Shown here: piece after piece, positions 1 through 64,000 of the stretch
Numbering within the stretch: position 1 is the first letter of the stretch
Layout of the letters: the number at the start of each line of letters is the position of its first letter
From: Protoeuglena noctilucae
Taxonomy: Eukaryota
Direction of reading: 5' to 3'
Length of the DNA: 64,000 nt
NCBI GenBank assembly: GCA_958009085.1
Contig: OY253671.1
Location: forward strand, 496,001-560,000
Notes under the pieces: model-generated
Databases searched by the model: none
What the model was told of the DNA's origin: nothing
Seen by the model: only the letters and a program-made list of their open reading frames with translations
Translations under genes and position numbers: made by a program

Positions 1-1364
1 GCAGGCGGCGCGGGCCCTTGGCTCACCGCAGCCAGGACGCCCAACCGCTCAGCCTCTTGCTGCTGCGATGCGATTCGCTGCTGCACTTGGCACAGATACG
101 CCTTGGCCTCCTCGACGCGCTGTGCGGCGTCGCGTTCCTCCCCACGCAGCTCCTCTGCCACGCTCTCGGCCCGCGTGGCCTGCAGGTCCAAGGCCGTCGC
201 CTGCGGGGGAGAGGAAGACCACCTGTTGCAGATGCGGCGACGATGAGACTCCCAGACTGCGGAACTGTCAGGGCGCCAGCCCTTCCCAACCCGGCACCTC
301 CTGGGCACAGTCCTCAGCCTCGTTCCACAGGACCCGGCAGCGGACGAGCAGCATGTCCAGCTGCCTCTTGTAGTCGTCGGTGTCGTCATTCTCCGAACCG
401 CCTCCCCGCCCGGGACCTGCCACGGGCACCGGCACCCCGCTTGGCGGCCCGTCCCAGGACGCCAGGGCCGGGTCGTCCCCGCGACTGCGCAGCTTGTCCT
501 TGCGGGCCGCGTAGCCCTGGATGAGCTGCTGGAGCGCGATGTTGGCCGCGCGGGACTTGATGGGCATACGACAGAAGGGGCAGAGTCCCTTGCCGTGCGT
601 TACCATGTGGTGGTCGAGGCACTGCGGCGGCGCCCGTTGCGCGTGGCTGTTGGCGCTGGCCCGGACGCTTGACACGCCGCGCCTCGCTGCTGTTGCGTTG
701 CGCCACCTCACCTCGCTGCAGAAGGAATGGCCGCACGGGAACAGCAGGACGGGGCCGTGCTGGGGTGGCACCATAAGCTCGTAGCAGATGGGGCACGTAT
801 GGGACTCGAGCTCCTTGACGAGGTGACCCTCCAACACGGCGCCCTCTCGCGCCTGCGGGAGGTGTCGCTGAGGTGGAATGGGCACTACAGTCGGTCCGGG
901 CGACGTCCCCAGTGCCGGCCCTGCCCAGTGCCCACCTCGATCAGCTGCCGCGCCAGCATGCTGGCCCTCTGCTCCTTCTCCACCTCCGCACGCAGCTCCT
1001 CACGAAGCCGGTCGGCCAGGCGCTCGGTCAAACGCGTCAGGTAGGCCTCCGAGTCGATGCCCGGGCCTGCAGCAGCGTGGCTTGCCGCTGGCTCCGAGTG
1101 GTCGCGAGGCATCGGGGTACCCGGCTCGTCTCTGACGGATGCGCCGCGCCCATCGAACCGCGACTCCCGCGCGAGCTCGTTCGCGACCATCTCGTGCTGG
1201 AGGGCCGCGTCACGCTCGCGGAACCACTGCGCCTTCATCGCCTGCGTCGCCTTCCTGCGCCGGGCAGCCTCCGCCTGCACTTCGCCTGCAACATCGCGGC
1301 CCGACGAGCTCGCTTCCGCGGAGAGGGACTCCCGGGTGGCAAAGAACTCGCGCTGGTGGAACAT
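1..1364 (-). CDS. RING-finger (C3HC4) plus coiled-coil protein, putative E3 ubiquitin ligase; multi-exon, runs off the left edge
   Basis: Spliced translation gives CPICYELM...LFPCGHSFCSE|CLDHH...CPFCR, a RING-HC pattern. GT-AG introns at ~855-936, ~624-711 and ~203-298. The start ATG at 1364 is tentative. Confidence 0.85.
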
Positions 1365-1982
1365 CCAGGAGAGAGGCAATGTGCCACAGCCGGCATGCGA
1401 CGCTGTGTCTCGTGTCTTCTGCCGCAGGCTTAGGATGCCGCAGAGGGCTTAGAGAACCCGGAGTGCCTCGCGCACTTGTCAGAACACGCGAGGTGTCAAG
1501 TCAGCGAGTTGTAGCTCCGCACGGGCCTTGCTCGGCATCAGTGCGCCTTCCCACATTACTCCTCCTCGCGCTGCCGTAGCAAAGTGGAACTGATAGTGCG
1601 GTGCTAGGGGGACCAAGGCGCTCGGGGAATGGAGTTGGATGTGGAACGGGCCCTCATGGAGGGCCCGGAGTATGTCCAAAAGCTAAAAGACCGCGCCAAC
1701 GCCAGCCTGCCCGGTGAGGACGCATGAGCGATCGAGGCCGTCATCGGAAGGCAGCCGCGGCAGCATTTCCCTCGCTGTGAAAGTACGGCTTTTAAATGTG
1801 CAAATAAGGACTGTTGGGGCCCTTGAGTACCCTCATGGTGATGTTCTCTCGCCAGGTCTCCGCCTTTTTGCGAGGAATGACAAAGTGCCCCCATGCAACG
1901 TGATCTTCTCACAGCTGGGCCCCCTTTGTGTCGAGAAAAGGATCATAGTCACCGCGTGACTCCTTCCTGCCCCGCTTTCCCG

Positions 1983-2735
1983 ATGACGAGCGCAGGTCGC
2001 AAGTCGGGGTCCCAACGCGCCTCGCTGGAGCAGGGGCCAAACCAGAACGGCCAGGCGCGCGCGAGTGGCGGTACAACGCCGACATTGTACGAAGTGGTGA
2101 GTGGATGAGTCCCTCGCGAGCTGGCGTTTCGAGATGGATGCATGCGGAGACCTTGCCACTGCGTACCGCGCCTCCTCAGCTGGGAAAGGAAAAGGCGGAC
2201 GAGGCTATTGCCTCCATGGTCGAGATCATGTTTCAGAAGATCCTCGCGGACGCATCGATGGCGCCCTTTTTTCAAGAGGCCGACGTGACCCACATCAAGC
2301 GGCATTTGATGGCATTCTGCATCACGGCGTTCGGGGGTCCGTCCAAATACAGCGGGCTGGACCTGAACCGGGCGCACAAACGCGTGCGGGAGCGCAAAGT
2401 GAGGCCTGGGGTCGTGGGTGGCGCCAGCTAGCTGATGGTGACTGGGTAAGTGCAGCCAGACACCCTCCTCACGATGGCTGCAGGAGATCGAGGAGCGCCA
2501 CTTTGACATCATGCTGGCCCACATGCGGCGGGCGCTGCGAGAGGTCGTCCCGGGTGGCCAGCCTGACGCCATGATTGAGACCGCCATCTCCCAGAGTGAG
2601 CCAAAGTGCATGCTGCTTCATGTGACAATACCCTCTGGCCCGAGGGCCGGGATGACGCATGCCAGTTCCATCTCCCATGCTGCAGTCGCGCAGCACAAGG
2701 CGGCTGTCCTGGCCCCTTCCGTGGATTCCGTCTGA
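1983..2735 (+). CDS. Group I (2/2) truncated hemoglobin, 4 exons (1983-2096, 2180-2398, 2484-2595, 2686-2735)
   Basis: Motifs TLYEV|LG, D..MAPFF, AFGGPSKYSG, proximal His in LNRAH and IEERHFD. All three introns are GT-AG and keep the frame. Confidence 0.9.
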
Positions 2736-3970
2736 CAAACACCCCAACTCCCTCTTCACCGTCACCACCAAGCCTGTCCAGTCTAGTTCGGGGCAGTGCT
2801 TATGCCCCGTGTATCACAAGCTGTCTCTCCCCACAAATGGATGCTGCAAGTCCGCCCGGCATGCCCGCCTGCCTGCCTGCACTCCCCACCATGCCGTGCA
2901 CCTGGAGCTCAGCGTCTTTGCTCGGTCTGAGAAGCTCGCCGTAGGGTGCTCCCCATCTGCGCCCGTTGCCCTCATCCGGACACCACAGCACCACCCGGTG
3001 GCTGCCATCTGACCATGGTCAGGGGTATGGCCGCCCCCACTGCATGCGCTGCTTCACACACGCAGTAGTTCCCGCGTAGCGCCCTCCATAGCAATAGAAA
3101 ATTGAAATCAAGTGGGCGCGTGGCGCTGCAGCCGCTCCAAGTGCAGGTGCCGCAAGATGTCGTTAATTTCCCGGTAGATGTCCCACGCCGTGACGTCGGC
3201 GCCGGAGTCAGCTGCCACGGGCTCTGCTTCGCCGGGCGCATGGGCGTCTGCAGGGTGGGACGCCGTCACATCGGGCTCTGGGGGACCTCGAACTTCCGCT
3301 TGGGCGTGAGATTGCGACCGCCGTTCGTGTCCATCAGGTCTGCAGGAAAGGAGTTGACGCAGAATAAAGCTGGCCGGCCCAGCCTCGCGCGCAGTCCCGG
3401 CACCCGTCATCTCGAATCGCTGCAGCTCACCTGCCGCCGTTTAGGTCCCCGGAAAGTTGGACCTGGGACAGTCCACGTGCAATGCGCTTCACTTGTAATT
3501 CGTCAGTCGCCTGCTCCGGCGCCTGGACGGTCACGGGAGGACGGGGACCCGTTACCTGCAAATGTCAACCATGCTCGGCAGCTGCGAGGATACACGCGAA
3601 CTCCTCACCTCGGATATCAAGTCAAAAGGTCGCTTGACCGCCTTCCCATGCTTGCTGCGCTCCATACCGCCCATCGCGACGTCGGGCAGGACGGCCATCG
3701 GCCTCGTGGGCGTTGTCACGACCCCGGCCACGCACCCCGCCCCCGGCATCCAGCAAGCGCGCAGTCACTCCCACGCGAGCACTCTAGTTATCTAGATTCC
3801 AAGCCGGTTGCGACGAGGGGTTGGGGCCATGCGTCGTTGCTCTCTCTCTTGACTGGATTGCGAGTTTGCCTACGAAGGACTGAGCCTGCAGAAGTCGGCT
3901 ACTTTTCACACCCGATCCCCATCCATGCTGCCCTAGCTGCAGCCGTCTGTGAGTTACTGACACCGCGCTC

Positions 3971-5984
3971 CTACATCTTGTCAAGCTGGGCATATGTCAG
4001 GGACCTGTTCATGTCAAAGAAGTGCTTGACGCTTTCCTCCGGCGTCCCGACCATCACGCCGTGCCCCAGGTTGAGGATGTGGCCCTTGGATCCCCGGCCC
4101 TTCTTCAGGCAGAGCGTCACCGCCTCTGTGATGCCCTCCTTGGGCCTGGGAGAGGTTGTGGCGAGCGGGTTGAGGCTGGCAGCAAGTGAGCGGCAAGCGA
4201 GCGGAACGCCGGGACGCGAGTCACGGCCGGGCCTCACCCGAAGAGCACCACCGGGTCCACGTTGCCCTGCACCGCCGTCTTGTCCCCCAGGCGCACGCGT
4301 GCGTCGGCCAGGTCAATCGTCCAGTCGAGCCCGATGACGTCCACGCCCGTCGCGCCCGTGCGCTCGATCAGACCCCCCGAGTTGTTGATGTACAGCGTCA
4401 GGGGCACCCGCGGGTGCGTCTTCTTCACCTCCCGCACAACCTGCTCGATGTATGGCCGGCTCCACTTGTCCCACATGTGCGGCGGCAGCTGCCCCCCCCA
4501 CGAGTCGAACATCTGCACTGCCTGCGCCCCCGAGTCGATCTGGAATTTGACGTACGTGGCCAGCTCGGAGGCCAGGTGCGACAGGAGGCGGTGCAGCACG
4601 TCTGGCGCGGACGACGTCATGCTCTTGATCGTCTTGTACGTGGCCGTGGACGACCCTTCGACGACGTACGTCGCCATGGTCCACGGGCAGCCGATGAACC
4701 CGAGCACGGCAGCGCTGCGAGGGGCACGGCAAGGGTCCGTCCGCGGGGCACAGTGTGCTGCATGTCTGGCGTCAAGGCGGTGGCAAGGCTCACCTGTTCT
4801 GCGCCTCGTTCCTGAGGATGGTTAGGGCCTCGCCGACGAAGCGGACCTTGTCCAGGTCAATGGGCCGCAGCATCTTCAGGTCGCCCTCAGCCCTGATGGT
4901 CGTGTCGAGCAGGGGACCCTTGTCGTCGTCAATCTGCGGTTGCCAGGCAGTGAACACAGCTCGCATGGGACCAGCAAGCGTGACAGCCACGTCTGCGAAT
5001 CACAGTCGTACGTGATGGAGTCCATCCCATGCCCACGCCCCACCTCAAAGGGGACCCCGATGGCGGGGAGTGGCGTCAAAATGTCGGAGAAGAGGATGAG
5101 TCCGTCCGGCTTGAACGAATGCCACGGCTGGAGTGTAATCTCTACGATCAAGTCCGTCGTCTCGGACCTCTGCAGGGGTGGAGGGGACCAGGAGGCCACT
5201 TCCGTGATGTCCGGAAGGAAATTCGCAACGAACACCCGTGCGCCGTCAACTCATTTCCGCTATGATCCGCGAGGGGGCACGCTGGACCCCATCGGCCACA
5301 CCTCCCGGAACGACGGGTGTTTCTTCGCAAGCTCGCGATACGCCGCCTGGTAGCGTCCCGCCTGCCGCATCATCCATGCCGGAGCCCGCTCCACCTCTTC
5401 CCCCCGAGCAGCTCTGACCAGAAGCGGATCTGCGAGCGCGAGTCCTGGGCGTCACACGTCGCGGGCCTCCCCAGCAACCCGTGGGCGCCGCTCCCGGCGC
5501 CGGCGCGCGCCGAGGGCGGGCAGCAAACCCTTGCCACGCTCGATTCGCCAATCATCGCTCCAACCGTTCAGGCGGCGGGGCTGAAGAAGGATCCGCGGGC
5601 GCAAGGTCCGGCCTCTTCGACTGGATAAAAATGCGCCCTTCCCGCGCGTGGCATTGGGCGATTCGCGCCGGCCAGGAACAACAAATGCAAAAACGAACGT
5701 AAGCTTCCTCACGGCGCTCTCGAGCGCCCTGGAGGTGCAGTACCCGAGCGCGGGGCCTCAGATCTCAACACGAGGCCCCATTTCGGTCGATGGCGGCGAT
5801 GCCGAGTCGCCTTCTCTACCGATGTCAAGTTGCCGTCAGCACAGCGCTCCTTCGGCGCTCGCGTCTCACCCTGGTCCCCCGAAGCCCTGGCCAGCACCGC
5901 TCCCCGTCGCCGGACCGCCCCCTCCCCTCCGCGACCCACATGGCATGCCGCCGCCAAAGGCTTGGCGGCTAGCGGTGCCGCCAT
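3971..5984 (-). CDS. UROD: Uroporphyrinogen decarboxylase, plastid-targeted
   Basis: Motifs [64 protein letters not shown] and [10 protein letters not shown] transit-peptide-like first exon ([15 protein letters not shown]...) at 5984 is joined by a ~440-nt intron. Confidence 0.95.
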
Positions 5985-6316
5985 CTGGCCCCCCCTGCCC
6001 ACCCCAGCGGCGCTTGCGACCACGACCCCTGTTGCAGCCTGCTGCGACAGAGGGGCCCTGGAATAGAGCCGCTTCCCAACGCCGATGACGAGCGAGCGGC
6101 GACACCTGCGGATTGCAGAGAATTTGGCCGCTGGCGTCGCTGGGGTGCCCACGCTGTGGTGCCACTGGCACGCTGGCACGAGCGCGAGAAAGCGGCGCGG
6201 CGTTCTTGCCACGCCTCAAGACCGCGGCCAGGTTATCTTGGCGGGCTGGAGGTCAGCATTGGCTGAACCGGGAGGAGAAGCTCGGCATCAAGCGCATCAC
6301 GGCAGCCGGATGCCGA

Positions 6317-9300
6317 ATGCCGAAGTTCTTGAGGCTGTCTGGACCGGGTCCAACGCGACACCTCTTTGTTGGCGGATTCACGATCGGGAAGGCGAGCGGG
6401 GCGCGGCCGTGGGTCCCCGCTTCGCTGCAAGTTGCGAGCCGAAGCTTCACGGCACGCGGCCTCCGTCCCATGCAGCCCCCGGACAGCACCAGTTCGGGCC
6501 TGGTTACCCCGGAGGAGATCTGCGCAGCGAAGGCGTCCTACCTCGCCCGCCTACTGGAGCCCTTCGGGCGCTGCAGCGTGCATGCGCCCTCCAACCCGAA
6601 GAAACGGGGCATGCACGTGTCCTTCGATGACGTCGATGCTGCCGTCCGGGCGCGTGACGCCCTCGACGGCACCCCTCACCCCGCGCTGGCCGCGCCGACA
6701 CTCTTCGTGTGCTTCTGCTCGCGCCGGGACCCCCCCGCGGTGCCCGACTGGCAGCCAGCCCACACGATAGGAGAAGCGCTGGCCATCCCCGGGCTGTCCC
6801 TCCACATGAACTTCCTCTCCGAAAACGCCGAGGAGGCCCTTGTCCGCGAGTGCGACGCCCACCCGTGGGTTGAGATGGCCAAGCGTCGCGTGCAGCACCA
6901 CGGCTACCGGTGCGGCCCACCTCGCCCCGCATCACCCCGCGCCGCCGGCCGATGTCCTGTCCCACATACGCTCCTCGCTCCTGGCTCCTCGCTCTCAGAT
7001 TTGACTACGTCCGGCGGCAGCTGGACCTGGACGCCGAGGCGGGGCCGTTCCCGGAGGCCATCCGCAGCGTGGTGGACGCAGTGCAGGGCATGCCCCAGAT
7101 CACCCACGCCCTCGACCAGCTCACCGTCAACGAGTACCCCGCGGGCGTGGGCCTCGCCCCGCACATCGACAGCCACACGTCCTTCGACGATTGCATCGCC
7201 ATTCTGGTGCGTGAGGCGCGGCCGTGAGCATCGTGACGCGGCCTGTCCTGGCGGGAGGTCAACGCTCTTGATCACTCGCTGTCAGGTCGCCCGCAGTCGC
7301 TCCTGTCAGGCGTGGTCATGCAGTTCCGCAATGGGGGTGCCGAGGAGGGCATCCACGCGGCCCCACTGCAGGCCCTCTACCTCCCCCCACGGTCCCTCCT
7401 CTTGCTGACGGGAGAAGCGCGCTACGCATGGCAGCACTACATCCCCCACCGGTGAGCTTGCTTAAACATGGGCGAGCAGGGTGCCCCACATCTCAGCACA
7501 CGGGCCAGTCAGTGACCCTGTGCTTGTGGGCTCGCAGGAAGTCAGACGTGCTATGGGACGAGGACGGCGACCGGGTCCTGGTCCCACGAGGGCCCCGCAG
7601 AGTGTCTTACACTTTCCGAAGAGCGCGGCATGGCCCCTGCGCCTGCCGCTACCCCGAGTGCTGTGACAGCCAGGCGCAGAAGCTTCCGCCCACCCGCCTG
7701 GAGCTTCTCAGCCGAGGCATCGATCCAGAAGCAGCATACAGCGCCATTCGGGAGGGGCGGTGGCCAGAGGGAGTGGTGCCTGCAGGACCTGCCCTGCAGC
7801 GGGACGCAGAGGGAAGGCTCGTCTCGCGGGCCGGCTTGGCGTCGAGGGGCGGGGTTGCGTGCGGTAGCGGACCCCCCGACTGTGACGCAGCGGCCGACCT
7901 GGCTGGGGAGGGTAGGGCGCCCCCAGGAGAGTCCCGGGTCGCAGCGGGGGACGAGGCGGCGGAGGCACTGGGCGCTGATCTGGAGCGTGCCCATGTCCAC
8001 GACGTCTACGACGCTATCGCCCCGCATTTCTCCTCGACCAGGTTCTCCGGTGCGCGCTCCGCATCGCTCCGCACCCCTGCTAAGTCTCATGCACCCTTAC
8101 ACCGCTTGTGGTGACGGTTCGTCACCCGTGGTGTGGCCTCATCAGCGACTGCCGCTTGTCCACGGCTTCGCTCCCTCCCCCGCTGTCCCAGTGTGGCCCA
8201 AGGTCCGTGAGTTTCTCATGTCCCTCGCGCCGAGCTCTCTCCTCGCCGACGTGGGGTGCGGCAACGGCAAGTACTTCGGGGTCCGAGACGACCTGGTGGT
8301 CGTGGGGACCGACATGTCCGTGCCACTATGCGAGGTGAGGTGCGCGCGGCAGCTGCTATGTGTACTTCTGACGGCATCGGTATTGACGGTGGTACCTTGG
8401 CCCCCAAAGCGCATCTTGCAGCACCTGCCATGCCCCAGGTCCCACAATGGGACATAGCCACATTGCTGTACTGACACACTGCCGCATAGGGCACACCCGG
8501 GGTCGACAGCTCGCTTCCATGCCCCGTCTCGCAGCTCGCGTCTGCACGGTCGGAGACTCCGGACGGCGCATCTGGCAAGCGCCCGCGGCTCGCGGGTGTG
8601 GTCGCCGCGGACTCGCTGTGCCTCCCGCTGGCGTCGGGGTCCGTGGACGCGGTCATCTGCATCGCTGTGCTGCACCACATGAGCACGGTGGAGCGGCGCG
8701 TCGCGGTGCTGCGGGAGATTCGGAGGGTGCTGTTGTCTCGCGGCCGGGCTCTGGTCACCGTGGTGAGTGGTGCCTGGGTTGAGGGCCAGGCTGGGGTGAG
8801 ACTGCATCGATTGGCATTTGGTGGTGTCATGGTCCATCGCAAGCGTGGGTCACGTGTGTTGCCCTCTGTGTCGCGCAGTGGGCGACTCGGCAAGAGAACA
8901 TGGACAAGGTGATGAAGTGGGAGAGGATCGGGGCGAGCGCGGCAGCAACGGCAAGAGGAGACGACACCGCCGACGAGTACGTGCGAGGCGGCGGGCACGG
9001 CATCGACTGCATGGGTGCGTGCCAGTGCCGCTGCCCTCAACGCTCCGACTGCGTGGATGGATGTGTGCATAGGCTCTACCCGCGAGCATTCACCAATCGA
9101 TGCTGATGCACGTGCCTCCCTTGCAGTGCCATGGAACGTTCCCGGACATTGGGCTGCGTCGCCGGGTGCCGCAGCAGGGAGCATCACGCCAAGGCACGAG
9201 ACTAGTACCACCGCAGGAGCCCGGGACGAAGAAACTTCCCTCCCCGGGCCCTCCGCAGCCCCCACCAGTGCTGGCGCCGTCTACCGGCGCTACTACCACC

Positions 9301-9407
9301 TCTTTGACAGGGGCGAGTTGCCCAGGCTCGCCAGGTTCGCGGGCCTCGAGGTCGCGTCGGAGTTTTACGACAAGGACAATTGGTGTGCGGAGCTGCGCAA
9401 GAGCTAG
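6317..9407 (+). CDS. ALKBH8: ALKBH8-like tRNA wobble-uridine modification enzyme (RRM + AlkB 2OG-Fe dioxygenase + Trm9-type SAM methyltransferase)
   Basis: AlkB part: RRVQHHGYR|FDY, DQLTVNEYPAGVGLAPHIDSH, EARYAWQHYIP, RRVSYTFR and CACRYPECCDS. Methyltransferase part: HVHDVYDAIAPHFSSTRF, DVGCGNGKY, IAVLHH and VYRRYYHLF...YDKDNWC. Confidence 0.93.
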
Positions 9408-9493
9408 GGGTGGCTGCCACAAGGCAAGGGCAGCTGCTTGTCGCTCGTCGTGCCTTCAAACCGCGACATGCACAGCCACCGGCCATCAGTCCG

Positions 9494-12400
9494 TCACATG
9501 AGCATGTAGTTGGGCCCCCCGCCGCCCTCGGGCGGCTCCCACCGGATGTTCTGCTGGGGATCCTTGATGTCGCACGCCTTGCAGTGCAGGCAGTTGTGCG
9601 CGTGGATTACCAACATCTTGCGCACCGACGGCCCCCGCCCTTGACCCTCGGGGTCGTAAAGCACCGACCCTGTGTGAGCCTCCACCTCCCTCTTCATCGC
9701 CCGCGTGATCTCCCGGTGCAAGTCCTGAGGGTAGTTCGCCCGCAGCAGGTCCGGCCGCGACCCGCCCCCGTCGGGCGTCTGAGGCTCCACGTCCGCCCCC
9801 ACGTACTCAAACACGCCCGCAGGGCAGTACCGGGCCTCGGGGCCCTTGTAGCGGTTCCAGTTGTAGCTAGCATGGAAGACGCGGTCCACCTGGGGCAAAG
9901 CAGCACCCGACAGAGAGGTTAGCAGAGCACTCGGTCGGTGTGAGGCACTTGCGCATGGGGCATGTGAAGGTCTAGCAGAGCACAGTTGGTGGTTGCGCGT
10001 GCCGAGACGCATGGGAACGCGGCAACGCAGCGGACCTGGAGGCGGAGGTGCACCGGCTGGTCTCGCTGGTGGGCCGCCCCGCTCCGCCGCAAAGACATTG
10101 GGATGTCGAACGTGACGCGGCCGTCTGGCGGGTCGTACTTGATCTGCTGGTGGTGCTTGGCCAGGTCCAGCTCTGCAGACGCAGCACAAAAGGAGCTCTA
10201 ACCACGCTCCCCAGCCTCCGCGCTCGGACGCCGCCTCGTGCGCCGCAGATGGCACCCACCGTAGTCCCGGCGCGCGTGGAAGAAGGTGAACCGCACGCGG
10301 CCGTGGAAAAGAAAGACGTCCATGGCGGCCCATGCCATTCCGGCGAACCACCCGAAGCGGGAGAAGGCCGGGCGGATGTTGCGGTGCGCCCACAGCTCGT
10401 CCCACACCCACGAGCCGCGCAGGGCGCGGTCGTACTGAGCGAGGTCCACGAACGGCGACGCGCCGGGGATCTGCTCGAACACCGCGCCCCACCGGAGGCC
10501 TCGCTCGCCTGCCTCTGGGCTGTGCCGCTTGGGTGGCACGGTGTCCTGCAGAGCCCCCACCGTCGCAGCACCGCCGCCAGCGCTGGCCGACTCTCCGCGC
10601 GGCGGAGGGGGGCCCGGCGGTGTTCGCACACCGCTCCGCACGTGCTGCCCTTGCGAAGTCGCTGTGCTGGGCACCCCAGCCCCATCCTCAGCCATCGCAA
10701 GGGACGGTCCCATCACCCCTCCTGAGATCCACGGCTCTCCTTTGTCCCTCGGAGCGCTCGCCCGCGAGAGCGACCGCGCGTGCAACAGCTGGGTTGCAAG
10801 GCTCTCTCCGCCGTCGTCCCCGCTGCTCGACAGGTCGTCCCCCGGCGACATGCCCAGAGCACGCTGGATCTGCGGCCTGGCCACCACCTCTGCGTGCACG
10901 TGCGGCACAAGTGCTGGGGCAATGACGTTAGCTGAGCTGACGACAGGTGCTTGATATCGACGAGTCTCCGCAGCACCAGCAACAGTGACACTGTCCCTTT
11001 GGAGCGTGTCCGATGCGACACCATGGCCCTCACCCTGGTACACCACGTCTGCGGCGAGCGTGCCGGACTTAATGGCGGTGTGGATGCCCTTGACGCGTCC
11101 CACGTTGACGAACCCCGCCGCGCAGCCGATGAGCGCCCCGCCGGGGAAGGCGAGGTAGGGCAGACTGCGCGGGGCAACCGAGGTCGACGGTGGCACAAGA
11201 CGAGGCCGACAGGGGTGGGGTGCACAGGGTGGCGTGTCTTGCGAAGCAATGAAACCAGGGTCAGCATTAACACCATGACATCGATACCATCAGTATGCCC
11301 TCCTGCACCTCTGCACACCGCCCTCGTTGATGGCACGCGCCCCATACTCCACGCACTCGGCCCCTTCCAGAATCTGCAATGAGCACGAGAGATGCGACAT
11401 TCAGTGGTCTCTTGCTGAAAATTGGAATGGACAGACAGGAGGGCGGGCATAGGAGAGGGTGACAGCATGCCCATCCCAGGTGGTGCCCAAAAGCATTCAC
11501 CTCTCGTATCCTTGGGTGAGCTTTGAAGCGGTTCCACTCGTGATAGGGGGACTGGTAGGGGTTGCGGTAGTCGAGGGTGTGGATGAGGCCGATGGAGATG
11601 CGGTTACCGCCCATCCGGTACACGAAGCCGCCGCCGTACGTGCCGCGCTGGGACAGAGGGTAGCCGAGCGTGTGCACCACCTCGCCCTGCACAGGGAATG
11701 GCGCGCTGTTTCCAAGTCATGCAAGTGACGCATTGCAAACGCCGACCACCATGCATGCTGACGCCTGCCCGTCGCAGCGTCACCTCTCTCAGCACGTTGT
11801 TCTCGTCGTCCGGTAACTGCCACACCTCCTTGATGCCCAGGGCATACGTCATGGGCTGCGCGCTGTTGATGTTCCTGCGCCCACAGCCAGCGCTGTCACA
11901 ATGCCATCGCATTAAAAGCATCATAAGCTGGTGAGCATTCGCTGCCAGTCGCATCTCCATCGCATAACCACGTCCGAGCTCACCTGAGGCCATACCGTGC
12001 AATGGCCTGTTGACTCAGGGACCCCCGGCACCCCTCGGCCAGAAGCGTGGCCTTCGCTCGGAATTCCACGCCCTCCTCAAAGCCCTCGAGTTTCCGGCCG
12101 TCCCTCGCCACGCCAAACTCTCCCGTCACCACCCCGCTCACCACGCCGTTCAGCGTCATCTTGAGCCGACTGCCGGCGAACCCTGCGAATTGACAGTGGC
12201 ACCCGCGCTGCCTGTCTGGACAGAGGACAGCTGCCACGTCAACGGTCTCTGCAGGCCAAAGACGACACCTGCGATATGCACCAGGCCTCACCCGTGAATA
12301 TCTCGACCCCCAGGCCCTCAGCCTTGGCCCCCAGCCACCGCACCAGTCCGCTGAGGCTTCCCACCACGTTGCCGTGGTTGTCCAGCGACGGCGGCACCGG

Positions 12401-13392
12401 CAAGGCCACCTTCCATCGCTGCGGCACGTAAAAAGATAGAAGTGGGCGTGCAGTAAGCGCAGCGGCAGCGGAATGCCGATGGCAGGCTGGGTTCGACCCC
12501 ACACATGGGCCGCTGTGGGCACGTCTTTGCAAACAAACCCGGCAAGCGCAGGAAAACCTCGCAGGTGGAGCCCGGCGCACCTTCGTGAGGAACCAGAGCC
12601 GGTCCCGTGTCACAGGGATCATGTTGCCGTATGCCTCTCTCCCAAGCACCTCCCGCTGCCACCCTGGGAGCAGCTCGTTCAGCCCCCGGGGGTCCATGAT
12701 GGCGCCCGAGATCGTGTGCGCGCCCAGCGCGGCCGCCTTCTCCACCACGCACACAGATATAGGCCGCTTGACCTGAGAAACAAAGGGAGACGGTGGCAGG
12801 GGCTGTGCTCATGGGTACCACGGGCCCGGCACAAAGAGAGCGCTGCGGCACAAGGCGAGTCGACATGTACCACGCCATGCACCTGCGCCGCGAGTTGCTT
12901 GAGCCGGATGGCAGCTGCCAACCCTGCAGGCCCAGCACCGACAATGCAGACGTCGAACTCCAGGACCTGGTCCCCACCCTCTACGACCCGCAGCTCATCC
13001 TCGTGCCCGTCGAAGCGATGGGACCGGACGCCGAACGGCGCCCCGCTGACGTGCCTGTATCCCTCCCCCGGGCTGTCGTGGTGGCTGCAGAAGGCGCAGA
13101 GGGGCCCCGGCATCACGATCAGCTCCTGCGGCGCGATGTGCGTGCGCGGATTGGGTATGGCGTCGAGCACCCATCTCACCGAGGGACGGGGTAGTCGGGA
13201 GCCCACGATCCAAATCCACGCGGTCCGGGCTGGGCCGCAGCACCCGACGTCACGTGGGGGCACAAGCCCAGCCTCCGCGAGCGGTGCAGAGAGGTCAGGG
13301 CCGACCCGAGCCAGCGCCTGCTGCTCATAAAGCTCCTCCTTCAAGCGCCCATCGCCAGCGGCGTGCCGTCGCGTCCCTCGGGTGGCAATCAA
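9494..13392 (-). CDS. ETFQO: Electron-transfer flavoprotein:ubiquinone oxidoreductase (mitochondrial); 5' end uncertain, possibly extending to an ATG at ~13654
   Basis: FAD motif [62 protein letters not shown] and [10 protein letters not shown]. 4Fe-4S ligands in YCPAGVFEY...[13 protein letters not shown]...PEGGGGPNY. Confidence 0.95.
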
Positions 13393-14402
13393 TCGTCCCA
13401 GCGCGTCGAGGGGCAGGAGGGCCTCTCGAGGGGCTCAGGGGGGCTGTTCTCGGCCCCAGCAGGACGACGTGCGATGAAGCCGCCGATGGTGGGGATTCCT
13501 CGCCTCAAATTTCCCCAGGAAAGCAAGCCAGGGAAAAGTTCGTTACGAAGGAATTCGAGGGCTCCCTGTGCGAAAGTCCTCTCAGCTGTGCACATCGAAA
13601 CTCTTTGTGCCGTTGGCGGAGAAAGGCTCGGTGCTGGTCAGGCCTGCTCAGCATTTTGTCAGTCAGTGTCGGTGTCGCGCTTGGGGGACGTCTCCCCCGC
13701 GTGCGCGGTCTCCTCACGCGAATTCCGACCTTGGCACGTGCTGGCGACGCGCAGGGGCTGCGGACGGCTGGCGCTCGGCGTCGGGCTTTCAAAAGCGCTG
13801 CTGACAACAGCTGGTCCCGGACGGCTCCCCGGCCAGCATGCGCCTGTAGGATACAACGTCCCTGAGAATCTCTCATTGCAATCGCGGGTCCCTGAGTCGG
13901 CCGGGACCCATGAAAGCTGCCGCGGGGACGGAGGCGTGGCCCGTCCCGCCCGGCGACCATGCCAACGACGAGAACCAAGCTTTGGCGGGCTGGGAGGTGA
14001 GCCATGTGGTTTGAAGTACATATGTGCGTGTCGACGGCCCGCGCATCCGCGGGGCCGCCCACCAGAGCCGTCGATGCACGTTGTCAGCCAGTGACGACCC
14101 CAGATGCCCGCGTCGCGTTCCGCTGCGCGCCCATACGCCAACGAACGCACAGTCCTCGCGCTCACCCGTCGCAGAGGCCGTCGAAGCCGGCTTTGGCCGT
14201 CGCGCTGCCCTCCTCGCCATCCGTGAGCGGCAAGAGGGTGAGCCCGCGCCGTCCCAGCTGTCACCGCGCGGTTGCGGGTCGCGCCGGTTCAAAAAGCCGG
14301 CTCAAGCCGGCTCAAAAAGCCGGAGAGTCTGTCGTGAGCAAATCGTCCCCGCCCTTCACTCCGCAGGTGCCTCTCGCGGCGGTGGACAACTTGCCCGAAT
14401 TG

Positions 14403-17400
14403 ATGGGCAACCCCTTCATCCAGACTCCTGCTGGGTCTGGGGCAGCGGAGGGGTTGGGCAGCCGCGGCGACGGCCAAGGAGCGATCTCGAGGAACTGGAG
14501 TCTCCCGCGGAGCGTCCCGGGCTTCTGGGCGGCCACCCCCGGGGCCGAGGCCGGGGACGTGACCGCGCGCGACCCCACAGCGCACGGTCGGGGTGGGTCG
14601 CGCTCTGAGGAGGACCAGAGCCTGGAGGATTCCGGGTTGATATCGGCGACGCTCCTGCAGCGCCTGCCGGGGGAGGCGTCCCTGGCTGCGACGGTCCCCG
14701 TGTTCCTGACGTCGCCACTGGCAAGGAACCCGTCCTTGGGCGGTCTGGCCCTGGACCAGGCAGAGGAAGACGGGGGCATGGGCCACCATGAAGCCATGCG
14801 CGAGGGCGCCGACGGTGCCCGTGGCAGTCTGCCTTGGAGCGTGGAGCCCAGAGAGGCGAGGGGTGCAGAGAGCGACGATGATGGGGTGGAGGGAGATGGG
14901 GTGGAGGGTGCGGCTGGCGTCTCACGGGAGGGAGAGGAGGTCGGCGAGAGTCCGTACGGCCCGCGTGTGCGCGACGCTCGGTCTTTAACGCCAGACCTGG
15001 GTGCGGCGGCGCGGGCGGTTGCCGGTGCTGATGGGTCGCCCAGGGATGGCACGCCGCAGATTGGGGCGGCCGCTGCTGGGACGGCGGGCGGCGAACTTCT
15101 GGCGGTGACGCCCGCCGAGGCAGGCGGCCCGGTCGCGGCCGACAGGCAGATGCCCAAGCCAGCTGGTGGCGCGGGCGCCGTGGCAACCCCACCCGCCGCA
15201 GTCACCGTGTCTCCCCTCCAGCAGGAAATGGTATTGGGCCAGAGTGAGTGCCCCGCTTCTGTCCCGACACGTGCTGCCGACTCCCGCTGCACCCGTCCCC
15301 ACGCTCACCGTCACACGTCATATCGCCCCTGCCACGCAGGTCCCTTCTGGACACCCCTCTACCCCGCCTCATCGACGCCTGCGGGCGGGGACGGGAACCC
15401 GTCGCTAGCTGCTGCGCCGCAGTCCACCCCGGGATCGGAGCAGCAGACCCCGCAGCAGTTCAGCAACCCGCTCTTTGCCGCCTGCCTCGGCTCGGGGTCC
15501 GCGGCGAACACCCCGCCCTCCACGGCGCCGTCTCGCGCGGATGCCCCCTCTGACGCCTTTCTCGAGGAGGTCGGGATGCTGAAGATGGAGGTCTCCAAGC
15601 TCAAGCAGGTGAGCTGGGGTTGGACCAAAGGACACCAAAGGCCTGGCTCCTGACATGCGCGCTGGCCGCCACTCGCCGCGCCTCGTCGGTCCCCGCAGGC
15701 GTGTGAGGCCAAGGAACGCACGCTGCTCCGAACGGCCGACCAGCTGCTGCAGCTGACCCCCGCCGCAAGCCGCCGGGTGTCACGCACGCCCCCACTGTCA
15801 GATGTGGGCGCGGACCTGGCAGAGGCCCTGGACGCGGTGCGCCGCGAGCTGGAGTCGGCTCAGCATCAGTGCCGCGCCGCCGAAGCCGAGCGAGACAGGG
15901 CGCTGGGGCAGGCCTCAGAGGCTCTGGGGGCCAAGCGAGAGGCGGAACGGGAGGCGGGGCGGCTGCGGGAGGCGTTAGAGGCTGCCGAGGGGGCGCGGGA
16001 GAGGGCCGAGGACGACGCGGCTGCCCGCGTGGCTGCCCTGGAGGCACGGTGTGCGGCGCTGGAGGCCGACACAGCCGCCCGGGCGCAGGCGACCGCATCG
16101 GGAGCGGCAGTCACGGGCCCTGAAGCGGCGAGCGTGCGTGGGAGCGGGGATCTCGTAAATGAGATCCGGGAGCTGGAGGAAGCGCTGCACGCGATGGCCG
16201 CACGGGCACTGGTGAGCGAGGCGGCAACGCAGACCGAGCGGAGCCGAGAGATGGGGCCCAGCGCACAGGACGAGTCGGGAGAGGACGAGGGAGAGGACGA
16301 GCGGAACTCGACTGGCGAGACGCCGCTGGCCAGGGCCGTCGTGCGCGTCACCCAGCTCCACGGGTGAGCGGTGATGGGCGAGTCGTGTGTAGCAGGGCAT
16401 GTCTCCCGCGGTTGCAAGGGCACTGGCGTCGGCATTACATCTTACCCGTCGTTTCTGTCTCCTAGGTTGAACCACTCGCTGATGGCGCGGCTGGCGAGGG
16501 AGTCGGAGCGGGCACAGGAGGCGACAGAGGAGGCGCAGCGGCTGAGGAAGGAGGTGGATCTGCTAGAGCGCCGGTTCGCGGCGCTGTCGGCGTCGGCCGA
16601 GCAGCGAAGCGGCGCGGGGGACACCGCGAGGGAGGGCGAGGGTCGCGGGGCCGACGCGCAGCACGTTCTCATGGCCGAGATGGAGAGGCAGCTGGAGGCA
16701 TCCTGCTCGCAGGTGGGGGCATGCAATCGTTGGCCAAGCATTGCTCCGGCCTATCTCTCGCTGTTCACATCGCGCCTCCTGACGCGCTCTTTGCCCTGAC
16801 ACCCTCCACAGGCGACGGAGCTGCAGACGCAGATTGCCACAGCGACGCTGCAGTTCCAATCGCTGGCAGCCGTCCTCGGGGCGAGCGAGCGGCCGCGGGG
16901 CGCGACGGTGGTGGACTTTGAAGGCATCCACGCGGCCGCCGCTGCTCTGAAGGCTCAGGTGGGGAGGCATCGTGTGAGCGAGGCGCTCTTGCGGATGCAG
17001 CACAGTCGAACGCGGCAATGAGTCGCTCACTTCGGGCGCAGGTGGCGGAGCTGCGGGCCGAGGCGCGTGGCAGCGATGCGGCGGCACGAGAGGCGCGGGC
17101 TAGGCTGGCGGCGACGGACGACCGCCACGCCCGGGCAGAGGCGCGGGCGGGCACGCTGCAGCGCGAGGTGGATGCTCTGCAGTCTGAGCTGCGTGAGGCA
17201 CAGAGGGCGGTCGCGGGGACCGGGGCGGCGCGGGGTGGGGCCACGGAGGCGCACGGCGGCACGGCCCTGGGGACCGAGGCTGCGGGGCCCGAGGATCGCG
17301 CAGTGCGGCTGTCCCTGGAGGACGCAAAGGCAGGGTGGAACCGGGAGCGAGCGCGCTGGGAGGCCGAGCGCACGGATCTGCGGGCCCGACTGGCGGAGGC

Positions 17401-20150
17401 GGAGAAGGCCGCGGCAGTGCGGGCAGAGGCGGCGGTGCGCGAGGCCGAGCGGCGGGCTGACCTGGAGAGGCGGGAGCTGCTGGGCCGGCTGGCGAGGATG
17501 GAGCTCGACCGCCGGGAGCTGGCGGCGGGGATGCGGCCGGCTAGGGCCCGCGGGGCGTCCGCGGCAGAGGCGATGGGCAGCAGGGACCGTGCCGTGGCGG
17601 GTGCGAGCGCCGTGGTGCCGCTGGTTGCCGCGGGCGGCGCGACCGAGGCGGGGCCGGAGGGCTTGGCGCGGCTGCAGGAGGACAACGCCGCGCTGCGGAA
17701 GCGCCTGGCTGCGGCTGCGAAGGAGTTCCGTGCGGTGGGGGAGGAGTTTGCGAGGACGGAGGCACGTGCCCAGGCGGAGTTGGCTGAGGCACGGGCGCGG
17801 GTGGGGGCCCTGGAGTCCGAGGCGCTCGAGCTGCGGCGCGTGGCGGCGGCTGCGGTGGCGGAGGCGGAGCGGCTGAAGGCATGGGGGGACGCAGCAGTGG
17901 CGGGGGCGGTGGAGGCGCGTGCGGCGGCCGAGGCATTGGCGGAGGAGGCAGAGAGGGAGCGGGAGGAGGCGTCGCAGTGGGCGGCGCAGGCGCAGGCGCG
18001 GTGCGCGCGGGCCGAGGCGGCGCTGGCAGAGGCGGAGGCGTCTCTAACGCAGTGCAAGGCACAGCTGGCCGAGGCACAGGCCAAGGGGAGAGGCGACCGG
18101 GGGGCCGAGAAGCTGGCAGCGCTCGTCAAGGAGCGCGACAGCCTCAAGCGCACGGTGGTGGCGCTGATCGCGAGGGTGGGCGGGGCGCATCTGGACGGGC
18201 CGGGCGCGGGGGCAGGGCCGGCACCCGTGCGAGCTGCGTCGGTGTCGAGTGCCCCCCGGGCCAAGCGTCCACGCGTGCGCAGCGCAAACTCGACCCCCGC
18301 GGCGTCGCCGCTGAGGGCTCCCTCAACGCGCGAGGGTACCCCGATTCGTGCGCCCGCGTCGCGAGCGGTGGCTGGGTGGGGCGCGGGGGCCGGCGGGGGC
18401 GCCAGCACGCAAGCGCGGGCGCTGATGCGGGCCCTGCAGGAGCGCGAGCGGCAACTGGAGGCGAGTCGGCGCTAAGCAGTGCCCTGGTGGGCCTGCCGTT
18501 GCGGTAGCGTCGCGCTGCCGGGTCGCGACCTTGTGATACCCTATGCCCGCAGAGGAGCGAGAGCCAGTCGCGTGAGAACACCGCAGCGGTGCGTGCGGCG
18601 CGCCAGGAGGCGGCGCGGCAGCGGGCGGCCGCCCACGAGCTCCGCGCCTCGGCGGCGGGTCTGACGGCCGCAAACGAGGTGCTGCGCAAGGAGGTGACTG
18701 ACTTGGAGGACAAGGTGGGCAGGCTGGCGACGCCTCGTGCAAGACATCAAGTGTTGACTGTCAGACATCACAACAGCACACCGGTGTCACGCCGGGCCGG
18801 TGTGGGCAGCTGACGGCGCCTGACGCCACCGCGACGGTTCTTTGCTGCCTCCGCCGCAGCAAAAGGCCGCCGAAGCGGCGCTGGCCCGGGCCGAGCACCG
18901 CGCGGCAGCCGCCGAGCGCGACCGCCAGGGCCTGCGGAGTCTGCTGGACCGGTTGACGGCGGAGCAGGCGGCGTTGGCGCAGGAGGCGGGGGCGAGGGCG
19001 GCGGAGGAGGGCGCGGCGCGGGCCGAGCACGAGAAGACGGTGCGGAGGCTGCGGGAGGCGGAGGAGGCGGCGGCGCGCAGGGTGGAAGAGGCGCGGACGG
19101 CGCAGGCGGCAGCGGAGGCGGCGAGGGACGCCGCGGAGCGGGCGCTGGCGACGGCGAGGGCGGAGGCGCGGTCGGCGTCGGAGGAGGCGCGGCTGGGGCG
19201 CGACCGAGCGGAGGTGCTCCAGCAGCGTCTCGCGGAGGCGCGGGAGCGGGCGCGCGAGGCGGACCGGCAGCGGGCGCGGGCGGAGCGGGCGGCGGAGCGC
19301 GAGGCGGAGGCTCAGGCGGAGGCGGAGTCCCTCCGCGCGGCGCTGCGGGCGGCGGAGCAGGAGGGCGAGGCGGCGGACGAGGCCCGCATCCGGTGCCGGT
19401 CTCTGGAGCGTGCGTTGGAGGACACGCGCGCGGAGATGGCGGCGCGGCTGGCAGAGGCGGCCGACGCCATCGAGCGGCTGACGGCCCGGGGGAGGCGGGA
19501 CGGCGACGGGACGCAGTGGCAGGGCATCGCGGAGGGGCTGGCGAGGGAGAAGGTCACGCTGCGCGCCCTGGCCGAGGGCGCCGTGGCCGCGTGCAGGGCC
19601 GCAGAGGTGCGCTGCAGACGATTGACTGGCGCGCTCAGCCATGGGCTGGCTGAGCCACGGGCTGACTTGGCCCCGAGGCTTGTTAGACATCAACAGTACT
19701 CGTGCAAAGGTCCCTTCACCCTATGCTGCGCAGGAGGGGGCCATGGAGTACGCCGCGGCAGTGCGGGAAATCCTGCAGCATGCGCACCGGGCGGGGCTGC
19801 AGCTCGGCATGGACCTGGGCCTGGGGCAGCGGTCAGCGCAGGGGCCATGGCCTGCAGAGGGCGACGACCCCGCGTGCAGCACAACACTGCGGGGCTGGGA
19901 AGGGCAGGGCACTGGCGGGGAGCCGTCAAAGCATGGCGCGGTCGATGTGGGGCAGTGGGTGCCCCGGGACCAGTACGACCGCTTGCTGAGCCTGGCCCAG
20001 GAGCACGCTGTGCGGCACAAGAAGTACAAGAGGAGGGCGATGGAGCTGGAGCGCGCGGCGGGTAGGGCGGGGGTGGGAGATGGCGACGTGGATGCCTCTG
20101 CGTGCCTTGCTGACTCTCCCGCCCCAGCTGCGTCTCCTGAGGCTCAGTGA
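14403..20150 (+). CDS. Large Ala/Glu/Arg-rich coiled-coil protein with a disordered N-terminus; function unknown, 5' end may lie further upstream
   Basis: A series of heptad-rich ORFs (15777-16367, 17018-18460, 18553-18714, 18860-19606) can be linked by in-phase introns, including a GC-AG intron at 18461-18552. Stop TGA at 20148-20150. Confidence 0.7.
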
Positions 20151-20421
20151 CGCTAGGCTCACACCTTGTGTTTCAAACTCCGAGTGACACCGCGTCACTG
20201 CCAATCAAAAGAGCTGGCAATAAGCAGAACCGTCGCGGCTGGCTTGGCCAAGCAAGCGTGCCTGACGAGCGTGACCTACGGGCGCTGTTGGCTGCGGATG
20301 GGCGACGTCGCGCGGCTGTGGAAGGGGCTGCGGGCAAGGGGAGATGGCCATTCGTTGCACCTGTCGAGAATATCGCTGTCCCATCTCGCAACAGCCCAGC
20401 AGTCGTGTCTGCCACCCCCGC

Positions 20422-23400
20422 TCACCTGTGCGTGCTGTCCTTGAGGTGCCACTTGAGCAGCGGCATGTAGATGCCCGGGTTGTCAAGGGAGTGCGTCGTG
20501 ACCACGAAACTGTCCGCGTCCGGGGCCACCGCCACGCGACCCACGTACTCGTCGCCAGGCCGCTTCTCCAGCAACTCAAACGCATAGCCCCCGGGCTCCC
20601 CGACCGCGACGCCGCCCACAGCGCCCGGCACGACCAGCTGGAAGTCGACGGGCGCGCCCTTACGCACCGCGACGCTCGGGAGTGGAGAGAGGAGGGTGCA
20701 CTTGGACCGCAGCCACTGGCTGTGGAAGTTGGGCAGCACGCGGCCGACGTCGGGGCCACCGTCGGGGGCAGACACGCGCACCATCATGACCTCCACGGCC
20801 GGTGAGCCGGCGGCAGAGGCCATAATGCGGATGCAGTAGTCCTTCCCGGCCTCCGGGAGCCGCGCCGTGACTTCCCACGTGACCATGGGCGCGTCCCTGT
20901 CGGTCCCGGGCGCCACCTCGGCGAAGATGTACGAGCCGGGGGGCACGCCGCGGGTGCCCGGGGGATGCGGCGTGACCTCCTGCATCCCGGGGAGCTCGAG
21001 GAGCTGGGGGAAGGGCGTGATGTGGCTCGGCATGGGCAGGCGGAGCGTGGCGGTCCCCGTCGGCGTCTCCGAGGGGACCTGGTCGGGGATCTGGATGCCC
21101 AGGGGGAAGAAGGCGGGCGCCAGCTGCGGCATGGCCCAGAAGCGCTCGACGGTGATGGGCTCGGGGAGCAGCTGCCAGCGCCGTGCGAGGGGCATGTGGG
21201 TGTAGATGAAGTGCTGAGGTCGCGTGAAGAAGTCCATGCGGGACCCGGGGATGGCGGCCCACGCCGCGTCGAGCAGCCGCCAAGTGCCGTTGGCGCGCAC
21301 GGCGTTCCAGACGTGGTTGGGCAGGCGCAGCTTGGCGCCGGGGATCGACCCCAGGGGCTTGATGAAGCCGTGGACCACGTGGGCCTGCGAGCGAGGGCAG
21401 GTCCGGTTTTGAATCTCTTCGGAACCTGCCATGCACACGACAGGCAGGATACCTGCTGGGATCAGCACTGGGCCAACCCCCACGGCCAACGGTCTTACCT
21501 GCATCCCGAACTGGATGAGGATGAGGGCCAGTAGCTTGGCCACTTTCTCGGCCCACGCTCCCTTGGTCGACCCGAGGATCTCCCCCTCCGCAGCCGCCAA
21601 ATGAGGCCGGAAGAGCGGCACTCTCGCGACCCATGCGTCCTCCCGGGGAGGCGCCTGGACCACGCTGCGGGCAGAAGAGGCAGGCGCGAGTGGGTCATCC
21701 AAGGGCTGGGAGCGGGCTGGTGCTGCGGGTACAAGCGGGCAGGCGCGAGTGGGTCACCGCACGTGGGAGAGCCGTGAACCCTTCTGCAACAATACCGTTA
21801 ATGTGGGGGTAACCTAGCCATAACCCACACAACCCAAACCCCAACTCGCCTGAGGACCCACGCGTAGGCCGCCCGCAGCAGTCGGACCTCGTCGTCCTTC
21901 GACAAATCCGCGAGGTACTCGCAGACGGCGTGCAGTCCGCGTAAGACCGTCTCTGCCGGGCAGGCGGCTGCGAGGACGTCCAGGCCCTCGTCCGTGGGGC
22001 CGGGGTCGTCGGCGCCCTGCAGCGTGACGCACACGGGCGCCACGGTGCCGCCGAAGTCGTCCAGCTCCCCCGAGGGTATCAGGCGCTTTCGGATGGCCTC
22101 CAGTTGCTCGATGTCCGCGCCCCGCGAGTTGGCCGCGAGGACCTTGTCCTCTGGGGCCACGGCCGCGCCGTCGAGCGTCGAGAGCTGCGGCAGGAGGTAG
22201 AGGACATGCCGCGAGAGGACCTCGAAGTCGCACAGGGGGTTGCCCTCGACGACCAGGCTCTGCAGGAGGCCCAGGGAGGTCAGCGGGACGAGGGCCTCCG
22301 GGGTCGCAAGGGCGTTGCGAGCCACGTCGAGGGAACGCAGCCGGGAGAGGGCGCCGATGGGCGCGACGGACGCCAGGGCGTTGCCCGAGACGTCGAGCCT
22401 CGTGAGGGCCGTGAGCTCCGCGAGGGGATCCAGGGCGGCCAGGCGGTTGTCCGCGAGGGAGAGGGACTCTAGGGACTCGCAGAGACCGTCCAGACCGTCG
22501 CAGAGGTCGAGGGCGTTGCGAGAGACATCCAGGTGTTGCAGGCATGGGAGGCTGCCGATGCCCTCTAAGGAGCGGAGGGCGTTGCCGCTCAGGTCCAGGG
22601 ACTGGAGCAGGCGCAGCGGGGAGAGGTCGCCCAGGGACGCGATGCTGTTGTCGGAGAAGCACGCCGAACGGAGCAGGCGGGGCGGAGGGTCGATCCCGGG
22701 CACCTCCGTCAGCGCGTTGCTGCGGAGAGTGGGTGTTATACAGTGGGTGCTGTACAGGAACCGCTCACCCAGGTCAACAAGCATGCAGCTAGCTCTAGCT
22801 GGCGCGGAGAGCGACGCTGGTCACCTGCTGACGTCGAGGGCGGTCAGGTGCGGCATGTTCTCCAGGCCGGCGAGACTCGTCAGACCCATCCGACGAAGGA
22901 TGACGTTCTGGAGATGCCGATGCTTTGCCAGCGCCTGGCAGTCCGCGGCGAGCTTGCCGTTCAGGCTCTGGGGGCATGGGCCACGATAACAGAGTCATGA
23001 ATGCTCCTGCACCGCGTCACGCGGGTCATGGGCGGCGCGCTTTGACCACAGAGAGATCGCTTACCAGTGTGAGATAAGCTGTGCGTTCTCCGGTGGCCGT
23101 GCGCCCCAACTGGGACAGGCCTGCCAAGACGTCTCGCGGCTCGAGCGGCCGTGGCTCCGCGTCCCCCATCTCCGCATCCTCCTCGTCGCCGTGCCTCTCC
23201 TGCGCACACTGAACATCGACAGCTTTCAGAAACGACGGTCACAGCTGCACACTGTGCGCCCGATGCCGCGGTGGCCCCCGGACATGCATGTCACCTCTGC
23301 GCCACCGCTTGCCGCAGTCTCGGCCTCGTCCTCCCGCGCCTGGTCCTCCTCGCATCTCACGCTTGCGGAGGACGCGTGCGACTTGGGGATGTCGATATAT

Positions 23401-23489
23401 GCGTGCTCCTCCACGCTCCCGAACCCCTGTCTGTCCAATGCCTCCCCGCCATCCCCGAACAGGGCGGCCTCCTGGTCCTCCCTCATCAT
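20422..23489 (-). CDS. LRR + transglutaminase-like (KY/hillarin-type) protein, FAP246/LRGUK-like flagellar central-apparatus candidate
   Basis: LRGUK-like N-terminus (LAGLSQLGRTATGERTAYLTL|SLN), about 8 LxxLDxSxNxL repeats and an LRRcap (LPQLSTLDG...EDKVLAAN). These are followed by NHVWNAVRANGTWRLLDAAW and FFTRPQHFIYTHMP...WQLL. Confidence 0.8.
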
Positions 23490-23778
23490 GCCCACCCTCC
23501 TTTCCCTCCTAAAAAAATGAGCCAGTCAACAAAACAAGTAATCGAAGCGTCCCCTTCTCACAAACCTTCGTTACAGGTATGCGCTCAACGTGTGCTACTC
23601 AGCGTCGAGGACGCCAGCACGCGACGTGGTGGGAGAGGCTGCCACTGCTGGGCATCCTGCACGCGTCTTCTGAAGCGCCAAAGCGCACTTTAGGTATGAC
23701 CCACCGCCAGTGCAGCTTGATTGATGCTCCGCTACGCCGCACTCGCTCCCCGTCACTTTGTTTCGCCGCAACATCACC

Positions 23779-26189
23779 ATGAGCGGTGCCTTCGCGCCCT
23801 CTGCCCACGCCTGCCAGGCCGCAGCTTGGCGGCGCCGTTGCGGGCCGGTCCTCGCGTGCCGGAGGGTCGCGTGCCAAGAGGAGTCGACTCCATGGTTCCG
23901 CGTGGCATCGGCGCCCAAGGCGGCTGTGGTGAGGGGCGACGCGGGGGGGCCGGGGTGTGCGGAAATGTGTCGAGTGCCTCTGGGGCGGCACGGATGCCGC
24001 TTGTGGTCTCCTCCCGGGCGCGATGGGTTGTACTCCATCGACGGCATGCGTATATTGCAAGATTGCTAGCTCAGAGCTTGTTTCGCGACAAGCGAGCACC
24101 GTGTGCCACCCCCGAAAGGCTAGCGGGGCGATGGCTCAGCCGCACCGAGTCTTCGGTGGTGCAAATCACCACGCGATCGTCCGACAACCGTTGTCGCAGG
24201 TGTGCCGCGCGGCCGGGCGCGTGGACAAGGAAACGTTTGACCTTCAGGTCAACGTGAACAAGCGCATCCAGGAGGCCCCCTCCGTCCCCGCGGTGAGGAT
24301 CGCGACAAGCGAGTCACATCATTCCACCCGTTCAGCCCGTGGGCGGCGAGAACCCCTCAGCGCTCGCCGTCTGCTCGCAGATCTTCTCGGAGGCGTTCGA
24401 CAACTTTGAGATCCTTTCTCCCGTCAACTTCGCCACGGCCCTCACGACGATCGCCAAGAAGGCGCGTCGCATGCCTAAGGAGGAGCAGCGGCAGTTGGTG
24501 ACGGGGCCAGCGTTTCGAGAGCTGGTGGCGGGCGCCGTGGAGGCGGCCCCCTTCACCAAGCCACGCGACCTGTCCAACATCCTCTGGGCGCTGGGGACGC
24601 TCAAGTACAGCAGCGATGCGGTGATGAAGCGCTTCGCGGCCGCGTGCGCCACCAAGGTCGAGGACTTCTCCACGAGAGACATCAGCAACGCGCTATGGGC
24701 GTTCGGGTGCGCACGCGATGCGCGGCCCTGAGCCATGAACGGGGCGCCCGTGTCCCCGCTGCCGATCGCTATCGCTTGCTGCTTTGTGTGCCGCGTCGGG
24801 GCTGCCGTCCGACTGCCCTGGGAGTCGACAACGCTGTCTGGTGTCCCGCAGGTGCGTTCGCTACCACCCTGGTCCCTTCCTCGACCTGGCGGCGTCGCAG
24901 CTGGCGCGGTCGCTCGACTCGGCTTCGAACCAGGACCTGGTCATGGCCGTCACCGGCTACGGGGAGCTGCGGCACGACCCGGGCCCTTTGGCGGACGCCT
25001 GCGTGGCTCGCGTCACGGGCGCGTCGATGGGGGAGGAGGGCAGCCCGCAGCTGCTAAGCGCCTTGAGCAAAATGCTCGCTCGTCTCGACATCTACCGAGC
25101 GGAGTTTTGGGCCAAGATGGAGGAAGTGATTCTCACGGGGCAGGCGCCCATTAGGCGAGTGGCCCGTGCTGGCTCTCTGGGGTTCAGCACAAGGCAGCCG
25201 TGCCATTTCGTGCGGCAACGTGCGAAGCAAGAGCTGCACCCGTCGCGCGCAGGGAGACGGCCAACATTTACGGGGCGATGGCGCTGGCACGGCACCAGCC
25301 CCCGGCGGCGGTGGCGGACGCCGTCCTGTCCCGGCTGCGCTCCGGCGACGACCCCGTGACGGGGTTGGACGTCGCGCAGGTGGTGCACGCGTGCGCCGTG
25401 CTGCGGTGCGGGGAGGGCGGGAGCGGCCCGGAGGATGAGGTGTGCAGCACGGCGCCCCGCGAGGCGATGGCGGCGCTCGTGCACGCGAGCATCAAGGACC
25501 TGCAGCCCCGGGAAGTCGGTCTGTGCGCGTGGGCGCTTGCGGTCACGGACGTGGCAGGCAATGCTGAGGTCATCCGCGCCCTCATGGCACGGCTAGAGTC
25601 CCCGGGAGCGCGTCTGCGCGACGACACGCTGCGGCAAGTGATGCAGGTCCTCCTGCTGTGCTCCGGCGCCGGGGTGGCGATGGACGTCGACGCGTCGCTC
25701 CGGCAGGCGGCGGTGCAGACGTGGATGGCCGTGGCGGCGTCGGACCGCCCCGGCCCCGTCACGGTGTCGCTGGCGCGCGTCCTGGAGGCCTTGGGCCTCA
25801 ACGCGCGCACCAAGGTGCGGGTGATGGACGGGATGCTCGTGGTGGAGGCGGCGTGCAAGCGGGAGGACGGGGCGCTGCTGGCGATCGAGGTGGTGTGGCC
25901 CAAGAGCGTGGCGGTCAACACGGGCCACTTGCTGGGCAGCTACTGCGCCAAGGCGGCGCTGCTGCGGGGGCAGGGCTGGGCGGTCGAGTACCTGATGGCA
26001 GAAGAATGGCTCGCCATGGCGTGGCCGGCCCGCGTCGACGCCGTCGCGTCGCGCCTGACGCGGGCGGGGTTTGCCCTCGACCCGGCCAAGGTCGCGGCGG
26101 TGCGGGCGGAGGGCGGGGGCGTCCCGGGGGAGGTGTGGGACATCGAGGGGATGGAGGATGGGAAGGACGAGGATATCGAGTCGGATTAG
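23779..26189 (+). CDS. Helical-repeat (OPR/HPR/FASTK-like) protein with a C-terminal RAP-like domain, probable organellar RNA-binding protein
   Basis: Repeats PRDLSNILWALGTL, TRDISNALWAFG and PREVGLCAWALA. C-terminal LVVEAA...LAIEVVWP...AKAALLRGQGWAVEYL...EW resembles a RAP domain. The start (23724 or 23779) is uncertain. Confidence 0.8.
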
Positions 26190-26333
26190 TAGGCGCTCTC
26201 ATCTCCTAAGCATAGCATTGCGTTAGGAACTCGGGCAGTGGTGCCGAGGTACTAGCGGCCATAGCAGGGGCGTGGCTGGGCAGCCTCGCGACGCATGAGG
26301 ACGAGCGCTAGAGTGTTCCTTCAACTACTCGCG

Positions 26334-28800
26334 TCAAGGGAGCGGGGCAGGCAGCTGGCCGGCCACGTGGGCCAGCGGCGCAAAGACGGGGAGCGTGCGC
26401 TCTGCGAGGTACACCCCCATGCCCCCCAGGTACCCCGCGAGAGCCCACGGGGAGATCTTGCGCGCGTACCAGAAGAAGTCGGCCTTCTCGAGGCCCATGT
26501 AGGCGACGCCCGCGGCCGAGCCGATGATGAGGATGGAGCCGCCCGTGCCGGCGCAGTAGGCGATGAGCTGCCAGAGGCTGCTGTCCTGGGGGTGCTGGGC
26601 CAGGTCGTACATGCCCATGGTGGCGGCGACCAGCGGGACGTTGTCGATGACGGCCGAGACGAGGCCGATGGCACCCGCAATGATCTCCTCGCTAGGCACG
26701 TGGTTGTTGAGCCAGACGGCCAGGTCCTTGAGGACCCCGGAGGACTCGAGGGACGCGACGGACATGAGGATGCCGAGGAAGAAGAGGACGCCCTGGGAGT
26801 CGATGCGCTGGAGGGCGCTGGGGACCTTGAGGTTGGCGCGGGAGTCGTCCTCACCGAAGTGGATGGCGTCCGTGAGAAGCCACAGGGCGCCGAGGCCAGC
26901 GAGCATGCCCAGGTAGGGCGGGAGGCCCGTGAGCTGCTTGAAGGCGGGGACGAAGAGCAGGGACGAGAGGCCGGCGGCGAAGACGAGGCGGGCACGCGGG
27001 GCCATCTCGGCTGCGGCCGCCGGGGCGGGCTGGGGAGGGAGGTCCCCGCGGACCTCCGGAGCGGCGGCGGAGATGAAGGCGAGGGGTACGGCGAGGGAGA
27101 CGAGGGACGGGAGGAAGAGGTCGCGGATGGTGGCCGTGGTGCCGATCTGGCCGTTGATCCACAGCATGGTGGTGGTCACGTCGCCGATGGGCGTCCAGGC
27201 CCCGCCGGCGTTGGCGGCCAGGACGACGACGGCGCCGAAGAACTTGCGCGTCTCCGGGTCGCGGATGAGCTTGCGGAGGAGCGACACCATGACGATGGTG
27301 GACGTGAGGTTGTCGAGGACGGCGGACATGAAGAAGGTGATGGTGCCGATGAGCCAGAGCAGCGTCGTCTTGCTGCGCGTGCTGATCGAGTCGGTGATGA
27401 TCTTGAAGCCCTGGTGCGCGTCCACCGTCTCAACGATCGTCATGGCCCCGATGAGGAAGAACACGATCTCGGCCACCTCGCCCAGCTTCTCCTCGAGCAC
27501 GCCGTGGATCGCGTCGCCCGGCATCGCCAGCGAACGGATCGTCCACAGCGCCACCGCCATCAGGAGGGCCACGCCCGACTGCGAGCGACACCAGGACACC
27601 CTGTCCACTCCCGACCAGAGACTGCTCACCACCCAAACTGCGCCAGCGCAGGTCAGCCTGGTTGATGCCAGAAAGTCACATGAAACGACCCACCTTGTTG
27701 AAGGCGACCTTCTCCTCAAGGACGATGCCCACGTACCCCATCGCAAACACGGCCGACAAGGCCAGCGCCTCGTGCGAGGCGACCCAGTCGTGCTGGAGCA
27801 CGCCCGCGGCTACCGTAAGCGCGGCGCCCACCCCGATGGCCTTGAAGAGGTCGGACTTCTGCACGGGAGCGGGGAAGACAGCGGGACGTGAACGGGCACA
27901 TGCACAGCTGCGCCACCGCATCGCGGCCTCCTGCCCCTCGTGACAGGAGAGTTGCGCTCACCTCCGAGTACCCTTCTTGCGCTTTTTGTGGCTCCTCAAA
28001 GGAGCACATGTCCTCGCACACGTACCCCTCCTCGCTGGTGTCGAGCAGGATGTTCTTCTTCTCCACAGGCGACACCACCTGCGGGGCACAGGCACGAGCT
28101 CGCAAGTGAGAGGTCCGGACCACGCTGGCAGACACGCGAAGGCGGAATCGCCACCATCCAGCTTGCGGCGGCAAGGGTGGAAAATCGCCGCCCGCTGCAC
28201 CCAACACCGCGCGTGCGCTGGGCACAAGATAGCGAACAGAAACGAAGCGGCCGGATAGCACGTCTGGATACATCGGCTGAGCTCCAGGACGCGGGGTCGG
28301 CCGGATTCCTGGGGCCACCGCCTCGCGCCATCCGCTCCCCACACCGCGACGTATTTTCATCTAACGAAGCGCCGCTCATGCCGGCAAGATGTGCCGAAGA
28401 GGACGGCGCGCGTCGAAGGGATGGCCACGAAATTCCCCCGCGCCGAGCCCCGCCATCAAGCATCTTCAGGCGCCGCAAAGGCCCTCATACAGACGCGGAG
28501 CGCCGGTGATGACCGGACAGTGCGGATGCGGTCGATGATAGCCAGCGGCCGGTGCGCAGCAGCACCGCGCACCTGCGCATCCTTCGGGCTGTCCCTGGCG
28601 ACCCACGACGCTCTCCGAGCGGGCTTGTCCGAGGCACGACCCATACCGGCAGATACAAGACCGGCCGACCTCCCCGACGTGCTCGCGGTCCCCGCAGACG
28701 GCAGGACGGGGCGAGCCGCGCGCGCGCACGCCGTCCTGCCTCCCGTAATGCCGGCGGCCCACCCTGGCGCGGCTCGAGCCGCTGCGCTGTTTGCGAGCAT
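26334..28800 (-). CDS. NHD1: NhaD-type Na+/H+ antiporter, plastid-targeted
   Basis: Motifs EIVFFLIGAMTIVETVDAHQGF, SAVLDNLTSTIV, AANAGGAWTPIGDVTTTMLW, SAVIDNVPLVAA and AYCAGTGGSILIIGSAAGVA. Ala/Arg/Ser-rich transit-peptide-like start at 28800. Confidence 0.93.
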
Positions 28801-29109
28801 TGTTGCCTAAGACAGAGGGGCGAAGGCGGACTGCGTAGTGCGGCCGACGTTCAAAGCTCGAGAAGAATGGGCAGCACAAAGGCTTCCGAGGTCGACGCGG
28901 CCGCCAGCGCACCGAGTGTGCAGGAGGAAAGACGACGCAAGTGGCCAACAGTGTGGGACTCTGCCCGATTTCAGGCTACTTGTGCAACACTGGCTGCGGA
29001 CGCCAGCAGGCAGTTGCACGGGGCCGATACACCCTAGCGTCGTTGAGAAACACGGCTCATCTCCATCTCAAGTGCATCGTTCTTCAAAGCAACGGGCAAC
29101 GGCATCTCG

Positions 29110-29788
29110 CTAGCTTTTCCCGGCGTCCACCTCCTCGCGCTCCTCCTCCAGCTGCGCCATGGGGTCCTTCGCCTTTGCCTTCTCCGCCCTCTCGGCATCC
29201 TCCTTGAGCATGCGCTTGACCTCTTGCTCCTGCAGCTGCCTGCGGGCGGGAGACATGCGCGCAGGGGTCACAGACATCTCCATCGGCACCCGTGCTCACA
29301 ACCAGGCGGCAGGGGAACGAATCGAGAGGGTGTGGGCCAGAGTCCCCCACGTACCTCTCATACCACGAGTCGGCGTCCGCCCAAACAGCCTGCGTCGCAA
29401 CACCCTTCTCCCCTCCCCGGATCTTGATCGGCAGGGCATAGTTGCACTTCAGCACCCGGCCGTACAGCTCCGCGCTGTGCATGTTGTCAATTGCGGCCGC
29501 AGCGTCCTCCTTGTCCAAATACTCGACAAAGCCGAAGCCGCGGTGCTTCCCTGTCTGGGGGTCCTGCGGAAAGCCGCACGGTTGCGATGCGTCGTGCCAC
29601 ACGCGACCCCCCGTGGCTCCATGCGCGATCATTCACGCGGGCATGCATGCGTTACGCACTATGGGAATGTTGACCTCCTTAATCTCCCCGAACGGAATGA
29701 AGGCGGAGTGGAGAACCGCCTCGTTCACCGTCTCGTCCAGCCCGCCGACGTAAAGCGTCGTCTTCGGGTTGGAGCCCTGCGCAAGCAT
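29110..29788 (-). CDS. Single-RRM protein related to the cyclophilin E (PPIE/CYP33) RRM, without a PPIase domain (plant-type architecture)
   Basis: [47 protein letters not shown]...[23 protein letters not shown]...VWADADSWY. Three exons; stop TAG at 29110-29112. Confidence 0.9.
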
Positions 29789-30387
29789 GGAGGCAGGAAC
29801 ATGCTTTGCTGCGGTCGTGTCGGACGAGCCAGACGGCGCAAAAGGTCCCCCCGGCGCGCTACTGGGATGCGGCTCTGCAACTGGACAGTTCGAGCACCGC
29901 ACGCCACGTCCCGGCGTCCCACCAAGCGCCTCATCGCCTCAAGCGCCTCAACGCAAACATGTCCAGCAGATACGGCGCTGCTGGGTTACTGAAGCCGTCT
30001 TCACCTTCCCCTGGACCTCGACCAGCGTCGATTCCGCCATCTCGCCTCCTCTGACGCCCCTCCCCTCCCAGGGCCGCCGGCAACCGACTCACAGTCCTAG
30101 CTAGGCCTTCTGCTTCAATGCTCAGCGCTGGCCGGCTAGGCTCACAGGTGTGGCTGTGCGGGACTCGCTGCAGTTCGCTACAGTGGTGCGAGGGACACAA
30201 GACAACGTTCCTATGACGCTTGGTAGACGGTAAAGTGGTCAACGAACGGAGTGGAATCGCCCAAATGCAGGGCAGTGGCGCTTTTCTTGCGCACCCTCAG
30301 CGTCAGCCCTCAGCGTCAGCCAATATACACAGAGGGAGGCACTCGGTCCAGAGAAAAAGCAAGCAGCAACTCCTGCAGACCGTGGCC

Positions 30388-31149
30388 TCACAGCTCCTCG
30401 ACCTGGACTCGTCCGACGGCCCGCCCACCACGAGTGTCGTTGACAAGCGCAGGCGTGGGCTCCCCCATAGCCCCGACGGCGGCAGATCCTGCCACGGTTA
30501 ATTGGCCTGCCGGTTGCGGCATCGCAGTTGGCTGCGTGGGGACGTCCACAGCCGGCGTCTTGGAGGCCGGGGAGGCCGGGGAGGCTCCCTCCGAAGGAGC
30601 GCCCCCGTCGTCTTGGGGCCCCGCGCGCTCGTTGGCGACGTTGGCGGGCGCCTCTGCGACGCGCTTCAGGTCCCTCTTCTCGACGCCGAGCCGCTGCTCC
30701 TCTTGCAGCTGCGGGGGGTGGAGAGGCACGTGCTTCGCGCCGCAGGGGTCCAGCACGTCGCCGCGGGTCGTCAGAGGCCGCGCGAAATCTCGCATACGAA
30801 AGCAGGCACGCGAGTACCTGTGCGAGGATTTCTTTCAGCTGGGCCTCCTCCTCCTGCAGGGCGTAGAGGGCCTTGGTCGCTTCCTCCTCCTGTTTCTCCA
30901 GCGCCTTGCTCTCGATGATGAGCAGACCCCTCAACTTGACCGGATCTAAATTAGAGGCATTGACTCCTGCTTGCATGCACGCGGAAGACTGCTTGTTTCT
31001 CCCCACGACGGGGCAAGCAGGAAAGCGAGCAGGGAAGCGAGCAGGGAAGCGAGCGACGTAGGTGCTCCCGCACCTAATAAGCCTCCTGCTTCGTTGTCTC
31101 CAGCGTCAGGCTCCGTACGACGCCGCTTCCCCGCCCTCTTTTCGCTCAT
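30388..31149 (-). CDS. Small hypothetical nuclear protein (basic NLS-like KRAGKRRR, short coiled coil); weak SNAPC5-like pattern
   Basis: Three exons can be joined with GT-AG introns: MSEKRAGKRRRTE..., GVNASNLDPVKLRGLLIIESKALEKQEEEATKALYALQEEEAQLKEILAQ and LQEEQ...VEEL*. Confidence 0.55.
31013..31054. repeat. Short intronic tandem repeat (~13-nt unit, gcagggaagcga-like, about 3 copies)
   Basis: gcaagcaggaaagcgagcagggaagcgagcagggaagcgagc read directly from the sequence. Confidence 0.75.
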
Positions 31150-31403
31150 GATCCTACATCATGGGGTCCATGATGCTATGATGTTTTCCCCTGAAGTTCT
31201 CTGTCTCGTGCGTGAGAATTGTGACGCTTCAACGATGGCCGGCCGCGACAAAGACCAGACCACGCACGTTCTTGCGCAAGAACGAGCGCCCTTCAAGGGC
31301 CCCTTAGGAACCTGAGATCCGCTGTCATGGCGCAGCGGGGCTCGTGTAGCACGGAACTGGGACCAGACTGTGCCGTTGAGCGCACCGGGCCCTCAGCGGC
31401 TCC

Positions 31404-34400
31404 ATGAGTGGGAAGGGGCGCGAGCACGTCGGCACCGACGCAGTGTGCGGCAGCCAGAGCAGCCTGGAGGGCCTTTTCAGCAGGCCGTCGCAGGTACGGG
31501 TGACGACGTATTGACGGGCCTCGCTGTGGCGGCCGCTCTCGCTGCTCCTTTGAATTGGCGCCCCCAACAGCTGCTCCGCTGTTTGCAGCCGTCCGCCGTC
31601 AGCCAGACCGCGCTCTCATGCCTCCTCGACCTGCAGAACATCGAGGATGCCGCTGCTCGACTGCTCGCGGAGGAGTGCGGCACGCGGGGCCCCCCTGCGG
31701 GCTGGAACTCCAGGTGACGACGCCAGCGCCACGCTGGGACGCTGGGGGGCCGCTCTGCGTCCCACGATCCGAAACCCGCTCACATGTTGTCCGTTTTCGC
31801 TCCCGCAGTCCCCTGAATCCGGCGGTGGCGGGGGACTCGCAGCTCGGATTCACGCCGTCGCCCGGCAATGCCGCAGCGGGCCACCGGTCGGAGCAGCCCC
31901 CGGCCCCGCGCGCCGGCAGCGATCGGGGCGGCATGGCTTCCCAGCGGGACGGGAGAGCCAGTCCCGGGCCTTCCCCGGATCGCGGAGCCCCGGGGTGGGA
32001 TGCAGACGAGGGGTCTGCCTCGCCGAGTCAGGACAGCCCTGCGAATTCGGGAAGGGAGGGAGCGGCCCTTGCGCGCCTGCGTACTGTCGAGCACCTTTAC
32101 GCAATCGACTTCGAGAACTCTCGACCGGACATGGGGGCCAGGCTGGACTTCCTGACGCAGCCACAGGACGTGCTGCCACGAACGCAACTGGGTGAGCAGG
32201 ACGAGCTTGATCCGCATCTTTCGCTGTCAGGTGCAAGCTGCCAGCTCTTATCCTTGTTGGAGCGTCCGAGTCGTTGCGGCTGTGTTCGCAGGTGAGCGCC
32301 TGCTGGGCGCGGCGGGCAGGGCTGCAGACGGGACGGTGGCTGGGACGGAGGGTGCAGCGGATGGGGTGTCGGCGCGGAGCGTGTCGACCGTGGAGGAGGC
32401 CACGAGGGCCGGGAAGAAGACGCTGTGGGACCTGATGGGAGGGCTGCTTGGGGTGGGGTCTGCGTGGGGGAGGCGGGGGACCCCACCGCCCTCTGCACCT
32501 GGCGGGGCCGGGGCGGCGAGGCCAGCGACGCAAGAGGACGTCGAGAGCAGCCCAAGCCGCGAAGAGGTGAGGGCGCTGCTTCCACGAGCATTCTGCCGTC
32601 CTTCTGTCACGTGCAACGCCTCACACATGGCGGCACCTGTCCTTCCACATGCAGTCGCCGCAAGCTCCTGCGAGCGCGGGGCCTGAGGAAGGGGCGCTGT
32701 CCGGAGAAGGAGCGTCGCCTCCCAACTCAGCAGAGACCTTCGCCAAGAGTCCTCCATCGCCAGTCCCGGCATCTCAGGCGCTCGGGATGCTGACGGTCGA
32801 GAGAGCGGCCATGGCACCGGGCGTTGACGGGTCGTCGCCGCTGCCGGGGAGCTCCGCTGGCCCCCGGACAAACAGTGGGGCGCGTGGTATGGTACGTCGG
32901 ATGTGGCGGCGGTCGCTGGCGACGGTGACGAGCAAGGGGTCCGGCAGCGCGCGCCCTGCGTCGAGCGACCCGTACGAGTTCAATGGCGACCTCGACAGCG
33001 GGACCGAGGGCAGCGTGGAGCATCGCCCGACGAGCGGCGATGGCGGGGCGTGCGGTGCCGTGGACTCTGGGGCAGCTGGCGGGGCGAGGGCGGCCTCTGC
33101 CGAGCCACTCGTCGATCCCTCAGCTGCGCAGTCGAGTGGAGCCCGAGGCGCACCGGGACCAGCAGAGGGGAGCGTGGGGCGTGAGGAGGGGCAGGGTCGC
33201 GAGGGCCTCGTGGAGTTTGCTTCCCGGGGCTTCCCGGCAGACCAGGGCATGCACAGCGGCGACCCTGTGCAGTCCCCCAGTCAGGCATCGCACGGCGCAG
33301 ACAGCAGGCGCGGTGCTGTGAGCGACGCTGGGCACTCCGGGCGCCTCTTGTCTCGGTCGCTGCGAGACGGCGATGCGGATGACGGAGACGTGGGCCTGGA
33401 CGGCCCTGCCGAGACGGACCAGCCCAGGCGTAGCAGCCCGGGACCCGCCACCCAGTCCGACGCGGAGGGGGCGGGACTAGACCCCTCCTGCGCCCACTTA
33501 GGCGGTTTCCTGCCAGAGACTCCGGTGGACGAAGATCCAGGGCGTGCGACTCCAGATATGCCCGGACAGAGTGCGGACATCCCACGGTCACCCCGACTCG
33601 ATGCGCTGCTTTCTGCGGTGAGGGCCTCCCCTGAGAGCGCCTGCTCAGCGTCTCGTGACAGTCAGTTGCCTTCGCTATGATTTTCCGCGAGTTGTGCAAG
33701 ACGACCGCTGCTTTACGATGCCCACTGCAGGCACGAGAGATTCTGCGTACCTTCCCCGCTGGCGTGCCCACATACACCCCGGGGGACAAGCGGCTGGAAG
33801 AGTTCATCGGCGAGCGTCACGACGAGAGCCAGGAGTTTGTGGTGGAGAGGATCGTGGTCGAGCTGGTGTGGCCCCGGGACGTCAGCGGCTTTGAGGTGCG
33901 AGTCGCACGCCAGCCCCAGTGCCAGCGCCAGGGAGCCCTGATGGAGCGGGACACGCAGGTCGCGGGCAGCCACTAGTGGCGGTGGCCACGCACATCGCTG
34001 ACTTGCAGCGTTGGCGACGCTGACGCAGGTGCACGACCTGGACGTTCTGCAAAGCCGCAACGAGCCCCGGGTGTTTCTGATCAAGTGGCTGGGCTATGAG
34101 CTGAACCCGCTTTTCCCCGAGTGCCTCTCGACGGTGCGTGAGGCCGAGGAGGCCCTGCAGGCGTGGGACGAGGGCCTGGTCCAGCCCAAGATTGTGATGG
34201 AGTACACGCCAACGCTGTACGGGCCCAAGCTGCCGCGCGACTACGGGGAGGAGCACTGGCTGCAGTCGGGCCGAGTGACGGCCGGGCCCAGCCGAGACGA
34301 AGCGGCCTCCACCGGTGCAGCCACTACGGACGAGGCGGCTACCAGTGCCCCCTCCACCGACGCGGCCACCGACGAGGGCAGCGAGGGACCGTGGCACCGA

Positions 34401-35348
34401 CCGAGTGGCACGGAGGAGGACGGCGTGTCGGCGGACCACACCGACGGTGTTGGTGGAAGCGGGGGCATGGACGCTGGGAGCGTGCCAGCTGTCGAGGACA
34501 GTCCCAGGGAGCCGGCGTTGGAGCAGTGCGCGGCGCACAGCACGCCGGCAGAGGGCGCGCCTCCTGATGTGCCGGAGCACGGTGTGTCTCCGGGCATCGG
34601 CAGGCCTGTGGCCGGTGACGCCAGACCTGGTACCAACGACGACGGTCCTGGTGCGGAGAGCCCCGGGGCCGAGACGGGAGCCCTGCGCGACTCGCTGGGC
34701 AGCGCAGGTGGTAGGGTGCTTGGCAAAAGGAGCCTGTCACAATCGCGCTCCTTGGGGGCCGGCATTGCCAAGAAGGCACGCATGGGCTCCCAGGGATCGA
34801 CGCCTCTGGGGCCAGGGGCGACCCAGGAGCTGCTCGCAGAGGCCTCGGCGTCCCCGCTCGCGGTCGCAGTACCTTCGCTCTTTGCCCGAGCAGACCACGG
34901 CAGCCCTGGCCCCAACTGCGCGTCCACGGACGTCCGAGAGCTCCCCGCCCCGCCCGCGGGGTCGCCCGAGCGCCAGCGATCTGCGGGTTGGCCCGGGTCT
35001 ACGGGCGGCGCCAAGTCTGGGTCGGGTGGCCTGGCATACTCGCAGCTGGCGGATGGGCCCTGGGACCCCATGGACCGCATGTCCCATCGCTTTTCGTGGT
35101 TCCCCACGTGCGGCGTGCGGCCTGGGGAGTGCTTGGAGCCGCGCCACCTGCCCGTCGCGATGCCGATCCGCGACGTAATCGAGGCGGCGCTCCTCTGGCC
35201 CCCGGGCATCCGAGTGGCGGGCATCGTGCCGCAGCCGTACCTCGACACGCTCGCGGCCCTCCGGGCTGTGCTCGACGCCCACCCCCAGTGGGGCATCCGC
35301 ATGACTGACGACTTTCACGTTCGCTGGGGCGAGCCCCGCGCATGCTGA
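31404..35348 (+). CDS. Large low-complexity protein with SQ/TQ motifs and a chromodomain-like segment
   Basis: Exons can be joined by GT-AG introns. QEFVVERIVVE...RVFLIKWLGYE...AEEALQAW (33826-34146) resembles a chromo fold. C-terminal globular-looking tail ends at TGA 35348. The start is tentative. Confidence 0.6.
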
Positions 35349-35551
35349 ACAGCCTAGTAGAGGGTCTAAGGGCGCCGCCAGTACAGCTTCCGTTTGCATA
35401 AAAAATTGAGCACATGTGAGACAGGCTGCTAGGCCAGCACGGCATGCGAGTCCCTGAAGATTGAATGACGCGGAATTGCGAGGAACTGACCAAGCGTCGC
35501 GCAGCTTCCATGAGCTGCGCGCCTTGACAGTGGCGCCGACCACGACATGCG

Positions 35552-36765
35552 TCATGCCAGACCAAAGTACTCCTGGGTCCTCTGCGCCACCCGCGCCTTG
35601 GCAGCCTCTCTCCTCTCCCTCGCCTCCCGCTCCGCCTGACTCAGCTTGGCCTCCTGCGCCTCATCACGCTTCCGCTTGCCCGCCAACGCCGCCTCCCGCG
35701 CCGCCGCCCCCGGCCCCGTCGGCCCCACCCCCTTGGCGCCCCCGTAGCTCCCGCCCATCGCCTTGCTCGGCACCTTGTGGCCCCCGATGTCCGCCAGCGG
35801 GTGCTTCTTGACCTCCGCCCTCCGCACCGTGATCTTCTGCGCCACCTCCTGCAGCAGCGCGCCACCCACGCGCTCCCCCACCGGGGCCGCGTCCGAGCTC
35901 CCCGGCTCCTCTCTGCGAATGAGGAACACGTACCAATCTTCCACTTTCTGCGCATCATTCAACAAATTCATGCCTCTCCATGGCCGCAGCACGCCATGTG
36001 TGGCGGGGTCCTCACGTGGGGAACGCCTTGTCCCGCTTCTCCCACGGAAGCTCCTTGCTCCACTCTGGCGGATCGCCCCCGTAGTACATCCCCGACTCCT
36101 CGTGGTAATACCAGCCCACGTCGTCGTGGTAGTAGTACCCACTGTCCTTGTCCAAGTACCAGCCCTTGAGGTCCCGCTTGGGGGCAGCGGCCTGCTGCAC
36201 CCTCGGCAGCTGCGGCCCGACCGGCTGCGCCTCCGCCTGCGCCCCTTCCCGCAGCACGCCCTCCCGCAAGTCTTTCTGAGAGGCAGCCAGAGACAGGGAA
36301 CGGTTCGGGCTGCGAAGGGGCTCAAGACCATGCAGAGGCGCAGCGCCCGGGAGCCGCCCTCGCCTCGTACTGCTCCTTGGCCTTGCACTCAATGTCTTTC
36401 ATGGATTTCAGCGCCATGTCGTGCTCCAGCTTCTCCTGCGCGGCGGAGCGCTTGGTGGCCGCCAGGCGGTTCGCGACCGCCTGCTGGTGCCGGAGGCCCG
36501 CCTCATGGTGAGACCTGGACTGTGGAGTGTCCTGGGGGCACGGCACGGCGCGCGCGTCGGTCTGCAGGGCTCCGTCCCTCCCAGCGACGTGCCACAGCGT
36601 GTCGAGGCGCGCTCTGGAAGCGGACGCGTCGTGCCGAGCACACGACGATCGCGTCGAACAGGAGCTTGCTGCAATCGCACCCGCCAAGCGCAGGGCACTC
36701 GCCTTGAGCCAGCACTTGCAGTATTCGCACCAATGCATCTTCTGGCTGACCCAAAACTCCGTCAT
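35552..36765 (-). CDS. ZOP1: ZOP1-like splicing factor (U1-type/matrin C2H2 zinc finger + OCRE domain)
   Basis: Zinc finger MTEFWVSQKMHWCEYCKCWLK|DTPQSRSHHEAGLRH and AKEQYE|KDL. OCRE domain GWYLDKDSGYYY...GWYYHEESGMYYG. C-terminal REAAKARVAQR. Confidence 0.88.
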
Positions 36766-37285
36766 CGCGCGTCCCTCTAGGAAAACGGCCCTGACAAGGG
36801 AAAGCCCGTGCTTGGAGCTGGGGCCGCAAGGCCTTTGGGAGGCCCAAAAGCCTGCAGAGCGGGCCGGACGATACACGTGACCGCGATGAGCGCTGGGTGG
36901 CTGAACAGGAGCTGCTGAGAAGTCAGGCGCAGTTTTTGGTCAGCATAGGCCACGTATTGGATATGCGGGCTCCCAGACGCGCGCCTCTGGCAAACTTTTG
37001 TCAGGATGCGCCGATGCCACGAACTCGCTTCGCACGGCGCGGATCAGCCTAGCACACAATTGCCCCCGCCGACGCTCCCGCCGCGTTCTCTTGGCTAGCA
37101 TCGTTTACTGGGCGGCAAGCGCACAGCGCCCGCGCCCGCCGCTGTCGGTTCTCTGGCCCAGCAGCGGCCGCCCCCATCGAGGCCTGCACGGCCCAAACTC
37201 GGCTCGCACACTTGCTTCAATCGAACCTTGCACTCAGTACGACCAAAATTAGCACCCTGGTCCGGTTCAGGGCTTTTCGCGCGGG

Positions 37286-40200
37286 ATGAGCGCAGTGACC
37301 TCGTGTCCGATGTGTGCGCGGCAAGCGCCCGCCGCGAGCTCGTCGGGGGCGGCGGGTACGCTCGGCATGCGGACGCAAACTGGTATCGCCGCGAACCGGG
37401 GAGGCAGAACCATTGCCCGCGCACAGGTGGGAGCTGACCGCACTCGTGAGTAGTGGATGGCGGTGTGTGCGCCTCGAGGCGCTCCAAGCATCCATCTCAT
37501 TCCTCACAGACCCGGCCGAGGCCATCCGTGCCCTCGCTGCCCACGGGCATCATCCGGGACGTGCGGGAGCTGGGCCCCTTAGGGCTGGACACGAGTTTTG
37601 ACGAGGGCGACTTCCGCCTTCGCGACGTGAAGAACACCTCCTACGTTTCCCGTCGGCGGATGGACGACGCGGACTTCAACCCCGACGAGGTCGACGTCGA
37701 TGGACTCCCGCTGGTGTACAACGAGGCCCGGGTGTCGCAGTACTGGGGGCAGCGCCCGGGAGAGCTCGCCAAGCGATGGGCCAACTTCGTGGGCATCTCG
37801 GCCCCCTGGCTCACGAGCCTGGCCAACGCCTTCATCCAGGGCCGCATCGGCGACGAGGCCACGCAGCGCGCCCTGGCCCGCGATGCTGTGGTGAACCTGG
37901 AGAAGCTCGGGCCCACCTTCATCAAGCTCGGGCAGGTGGGCGGGGGTCGTGGGCGTCGCTCTGCGCCAGGCCGGTGCTCCTGGGCCCATGAATGGGATTG
38001 CTCACTCGGTGCATGGAGCCTCCCTCCTCTCATGCGCTGTAACAAGTGCCACGATTGGTGCTCAGCGGCCCATTTCTGATCCTCCCGCAGATCCTGTCTA
38101 TCCGCCCTGACGTCCTCCCTCCGGCCGTCATGTCCGAGCTGGGCAGCCTGCAGGACCGCATCCGCCCTTTCGACACCAAGGAGGCGCGGCGCATGGTCGA
38201 GGAGGAGCTGGGGCGGCCGCCGGAGGACGTGTTCAGTGAGTTCAGCGAGGAGCCCGTGGCGGCAGCATCTCTCGCCCAGATGAGTGGGTGCGCGGGGTGT
38301 ATGAGGTGGCAAGGTTCTTTGGGTGCAGGCGAGGTGTCTAGGAGTGCTGGCGTGGTGCGTGGGGTGCAGGCGAGGTGCCTGCAGTGCCGCCAAGTACAGT
38401 TGGACATGCCGCAATGCATTTCACACCCTGCAGGTCTATCGCGCCCGGGTGCGTGAGACGGGGCAGCTGGTCGCAGTGAAGGTGCAGCGTCCGGGGGCGC
38501 TCGCGACCATCTCCAAGGACCTGTACGTCATGCGGAGGGCCGTGGGTGTTTACGAGAAGATTATGCGGCGCTTCACGGCTCAGACGACCGGTGAGGTCCA
38601 TGGTCGCGGTCCCATCCACGACCGCTGCTCGGGTCGACCGTGCTGCCGGGCGAACGTCACGGGTCGCGCTGTGCTCGCAGACTACCAGGAGCTTCTGAGT
38701 ACGTACGCGGAGGGGCTGTACACGGAAATGGATTTCAGAAACGAGGCGCTCAACGCGGTCCGGATGCGCGAGCTCCTGGCCTCTTCCGACATCACGCAAG
38801 TCGACGGCGTGGTCGTCCCGCAGCCGCTGCTGGACCTGACGACGCGGCGCGTGCTGACGATGGAGTGGGTCACGGGCGTCAAGCTCACGACGCTGCCGCC
38901 CGAGGAGATTCGTGCTCTGTGCCGCGTCGGGCAAGAGGCCTTCCTCGTGCAGCTCCTGGAGATCGGGTTCTTCCACGGCGACCCGCACCCGGGCAACCTG
39001 CTGAAGATCACCGAGGGCCCCGATGCCGGCAAGCTCGCCGTGCTCGACTGGGGCTTGGTTGCCGAGATCCCAAGCCCGGACCGCGAGGCCATGGTTCGCG
39101 CCACCATCCACCTGGCGAACCGCGACTGGGCCGCCCTCGTCGACGACTTCGTGGCTCTGGGGTTCCTTCCCTCGGACGCGGATCGCCGCCTCATCATCCC
39201 CGTCATGGACCGCGTTCTGTCGCCCTACCTCCGCGGGGGTGGCGCACGGGCCTTCAGCTTCCAGATGCTCAGCCAGGATCTTCTGGCAGCCACGCTCGAG
39301 ATCCCGTTTAGGTGACGCGCCGTGACCAACGCAGCTGGCCTCTGCCACACACGCTTGCGTGCTTGCCTCAGAGGGTTGCGACGAGCATAAGCGCCGCCGT
39401 TGGTATCACTCTCAATGAGTCGCTCCTGCATCCGCACCCGCAGCGTGCCCCCGTACATGTCCCTCCTGGCGCGCTCGGTGGCGACCCTCGAGGGCATCGC
39501 TTTGGCCGGGGACCCCAACTACCAAATGGTCGCGCAGGCCTTCCCCTTCGTCGTGCGCAAGGTCCTCCGCAACGACTCGAGGGGCACTGCCCTCGTGCTT
39601 CGGGAAATCCTCTATGACGCGGACGGCAAGATGCGGCCCGCGCGCCTGTCCTCCCTCCTCAACGCAGCCCTCGGGTGGGTGCCGGGTCGGCCAGGCAGGG
39701 CCGAGCACGCGGGGGCGAGGACTGCAAGGGAGCCGGGCGCGCAAGCTAGTCGTGGCTGGCACACAACCGGCCCCCTTGTGGACCGCAGTTTCGTGGCGGA
39801 CCGCACCGACGGCTTCGTGGACTTTGACGCCGTGCCAGACGACGGCGCGTCGACGCCTGAGATCGTGGCCTTCCTCCTGAGCGCGGACGCCGAGCGGCTG
39901 CGGCCCTGGCTGGTCGGGGAGCTCGTGGCGGGCATCGACCTCTACGCCCGCGACCGCGGCCGCAAGTCCCTGGCGCAGTTAGAGGCGGTCCTGACCCCTC
40001 GCCTGCCCTTCCTGGGCGCCCTGCCCGCCCCGCCGCCCCCGCCCCTCTTCGTCCCCGGCCTGGGCCTCGTGCCTCCCCGCGATCTGGTGGAAAAGCTGCT
40101 CCCGCCACTCTCGCCCGAGGACCAGGTTTACCTCGAGTCCCTCATCGGCCTGGCAGCGACGGTGCTCGGGGTGGCACCCGCGGACCTCGACTCCCCCGGG

Positions 40201-40743
40201 CTGGACCGCACACTCGCAGTGCTGCTCAACCCCACCCAGCAGCAGCGGGAGGTCCAGGACGTCCTGGCGCGGCTTGCGGCGGGAGAGGATGGCGCGGAGG
40301 TCGCGCAGGACATCGCAGAGCAGGTGAGCTGTCACTCAGCTTGGTCAGCGCTGAGCTGGGGGGGTTCGTTGGGCTGGGGTGCAGCACCGGTGGGGGCATC
40401 TGCCGGCACGTTGCACATCGCCGGGGCGTGGGCCAAACTGTGATTTCCCGGCGGACGCGGAGTGCTTCTTTGTTGCGCGCAGGTGATGGACACGCTCGTG
40501 ACCATCACTGCCGAGCGCGCGGGCGTGCCTGTGTCTACGCTCTTCCCGTGGTACGAGGGCTTGCGCGATGTGGCGCGGGAGCAGGTCACGACCATCCGCT
40601 CCTACGCCCGGACCGTGCGAGTCCCAGCTTCCGCTCCCGGCGGCGCATCCACGCCGGCGACTTCGGTGGGCGCGCAGCGACCTTCGGAAGAGGTCAGGGT
40701 CCCGGGGCCCGAGCTGGTGGCGGCCTTTTTCCCACGGTCATGA
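37286..40743 (+). CDS. ABC1/UbiB-family atypical kinase (ABC1K), plastid-targeted
   Basis: LEKLGPTFIKLGQ|ILSIRPD, PVAAASLAQ|VYRA, VAVKVQRP, EMDFRNEALN, VLTMEWVTG, GFFHGDPHPGNLL and LDWGLV. Transit-peptide-like first exon at 37286. Confidence 0.93.
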
Positions 40744-40828
40744 CAGCGGGTCGCGGTGTGTTTTCAGTCCCTAAAACCGCGTTCAACAGCACTTGAACAT
40801 GGGCAACGCTCACACAACAACAGGCCGG

Positions 40829-41390
40829 TCACTTGTCGCCCTCCAGCTCCGCCACCCTCGCTTCCAGCTCCTCGATCCTCTTCTGCGCGGGAGGGGCACG
40901 CTCTCATCGGTCTCCAGCGCGATGCATGGGCGACAATGGGCGACACCTGGGTTGCTTTGCAGCGTGAGCGGTGTACACAGAGGCAAGGGACGCGCAGCAC
41001 TGCTGTGCTACACGAGTTCGCCATGCACAGAGGCTGCGCCTCGCCTGCGCCTCCTCGAGTTGCTTGCTGAGGTCTTCCTTCTCCGCCTGCATGGCCGCCA
41101 TGTCCTCGGGCGTGGGCGCCCCCAGCTGCGTCTTGAGGAAATCCACCGCCTTTTGGGGTTTCGCCTCGCTCTCGTAAAGAGCCACCAGCGCCTGCGGGCG
41201 GCGAGCCGCGGTGGAATGCTGGTGAGTGATGACACTCCATGGGCGCCACTGCACCAACGTCACCATATGATAGCCCATCTTCTGCGACCCGCTCAGCGCT
41301 CGCGCGGCCGTCCGTCACCTTCGTCATGGCATCAATGACCCCGGACGTCTCCAGATACTTCCGGAACGTCTCCTTCTTCTCCGTCGACAT
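40829..41390 (-). CDS. MYCBP: c-Myc-binding protein (MYCBP/AMY-1, Chlamydomonas FAP174-like)
   Basis: MSTEKKETFRKYLETSGVIDAMTK|ALVALYESEAKPQKAVDFLKTQLG...EEAQ|KRIEELEARVAELEGDK*. Confidence 0.9.
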
Positions 41391-42008
41391 GGCCACGCTC
41401 GATGCGCGTCCCCACGGCTGCCCGTGCCCCTTCCTGCCCCGTCCCCAGGCCCAGTGCTCTGCAGTCATGCGCAGGAGTGCCACATGGACGCGGGTGTCCC
41501 GAAAAAGTGGCGCGGAGGCCACGAAAGTGGCCGGCTGTTTCTGGGAGCGCTGCGTGGCCATTCCCGCGACAACAGGGCCCGGGCCACGCCGGCAAAGTGC
41601 CATCGCCGGTTCTCGACAAGACGGAGGTACGCATGGCGCAAGGGCTGGGCGCGCCAGATGCGCCTGGCAAATGCATGCGTTCACGAAACATGCCGAGGGT
41701 CTGCACATGCCCCGCAGCCCCGGGGTCGGTGCCAAGTCGATGGTCCGGCTCTGTAACCCAAGGACCGCAAAGTTCGCTATTTGCGCCCGAAGCTAGCCGC
41801 GTCCGCACCTCTCCGTCTCGCGTCCAGCGACTGATGTGAACTGCAAACGCCCAAGGATGCTTGCACCCACACAGCACGCGTGCGTGGCGTCAGAATCGTC
41901 TGCAGAATACCCGACGGCCGCAGGCAGGCCGTCTCCGTGGCTTTTCCTCCGAAAACTCTTTCTGACCAGTCAGACGGGCTCATCGGGACTGAACTACCCC
42001 CTGCCGCG

Positions 42009-42031
42009 CTCCCTTCCGGTCCTTTCCGTTT
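42009..42031 (+). promoter_or_regulatory. Pyrimidine tract just upstream of the RPL36 ATG (possible TOP/TCT-like initiator)
   Basis: ctcccttccggtcctttccgttt lies 16-38 nt before ATG 42047. Such tracts are typical of ribosomal-protein transcript starts, but the TSS is not known. Confidence 0.35.
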
Positions 42032-42046
42032 GATGTGTTGGGCGAA

Positions 42047-43135
42047 ATGACCGCGACGGTTGAGGGGTTGGCCGTGGGCCTGAACAAGGGCCGGGTGGGG
42101 AAGGAGAAGGGGCCCCAGCGCGCGTCCCATGCCAACAGCCGGGTGAGGCGGCTCCTCTGCACCTAAGGACACGCGGGAGGGGACCTGCATCGGGGCGCGG
42201 CGCCCAGCGGGTCCCTTCCGCGCAGCCGAGTTGCCGGACGGCGCCCTCCCCCCGCGCCGCGTCGGGATGCGCTCCCCCGCTAACAGTTCGGCGGTGGGGG
42301 TTTCCGTCTTGGCTTCGGCCACCCTCCGGGAGCTCCCACGCCGCGAACGGGCTTGGTCGGGCTCGCCCACCTCGTCCCCGCGGGGCTGCCGCATCTCTCC
42401 GCTGTAACTTGTCGCCTCGACTGTCGTCGGGGCGTGCTGCCGGTCGGCGCTGCCTCTGGCCACGCGGGCAAGGGTTCCGGCGTTCCTGCTCCTCGGCTGG
42501 GGGAGCTGGGAGCCTGCCTTGCCTCCTCGTCGTTATGGTTGCCGCCTGTGTCGCGGCGGACGGCCCGGGAGCTCGCAGCGCTTCTGCCCGGGGACCTGCG
42601 CCGCGGTGCGGCCGCCCATCCTCTTCTCGTGCCCCCTCTGCACCCAGAGGATCTCCACGCGGACCAAGTTCGTGCGGAGCCTGATTCGGGAGGTCTGCGG
42701 CATGGCGCCGTACGAGAAGCGCATCAGTGAGCTTCTGAAGGTGCGCGCCGCGGGCAGCCAGGGGTTGCCGCGCGACCGGCGTGGCGGGCGGCGTTCCGTC
42801 GCTGTCCGGCGTCGCTGTCCTGCACCGTGGCCTCGTCGCTGGCATCGTGGGCGCGGCGGATTGGCCAGAGCCGCGCCGCGCTGCCGTCGTGTGTTTTTCC
42901 TCTGGCCTCTGAGCCGTAGGCCATCTCTCAGCCGATGAGGATTCGGTCATTGACGTGGGTGTCTCCACCGCCGCAGGTGGGCAAGGACAAGCGCGCGCTC
43001 AAGATGGCGAAGCGCAAGCTGGGGACGCACCGTCGCGCCAAGGCCAAGCGTGAGGAGATCTCGAACCTCATGCGCAAGGCCGCCCAGAAGAAGAAGCAGG
43101 AGGAGAAGGAGAGCCACGCGCACGGCCACAAGTAG
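42047..43135 (+). CDS. RPL36: 60S ribosomal protein L36 (eL36), 3 exons (42047-42142, 42648-42740, 42977-43135)
   Basis: [62 protein letters not shown]. Confidence 0.96.
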
Positions 43136-43808
43136 TCGCGCGGTTGTGCCTGGGGTGTGAGCGAAGCGGAGGAGCTGCGAGGCGACGAGGAGCTGCCCCT
43201 GGCCGCCACGCGGCGTGCAGCGCGGGCGTCCTACCTGTGGCGCCGGTGGTTCCGACCCGCCTAGCGTCTTGAACGCGCATGTCTGCGAGGTGCCAGAAAC
43301 AGAGGTGTTGGGGGCGACATGCGAGGCAGCGCTCCTCGGCAACCGGTCAGTCAAGACGCATCTCACGTAGCCCCAGTCGTTTCCCCCCGACATCCTGACC
43401 GGCGAGGCCGGAAGACGTAACAGCGTGCGACGCGGGGCCGATTGAGGGGAGCTGCGGGGTTCTGAAGAACGAACATCACAAGCCTGCTCGGCGGGAGGGA
43501 GGGGGAGGAGCTTTTGGGAACGCTCGGACGCCAGGCGTGGCCACGCGGCGTCGCGATGGCACCCGTTGGCGTTTGAGGGGCCCGAAGCCCAGGTGGGTTT
43601 CCAAAGTAACCGAGCGGCGAAGCGGGTTGCCGTCGGCGGGCCCGTCCTTTGGCTGGTGTCCGGGGCATTTGTCCGGGGCGCCGGCAAGCGCTACCCGGCA
43701 TCCCGAGGGCGGTTTCAGCCTCTGCTTGGGGAGCTTTATGACTTACGGGCACCTCCCCGGCCCCCGCGCGTCGCAGGAGGGCGGCCCCTTCCCGGGCGCA
43801 CGCGGGAA

Positions 43809-46800
43809 ATGGACTCCGCCGAGATGGGGGGCCTCTGCGGCCTCCTGTGCTTTGGGAATCGGCGGAGGAGGCCTCCGGCAAGGCATGCGGTCCAGGACGC
43901 CGCGGTTGGCGCGTCGCCGCAGTACGGGGTCAAGCGCAAGCACTCGGACGGGGCGGGGGAGGGCCCGGAGAAACCGCCACCTCCCCAGCCGGTTAAGGAC
44001 GCGGAGCAACAGGCGCTTGTAGAGCGCAGGTGGGCTCGTCGCGCTCCGCCGGTGCGGCGGCGAGACTGCGTGGTGCTGGGACGCCGCATGCGTGGAGCCC
44101 CGACTCCTCTCGCGCCCGCAGGGCCACTAACGCGGCGGCGTCGACCGCGCCAGGGGCCATTCGCTCTGCGATCAATGCCTCCGAGATGCCGTCGCACCGC
44201 GTGGTGCCCCCGGGAGAGGGAGCGCGTCGACAGGCGCGCATCGCGTCTTCGGGGGTGGTGTCCCGCGACTGGTGGCAGGCCGAGTGCTCGCCGGGGAGGC
44301 TGGAGGATACGTACGAGATCGGGCGCGTGATCGGGCGCGGGGCGTACTCGGCGGTGATGGAGGGCATTGACCGAACGACCCGGGAGCGTTACGCCGTCAA
44401 GACGGTCAAGCTCAAGCCGAGCAAGCGCGGCGACGAGCGGTCGATGATCAAGAAGCGCGACAAGGTCCTCGCCGAGGCGTACCTCACGTGGATTTGCGAC
44501 CACGACAACATCCTGGCCATGCGGGAGTTCTTCGTCCAGTCCGACCGCGTCACCCTCGTCCTCGAGCTCATGCGAGGCGGCTCGCTCTTCGACTCCATCC
44601 TCGAGAGCGGCGGCTTTACCGAGGGCGAGATTCGCCTCATCGCCCGGCAGCTCTGCACCGGTGAGCTGCCCTGGGCACTGCGCTGGCGCTGGCCACGGGG
44701 TCACGGGGTGCGTCAGCGCTTCACCACCGGTCGCCTCCGCGTGTCCACGCAGCCCTCGACTACCTGCACAAGCGGCACATCGTGCACCGGGACATCAAGC
44801 TCGAGAATCTCCTGCTGGAGTGGCCCGACGGGCTGGACAGCCTCAAGATCGCCGACATGGGCTTCGCCGTCAGCTTGACAGGGGGCCCGGCCAGCCGCAA
44901 GACCATGGCGGGCACCCCGGCGTACCTGGCCCCCGAGGTCATCCTGGCCATGCAGGACGGGGACGCGGTCAACATGCACGAGTGCCTCACGCCGGCGCTC
45001 AAGGTCTGGGCCGCGGGCGTCTCGGTCTTCCTGCTGCTGGGTGGCTACCCGCCCTTCGAGGGCAGCACCACCCGCGACCTCTTCAACTCCATCCTCGACC
45101 AGCCCCTGTCCTTCGACGCGCCCAGCTGGGAGCACGTGTCGGACGAGGCGAAGGACTTCGTGTCGCGGCTGCTGGACAAGGACATGGGCTCGCGGGCGAC
45201 CGCGGCCGAGGCGCTGCAGCACCCGTGGTTCCTGATGCCCTCCTCGGAGCTGGGGGCGCACCTGACGGAGAGCTTCGAGAACCTACAGAAGCTGGCGCCC
45301 ACGATGCAGCGCCGACGCGACCCCACCGACCCCTTCATCAAGCCGTCCTTCTTCCTCACCCTCCAGGAACGCCACGCCACGTCCATGGGCCACGGGTGAG
45401 CGGGCGGGCGGGCTCAAGGGCTCGTCGCAACCCTTCCCTGGCCGTGCAGTGGTGCCGTGAATGCCGACGGTGAAGCTGCGATCGCGGTTCTGATCGCGAC
45501 CGACGCCGCTCTGCGTGCTCGCTCCCCCCGCAGGCTCGACCGCAGCCTGCGCGACATCTTCAATCGCAACAAGAAGCGCACCAAGCTGGAGATCATAGAG
45601 GAGCGGGCGCGGGCCCACCGATTGTCGCAGGATTCCGAGTCCGAGATTGACTCGGCGTGGGGCGGGTCGGAGCGCATCTCGCAGGAGCTGTCGCGGCGGC
45701 AGGGGACGGGGCTGAGCGAGGCGGGCAGCCGGCGGCGGGGGCATTTGGCAGGGACGCCGTCGGTGCTGGGGCCGCGCGCCACGCGGGGCGAGGGGCGCGC
45801 GCGGGAGGCGAGCGCGAGGGACCTAGTGCTGTCCGGCCATGGACAGGACGGCGACTCGGTCACGGCGGCGCTGGGCCAAGGCGGGAAGGGACGCGCGCAC
45901 CGGAGCGGATCTACCAACGAGGTGAGAGCCGATGATCTTGCGCCGGGGATGGCTGTAGCGGAGATGACGCATCTGGTTTCGCTTTGTCTGCCGGCAGTGG
46001 GTCACAGGGCAGCGGGGCCTCGCTCGCAGGACGGCATCGTCGAGGCAGGGTCGGCGACGGTGCGGGGGAGCTCCAAGATGGGCGGCAACTCTGGCAAGAC
46101 GCTGGAGCTGGGGCCCGCGCACGCGGACGGCGTGGGGGAGGCCGTGGTGGTGCTCAGCGATGGGGACGTCTGGGGCATGCCTGGGAGCCCTCACACGCCG
46201 CAGTCAGCACAGGGCCGGGGGCCCGGGCTTCTAGGCGTGACGAACCCCATGGTCGGGGACGGCTGGGTGAATCCGCGGACCGCCTCGGCTACGACGGCGA
46301 GCCCGCTGAGCCGGGGGCCGGGAGTCGACGCGGCCAGGGCCAAGGCCCGGCCTGGGAGCACGCCCAGCCTGCGGCGCACGCTGCTCAACAAGGACTTGCC
46401 GAGCGACACGGCGAACGCGACCCTGCGCGCTGTGGACGAGGAGAGTCCCTCAGAGTCGCAGAACACCTCCAATGCGTCGGGGGCCAGCCGGCGTCCGGAT
46501 GGCACCCCGGGGACGGGTGAGGGAGGCAGCGGGAGGGTGAAGCCCGGGCTACGCGCACATGCGTGTGGTAGTGGCACTGGCCGGGGCACGGGTCACGCGG
46601 GTCGCCCCAATGTTGGTTCCGACCCCCGGCATCTCTGCCGCCCCTCGCAGGGTCTCTGTCACCGCCTTCTCTCCTCACTCGAGCGTCCTGCACCCCTCGC
46701 GGATGCCGTCGATTCAGGTCGCGGAGGCCCTGGAGTACGAGGCGGCGGCGGCGGCGTGGAGGACGGAGCAGCGCAGCCGCGCGACCTCGGGGGCCCACGT

Positions 46801-47501
46801 CATCTCCATGCCCAACTCGTCGGCTGCGTCCAAGACGAGCTCCCGCGACGACATGGTGTCGGTCCCCGTGCCGGCCACGCAGGCGCAGAGCGTGTCGATG
46901 CGGCAGGACCCCGCGATGCCTGGCGCTCCTGGGATCCCCCGGGCGTCGGGCGGCAGCGGCATCATCGCGCCCGTCGGCGACCCGGGGTGGGAGGACCAGT
47001 CGCAGGCAGCGACGGGGTCCATGCGCCTGGTCGGGAGCGGGTCCAACACGCGCGGCGTGAGCGGCATGAGCATCCATGTCGAGGGACACGCCACCCCGGG
47101 GCGGGTGTCCCCGCTGACGCGGTACGGCGGCAGCACCGGCGCAGCCGAAGCCGTGTCCGCCTCCGTGCCCTCTGACACCGCCCCCGTGCCAGGCACGCGC
47201 CCCGCTGCACCGGCCAAGGTCCTTAACCGGCAGCGGACGGAGCCGCCGCCGATGCGAGGGGTTGCACCGATGGCTGGCCCAGACGCAGCCGCTCCCACAG
47301 ACGTGAGCAGAAGCCGCCGACCGTGGTCGATTACCCCCTTCTTTCTCTCATGGTATCACGGCACCACTTTGTAATATCTGTGGAACTCCTCGCTCGCAGG
47401 TCGCCCGCCGGCGGGGCTCGCGGTCGCCCGTGACGAGAGTCGAGCCCGCTCAGCCGCCCAGCCAAGGGCCCTCGGTGGTGCCGGACTGGCGGTGGGAGTA
47501 G
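43809..47501 (+). CDS. CAMK-group Ser/Thr protein kinase with a long disordered C-terminal tail
   Basis: YEIGRVIGRGAYSAV, YAVK, HRDIKLENLL, KIADMG, GTPAYLAPE, LLGGYPPF and WEHVSDEAKDFVSRLL...RATAAEALQHPWF. The last exon probably follows intron 47303-47399 and ends at TAG 47499-47501; the alternative stop is 47374. Confidence 0.85.
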
Positions 47502-47559
47502 GGCGCCCTCCAGCGCCCTCCTTCCCGGCTGCGTCGGTCGCCACTCCCCTGAGGTGTGT

Positions 47560-49479
47560 CAGTCCCTTGCAGCCATGGGATGTGTCGGTCCCTGCCTTGC
47601 AGCCCATTCCCGCTGCATCGTTGCCCGCTATGCCGTCGGACACTGCCCCGCCTGTGTTGGCACGAGAGCACACGTGCCCATGGTGGGAGCCATTGCTGCC
47701 CTGATTCGTTACCATCGCGATGTGACGACGCGTCCAGTCCCGTCCTTGCCAGAGGACTCGTTCTAGCACTTCCCGAACTCGTTCACACTTTTCCCTATAC
47801 GCGACTAGGTGGAAGAAGCGACCACTGGAGGCCAGTGAGCGACCGGGTACACAGACCCCGTCCGCTCTGCGCAGATCCCTCCCAGTTTCTTTCTTGAATT
47901 GGAAATACAACTTCGTCACGACCAACCTCAATGGCTCGTCCCTCCTCGCTCCTCCTCGCTCCTCCTCACTCCTCCTCCCATCTCCTCCCCTGCATCGCAT
48001 GTGCATTGACTAGCCTCGTGACCCGCCGGTCCCCCCCACAGCTCCACAGGCTCACGGCAGCCCTCCCAGCCACCACGCACCCGGGACACGTGCCGGCTGC
48101 GGTCCTCCTCAGTGTCGTCGTCGTCGTCGTCCTCGCTGGCCGTCTCGGCCACATACGCCGACAGGGTCCTCATGTTGAAACCTGATCTGGTGTGGTCCAG
48201 CCCTGCAAGCACAGACGGCGGCCCAGGCGTGGACCATGCGATGCGAGCAAGGGACGGGATCGGTGCGCTTGCTGGTTTCTCTGCTGCTCGCTCACGGGGC
48301 CTCGTCTGCCTCTGCGGGGCGCTGGGCGAATATCCGACCACTGCCGCCATCGCCCGTGCCACGCGAGCAATGTCGACGCTGAAGCCGTCGTAGGCGTCCT
48401 CTGCCCTCTGATTCCTCATCGCCTGGTGTGGGACGTAGCCGAACGGCCTGGACTCCTCGTCGTCCTCCACAGTCCTGCAAAGGTGCCAAAGCGTGTCCGG
48501 TGTTGTAGGCCCGCTCGCCGCTGGACCTGCACATGGGGAGGCGCCCACGTGCACGCCTCACCGCCACTGCATCATCGTGCGACCGTCTCCGCGTGCAGTC
48601 TCGTACATGGTGGTCTCGTCCAGGTTCTGGGGCGGCCTCTTGGTCCGCTCCATGCGTGCGGGCCTCGGGGCCCCCATGGTCCTCTCAGCCTGCTTGCTCT
48701 CGTCGGGAGTCGCTGGCTCTGCCTCCTTGGCCGCGGGGGCCTTGCCCGGGCAGCAGCAGCAGCAGCAGAGGCGACGAGGGAGGCGGTGGCGACAGCAGAA
48801 GAGGAGGAGGGCGAGGACGACGGACGACCCGCCCCCGCCGCCCACGACAGGGCCCCACCACTTCCAGTTCAGGGGGTGGCCGGAGGGTCCCGGCGCCGCC
48901 TGCGGGCGAGGCGGGGCCAGGACATCGCCACCGGCCGCACAAGCGTCGCATGCGGCTGCGCTACGCGGAGCGGCTCCCCACCGTCCACGTGCAGCTCTGG
49001 GTGGTGCCGTTCCCCACGCATGTCTGCGTGACTTGGTGGTTGGCCGTCGAGTCGTTGGGCTGCGTCCTGGCCTGGTCCGTGTTCGAGACCTGGATGTTGC
49101 AGTACACGCCGTCGCTCCCGTCCGACTGGCAGCCAAACCAGCCCCCGGCGCAGGACGTCCAGCCGTAGTCGCACGTGCAAGCGCAGCCCGACACGCTCCC
49201 GTGGCCGCTGCAGTTTGGCGCCACAAGGCACATGGACTGCGGGGGGAGGCTCAACAGGTCACGGGCGCCAGCTGCACCCGGCACATGTCAGCGGTGGAAG
49301 CGGCGGCAGCGCACCGGGGTGGCCGTGGGGGTGGAGCCAGTCGGAGAGGCCTGCGGTGTCGACTGGAGAAGGGACCGGGACGGGCGCAGGAGGGGAGTGG
49401 AGGAGACCCCCCATAGGTGAACTGCGACCAAGGCCGCCGAGAGGGCGAGCGGCCACCAGCAGGACTTGCCACGCTTCAT
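47560..49479 (-). CDS. Type-I membrane protein: signal peptide, EGF-like domain, TM helix, Cys string and cytosolic tail; 3' end approximate
   Basis: Signal-like MKRGKSCWWPLALSAALVAVHLWGVSS, then RSLLQ. EGF-like CLVAPNCSGHG..CACTCDYGW...YC. Hydrophobic WWGPVV...VVLALLLFCC followed by LCCCCCC. Confidence 0.65.
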
Positions 49480-49894
49480 TTTGAGCCTGATTCAAGAACA
49501 CCACCGCTCGACGGGTCCTTGGCCGGGTCCCCTTGGCGAGAATGGCACCGGTGTCTGGTGGGCTTCCACGGCCAATATCCCGGTATGGAAGGGGCGTGAC
49601 GGTCAGGTCGGCACACAGACGGACTAAGAAGCAGAATGATTGCACAAATCTTGCTTTCTCGTGCCTGTTCAGGCACCGGCGACGCTTCAAATTTCCCGAG
49701 TCAGGTCCGTCAGAGTCGTGCGAAATCGTTGGACGCCATCCTCTGCCGTAGCAAATAAAAATGCGTGTCTGCAAAGTAGCGGGACGGGCGAGCATCAAGT
49801 CCCGTTCGAAAGTGTCAGCCCCGTCTCGGGGCTCTCGGCTCCCGCGGCAGGGGTCCGCTCGTTCGTCCTGCGGGGAGGCAGCTGCAGGCGCAGG

Positions 49895-52473
49895 ATGGAT
49901 GACGATGGGGACTGTGAGCGGAGCCGCGCGGGGGCATTGCACGCACGCCACGCCGCATGTCCCCGCTCGCGTCGTGCGCGCCGCGAATCGCCGCAGCCAA
50001 GTTGCAGCCTGGGACTTTAGCGCACCCTCGGCTTCCCCGCAGACGGCGATGGCTCGGGCGGGGGGAAGAAGAGGTTGCGCATCGTCTGGACGAAGGTGGG
50101 GCAATCGGGCTCCTCGCGTGCGTTGACGCGGACCTTGGCAGGCGCACAGCGCATTTTCTCTGTACGTGCGCGCCGAGGGTGCCTCAGGAGGCCTCCAGCG
50201 GTCCCGGTCAGCGCTGGGGTGGGGGGGATCCCTCGCTGGCTTTTCCAGGTTGGCCGCGCCGCGCATTCCGTCGCAGGAGGAGGACGATGTGCTCCGCGAG
50301 GTCATTTTGTCCATTGGCACGCAAAACTGGAGCGAGGTAGCGCGCAAGTTTATGGAAATCGCCAAGGCACGGGGCGTATGCAAGGCCGAGCGCAACGGCA
50401 AGTCCTGCCGCATCCGATGGAGCAATCAGCTGGATACCAGCCTCGACTTCAGCTCCTTTACCAAGGCTGAGGAGCGCGTGATCATTCAGGTGAATGTTCC
50501 GCGGGCGGTCTGCAGCTGGGCCAGCCCCGCTTTTTGACCCCACCGCCTCCCCTCGCCTCCTCCCTCACCTCTGCTGGCCCCCACCTGCCCTTCCAGGCCC
50601 ATGCCCAGCTCGGGAACCGCTGGAAGCAGATCGCGGGCTTGCTGCCCGGGCGCACGGACAACATGGTGAAGAACTACTGGTACCGGAAGCTGAGGCACCA
50701 GCATTCCGTCAGCACCAACTCGGGCACCACGCCGGACCAAAGCAACCCGCACAGCAATGATCGGCATACCATTCCGTCCGAGGAGGTCCCCACGCCCACC
50801 GACGTGCCCCCCCCCGACCGTCTGCCGCCCCTGCCGCAGCTGCCGCAGCTGCCGCCGATCCCGGACCTCAGTCTGCTCGTGGAAGGCGGCGCTCCTGCAG
50901 ATAGTAGCGGGGCGGCGGGGTCGGGCGGGGCGGCCCCGCAGCCCGTCCGCCAAAGCAACCGGCGGGGGGGGCGGAGGCCCGCGGGGACCCGGCGCTCCGT
51001 GGACGGACCTCCCGGGGACCTCCATGCGGTGCAGCACAGGGGCAAGCCTCTGGAAGCCATGACAAAGCGGCGGGTGGCCCACGGGGCGTTGCCGGAGGCG
51101 CTTGCGCAGCCGGAGCGCGAAGGCGGCGCCAACGGTGGCGCGGGACCGGACGTGCCATCGCTCAAGGTGCGCTCACGGCCTCGTTTGCGCATGCGATGGC
51201 CGGCGGGACTGCGGCGACTTGCGTGGGGCCCGACGGGGCGCATGACTGCTGGCCGCTTCACCCACGCAGCTCCCGGCCGACCTGGGGAAACCTCGGCAGT
51301 TCACCCGGGGGAGCGTTCGTCAGGGTGCGGCGGGGCGAGGGAGGAAAGACGCGGGGGGCCGGGGAGATGCGCCGGGAGAGCCGATGGCCTGGGAGGGGCT
51401 TCAGAGGGCAGCACAGGCGCGGGCGCGGCAGGTGGCAAACGGCGGCGACGCAGGCCCGAGAGCGGTGCCGGGTGAGAGGCGGGCGCGCGTTTCGCAGCGC
51501 AGCTGACGGCCCGCTCTGTCCTCAGCCCGTCGCGGACAGGTCACCCCGCGCTCGTGCTCACAGCGCTGACGGTGGGCGGGCGGGAAGAGGACTTGGCGGA
51601 TCATTTGCGCGAGCTGATCGGGGAGGGCGGGGAGATGGATTTCGAGGACTTTGCCCGGCTACCGACGCCCCAGGGCATTCGCGACTCGCTGTTTGCGAGG
51701 CCTGGGAGGGGTCACACCCCGCGGGGCGTGTGGGGCCACGGTGGCACCCGGGAGCAGACGATGGCCGAGGTGGATGACCTCGGGGCGGTGGCGGAGAGGA
51801 TGAGCATCCAAGGGGAGGTGCCGCTGCGGAGCGGGAGGTCTTTGGGGCCGTCGGGGCCACACGCGGCGGGGCCTCTGGACGGCTTGATCGAGTACAAGCG
51901 GTCGGTCAACGAGCTGGACGCGATTCTGGGCAACATGTTCGGTCGGCCCAGCTACCCGCCGCGGCCCCTCCTCTTCGCCATGCCAAGCGCAGAGGGCATG
52001 AGCATGGGGCCTCTCTCCCCAGGCCTCAGCGTGCCCCCACACTTGCGGGGTCGGCCGTCGGACATGCAGCCGGATCCCTCCTTCGACGATCAGGTGCGAC
52101 GCGGCACGTGGGGTCCCGACCCTGTCGGTGAAGCACGTGGCCGGGCTCGGCCTGGGCTCAGCTTAGCGTTCAGCACCCCATCCGCGAGACTTCGCCTCTT
52201 GCCTCGCAGGGCGGCATCCACATCAGCTCCCTGCCGGCACAGATGAAGCACAGCGGGTCGCGGCAGTCCGGAAACGCGCGGCAGGAGGACGCCCCGGAGA
52301 AGGGCAAGGAGAGCCCATCCGCCCCGGTGGACAAGGCGGACGACGACAGCATCTGGGTGCGGGACTCGAGTGACGGCCAGCCGCCCGTGATCGTGCCCGA
52401 GGAGGATCTCCCTCACATGTCCCTGCCCTCCGTTGGCATGTCTTTCCCGGAAGACTTCCCCGATGGCCGATGA
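49895..52473 (+). CDS. R2R3-MYB transcription factor
   Basis: RIVWTK|EEDDVLRE..GTQNWSEVA...RNGKSCRIRWSNQL...FTKAEERVIIQ|AHAQLGNRWKQIAGLLPGRTDNMVKNYW. Confidence 0.9.
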
Positions 52474-52792
52474 CGATTTGTCGATGTTCCCCGATGTCCC
52501 TCGCGCCTCAGTAGTCTCAGTCTTGCGGGGGCCTGGATGTCGCTCCCCTTAGTAGCCATTCCTCTCTTTCCTGATATCCATGGGACCTGCCCTTACGCGG
52601 GCCGTGGTAGCACCTGGCCTCCAGGGCGATCGGTATGACCCTGCGCCAGTCTAGTACGAGCGATTGGACGCCTGAAGAGAGCTGTGCGCGCATCTTGGGC
52701 AGGTAGGGTCCCCGCCCCTCCCGCGGCTCTCCTTCTTGAATCCTTCACTGCACGGACGAGTTGAGCTGGTTAGGACTGCTTCGTCGCGAGGC

Positions 52793-53945
52793 ATGGGCCT
52801 CGTCATCTCGACCTTTCTGCGCCTGTTGTCGCCGAACAAGGACTACAAGGTCGCCATCATCGGCCTCGACAACGCAGGGAAGACCACGATCCTCTATCGC
52901 ATGAAGTTGGGGAAGGCGAGCGACAGGGGGCACACTTATCGCGCCCCTTGCGCTTCCCTCCTCGCGCGGCTTCATCGGCGACGCAGAGACGGGATGAAAA
53001 TCCAATGAAATGGTTTTGCTTGTGTGAAGTCGCGCGCAAACGCGCCGGGCTTGGGGGTGAACCCAGGTCGTGCAAACCCACCCGACCATTGGCACCAACG
53101 TGGAGACCGTCAAGCATGGACGACTAGTCTTCAACTGTTGGGATCTAGGTGAGCCCTGCGAAGTCGCCACCAGGCACTCCACGCCCCGCAGGCACTCCAC
53201 GCCCCGGCACTCCACGCCCCGCACTCCACGCCCCCCGCTTCGCGCCTCTCATCAAATCCCCTCTCAGTCGCCGGGGAGAATTCTTTGTTGAACAATTCAG
53301 ACGCCCCCTCACATGAAATCGGCCCACCAGCTTGTCGTCTGCCCACGTCGCAGGTGGTCAGGGTCAGTTCCGGGAGATGTGGAGGCATTACTTCGGCGGC
53401 ACGGATGCGGTCATTATGGTGGTGGATTCGACGGACCGGGAGAGGCGAGGGCGACAAATGCTGGCCGCTTCTCTGCGCTTGTGGTGCCGACTCTTAACAA
53501 GAGTAACCTCAGCTCTGCATCGCAGGGTGCAGCTAGCGCGGCAGGAGCTCCACCGGGCCCTCGACACGGACGTGTTGCAGGGTGCGCATCTCTTGTTGCT
53601 CGCCAACAAGCAGGACCTGCGGGATGCGATGGGGCCTGGGCAGCTGAGCACTGAGCTTGCCCTCACGGACATCCGGGGGCGCCAGTGGCGAATCCAGGGG
53701 TCCAGCGCCGTCACGGGGGAGGGGCTGAAGGAGGGGCTCGACTGGCTGGCGCAGGTGAGCGGCAGGCGGCCCGCTCCTTCACCTCTTCCACGCACTCGTG
53801 CCAACGCGCTTGCGCCAGGGCAGTGCCAGCGACCCCCGAGCGATCGCACTCGCGTTGCTGTTATGGCCCGCAGCAGCTGGGAGAGGAGAGTGCGGACGGG
53901 GCAGCACCTTCGTACCAGCAGGTGGACACGGGCGACGGCGATTAG
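52793..53945 (+). CDS. ARF-like small GTPase (ARL5/ARFC-like)
   Basis: N-terminal MG, GLDNAGKTT, PTIGTNVE, WDLG|GQ, VVDSTDRER, LANKQDL and SSAVTGEGLKEGLDWL. Confidence 0.93.
53172..53236. repeat. Intronic tandem repeat (gcactccacgcccc, 4 copies) in ARF-like intron 2
   Basis: ggcactccacgccccgca-ggcactccacgcccc-ggcactccacgcccc-gcactccacgcccccc read directly. Confidence 0.85.
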
Positions 53946-54016
53946 GCCTGACTGTCGCTCTACTTCGCAGCCTCACTGCGGGGCACATCTCACGTGCAAG
54001 TCGCCGGGCTCTCGTC

Positions 54017-54021
54017 TGTAA
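54017..54021 (+). promoter_or_regulatory. Possible chlorophyte-type TGTAA polyadenylation signal of the ARF-like gene
   Basis: TGTAA lies 72 nt after the stop at 53945. It is the known signal in Chlamydomonas, but was not seen consistently after other genes here. Confidence 0.3.
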
Positions 54022-54031
54022 CAGTTCAAAG

Positions 54032-56834
54032 TCACTCGCCGTCCGACATGCCTAGGCCCAGATCCGCATCGGCTTCGCTAAGGTCGTCAATAGCGTCCGC
54101 TCCTGCGTCGCCCTCGCGTTGCCGTGCCTGCGGCCCAGTCGCCGCCTCACCCGGTCCCCCCGCACGCATCGCTGGAAGAGGCGCAGAAACTCCCAGACCT
54201 GGGTCCCTGCAAAGAACCAAGCGATTGGCAACTTCGCACCTCAGCCACGCTTGCTTGCTTTGCCAGCATACGTGCAACGTTGTGGAACGTTGCGCAGCGC
54301 CTGTGTCGGTCCAGTGGTGCCCCCACCGCCGGCCACACCCACGCACCTGAGCCGTGCTGTGCCGCCGCCGCCCCCATCCTCCTCGTCCTCAGAGTCAGAA
54401 TGCATCAGCGCTGCGCGGAGGCCCTTGACTACCTGTGCCACCTGGTCCCGCGCCCGTGCTGCCTGCTGGACCTGGTGGGCCCGCACCAACGCTCGCGCCT
54501 TCTGCCGTCGCGCCTCCAGGGTCTTGCATCTCTCCTCCTCCTCGCGCTCCCGCCGCTCAGCTTCCTCCCGCTCTTCCCTCTCCCGCTGCTCCCGCTCCTC
54601 CGCCAGCTTGCGCTCGATCGCCTCGATGGCGCGTCGCTTGGCGTCTCCCTCCAAGTCGCCGCCCTCGCCAACCGCAGACATCCCCGTCTTGGCCCCTCGC
54701 GCCACCTCCCGCGCTGCATGAAAAAGGCCGTGCGCCGTTACTGAATGCATTGCCACTCATTTGCCCGACGTGATATCACGTAGCTATGCCATGCACATTG
54801 TCTCCCACGTGCGTTCGTGCTGTCGATGCACCAGTCCCTCAGCGCGCCAGCACCTGTCGCCACCGCCTGCTGCACCCCGTTCTCCACCTCCCTGCGTCGC
54901 CGCTTGCGCCACAAGGGCCCCAGGGCAGGCCCCTCCGCCACCGAGCTGCCATGACTCAGCAAGGTCCCCTCCCCGGAATCATCCTCGCCGACGCCCTCCC
55001 GTGGCCCCGCCTGCACACCTGCCCCCACCCGCTCGTGGCTTTCCTCGCTCGAGCCCTCGCCCTCGTCCCCACCCGCCTCCCGCCCCACAGGCGTCGAACC
55101 TTTTCGCCCAACGCCGCCCGTATCCGCTTCTCCCCGACTCGCACCCGCATCCCGCTCCTCTTGTTTGATCCGCCGGCTCGTCTCAGGCCCACCATCGCCC
55201 GCTGCAGCCGCCGCGCTGCCGCCCAACCCCGCGCCTTGCGCGGCAGGCGTAGGTGAGGACGGGGCCCCTGCCATCGCCCCATTCGCTCCCCCGTCCTGTT
55301 CCTCGCTCTCCCCGAAGAGCGCGCGCAAGTCTGCTGAGATGCGCGTCACTGCCGCCGCCCCAGCCGCCTTCTCCATGCTCCGCAAGAAGGCACCGTGCAG
55401 CGCATGGCATGGGTCCAGGAACGAGAAGCGGCCCTCCAGAGCCGCCCTGCCCGCCTTCCGGGCCATCGCCGCGACGAACCCTGGGCCGGCCGTCTGCACG
55501 TATCGGCTCATCTTGTCCACGATCGCTTGGACTGCGCTGGGCATCTCCCGAACCCCCGCCCCTCCCTCTGCTGCCCCCCCGTCCATCGGCGCCGCGGTCG
55601 TTTCCTCGTCGCTGTCGTAAGACGCGAGCTCCCTCAACGCCCCGTCCGCCTCCCTTTCACTTTCCCCCTGCACACATGCGCTCAACCAACGGCGTGGCAT
55701 CTCGTCCGACACGCCTGCCACGCCACACCGGACCCCACCCGCACAGCTAGCCGCGTCGCGCAGGGTGGCAAGCCGTGCACGCGCGTCGCCGCTCCGCGCG
55801 CATCACCTGCCCTCGTTCCGTGGAACGCGTGGGCTGGGGGTCATGGGCCAGCACCCATCGGTAGTAGGCGTGCACGGGGTGGGCCTCGTCGAGGAAGTTA
55901 AACAGAGGATTGCCGGTCTGCCGCACGCGCAACGTCAGCTCCGCCTGGATGCCCCCGGCTCGCACGTACGCCGCCGTCTGCGTCACCACTCGGTCCACGC
56001 GCGCATTCGGAGGCAGGTGCGCGTCCAGCTCCGCGGGCACGTCGAAGGGCGGGATGTACCGCGGTCCGGCCACGACGGGGGCGTTCTCCGCGTCAGGGCC
56101 CATGGCCAGCCACGGCGGCACGGTGCCTGGCTGCAGCATCGGGGGTGGCGGGAACTCGGTCGGCGCTGCCGCAAGGGTTGGGGACGCGTCGCCTTCCATC
56201 TGGGTGGGACCGGCTTCGTCTCGACCCCGGCCGTCCCTCAGGAGGTCTTGGTAGCGCTCGAACCAAAGGTCGTCCAGGTCGTCGGGCCCCACGACGTCCC
56301 AGTCGGCGCGGAGAGCATCGTAGACGCGCCACCGGCCGTCGTCGTCAACACGGATTTCCACAGATTCCTCGACATCCTCATCGCCGTCGCTGACGTCGTC
56401 CTGGGCCCAAAACATCGGGGAATGGGTCTGCGCCGGCCGACAACCCGTGAAGCTGCTGCCGGCACGCTGGTTTCTCGCCTCAGATGTGTCGCGGAGCATA
56501 GATGGTGCGCTCAAGGAGTGGCGAGCATCGTGAATGTCCAGCTTCCACCTCGAGTCGCCCTGAGAGGAATGCGGGAAGCGGGCCTCGTCCCCGTACCGCC
56601 TCGGAGAGGCCATCCCGGTCGCCCCAACGCCTGTCGCAGCAGCAAAAAGAGCTTTTTTCGCCTGCTCACCTGCCACGGCAGCAAATAGCGCTCCGACTCG
56701 ATCGCCACGGCAAGCTGGTCGCTTCGCTCGGGCGTCATCGCCTGGCCGTACACTGTGAGGGCAAGGTCGCCCGCGGCCCCGACGGTGCCCGCGAACGCAT
56801 GGCGCGAGCGCCGGTAGTCGGGTCTGGGAGGCAT
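54032..56834 (-). CDS. SFSWAP (suppressor of white-apricot)-like splicing regulator: DRY_EERY-like N-terminus + two SURP domains
   Basis: LTVYGQA...YLLPWQ|GDSRWKLDIHDARHSL and FERYQDL. SURP1: VTQTAAYVRAGG.QAEL.LRVRQTGNPLFNFL...HAYYRW. SURP2: IVDKMSRYV...FSFLDPCHALH. Confidence 0.82.
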
Positions 56835-58024
56835 CCTCCCACTTGCCCTGCTCAATCAACGTGAAATGTGCATCATCTGCGAGGACCACGGACTCGGACG
56901 GGCCTGCCAGGCCACCCTCAACAACAAGGATCCGTGTCTTGGCATGCAAATGAAGGAACGAGCGGAGGGCGGCCTGAAACTGCAGGAAACATGCAATCCA
57001 CGGTCAGCGTGTGATTTATAAGCGATTGGTTCATTCATTTGCGTAGACTCTTCCACTATTGGCATGCTGGCGCCGCCATTGTGACGCTGCAAAGGAGATA
57101 AGACGGTCAAGGCCACAAAGCAGCACAGGTGCGCTGCGCAAGCCACCTGATGGGCGATGAAGCAGCTACACTGTCTCATTACATCGATTTCAATCCGCGC
57201 ACAGCCTTACAGCGCGCACTGGGACGGCATAAGAAAGCCTGTCTGGCCCTCACGCAGCAGCACCCGGCCGCAGGACCAAGCATGCCCATCCTGCACCTGG
57301 AAATAGTGGACCCGAGCATGCGCTGCCTCCCTACGTGCGTCGTCCACGTCTCCGCGGACCCGGGTTCGACGCCATCCGCGAGGGAGGCGCAGAGGAGCAT
57401 GTGGTTCCAGGCGAGGCACTCCATTGCCACCCTGCACGCAATGCCGATGCTGACATCCCTCTGAGACTTGCAAAGCACTCTGGGGCGCGCAGGCCGACCA
57501 GTTGCACGTCGCAGTCAAGTGCGGTGCGGCGTGCTCAGCGGATGGGTGCACGTTCCACGTGCCCGAGACCGAGACACGCGTCGTGACGCAGACATGCACC
57601 TTGACGGACGCCAGGTGCGCTCAGTAGCCGGCAGCTGCAGCCGTGTGGCTCGTAGCGTAGCCAAGGCAAATCCTCAGCGGCACACGCCGTCGCAGGGCAT
57701 CAAGGTCAGCACATGCGCTGCTGTCCACGGTCCGAGGGTTCGGTTTCATGGGATGCCTGCACGTGCTTGCATGCGTGCTTGTCTTCGCGTTGGGCAAGGG
57801 TGCTTTGCGCTCCCGAGCGACGTGACGTGGTTGTAGTTCACCGAGGAAGGGAGTGGTCAAAAAGAGGCAGCGGATACAATCAGCTCAGCAGCTCTAAAGC
57901 GCCTGCGCGAGCTGCGCGCTGCGCGAGCAGCGCGGCTCATGCCCGCCATCCGCTCGCTATCAGAAAACCCCCCGCAGCGTGCCGCGTCAGCGCGGGGTGC
58001 TATGTCCGGCGCCGCCCGCGCCGC

Positions 58025-59703
58025 TCACTTCGCGGCGGCGGCCACCTTGCTAGGCTCCGGCGCCTGCGCGTCGGGGCTGGCCTCCGGGGTCGCGGCCTCG
58101 GACGGCGGCACCAGCTGGACGAACTTGGGCAGGTACTCGGCCCAGTTGTCGAGGATCTTCTTCCCCAGCGCCGAGCCCGTCAGCTCCACGTGCTCCTCGA
58201 TCAGCCCCCGCAGCTGCGCCTCGCCCGCGGGCGTCTGCACCTTCTGCACCGCCACGATCTCCCGGTTGATCTTGCTCGGGAGCGTGCCGTCCACGTCCAG
58301 GAAGTACCCGATGCCGCCCGTCATGCCCGCGCCCACGTTGCGCCCCACCGACCCGAGGGACACGACGACGCCGCCCGTCATGTACTCGCAGCAGTGGTCG
58401 CCCGTGCCCTCCACGACGGCCTGGGCCATTGAGTTGCGCACCGCGAACCGCTCGCCCGCCCGCCCGTGCACGAACAGCTTACCGCCCGTCGCGCCGTACA
58501 GGCACGTGTTGCCCACGAGGGAGGCCGTCGAGGGGTCGAACTTGGACCCCGCCGGGTGGCGGATGGCCACGCGCCCGCCCGCCATGCCCTTGCACACGTA
58601 GTCGTTGGCCTCGCCCTCGAGGCGCACGTCCATGCCGCCCGCCAGGAAGCAGGCGAACGACTGCCCCGCGGAGCCCGTCAGGTTGAGGCGGATGGTGCCC
58701 CGGAACCCGTCGTCCCCGTGCGACTTGGCCACCAACCCCGCCAGCCGCCCCAGCGCCGACCGGTCGAGGTTGCAAATGGAGAGCGTCTTCTCCACCTTGC
58801 CGCTCGTCGCGATGGCGTTGAGGATGTCCTTGTCGGCGCACAGGTCGTCGTCCATGACGGGCCCGTTGCTGTGCGTCGGCATGGCCAGCCGCTCCGACGA
58901 CGGCTTGCCGTGCGGCACGGGCTGCCGCAGCACCGACAGGTCGAGGTTCTGCGTCTTGGTCAGCGCCTTGCTGCCGCTCGGCGCGAGCAGGTCGGTGCGC
59001 CCGATGAGCTCGTCAAGGCTGCGGTAACCCAGCTCCGCCAGCCCGGCCCGGACCTCCTGGGCCACAAACTCGAAGAAGTGGACCAGGTCCGAGGGGGCGC
59101 CCGGGAAGCGCGCGCGGAGCTCCTCGCGCTGCGACGCGACGCCGACGGGGCAGTTGTTGGTGTGGCAGACGCGCGCCATGATGCACCCCGTGGCGATCAT
59201 GGAGACGGTGCCGAACCCGAACTCGTCCGCGCCCATGGCGGCCGCCATGAGGACGTCGCGGCCGTTGCGCATGCCGCCGTCGACGCGGAGGATGACCTTC
59301 TCGCGCAGCTCGTTCGCCGTGAGCTGCTGGTGCGTCTCCACCAGGCCCATCTCCACCGGGCCGCCCGCGTGCTTGATCGACGACACGGGCGACGCGCCCG
59401 TGCCGCCGTCGTGGCCCGAGATCTGGATCACGTCGGCGTTCGCCTTGGCCACCCCGGACGCGACCGTCCCGATGCCTGCCTGCGCCACCAGCTTGACCGA
59501 CACCTTGGCGTTGGGGTTGACCTGATGCAAGTCGTAGATGAGCTGCGGGGGCGGGGCACGGGCGCGGCGATCGGTGAAACGCCTCGCGTCTCAAGGTTAC
59601 ATCGCTTAGCTCCTCCGCCACCTCGCAGACGCCCAGGCACCCTGCGCACCTCACGCCCCGCTGTCCCGCTGCTCCCAGCACCCTCGAGCGCCTCACCTGG
59701 GCG

Positions 59704-59735
<32 letters not shown>

Positions 59736-62700
59736 GGGCGGCGAGATGAGGGGCACGCCGGGCTTGGACCTGCGCATCCACGCGATGTACGTCGAGACCT
59801 TCTTGCCCGGCAGCTGCCCGCCCTCGCCCGGCTTGGCCCCCTGGGCGATCTTGATCTCGAGCTGGTCGGCGTTGACCAGGAAGTGCGGCGTGACGCCGAA
59901 GCGCCCCGACGCGACCTGCTTGATCTTGGACGTGGCCACGTCGCCGTTCCGGAGCCCCTTGAGGTGCGGGAGCTGCTGGGAGCGGCCCTCGCCGTCCACG
60001 TCGGACAGCACCTCCCACCGCACGGGGTCCTCCCCGCCCTCCCCGGAGTTGGACTTGCCGCCGATGCGGTTCATGGCCACCGCGATCGTCTCGTGCGTCT
60101 CCCGGGAGATGGCCCCGAGCGACATGCCCCCCGTGCAGAACCGCCGCATGATGTCCTCGACCGGCTCCACCTCGTCCACCGGCACTGGCTTCCGGTCGGA
60201 CTTGAACTCGAGCATGTCGCGCAGCACGTGGGCGGGGGAGTTCTTGAAGTGGTCCATGTAGGCGCGGTAGGCCTCCTCGACCTTGGCATTGCCGCCCAGG
60301 CCGATGGCCTTGTGCAGGAACTTGGCCATCTCCTGGTTGTTGGCGTGGTACTCCAGGCCCGTGCGGGACTGGATGAAGCCGTAGTTCTCCAGCTGCTTTA
60401 TGTCCTTCTCCGGGAACCCCTTGGCCCAGAACTCCTCGGCCTCGCGCTGCAGGTCGTCGACCGACATGCCGCCGATGCGCGACACGGAGCCCTTGAAGCA
60501 CCGGTCGACGACGTCGGCGCCCAGGCCGTAGATCTCGAAAATCTGCGCGCCGTGGTAGCAGCTGAGCAGGGAGATGCCCATCTTGGACAGGATCTTCTTC
60601 AGGCCCTTCTCCAGGCCGGACTTGAAGTTGCGCTGGGCGTCCTCGATCGTGATCATCGGGAGCTTGCCGCGGGCGATCAGGTTCTCCGTCCGGCTGCTCG
60701 TGCGCCACTGCCGCACCGCGTCGTAGGCCAGGTAAGGGCACACGGCATGCGCGCCGTAGCCCACCAGCGCCGCCGCGTGGTGCGTCGACACGCACGACGC
60801 GGTGTCCGCCACCAGCGACGTGTCGGAGCGGACGCCCTCGGCGATCAGGTGGTGGTGCACGGCGCCCACTGCCATCAGCATCGGGATGGGGGCCACCTGC
60901 GCGCGACGCAGGGACCGACAGGTCACCTCCCCGCAAAGGCGTGTCGCCACCACCCATGTCACATGTCATGTGCCAGGCTTCGGCGGCGCCCCGCGCGCCC
61001 CTCTCCGCGCGCGCAACGCACCTTGGGATCCATCTGGTCGAGGCGGTCCGAAAGGATGACGATCTCGCAGCCGTCGCGCACGGCCTTCTCCACCTCCTTG
61101 CAGAGGGTGTCGAGGGCCTTGGCGAGGGCCCCGGGCTTGCCGGCCTCGAAGCTGGTCGTGAAGGTGCGGGGCTTGAGGTCCGCCATGCCCTGCACGGCCT
61201 CCAGCTCCGACTCGAGGAGCATGGGCGACTTGAGGAGCACCTGGCGCACCGAGCCGGGGCCAGGCTGCAGCAGGTTGCCGCGGGCGCCCAGGCGCATCTC
61301 GAGGGACATGACGAGGCCCTCGCGGAGGGGGTCGATGGGCGGGTTGGTGACCTGGGCGAAGCGCTGCTTGAAGTAGTCGTATAGCATGTGGGGCTTGGCC
61401 GAGAGGACCGCCAGGGGGCTGTCGTCGCCCATGCAGTAGGTGGGCTCGATGCCGTTGGCCGCCATGTCCTCGATCACGAGCTGCGTGTCCTCGAGCGAGT
61501 ACCCGAACGCCGACTGCCTGCGCAGGGCGTCAGCCGCCGAGTAGGCCGGCTCGCTGAGGAACTTGGAGACGCCCATCTCGGACAGGCGGCGGAGGTCCTT
61601 GAGCCACTCGCCGTAGGGCTTGCGCGTGGCGACCTCCTTCGCGATCTGCTCGGGCTCGTAGAAGCGCCCGCTGTCGAGGTTGGCCAGGATCATCTGCCCG
61701 GGGCCCAGGCGGCCCTTGGACACAACGCGGCCCGCCTGCTGCGTGACCCAGTCCTCCCCCAGCACCCCGACCTCGGACGCCATGTAGGCCATGTTGTCGT
61801 CCGTGACCCAGAAGCGCGCCGGGCGCAGGCCGTTGCGGTCCAGGCGCGCGCCGACGTGCTTGCCGTCCGAGAAGACGAGCAGCGCCGGGCCGTCCCAGCC
61901 CTCCTGCAGGCCCTCGTAGTACTCGTAGAACGACACGGCCTCCGGGTAGTTCTTCTGCAGGTCCGGGTGGTTCCGGAACGCCTCCGGCACCAGCACCATC
62001 ATCGCCTCCTCCGCGGGCGAGCCGGTCTGGACCAGGAGCTCGGCGACGCGGTCCAGGTTGGCCGAGTCGGAGGCCCGGGGGTCGCAGAGGGGCATGAGGA
62101 TGCCCTCCTTGCCCGCCCAGTGCGGGTGCTTGAGGTCGTACTGCCGCGACGACACCCAGTTGAGGTTGCCCATGAGCGTGTTGATCTCGCCGTTGTGGCC
62201 CAGGAAACGCATGGGCTGCGCGGACGGAGCGGGAGGGGGCGGTGAGCGCGGGCACGGGGCCGGCAGGCGGGCGCGGGCGCACGGCCAGCTGCATGCGCAT
62301 GGGCACGGGCGGCGGTGAGCGCTGCGCCTCTCGCCTGCGCCAGCGGCCACCGGGGGTTGGTGTTGGTGGAGAAGCGCGTGTGGTAGATGGCGAAGTTGCT
62401 GACGTACGCCTCGTTCTGGAGGTCCTTGTAGAATTTGCCCAGCGCCTCGGTGCGCAGCATGCCCTTGTACACCATCGTGCGGCCCGACAGGGAGCAGAAG
62501 TAGCAGTCGTCCGCCGCGGCACCGACCTTGTCGCGAGTGGCGCGCTCGATGCCCTTGCGGAGGAGGTAGAGCGCCCGCTCCAGCTCCTGCCCCTCCAGCT
62601 TCTTGTCCGACTCGAAGACGACCTGCTTGATCACGGGCATGGTGGCCTTGGCCATGCGGCCCACCACGCTCACGTCCACGGGGACGTCGCGGACGCCCAC

Positions 62701-63405
62701 CACCTTGAACCCGTCCGCCGCCGCGACTTCGTTGACGATGGCCATGCACTGCGGGCGCGGGGGCGGGTGGCGAGGGGCGTCGCGCGTGCACGTGCCAAGA
62801 TGGCGCAGACTTCCTGCGTCGCCTGGGCGCGCCCGGCACCTTCTCGGCGACGGCCTTGTCTTGGGGAAGGAACAGCTGCCCCGCGCCCGCGTGGGGCCGC
62901 GAGAAGGCCGGCACGTCCTTGGCAATGATGTCCCAGGGGACCTGCGTCATGATGCCCACGCCATCACCCGAGAAGCCGTCCGCCGGGCACGCGCCTCGGT
63001 GGTCCATGCACCCCACGGCGTGGAGCGCCTGGGACACGACCTTGTGGCTCTTCTCCCCCTTCAGGTTGCTGATGAAGCCCACCTGCGCGGAGGCGCGACA
63101 GCCAGGCACCTCTTGCAGGGCCACGTACGGGCCGCGCAGCCGAGAAAACGCGCGCGACACCTGCGCATCCATGCATGAAAACACGGGAGCGACTCGGCGG
63201 GGCTCCTCACCCCGCACGCGTCAAGCTCCTTAAGGATCTCCTCCTGGCTTGCCGCGCTGGGGGCAGGGACCCCCTCCGGCTTCACCCGGGCGGCCGCGAC
63301 CACCGACCGGGCACCGGACTTGACTCCTGGAGCGGAGGGACGCGACGACAGGGCGCCGGCCCGGGCGCCCCGCGACGCTTCCTGCGAGCCAACGAGTTGG
63401 GAGGG
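58025..63405 (-). CDS. GLSF: Ferredoxin-dependent glutamate synthase (Fd-GOGAT), plastid; exact start of the transit peptide not resolved
   Basis: DACG|VGFI (N-terminal catalytic Cys), [76 protein letters not shown] and GERFAVRNS. Stop at 58025 with no fused NADH/beta subunit. Confidence 0.97.
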
Positions 63406-64000
63406 GTGGAACGCGGCAGGGGAGGGGCCGGGCGGTCCAGATGCAGGGCCTGCATCGAGATAAGAACGCGAAGAACGGATCGGCGACCGGCAAGCCGAGC
63501 CAGCGCCCTCCCCGGCGACGGGAGACGGCGCCCCGACGCCACCCCCTTTGGCTGCCTGGCCCAGGCGAGACGGGAGGGCGCCGGCCGACCGCCCGAGCCG
63601 GAGCGGAGCGTCGAAACTGGCCCGTATCGGGATCGCCGGGGGCAGGCCCAGGGGTGGCCAGGAACCTACGCCCCGTTGGAGGGCGCTGCGGGCGCGATTG
63701 CCGCGCGCACCGGCGCGGGCCGGCGAAGAAAGGGATCGGGTGGGAACGCCGACCGCACGGGTGCGATATATGGCGCGGCGGCTGCTCGCGGCGGCCCCAA
63801 TCCTGCTGGGGGCGGCAGCACGCTCGGCCGGAACCGCGCGGGGCCCGCCAGCCCCCTCGCAAGGCGCGCCATCGGGAGATAGGAGGGTCGGAGATCCCTT
63901 CGGCCCCCGCCAAATGCGACGCGCCGCCTGACCGGGCCCCACCCGCCCCACCTGCTCGATCCTCCCATCTCCCAGCGGCCTCTTGTCGTGCGCGCGCACC

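What the first reader, a model, noticed from the sequence alone, without database searches (positions are those of the whole stretch)
38280..38433. Apparent AT-AG intron inside the conserved ABC1-kinase motif AAASLAQ|VYRA
Seen in the sequence: the exon ends ...CTC GCC CAG, followed by atgagtgggtg...caccctgcag and then GTC TAT CGC. The 154-nt spacer changes frame, so splicing is needed. The only junction that restores the family motif exactly uses AG|ATGAGT, a perfect U2-type donor except for A at +1. It does not match the U12 ATATCCTT consensus. In-phase alternatives exist (GT at 38334, GC at 38370) but would insert 18 or 30 residues into the ATP-binding N-lobe strand. Together with the GC donors this hints at a permissive spliceosome. 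A sequencing error or a mutant allele is also possible.
Basis: partly seen in the sequence, partly recalled or inferred. Interest (0 to 1): 0.7.

Follow-up and report, generated by a model that had tools for sequence, protein, structure and literature searches.

The report
Real AT-AG intron in green alga
A marine green alga correctly removes an intron that begins with AT instead of the near-universal GT from a conserved kinase gene, apparently with its ordinary splicing machine, which offers a natural case for studying how strictly that machine checks the first letter of an intron.

Summary
Confirmed. Intron 3 (38280-38433, 154 nt, CAG|ATGAGT...CTGCAG|GTC) of an ABC1 kinase gene is removed in RNA contigs of 3 of 3 RNA runs (2 studies); no joint at 38334 or 38370 is listed. 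A DNA contig from the same sample as one RNA run has A at 38280. The joint fits four registers; AT-AG is the only one that keeps a normal acceptor. The intron is old: 17 of 26 homologous loci covering the site carry a GT-AG intron there, none AT, so A+1 is derived. No U11, U12 or U6atac hit, no ADAR-like gene; U1 and U6 are canonical, and all seven flanking donor bases can pair with U1. Best reading: major-spliceosome intron with a G+1-to-A change, compensated by full U1 pairing. Context: about 18% of predicted introns use GC donors, and a second gene has an AT-AC intron with the same CAG|ATGAGT donor (120 of 120 homologs align without gaps). A+1 donors stay rare: 2 of 125 best-matching sites, none extra in 460 kb of unselected sequence. 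U2-type AT donors are known in human, mostly as minor sites. Splicing efficiency was not measurable.

The parts
37286..40743 (+). ABC1 atypical kinase gene, 8 coding exons (37286-37426, 37510-37935, 38091-38279, 38434-38590, 38681-39311, 39444-39674, 39789-40323, 40483-40743), 856 aa
   Evidence: All 7 introns seen as joints in X7 and X8; open frame; PF03109 hits at 38148-38279 and 38431-39141; P0001 identical from aa 54 but for aa 548. Start codon inferred.
38091..38279 (+). Exon 3, ending ...EPVAAASLAQ (CTC GCC CAG)
38280..38433 (+). Intron 3, 154 nt, phase 0, AT...AG ends
   Evidence: Skipped in X7, X8, X13; present in DNA run X5; same position holds a GT-AG intron in 17 homologous loci
38277..38287 (+). 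5' splice site CAG|ATGAGTGG; all positions from -3 to +6 can pair with this genome's U1 except +1
   Evidence: scored as if GT it outranks the predicted GT donors of 460 kb (9.7)
38420..38434 (+). Ordinary 3' splice site ...CACCCTGCAG|G matching the genome's YGCAG consensus; branch point not identified
38434..38590 (+). Exon 4, starting VYRARVRETGQLVAVKVQRP
38334..38377 (+). Unused in-frame cryptic donors (GT 38334, GT 38355, GC 38370 and others)
   Evidence: Listed, scored (1.5, 5.5, 6.6 against 9.7); no joint at them

Best explanation
An old, ordinary major-spliceosome (U2-type) intron whose first base changed from G to A in this alga's lineage and which is still removed at the correct place. 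Shown: the 154 nt are removed and the reading frame is restored; the DNA has A; homologous genes have GT-AG here. Inferred: U1 selects the site because the other seven positions from -3 to +6 can all pair with it; U6 then reads the intact GAG at +3 to +5; branching occurs to A+1; and exon ligation goes ahead although the usual G(+1)-G(-1) pair is replaced by A(+1)-G(-1). The change could persist because this genome's spliceosome already accepts many GC donors and because the nearby GT and GC sites are weaker.
For: Joint in 3 of 3 RNA runs laid, 2 studies, inside single 3.2-3.3 kb contigs in X7 and X8; contig depth over the intron equals the exon-only expectation in X8 and X13. X5 (DNA) and X7 (RNA) are one sample and share the 39542 allele, so one genotype has A+1 and the spliced product. 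109 of 120 homologs read the motif as ..Q-V[YHF] with nothing between (regex); 0 of 114 aligned ones have an insertion there. 17 of 26 non-duplicate homologous loci covering the site have a GT-AG intron at it (14 clusters), 9 have none (8 clusters), 0 have AT. Two paralogs in this genome have an intron at the same site, one GC and one GT. U1 5' end and U6 ACAGAGA are canonical; no U6atac, U12 or U11 match at E<=1. Full 7-of-7 flank pairing is seen in only 23 of 726 predicted GT and 17 of 158 GC donors. A second A+1 donor with the same nonamer ends in AC. Human reporter data show AT donors used by U1 when the rest is complementary (PMC6280755, passages).
Against: Contigs cannot give splicing efficiency and drop minor forms, so retained or mis-spliced RNA may be hidden. 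The register is not fixed by RNA alone (four fit). X5 is flagged by the tool as a possible source of the window's DNA. The snRNA searches score only the best 40-48 candidates, and U1 itself scored below its cut-off, so divergent minor snRNAs could be missed. No branch point was located. Structural and genetic work says A+1 is normally rescued by C-1, not G-1 (10.1101/212811 passages; PMC1557818 section 20), so the second step should be poor; what overcomes this was not found.
Confidence: 0.86

Rival explanations
1. Same chemistry, but a leaky, mildly harmful allele: A+1 is spliced poorly, retained or stalled products are destroyed, and only the correct mRNA survives to be assembled. This can coexist with the best explanation; it disputes only that splicing is efficient.
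For: G+1 to A normally impairs ligation unless the last base is C (PMC1557818 section 20). Retention shifts the frame to a stop, a likely decay substrate (own knowledge). A+1 donors are very rare genome-wide. Contigs drop rare variants.
Against: The allele is in the window and in a wild 2016 sample; the gene is single-copy at DNA level and otherwise intact; one continuous full-length contig at depth 35-38 in two runs.
Confidence: 0.3
2. A+1 is edited to inosine before splicing, so the spliceosome sees a G-like base, as reported for three human AT-AG introns.
For: Known route in human (PMC4176328, passages and Discussion).
Against: One PF02137 match in the genome; its model starts directly with the deaminase domain, as a tRNA deaminase would, with no room for RNA-binding domains (my reading). 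A+1 lies in a hairpin loop, not a duplex, and the region folds no better than shuffles (z -1.22). The sibling intron ends in AC, which suits an unedited A.
Confidence: 0.03
3. A minor-spliceosome (U12-type) AT-AG intron.
For: All 20 AT-AG introns in a five-species survey are U12-type (PMC1557818, Table 2 passage).
Against: No ATATCC donor or CCTTRAC-like branch motif (motifs recalled); no U11, U12, U6atac match; homologous introns are ordinary GT-AG; Chlamydomonas has no U12 introns (PMC2846911 section 11).
Confidence: 0.02
4. The cut is in another register (GA..CA, AG..GC or CA..TG), or the joint is a reverse-transcriptase jump across the CAG repeat.
For: The 3-nt repeat makes four registers equivalent; template switching favours direct repeats (PMC4176328 Discussion).
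Against: The others break both ends; the AT..AG register keeps the YGCAG acceptor and matches the homologous GT-AG introns; the joint is the assembled form in three libraries of two studies and restores an invariant motif. No chain of GT/GC-only cuts can give this joint (reasoned from the sequence).
Confidence: 0.04
5. Sequencing or assembly error, or a G allele that supplies the spliced RNA.
Against: X5 differs from the window at 39542 and is one contig of depth 9 with A at 38280; its RNA partner X7 carries the same 39542 allele.
Confidence: 0.04

Closest known systems
U2-type non-canonical AT 5' splice sites in human (PMC6280755; PMC4176328)
   Same: AT donor with AG acceptor, otherwise high U1 complementarity, no ATATCC motif.
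   Different: Human cases are described as mostly weakly used, near a stronger canonical site, enhancer-dependent, or A-to-I edited. Here it is the only assembled form of a frame-critical junction in a conserved kinase, in an organism with no detectable ADAR or minor spliceosome.
U2-type AT-AC (class II) introns, e.g. SCN4A/SCN5A (PMC1557818)
   Same: A+1 with a U2-type donor; rare (0.003% of introns in that survey). The sibling intron at G000:C2:1417190-1417315 belongs here; 7 'other AT-AC' introns are tabulated for Chlamydomonas (PMC2846911).
   Different: Intron 3 lacks the compensating C at the last position.
U12-type AT-AG introns (ACTR10, NUP210, XPO4; PMC1557818)
   Same: Same terminal dinucleotides; ACTR10 too is AT-AG in some species and GT-AG in others.
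   Different: Those carry U12 donor and branch signals and need U11/U12/U6atac; none found here.
GC-donor-rich genomes, e.g. Emiliania huxleyi with about 55% GC donors (PMC7779022, passage)
   Same: High share of GC-AG introns.
   Different: About 18% here, in a green alga; land-plant average is 1.2% (10.1101/428318, abstract and passages) and Chlamydomonas about 2%.

Membership tests
U2-type spliceosomal intron | Removed from mRNA at a defined junction | tested here: met
   three RNA runs; P0001
U2-type spliceosomal intron | 5' site complementary to U1 5' end | tested here: met
   7 of 7 flanking positions plus +2 pair; +1 does not
U2-type spliceosomal intron | GT or GC at +1/+2 | tested here: not met
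   AT in window and in X5; this is the exception described
U2-type spliceosomal intron | YAG acceptor matching the genome consensus | tested here: met
   CCCTGCAG against YGCAG matrix
U2-type spliceosomal intron | Branch-point adenosine and lariat | not testable with these tools
   No YTRAY in intron 3, but only 15% of predicted introns have one in their last 40 nt
U2-type spliceosomal intron | Dependence on U1/U2/U6 snRNPs | not testable with these tools
   U1 and U6 present and canonical; dependence needs an experiment
U12-type AT-AG intron | RTATCCTT donor | tested here: not met
   ATGAGTGG
U12-type AT-AG intron | CCTTRAC-like branch site (motif recalled) | tested here: not met
U12-type AT-AG intron | U11, U12, U6atac in the genome | tested here: not met
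   0 matches at E<=1; only 40-45 top candidates scored each; U4atac not searched
A-to-I edited AT-AG intron | ADAR with dsRNA-binding domains | tested here: not met
   single deaminase gene of tRNA-deaminase layout
A-to-I edited AT-AG intron | G read at +1 in unspliced RNA | not testable with these tools
   no RNA contig covers the intron
Introner / transposon-derived intron | Multiple similar copies and recent insertion | tested here: not met
   only self in own genome; position shared with 17 homologous loci
ABC1 atypical kinase (PF03109) | PF03109 domain continuous across the junction | tested here: met
   profile positions 2-45 end at 38279 and 45-241 start at 38431

The most novel reading that the evidence does not exclude
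This alga's major spliceosome has lineage-specific relaxed checking of the first two intron bases: it accepts GC in about a fifth of introns and ligates A(+1)-G(-1) introns efficiently without editing, because of changes in Prp8 (seen here at positions where human, Chlamydomonas-like and nematode chains agree: T1783S, I1566L, F1577M, S1524T, A1836S in human numbering) or in a proofreading factor. It would be a green-lineage model of how the G(+1)-G(-1) checkpoint can be loosened.
Probability: 0.2. Interest if true: 0.75.

Novelty: new variant of a known kind. Interest (0 to 1): 0.5.

Why it matters
G at +1 is treated as invariant for the major spliceosome because it pairs with the intron's last G during exon ligation; A+1 is expected to need C at the end. 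This is a natural, frame-critical A+1/G-1 intron in an organism where the minor spliceosome and ADAR editing, the two usual explanations, were not found, with a matched AT-AC control carrying the same donor in the same genome. The pair gives a ready test of what lets the second step tolerate A+1, and bears on why some G+1-to-A variants still splice. It also warns that standard annotation breaks such genes. It is still one rare intron of a broadly known kind, not a new system.

Tried and rejected
Cryptic GT/GC donors (38334, 38355, 38370 and 12 more): no RNA joint. A chain of canonical cuts giving the same joint: impossible from the sequence. Intron as a repeated element: only a self match; no meaningful match to homologous introns (best E 0.48). 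Enrichment of MAGATRAGT over its reversed control (149 against 124) and of CAGATGAGT (80 against 26) is not evidence for donors: most sites lie in introns, between genes or just after acceptors. L016 (CAG|ATAAGT, gain 4.8) sits in a low-complexity region where my model seems to fuse two genes; unverified, not counted. GA, GG and CT candidates with gains of 5-8 were inspected in five cases (window about 10739/10808 minus, L168, L274, L146, L030) and looked like model errors; the L185 cluster is low-complexity and was not inspected. A loose AT..AC pattern gave 863 matches; the first 30 loci held no new A+1 intron. My first U1-pairing count was off by one base and was redone. Three motif hits (L227, two in L262) were non-homologous and dropped. 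Runs X15-X24 held none of the words and X14 few; not used. Earlier findings of the scan: none returned. A paper search on Prp8 T1783/T1855 found nothing.

Full report
Setting. The window is G000:C4:496001-560000 of a 26.3-Mb, 27-contig genome, about 67% G+C, found in marine metagenomes. The best named relatives of the gene are all Chlorophyta, so I treat it as a green alga; I did not place it further.

Observation. Eight exons give an open frame of 856 aa; the other six introns are GT-AG. The ABC1 profile covers positions 2-45 up to 38279 and 45-241 from 38431. Of 120 homologs, 114 cover the site in the alignment and none has an insertion between Q and V; 109 match the motif regex with nothing between, 11 do not match it.

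RNA and DNA. I laid 4 of the 14 holding runs on 36900-43300. All three RNA runs (X7, X8 of one study, X13 of another) join 38276 to 38431, skipping 154 nt, with three letters of slack. No joint at 38334, 38370 or any other place in the intron is listed. Depth in the two bins over the intron equals the exon-only expectation in X8 and X13, and in X7 exceeds it by 0.8 in one bin, where a 21-nt piece of another gene is laid. Of the 12 joints in the stretch, 10 are GT-AG, 1 is GC-AG and 1 is this one. DNA run X5 covers the stretch in one contig of depth 9 and differs only at 39542, so it reads A at 38280. X7 is the same sample as X5 and shares the 39542 allele, so one genotype has both A+1 and the spliced product. 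P0001, from a 3.3-kb contig, equals the model from aa 54 on except at that allele; it may stem from the same samples and is not independent. All four runs are contigs: they show the main form, not its share.

Register. CAG ends both exon 3 and the intron, so CA..TG, AG..GC, GA..CA and AT..AG give the same mRNA. Only AT..AG keeps the genome's YGCAG acceptor and changes one base only. Any route needs one non-canonical 5' cut, since the four possible start dinucleotides cannot be turned into GT or GC by a prior canonical cut (reasoned).

History. A metagenome scan gave 68 loci. Leaving out duplicates, three non-homologous motif hits, 28 loci that do not cover the site and 2 that show the acceptor side only, 26 remain: 17 have a GT-AG intron of 108-589 nt at exactly this Q|V site, 9 have none, none has AT; these form 14 and 8 clusters. 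One or two may be paralogs, and none is a close relative (best exon identity 76%). Two paralogs in the own genome have an intron at the same site, one with GC and one with GT. The intron is therefore old and of the ordinary type, and A+1 is most simply a derived G-to-A change; its date is unknown.

Machinery. U1 begins ATACTTACCTG and U6 has ACAGAGA. U6atac, U12 and U11 gave no match at E<=1, with the limit that only 40-45 candidates were scored each and U1 itself fell under its cut-off. Chlamydomonas has no U12 introns or snRNAs (PMC2846911, section 11 read); the green algae with minor introns named in PMC10639083 (passages) are Chara and Klebsormidium. The only PF02137 gene looks like a tRNA deaminase, and A+1 lies in a hairpin loop. 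The donor can pair with U1 at all seven flanking positions from -3 to +6; 23 of 726 predicted GT and 17 of 158 GC donors do so, and CAG|GTGAGT is 5 of 726. Prp8 keeps the glutamine that reads the -3 base (human Q1522, taken as yeast Q1594 by offset) and the alpha-finger and beta-hairpin sequences, with a few changes at otherwise shared positions (three of 15 exons compared, top alignments only). These are leads, untested.

How common is A+1? I wrote and self-trained a gene model; it is my own tool, checked only against the 12 RNA joints (9 predicted exactly, one GC joint off by one base, one with a wrong donor, one UTR joint missed; intron 3 cannot be predicted). In 460 kb of blocks it scored 712 GT and 156 GC donors; 531 and 114 gained more than 5 nats. 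Among added sites scored as if GT, 1 of 1477 AT (this one, 5.5), 0 of 3057 CT, 0 of 897 TT, 0 of 4423 GG and 2 of 3108 GA passed 5. A second, partly overlapping set of 187 loci gave 641 GT and 159 GC, with more GG/GA/CT noise above 5, so a gain of 5.5 alone would not have proved this intron and weak AT-AG introns can be missed. A rough ceiling is 0.5% of introns. The GC share of 18-20% stands far above the controls and is supported by one RNA joint, by GC donors in Prp8 (2 of 14) and by the paralog at the conserved site. Of 149 MAGATRAGT sites in the genome I examined 125, including all 80 CAGATGAGT. Two are donors: this one and L020. A third (L016) is doubtful.

The sibling. At G000:C2:1417190-1417315 (+), in a HEAT-repeat gene, CAG|ATGAGT opens a 126-nt phase-2 intron ending CCCGCAC|G. 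The model gain is 25.6 nats, 120 of 120 homologs align without gaps across it, and the only open canonical alternative nearby removes 29 residues including a conserved motif. No other AT, CT or TT pairing with AC, AA or AT passed 8 in the blocks and 98 loci. It has no RNA check. It was found by searching for this motif, so the shared nonamer is not independent evidence of compensation.

Mechanism. Shown: removal, frame, DNA base, conserved position. Inferred: strong U1 pairing picks the site over weaker GT and GC sites (scores 9.7 against at most 6.6); the major spliceosome branches to A+1; ligation proceeds with A(+1)-G(-1). In the yeast P complex G(+1) pairs with G(-1), and A/C ends are said to be tolerated (10.1101/212811, passages); G-to-A at +1 is rescued by C at the end, less efficiently (PMC1557818, section 20 read). 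The A/G combination is thus the unexplained step, and a leaky allele masked by RNA decay remains open.

What is known. AT-AG introns in the five-species survey are all U12-type (PMC1557818, passages). U1-dependent AT donors work in human reporters, ranked GC > TT > AT, and appear mostly at weakly used junctions (PMC6280755, passages and section 7); some human AT-AG sites are edited, others are not (PMC4176328, passages and Discussion). Searches for AT-AG introns in algae returned nothing direct; the one algal mention is a weak U12 candidate in a diatom. The library lacks most subscription papers, and I opened no supplements; species tables in plant-wide surveys could list such introns.

Verdict. 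A real, derived U2-type AT-AG intron, a rare variant of a known kind, made more interesting by the lack of the two usual escapes, by the AT-AC sibling and by the high GC-donor share. Interest 0.5.

Noticed in passing
L020:1500-1625 (G000:C2:1417190-1417315, +): U2-type AT-AC intron, 126 nt, phase 2, same CAG|ATGAGT donor, in a conserved HEAT-repeat gene; 120 of 120 homologs ungapped across it; no RNA check.
   Followed up: partly
genome-wide sample (460 kb of blocks and 187 loci); e.g. window 40883-41045 minus: GC donors make up about 18-20% of predicted introns, mostly AG|GCGAG; far above Chlamydomonas (about 2%).
   Followed up: partly
window 39542: The window has T (Phe548) where wild runs X5, X7, X8 have A (Tyr) and 114 of 114 aligned homologs have Tyr; a strain variant or an error in the assembly.
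   Followed up: partly
L150/L168 (G000:C20, about 371220) and L171 (G000:C2, about 1305880): Two ABC1 paralogs have an intron at the same Q|V site, with GC and GT donors: three donor types at one homologous position in one genome.
   Followed up: partly
L199:306-2720 (G000:C14:434096-444969, Prp8): Prp8 differs at positions shared by the top PDB chains, such as T1783S, I1566L, F1577M, S1524T, Q1816H, A1836S (human numbering); meaning unknown.
   Followed up: partly
window 40479-40882: The kinase mRNA and the convergent minus-strand gene overlap at their 3' ends and assemble into one RNA contig.
   Followed up: no
L016:1500 (G000:C2:270638, +): CAG|ATAAGT at the end of a coding-like stretch, weak AT-AG candidate (gain 4.8); unverified.
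   Followed up: partly
window 53150-53240: An intron of an ARF-like GTPase gene holds several short imperfect repeats (GCACTCCACGCCCC); the same gene seems to have two GC donors (about 52917 and 53446).
   Followed up: no
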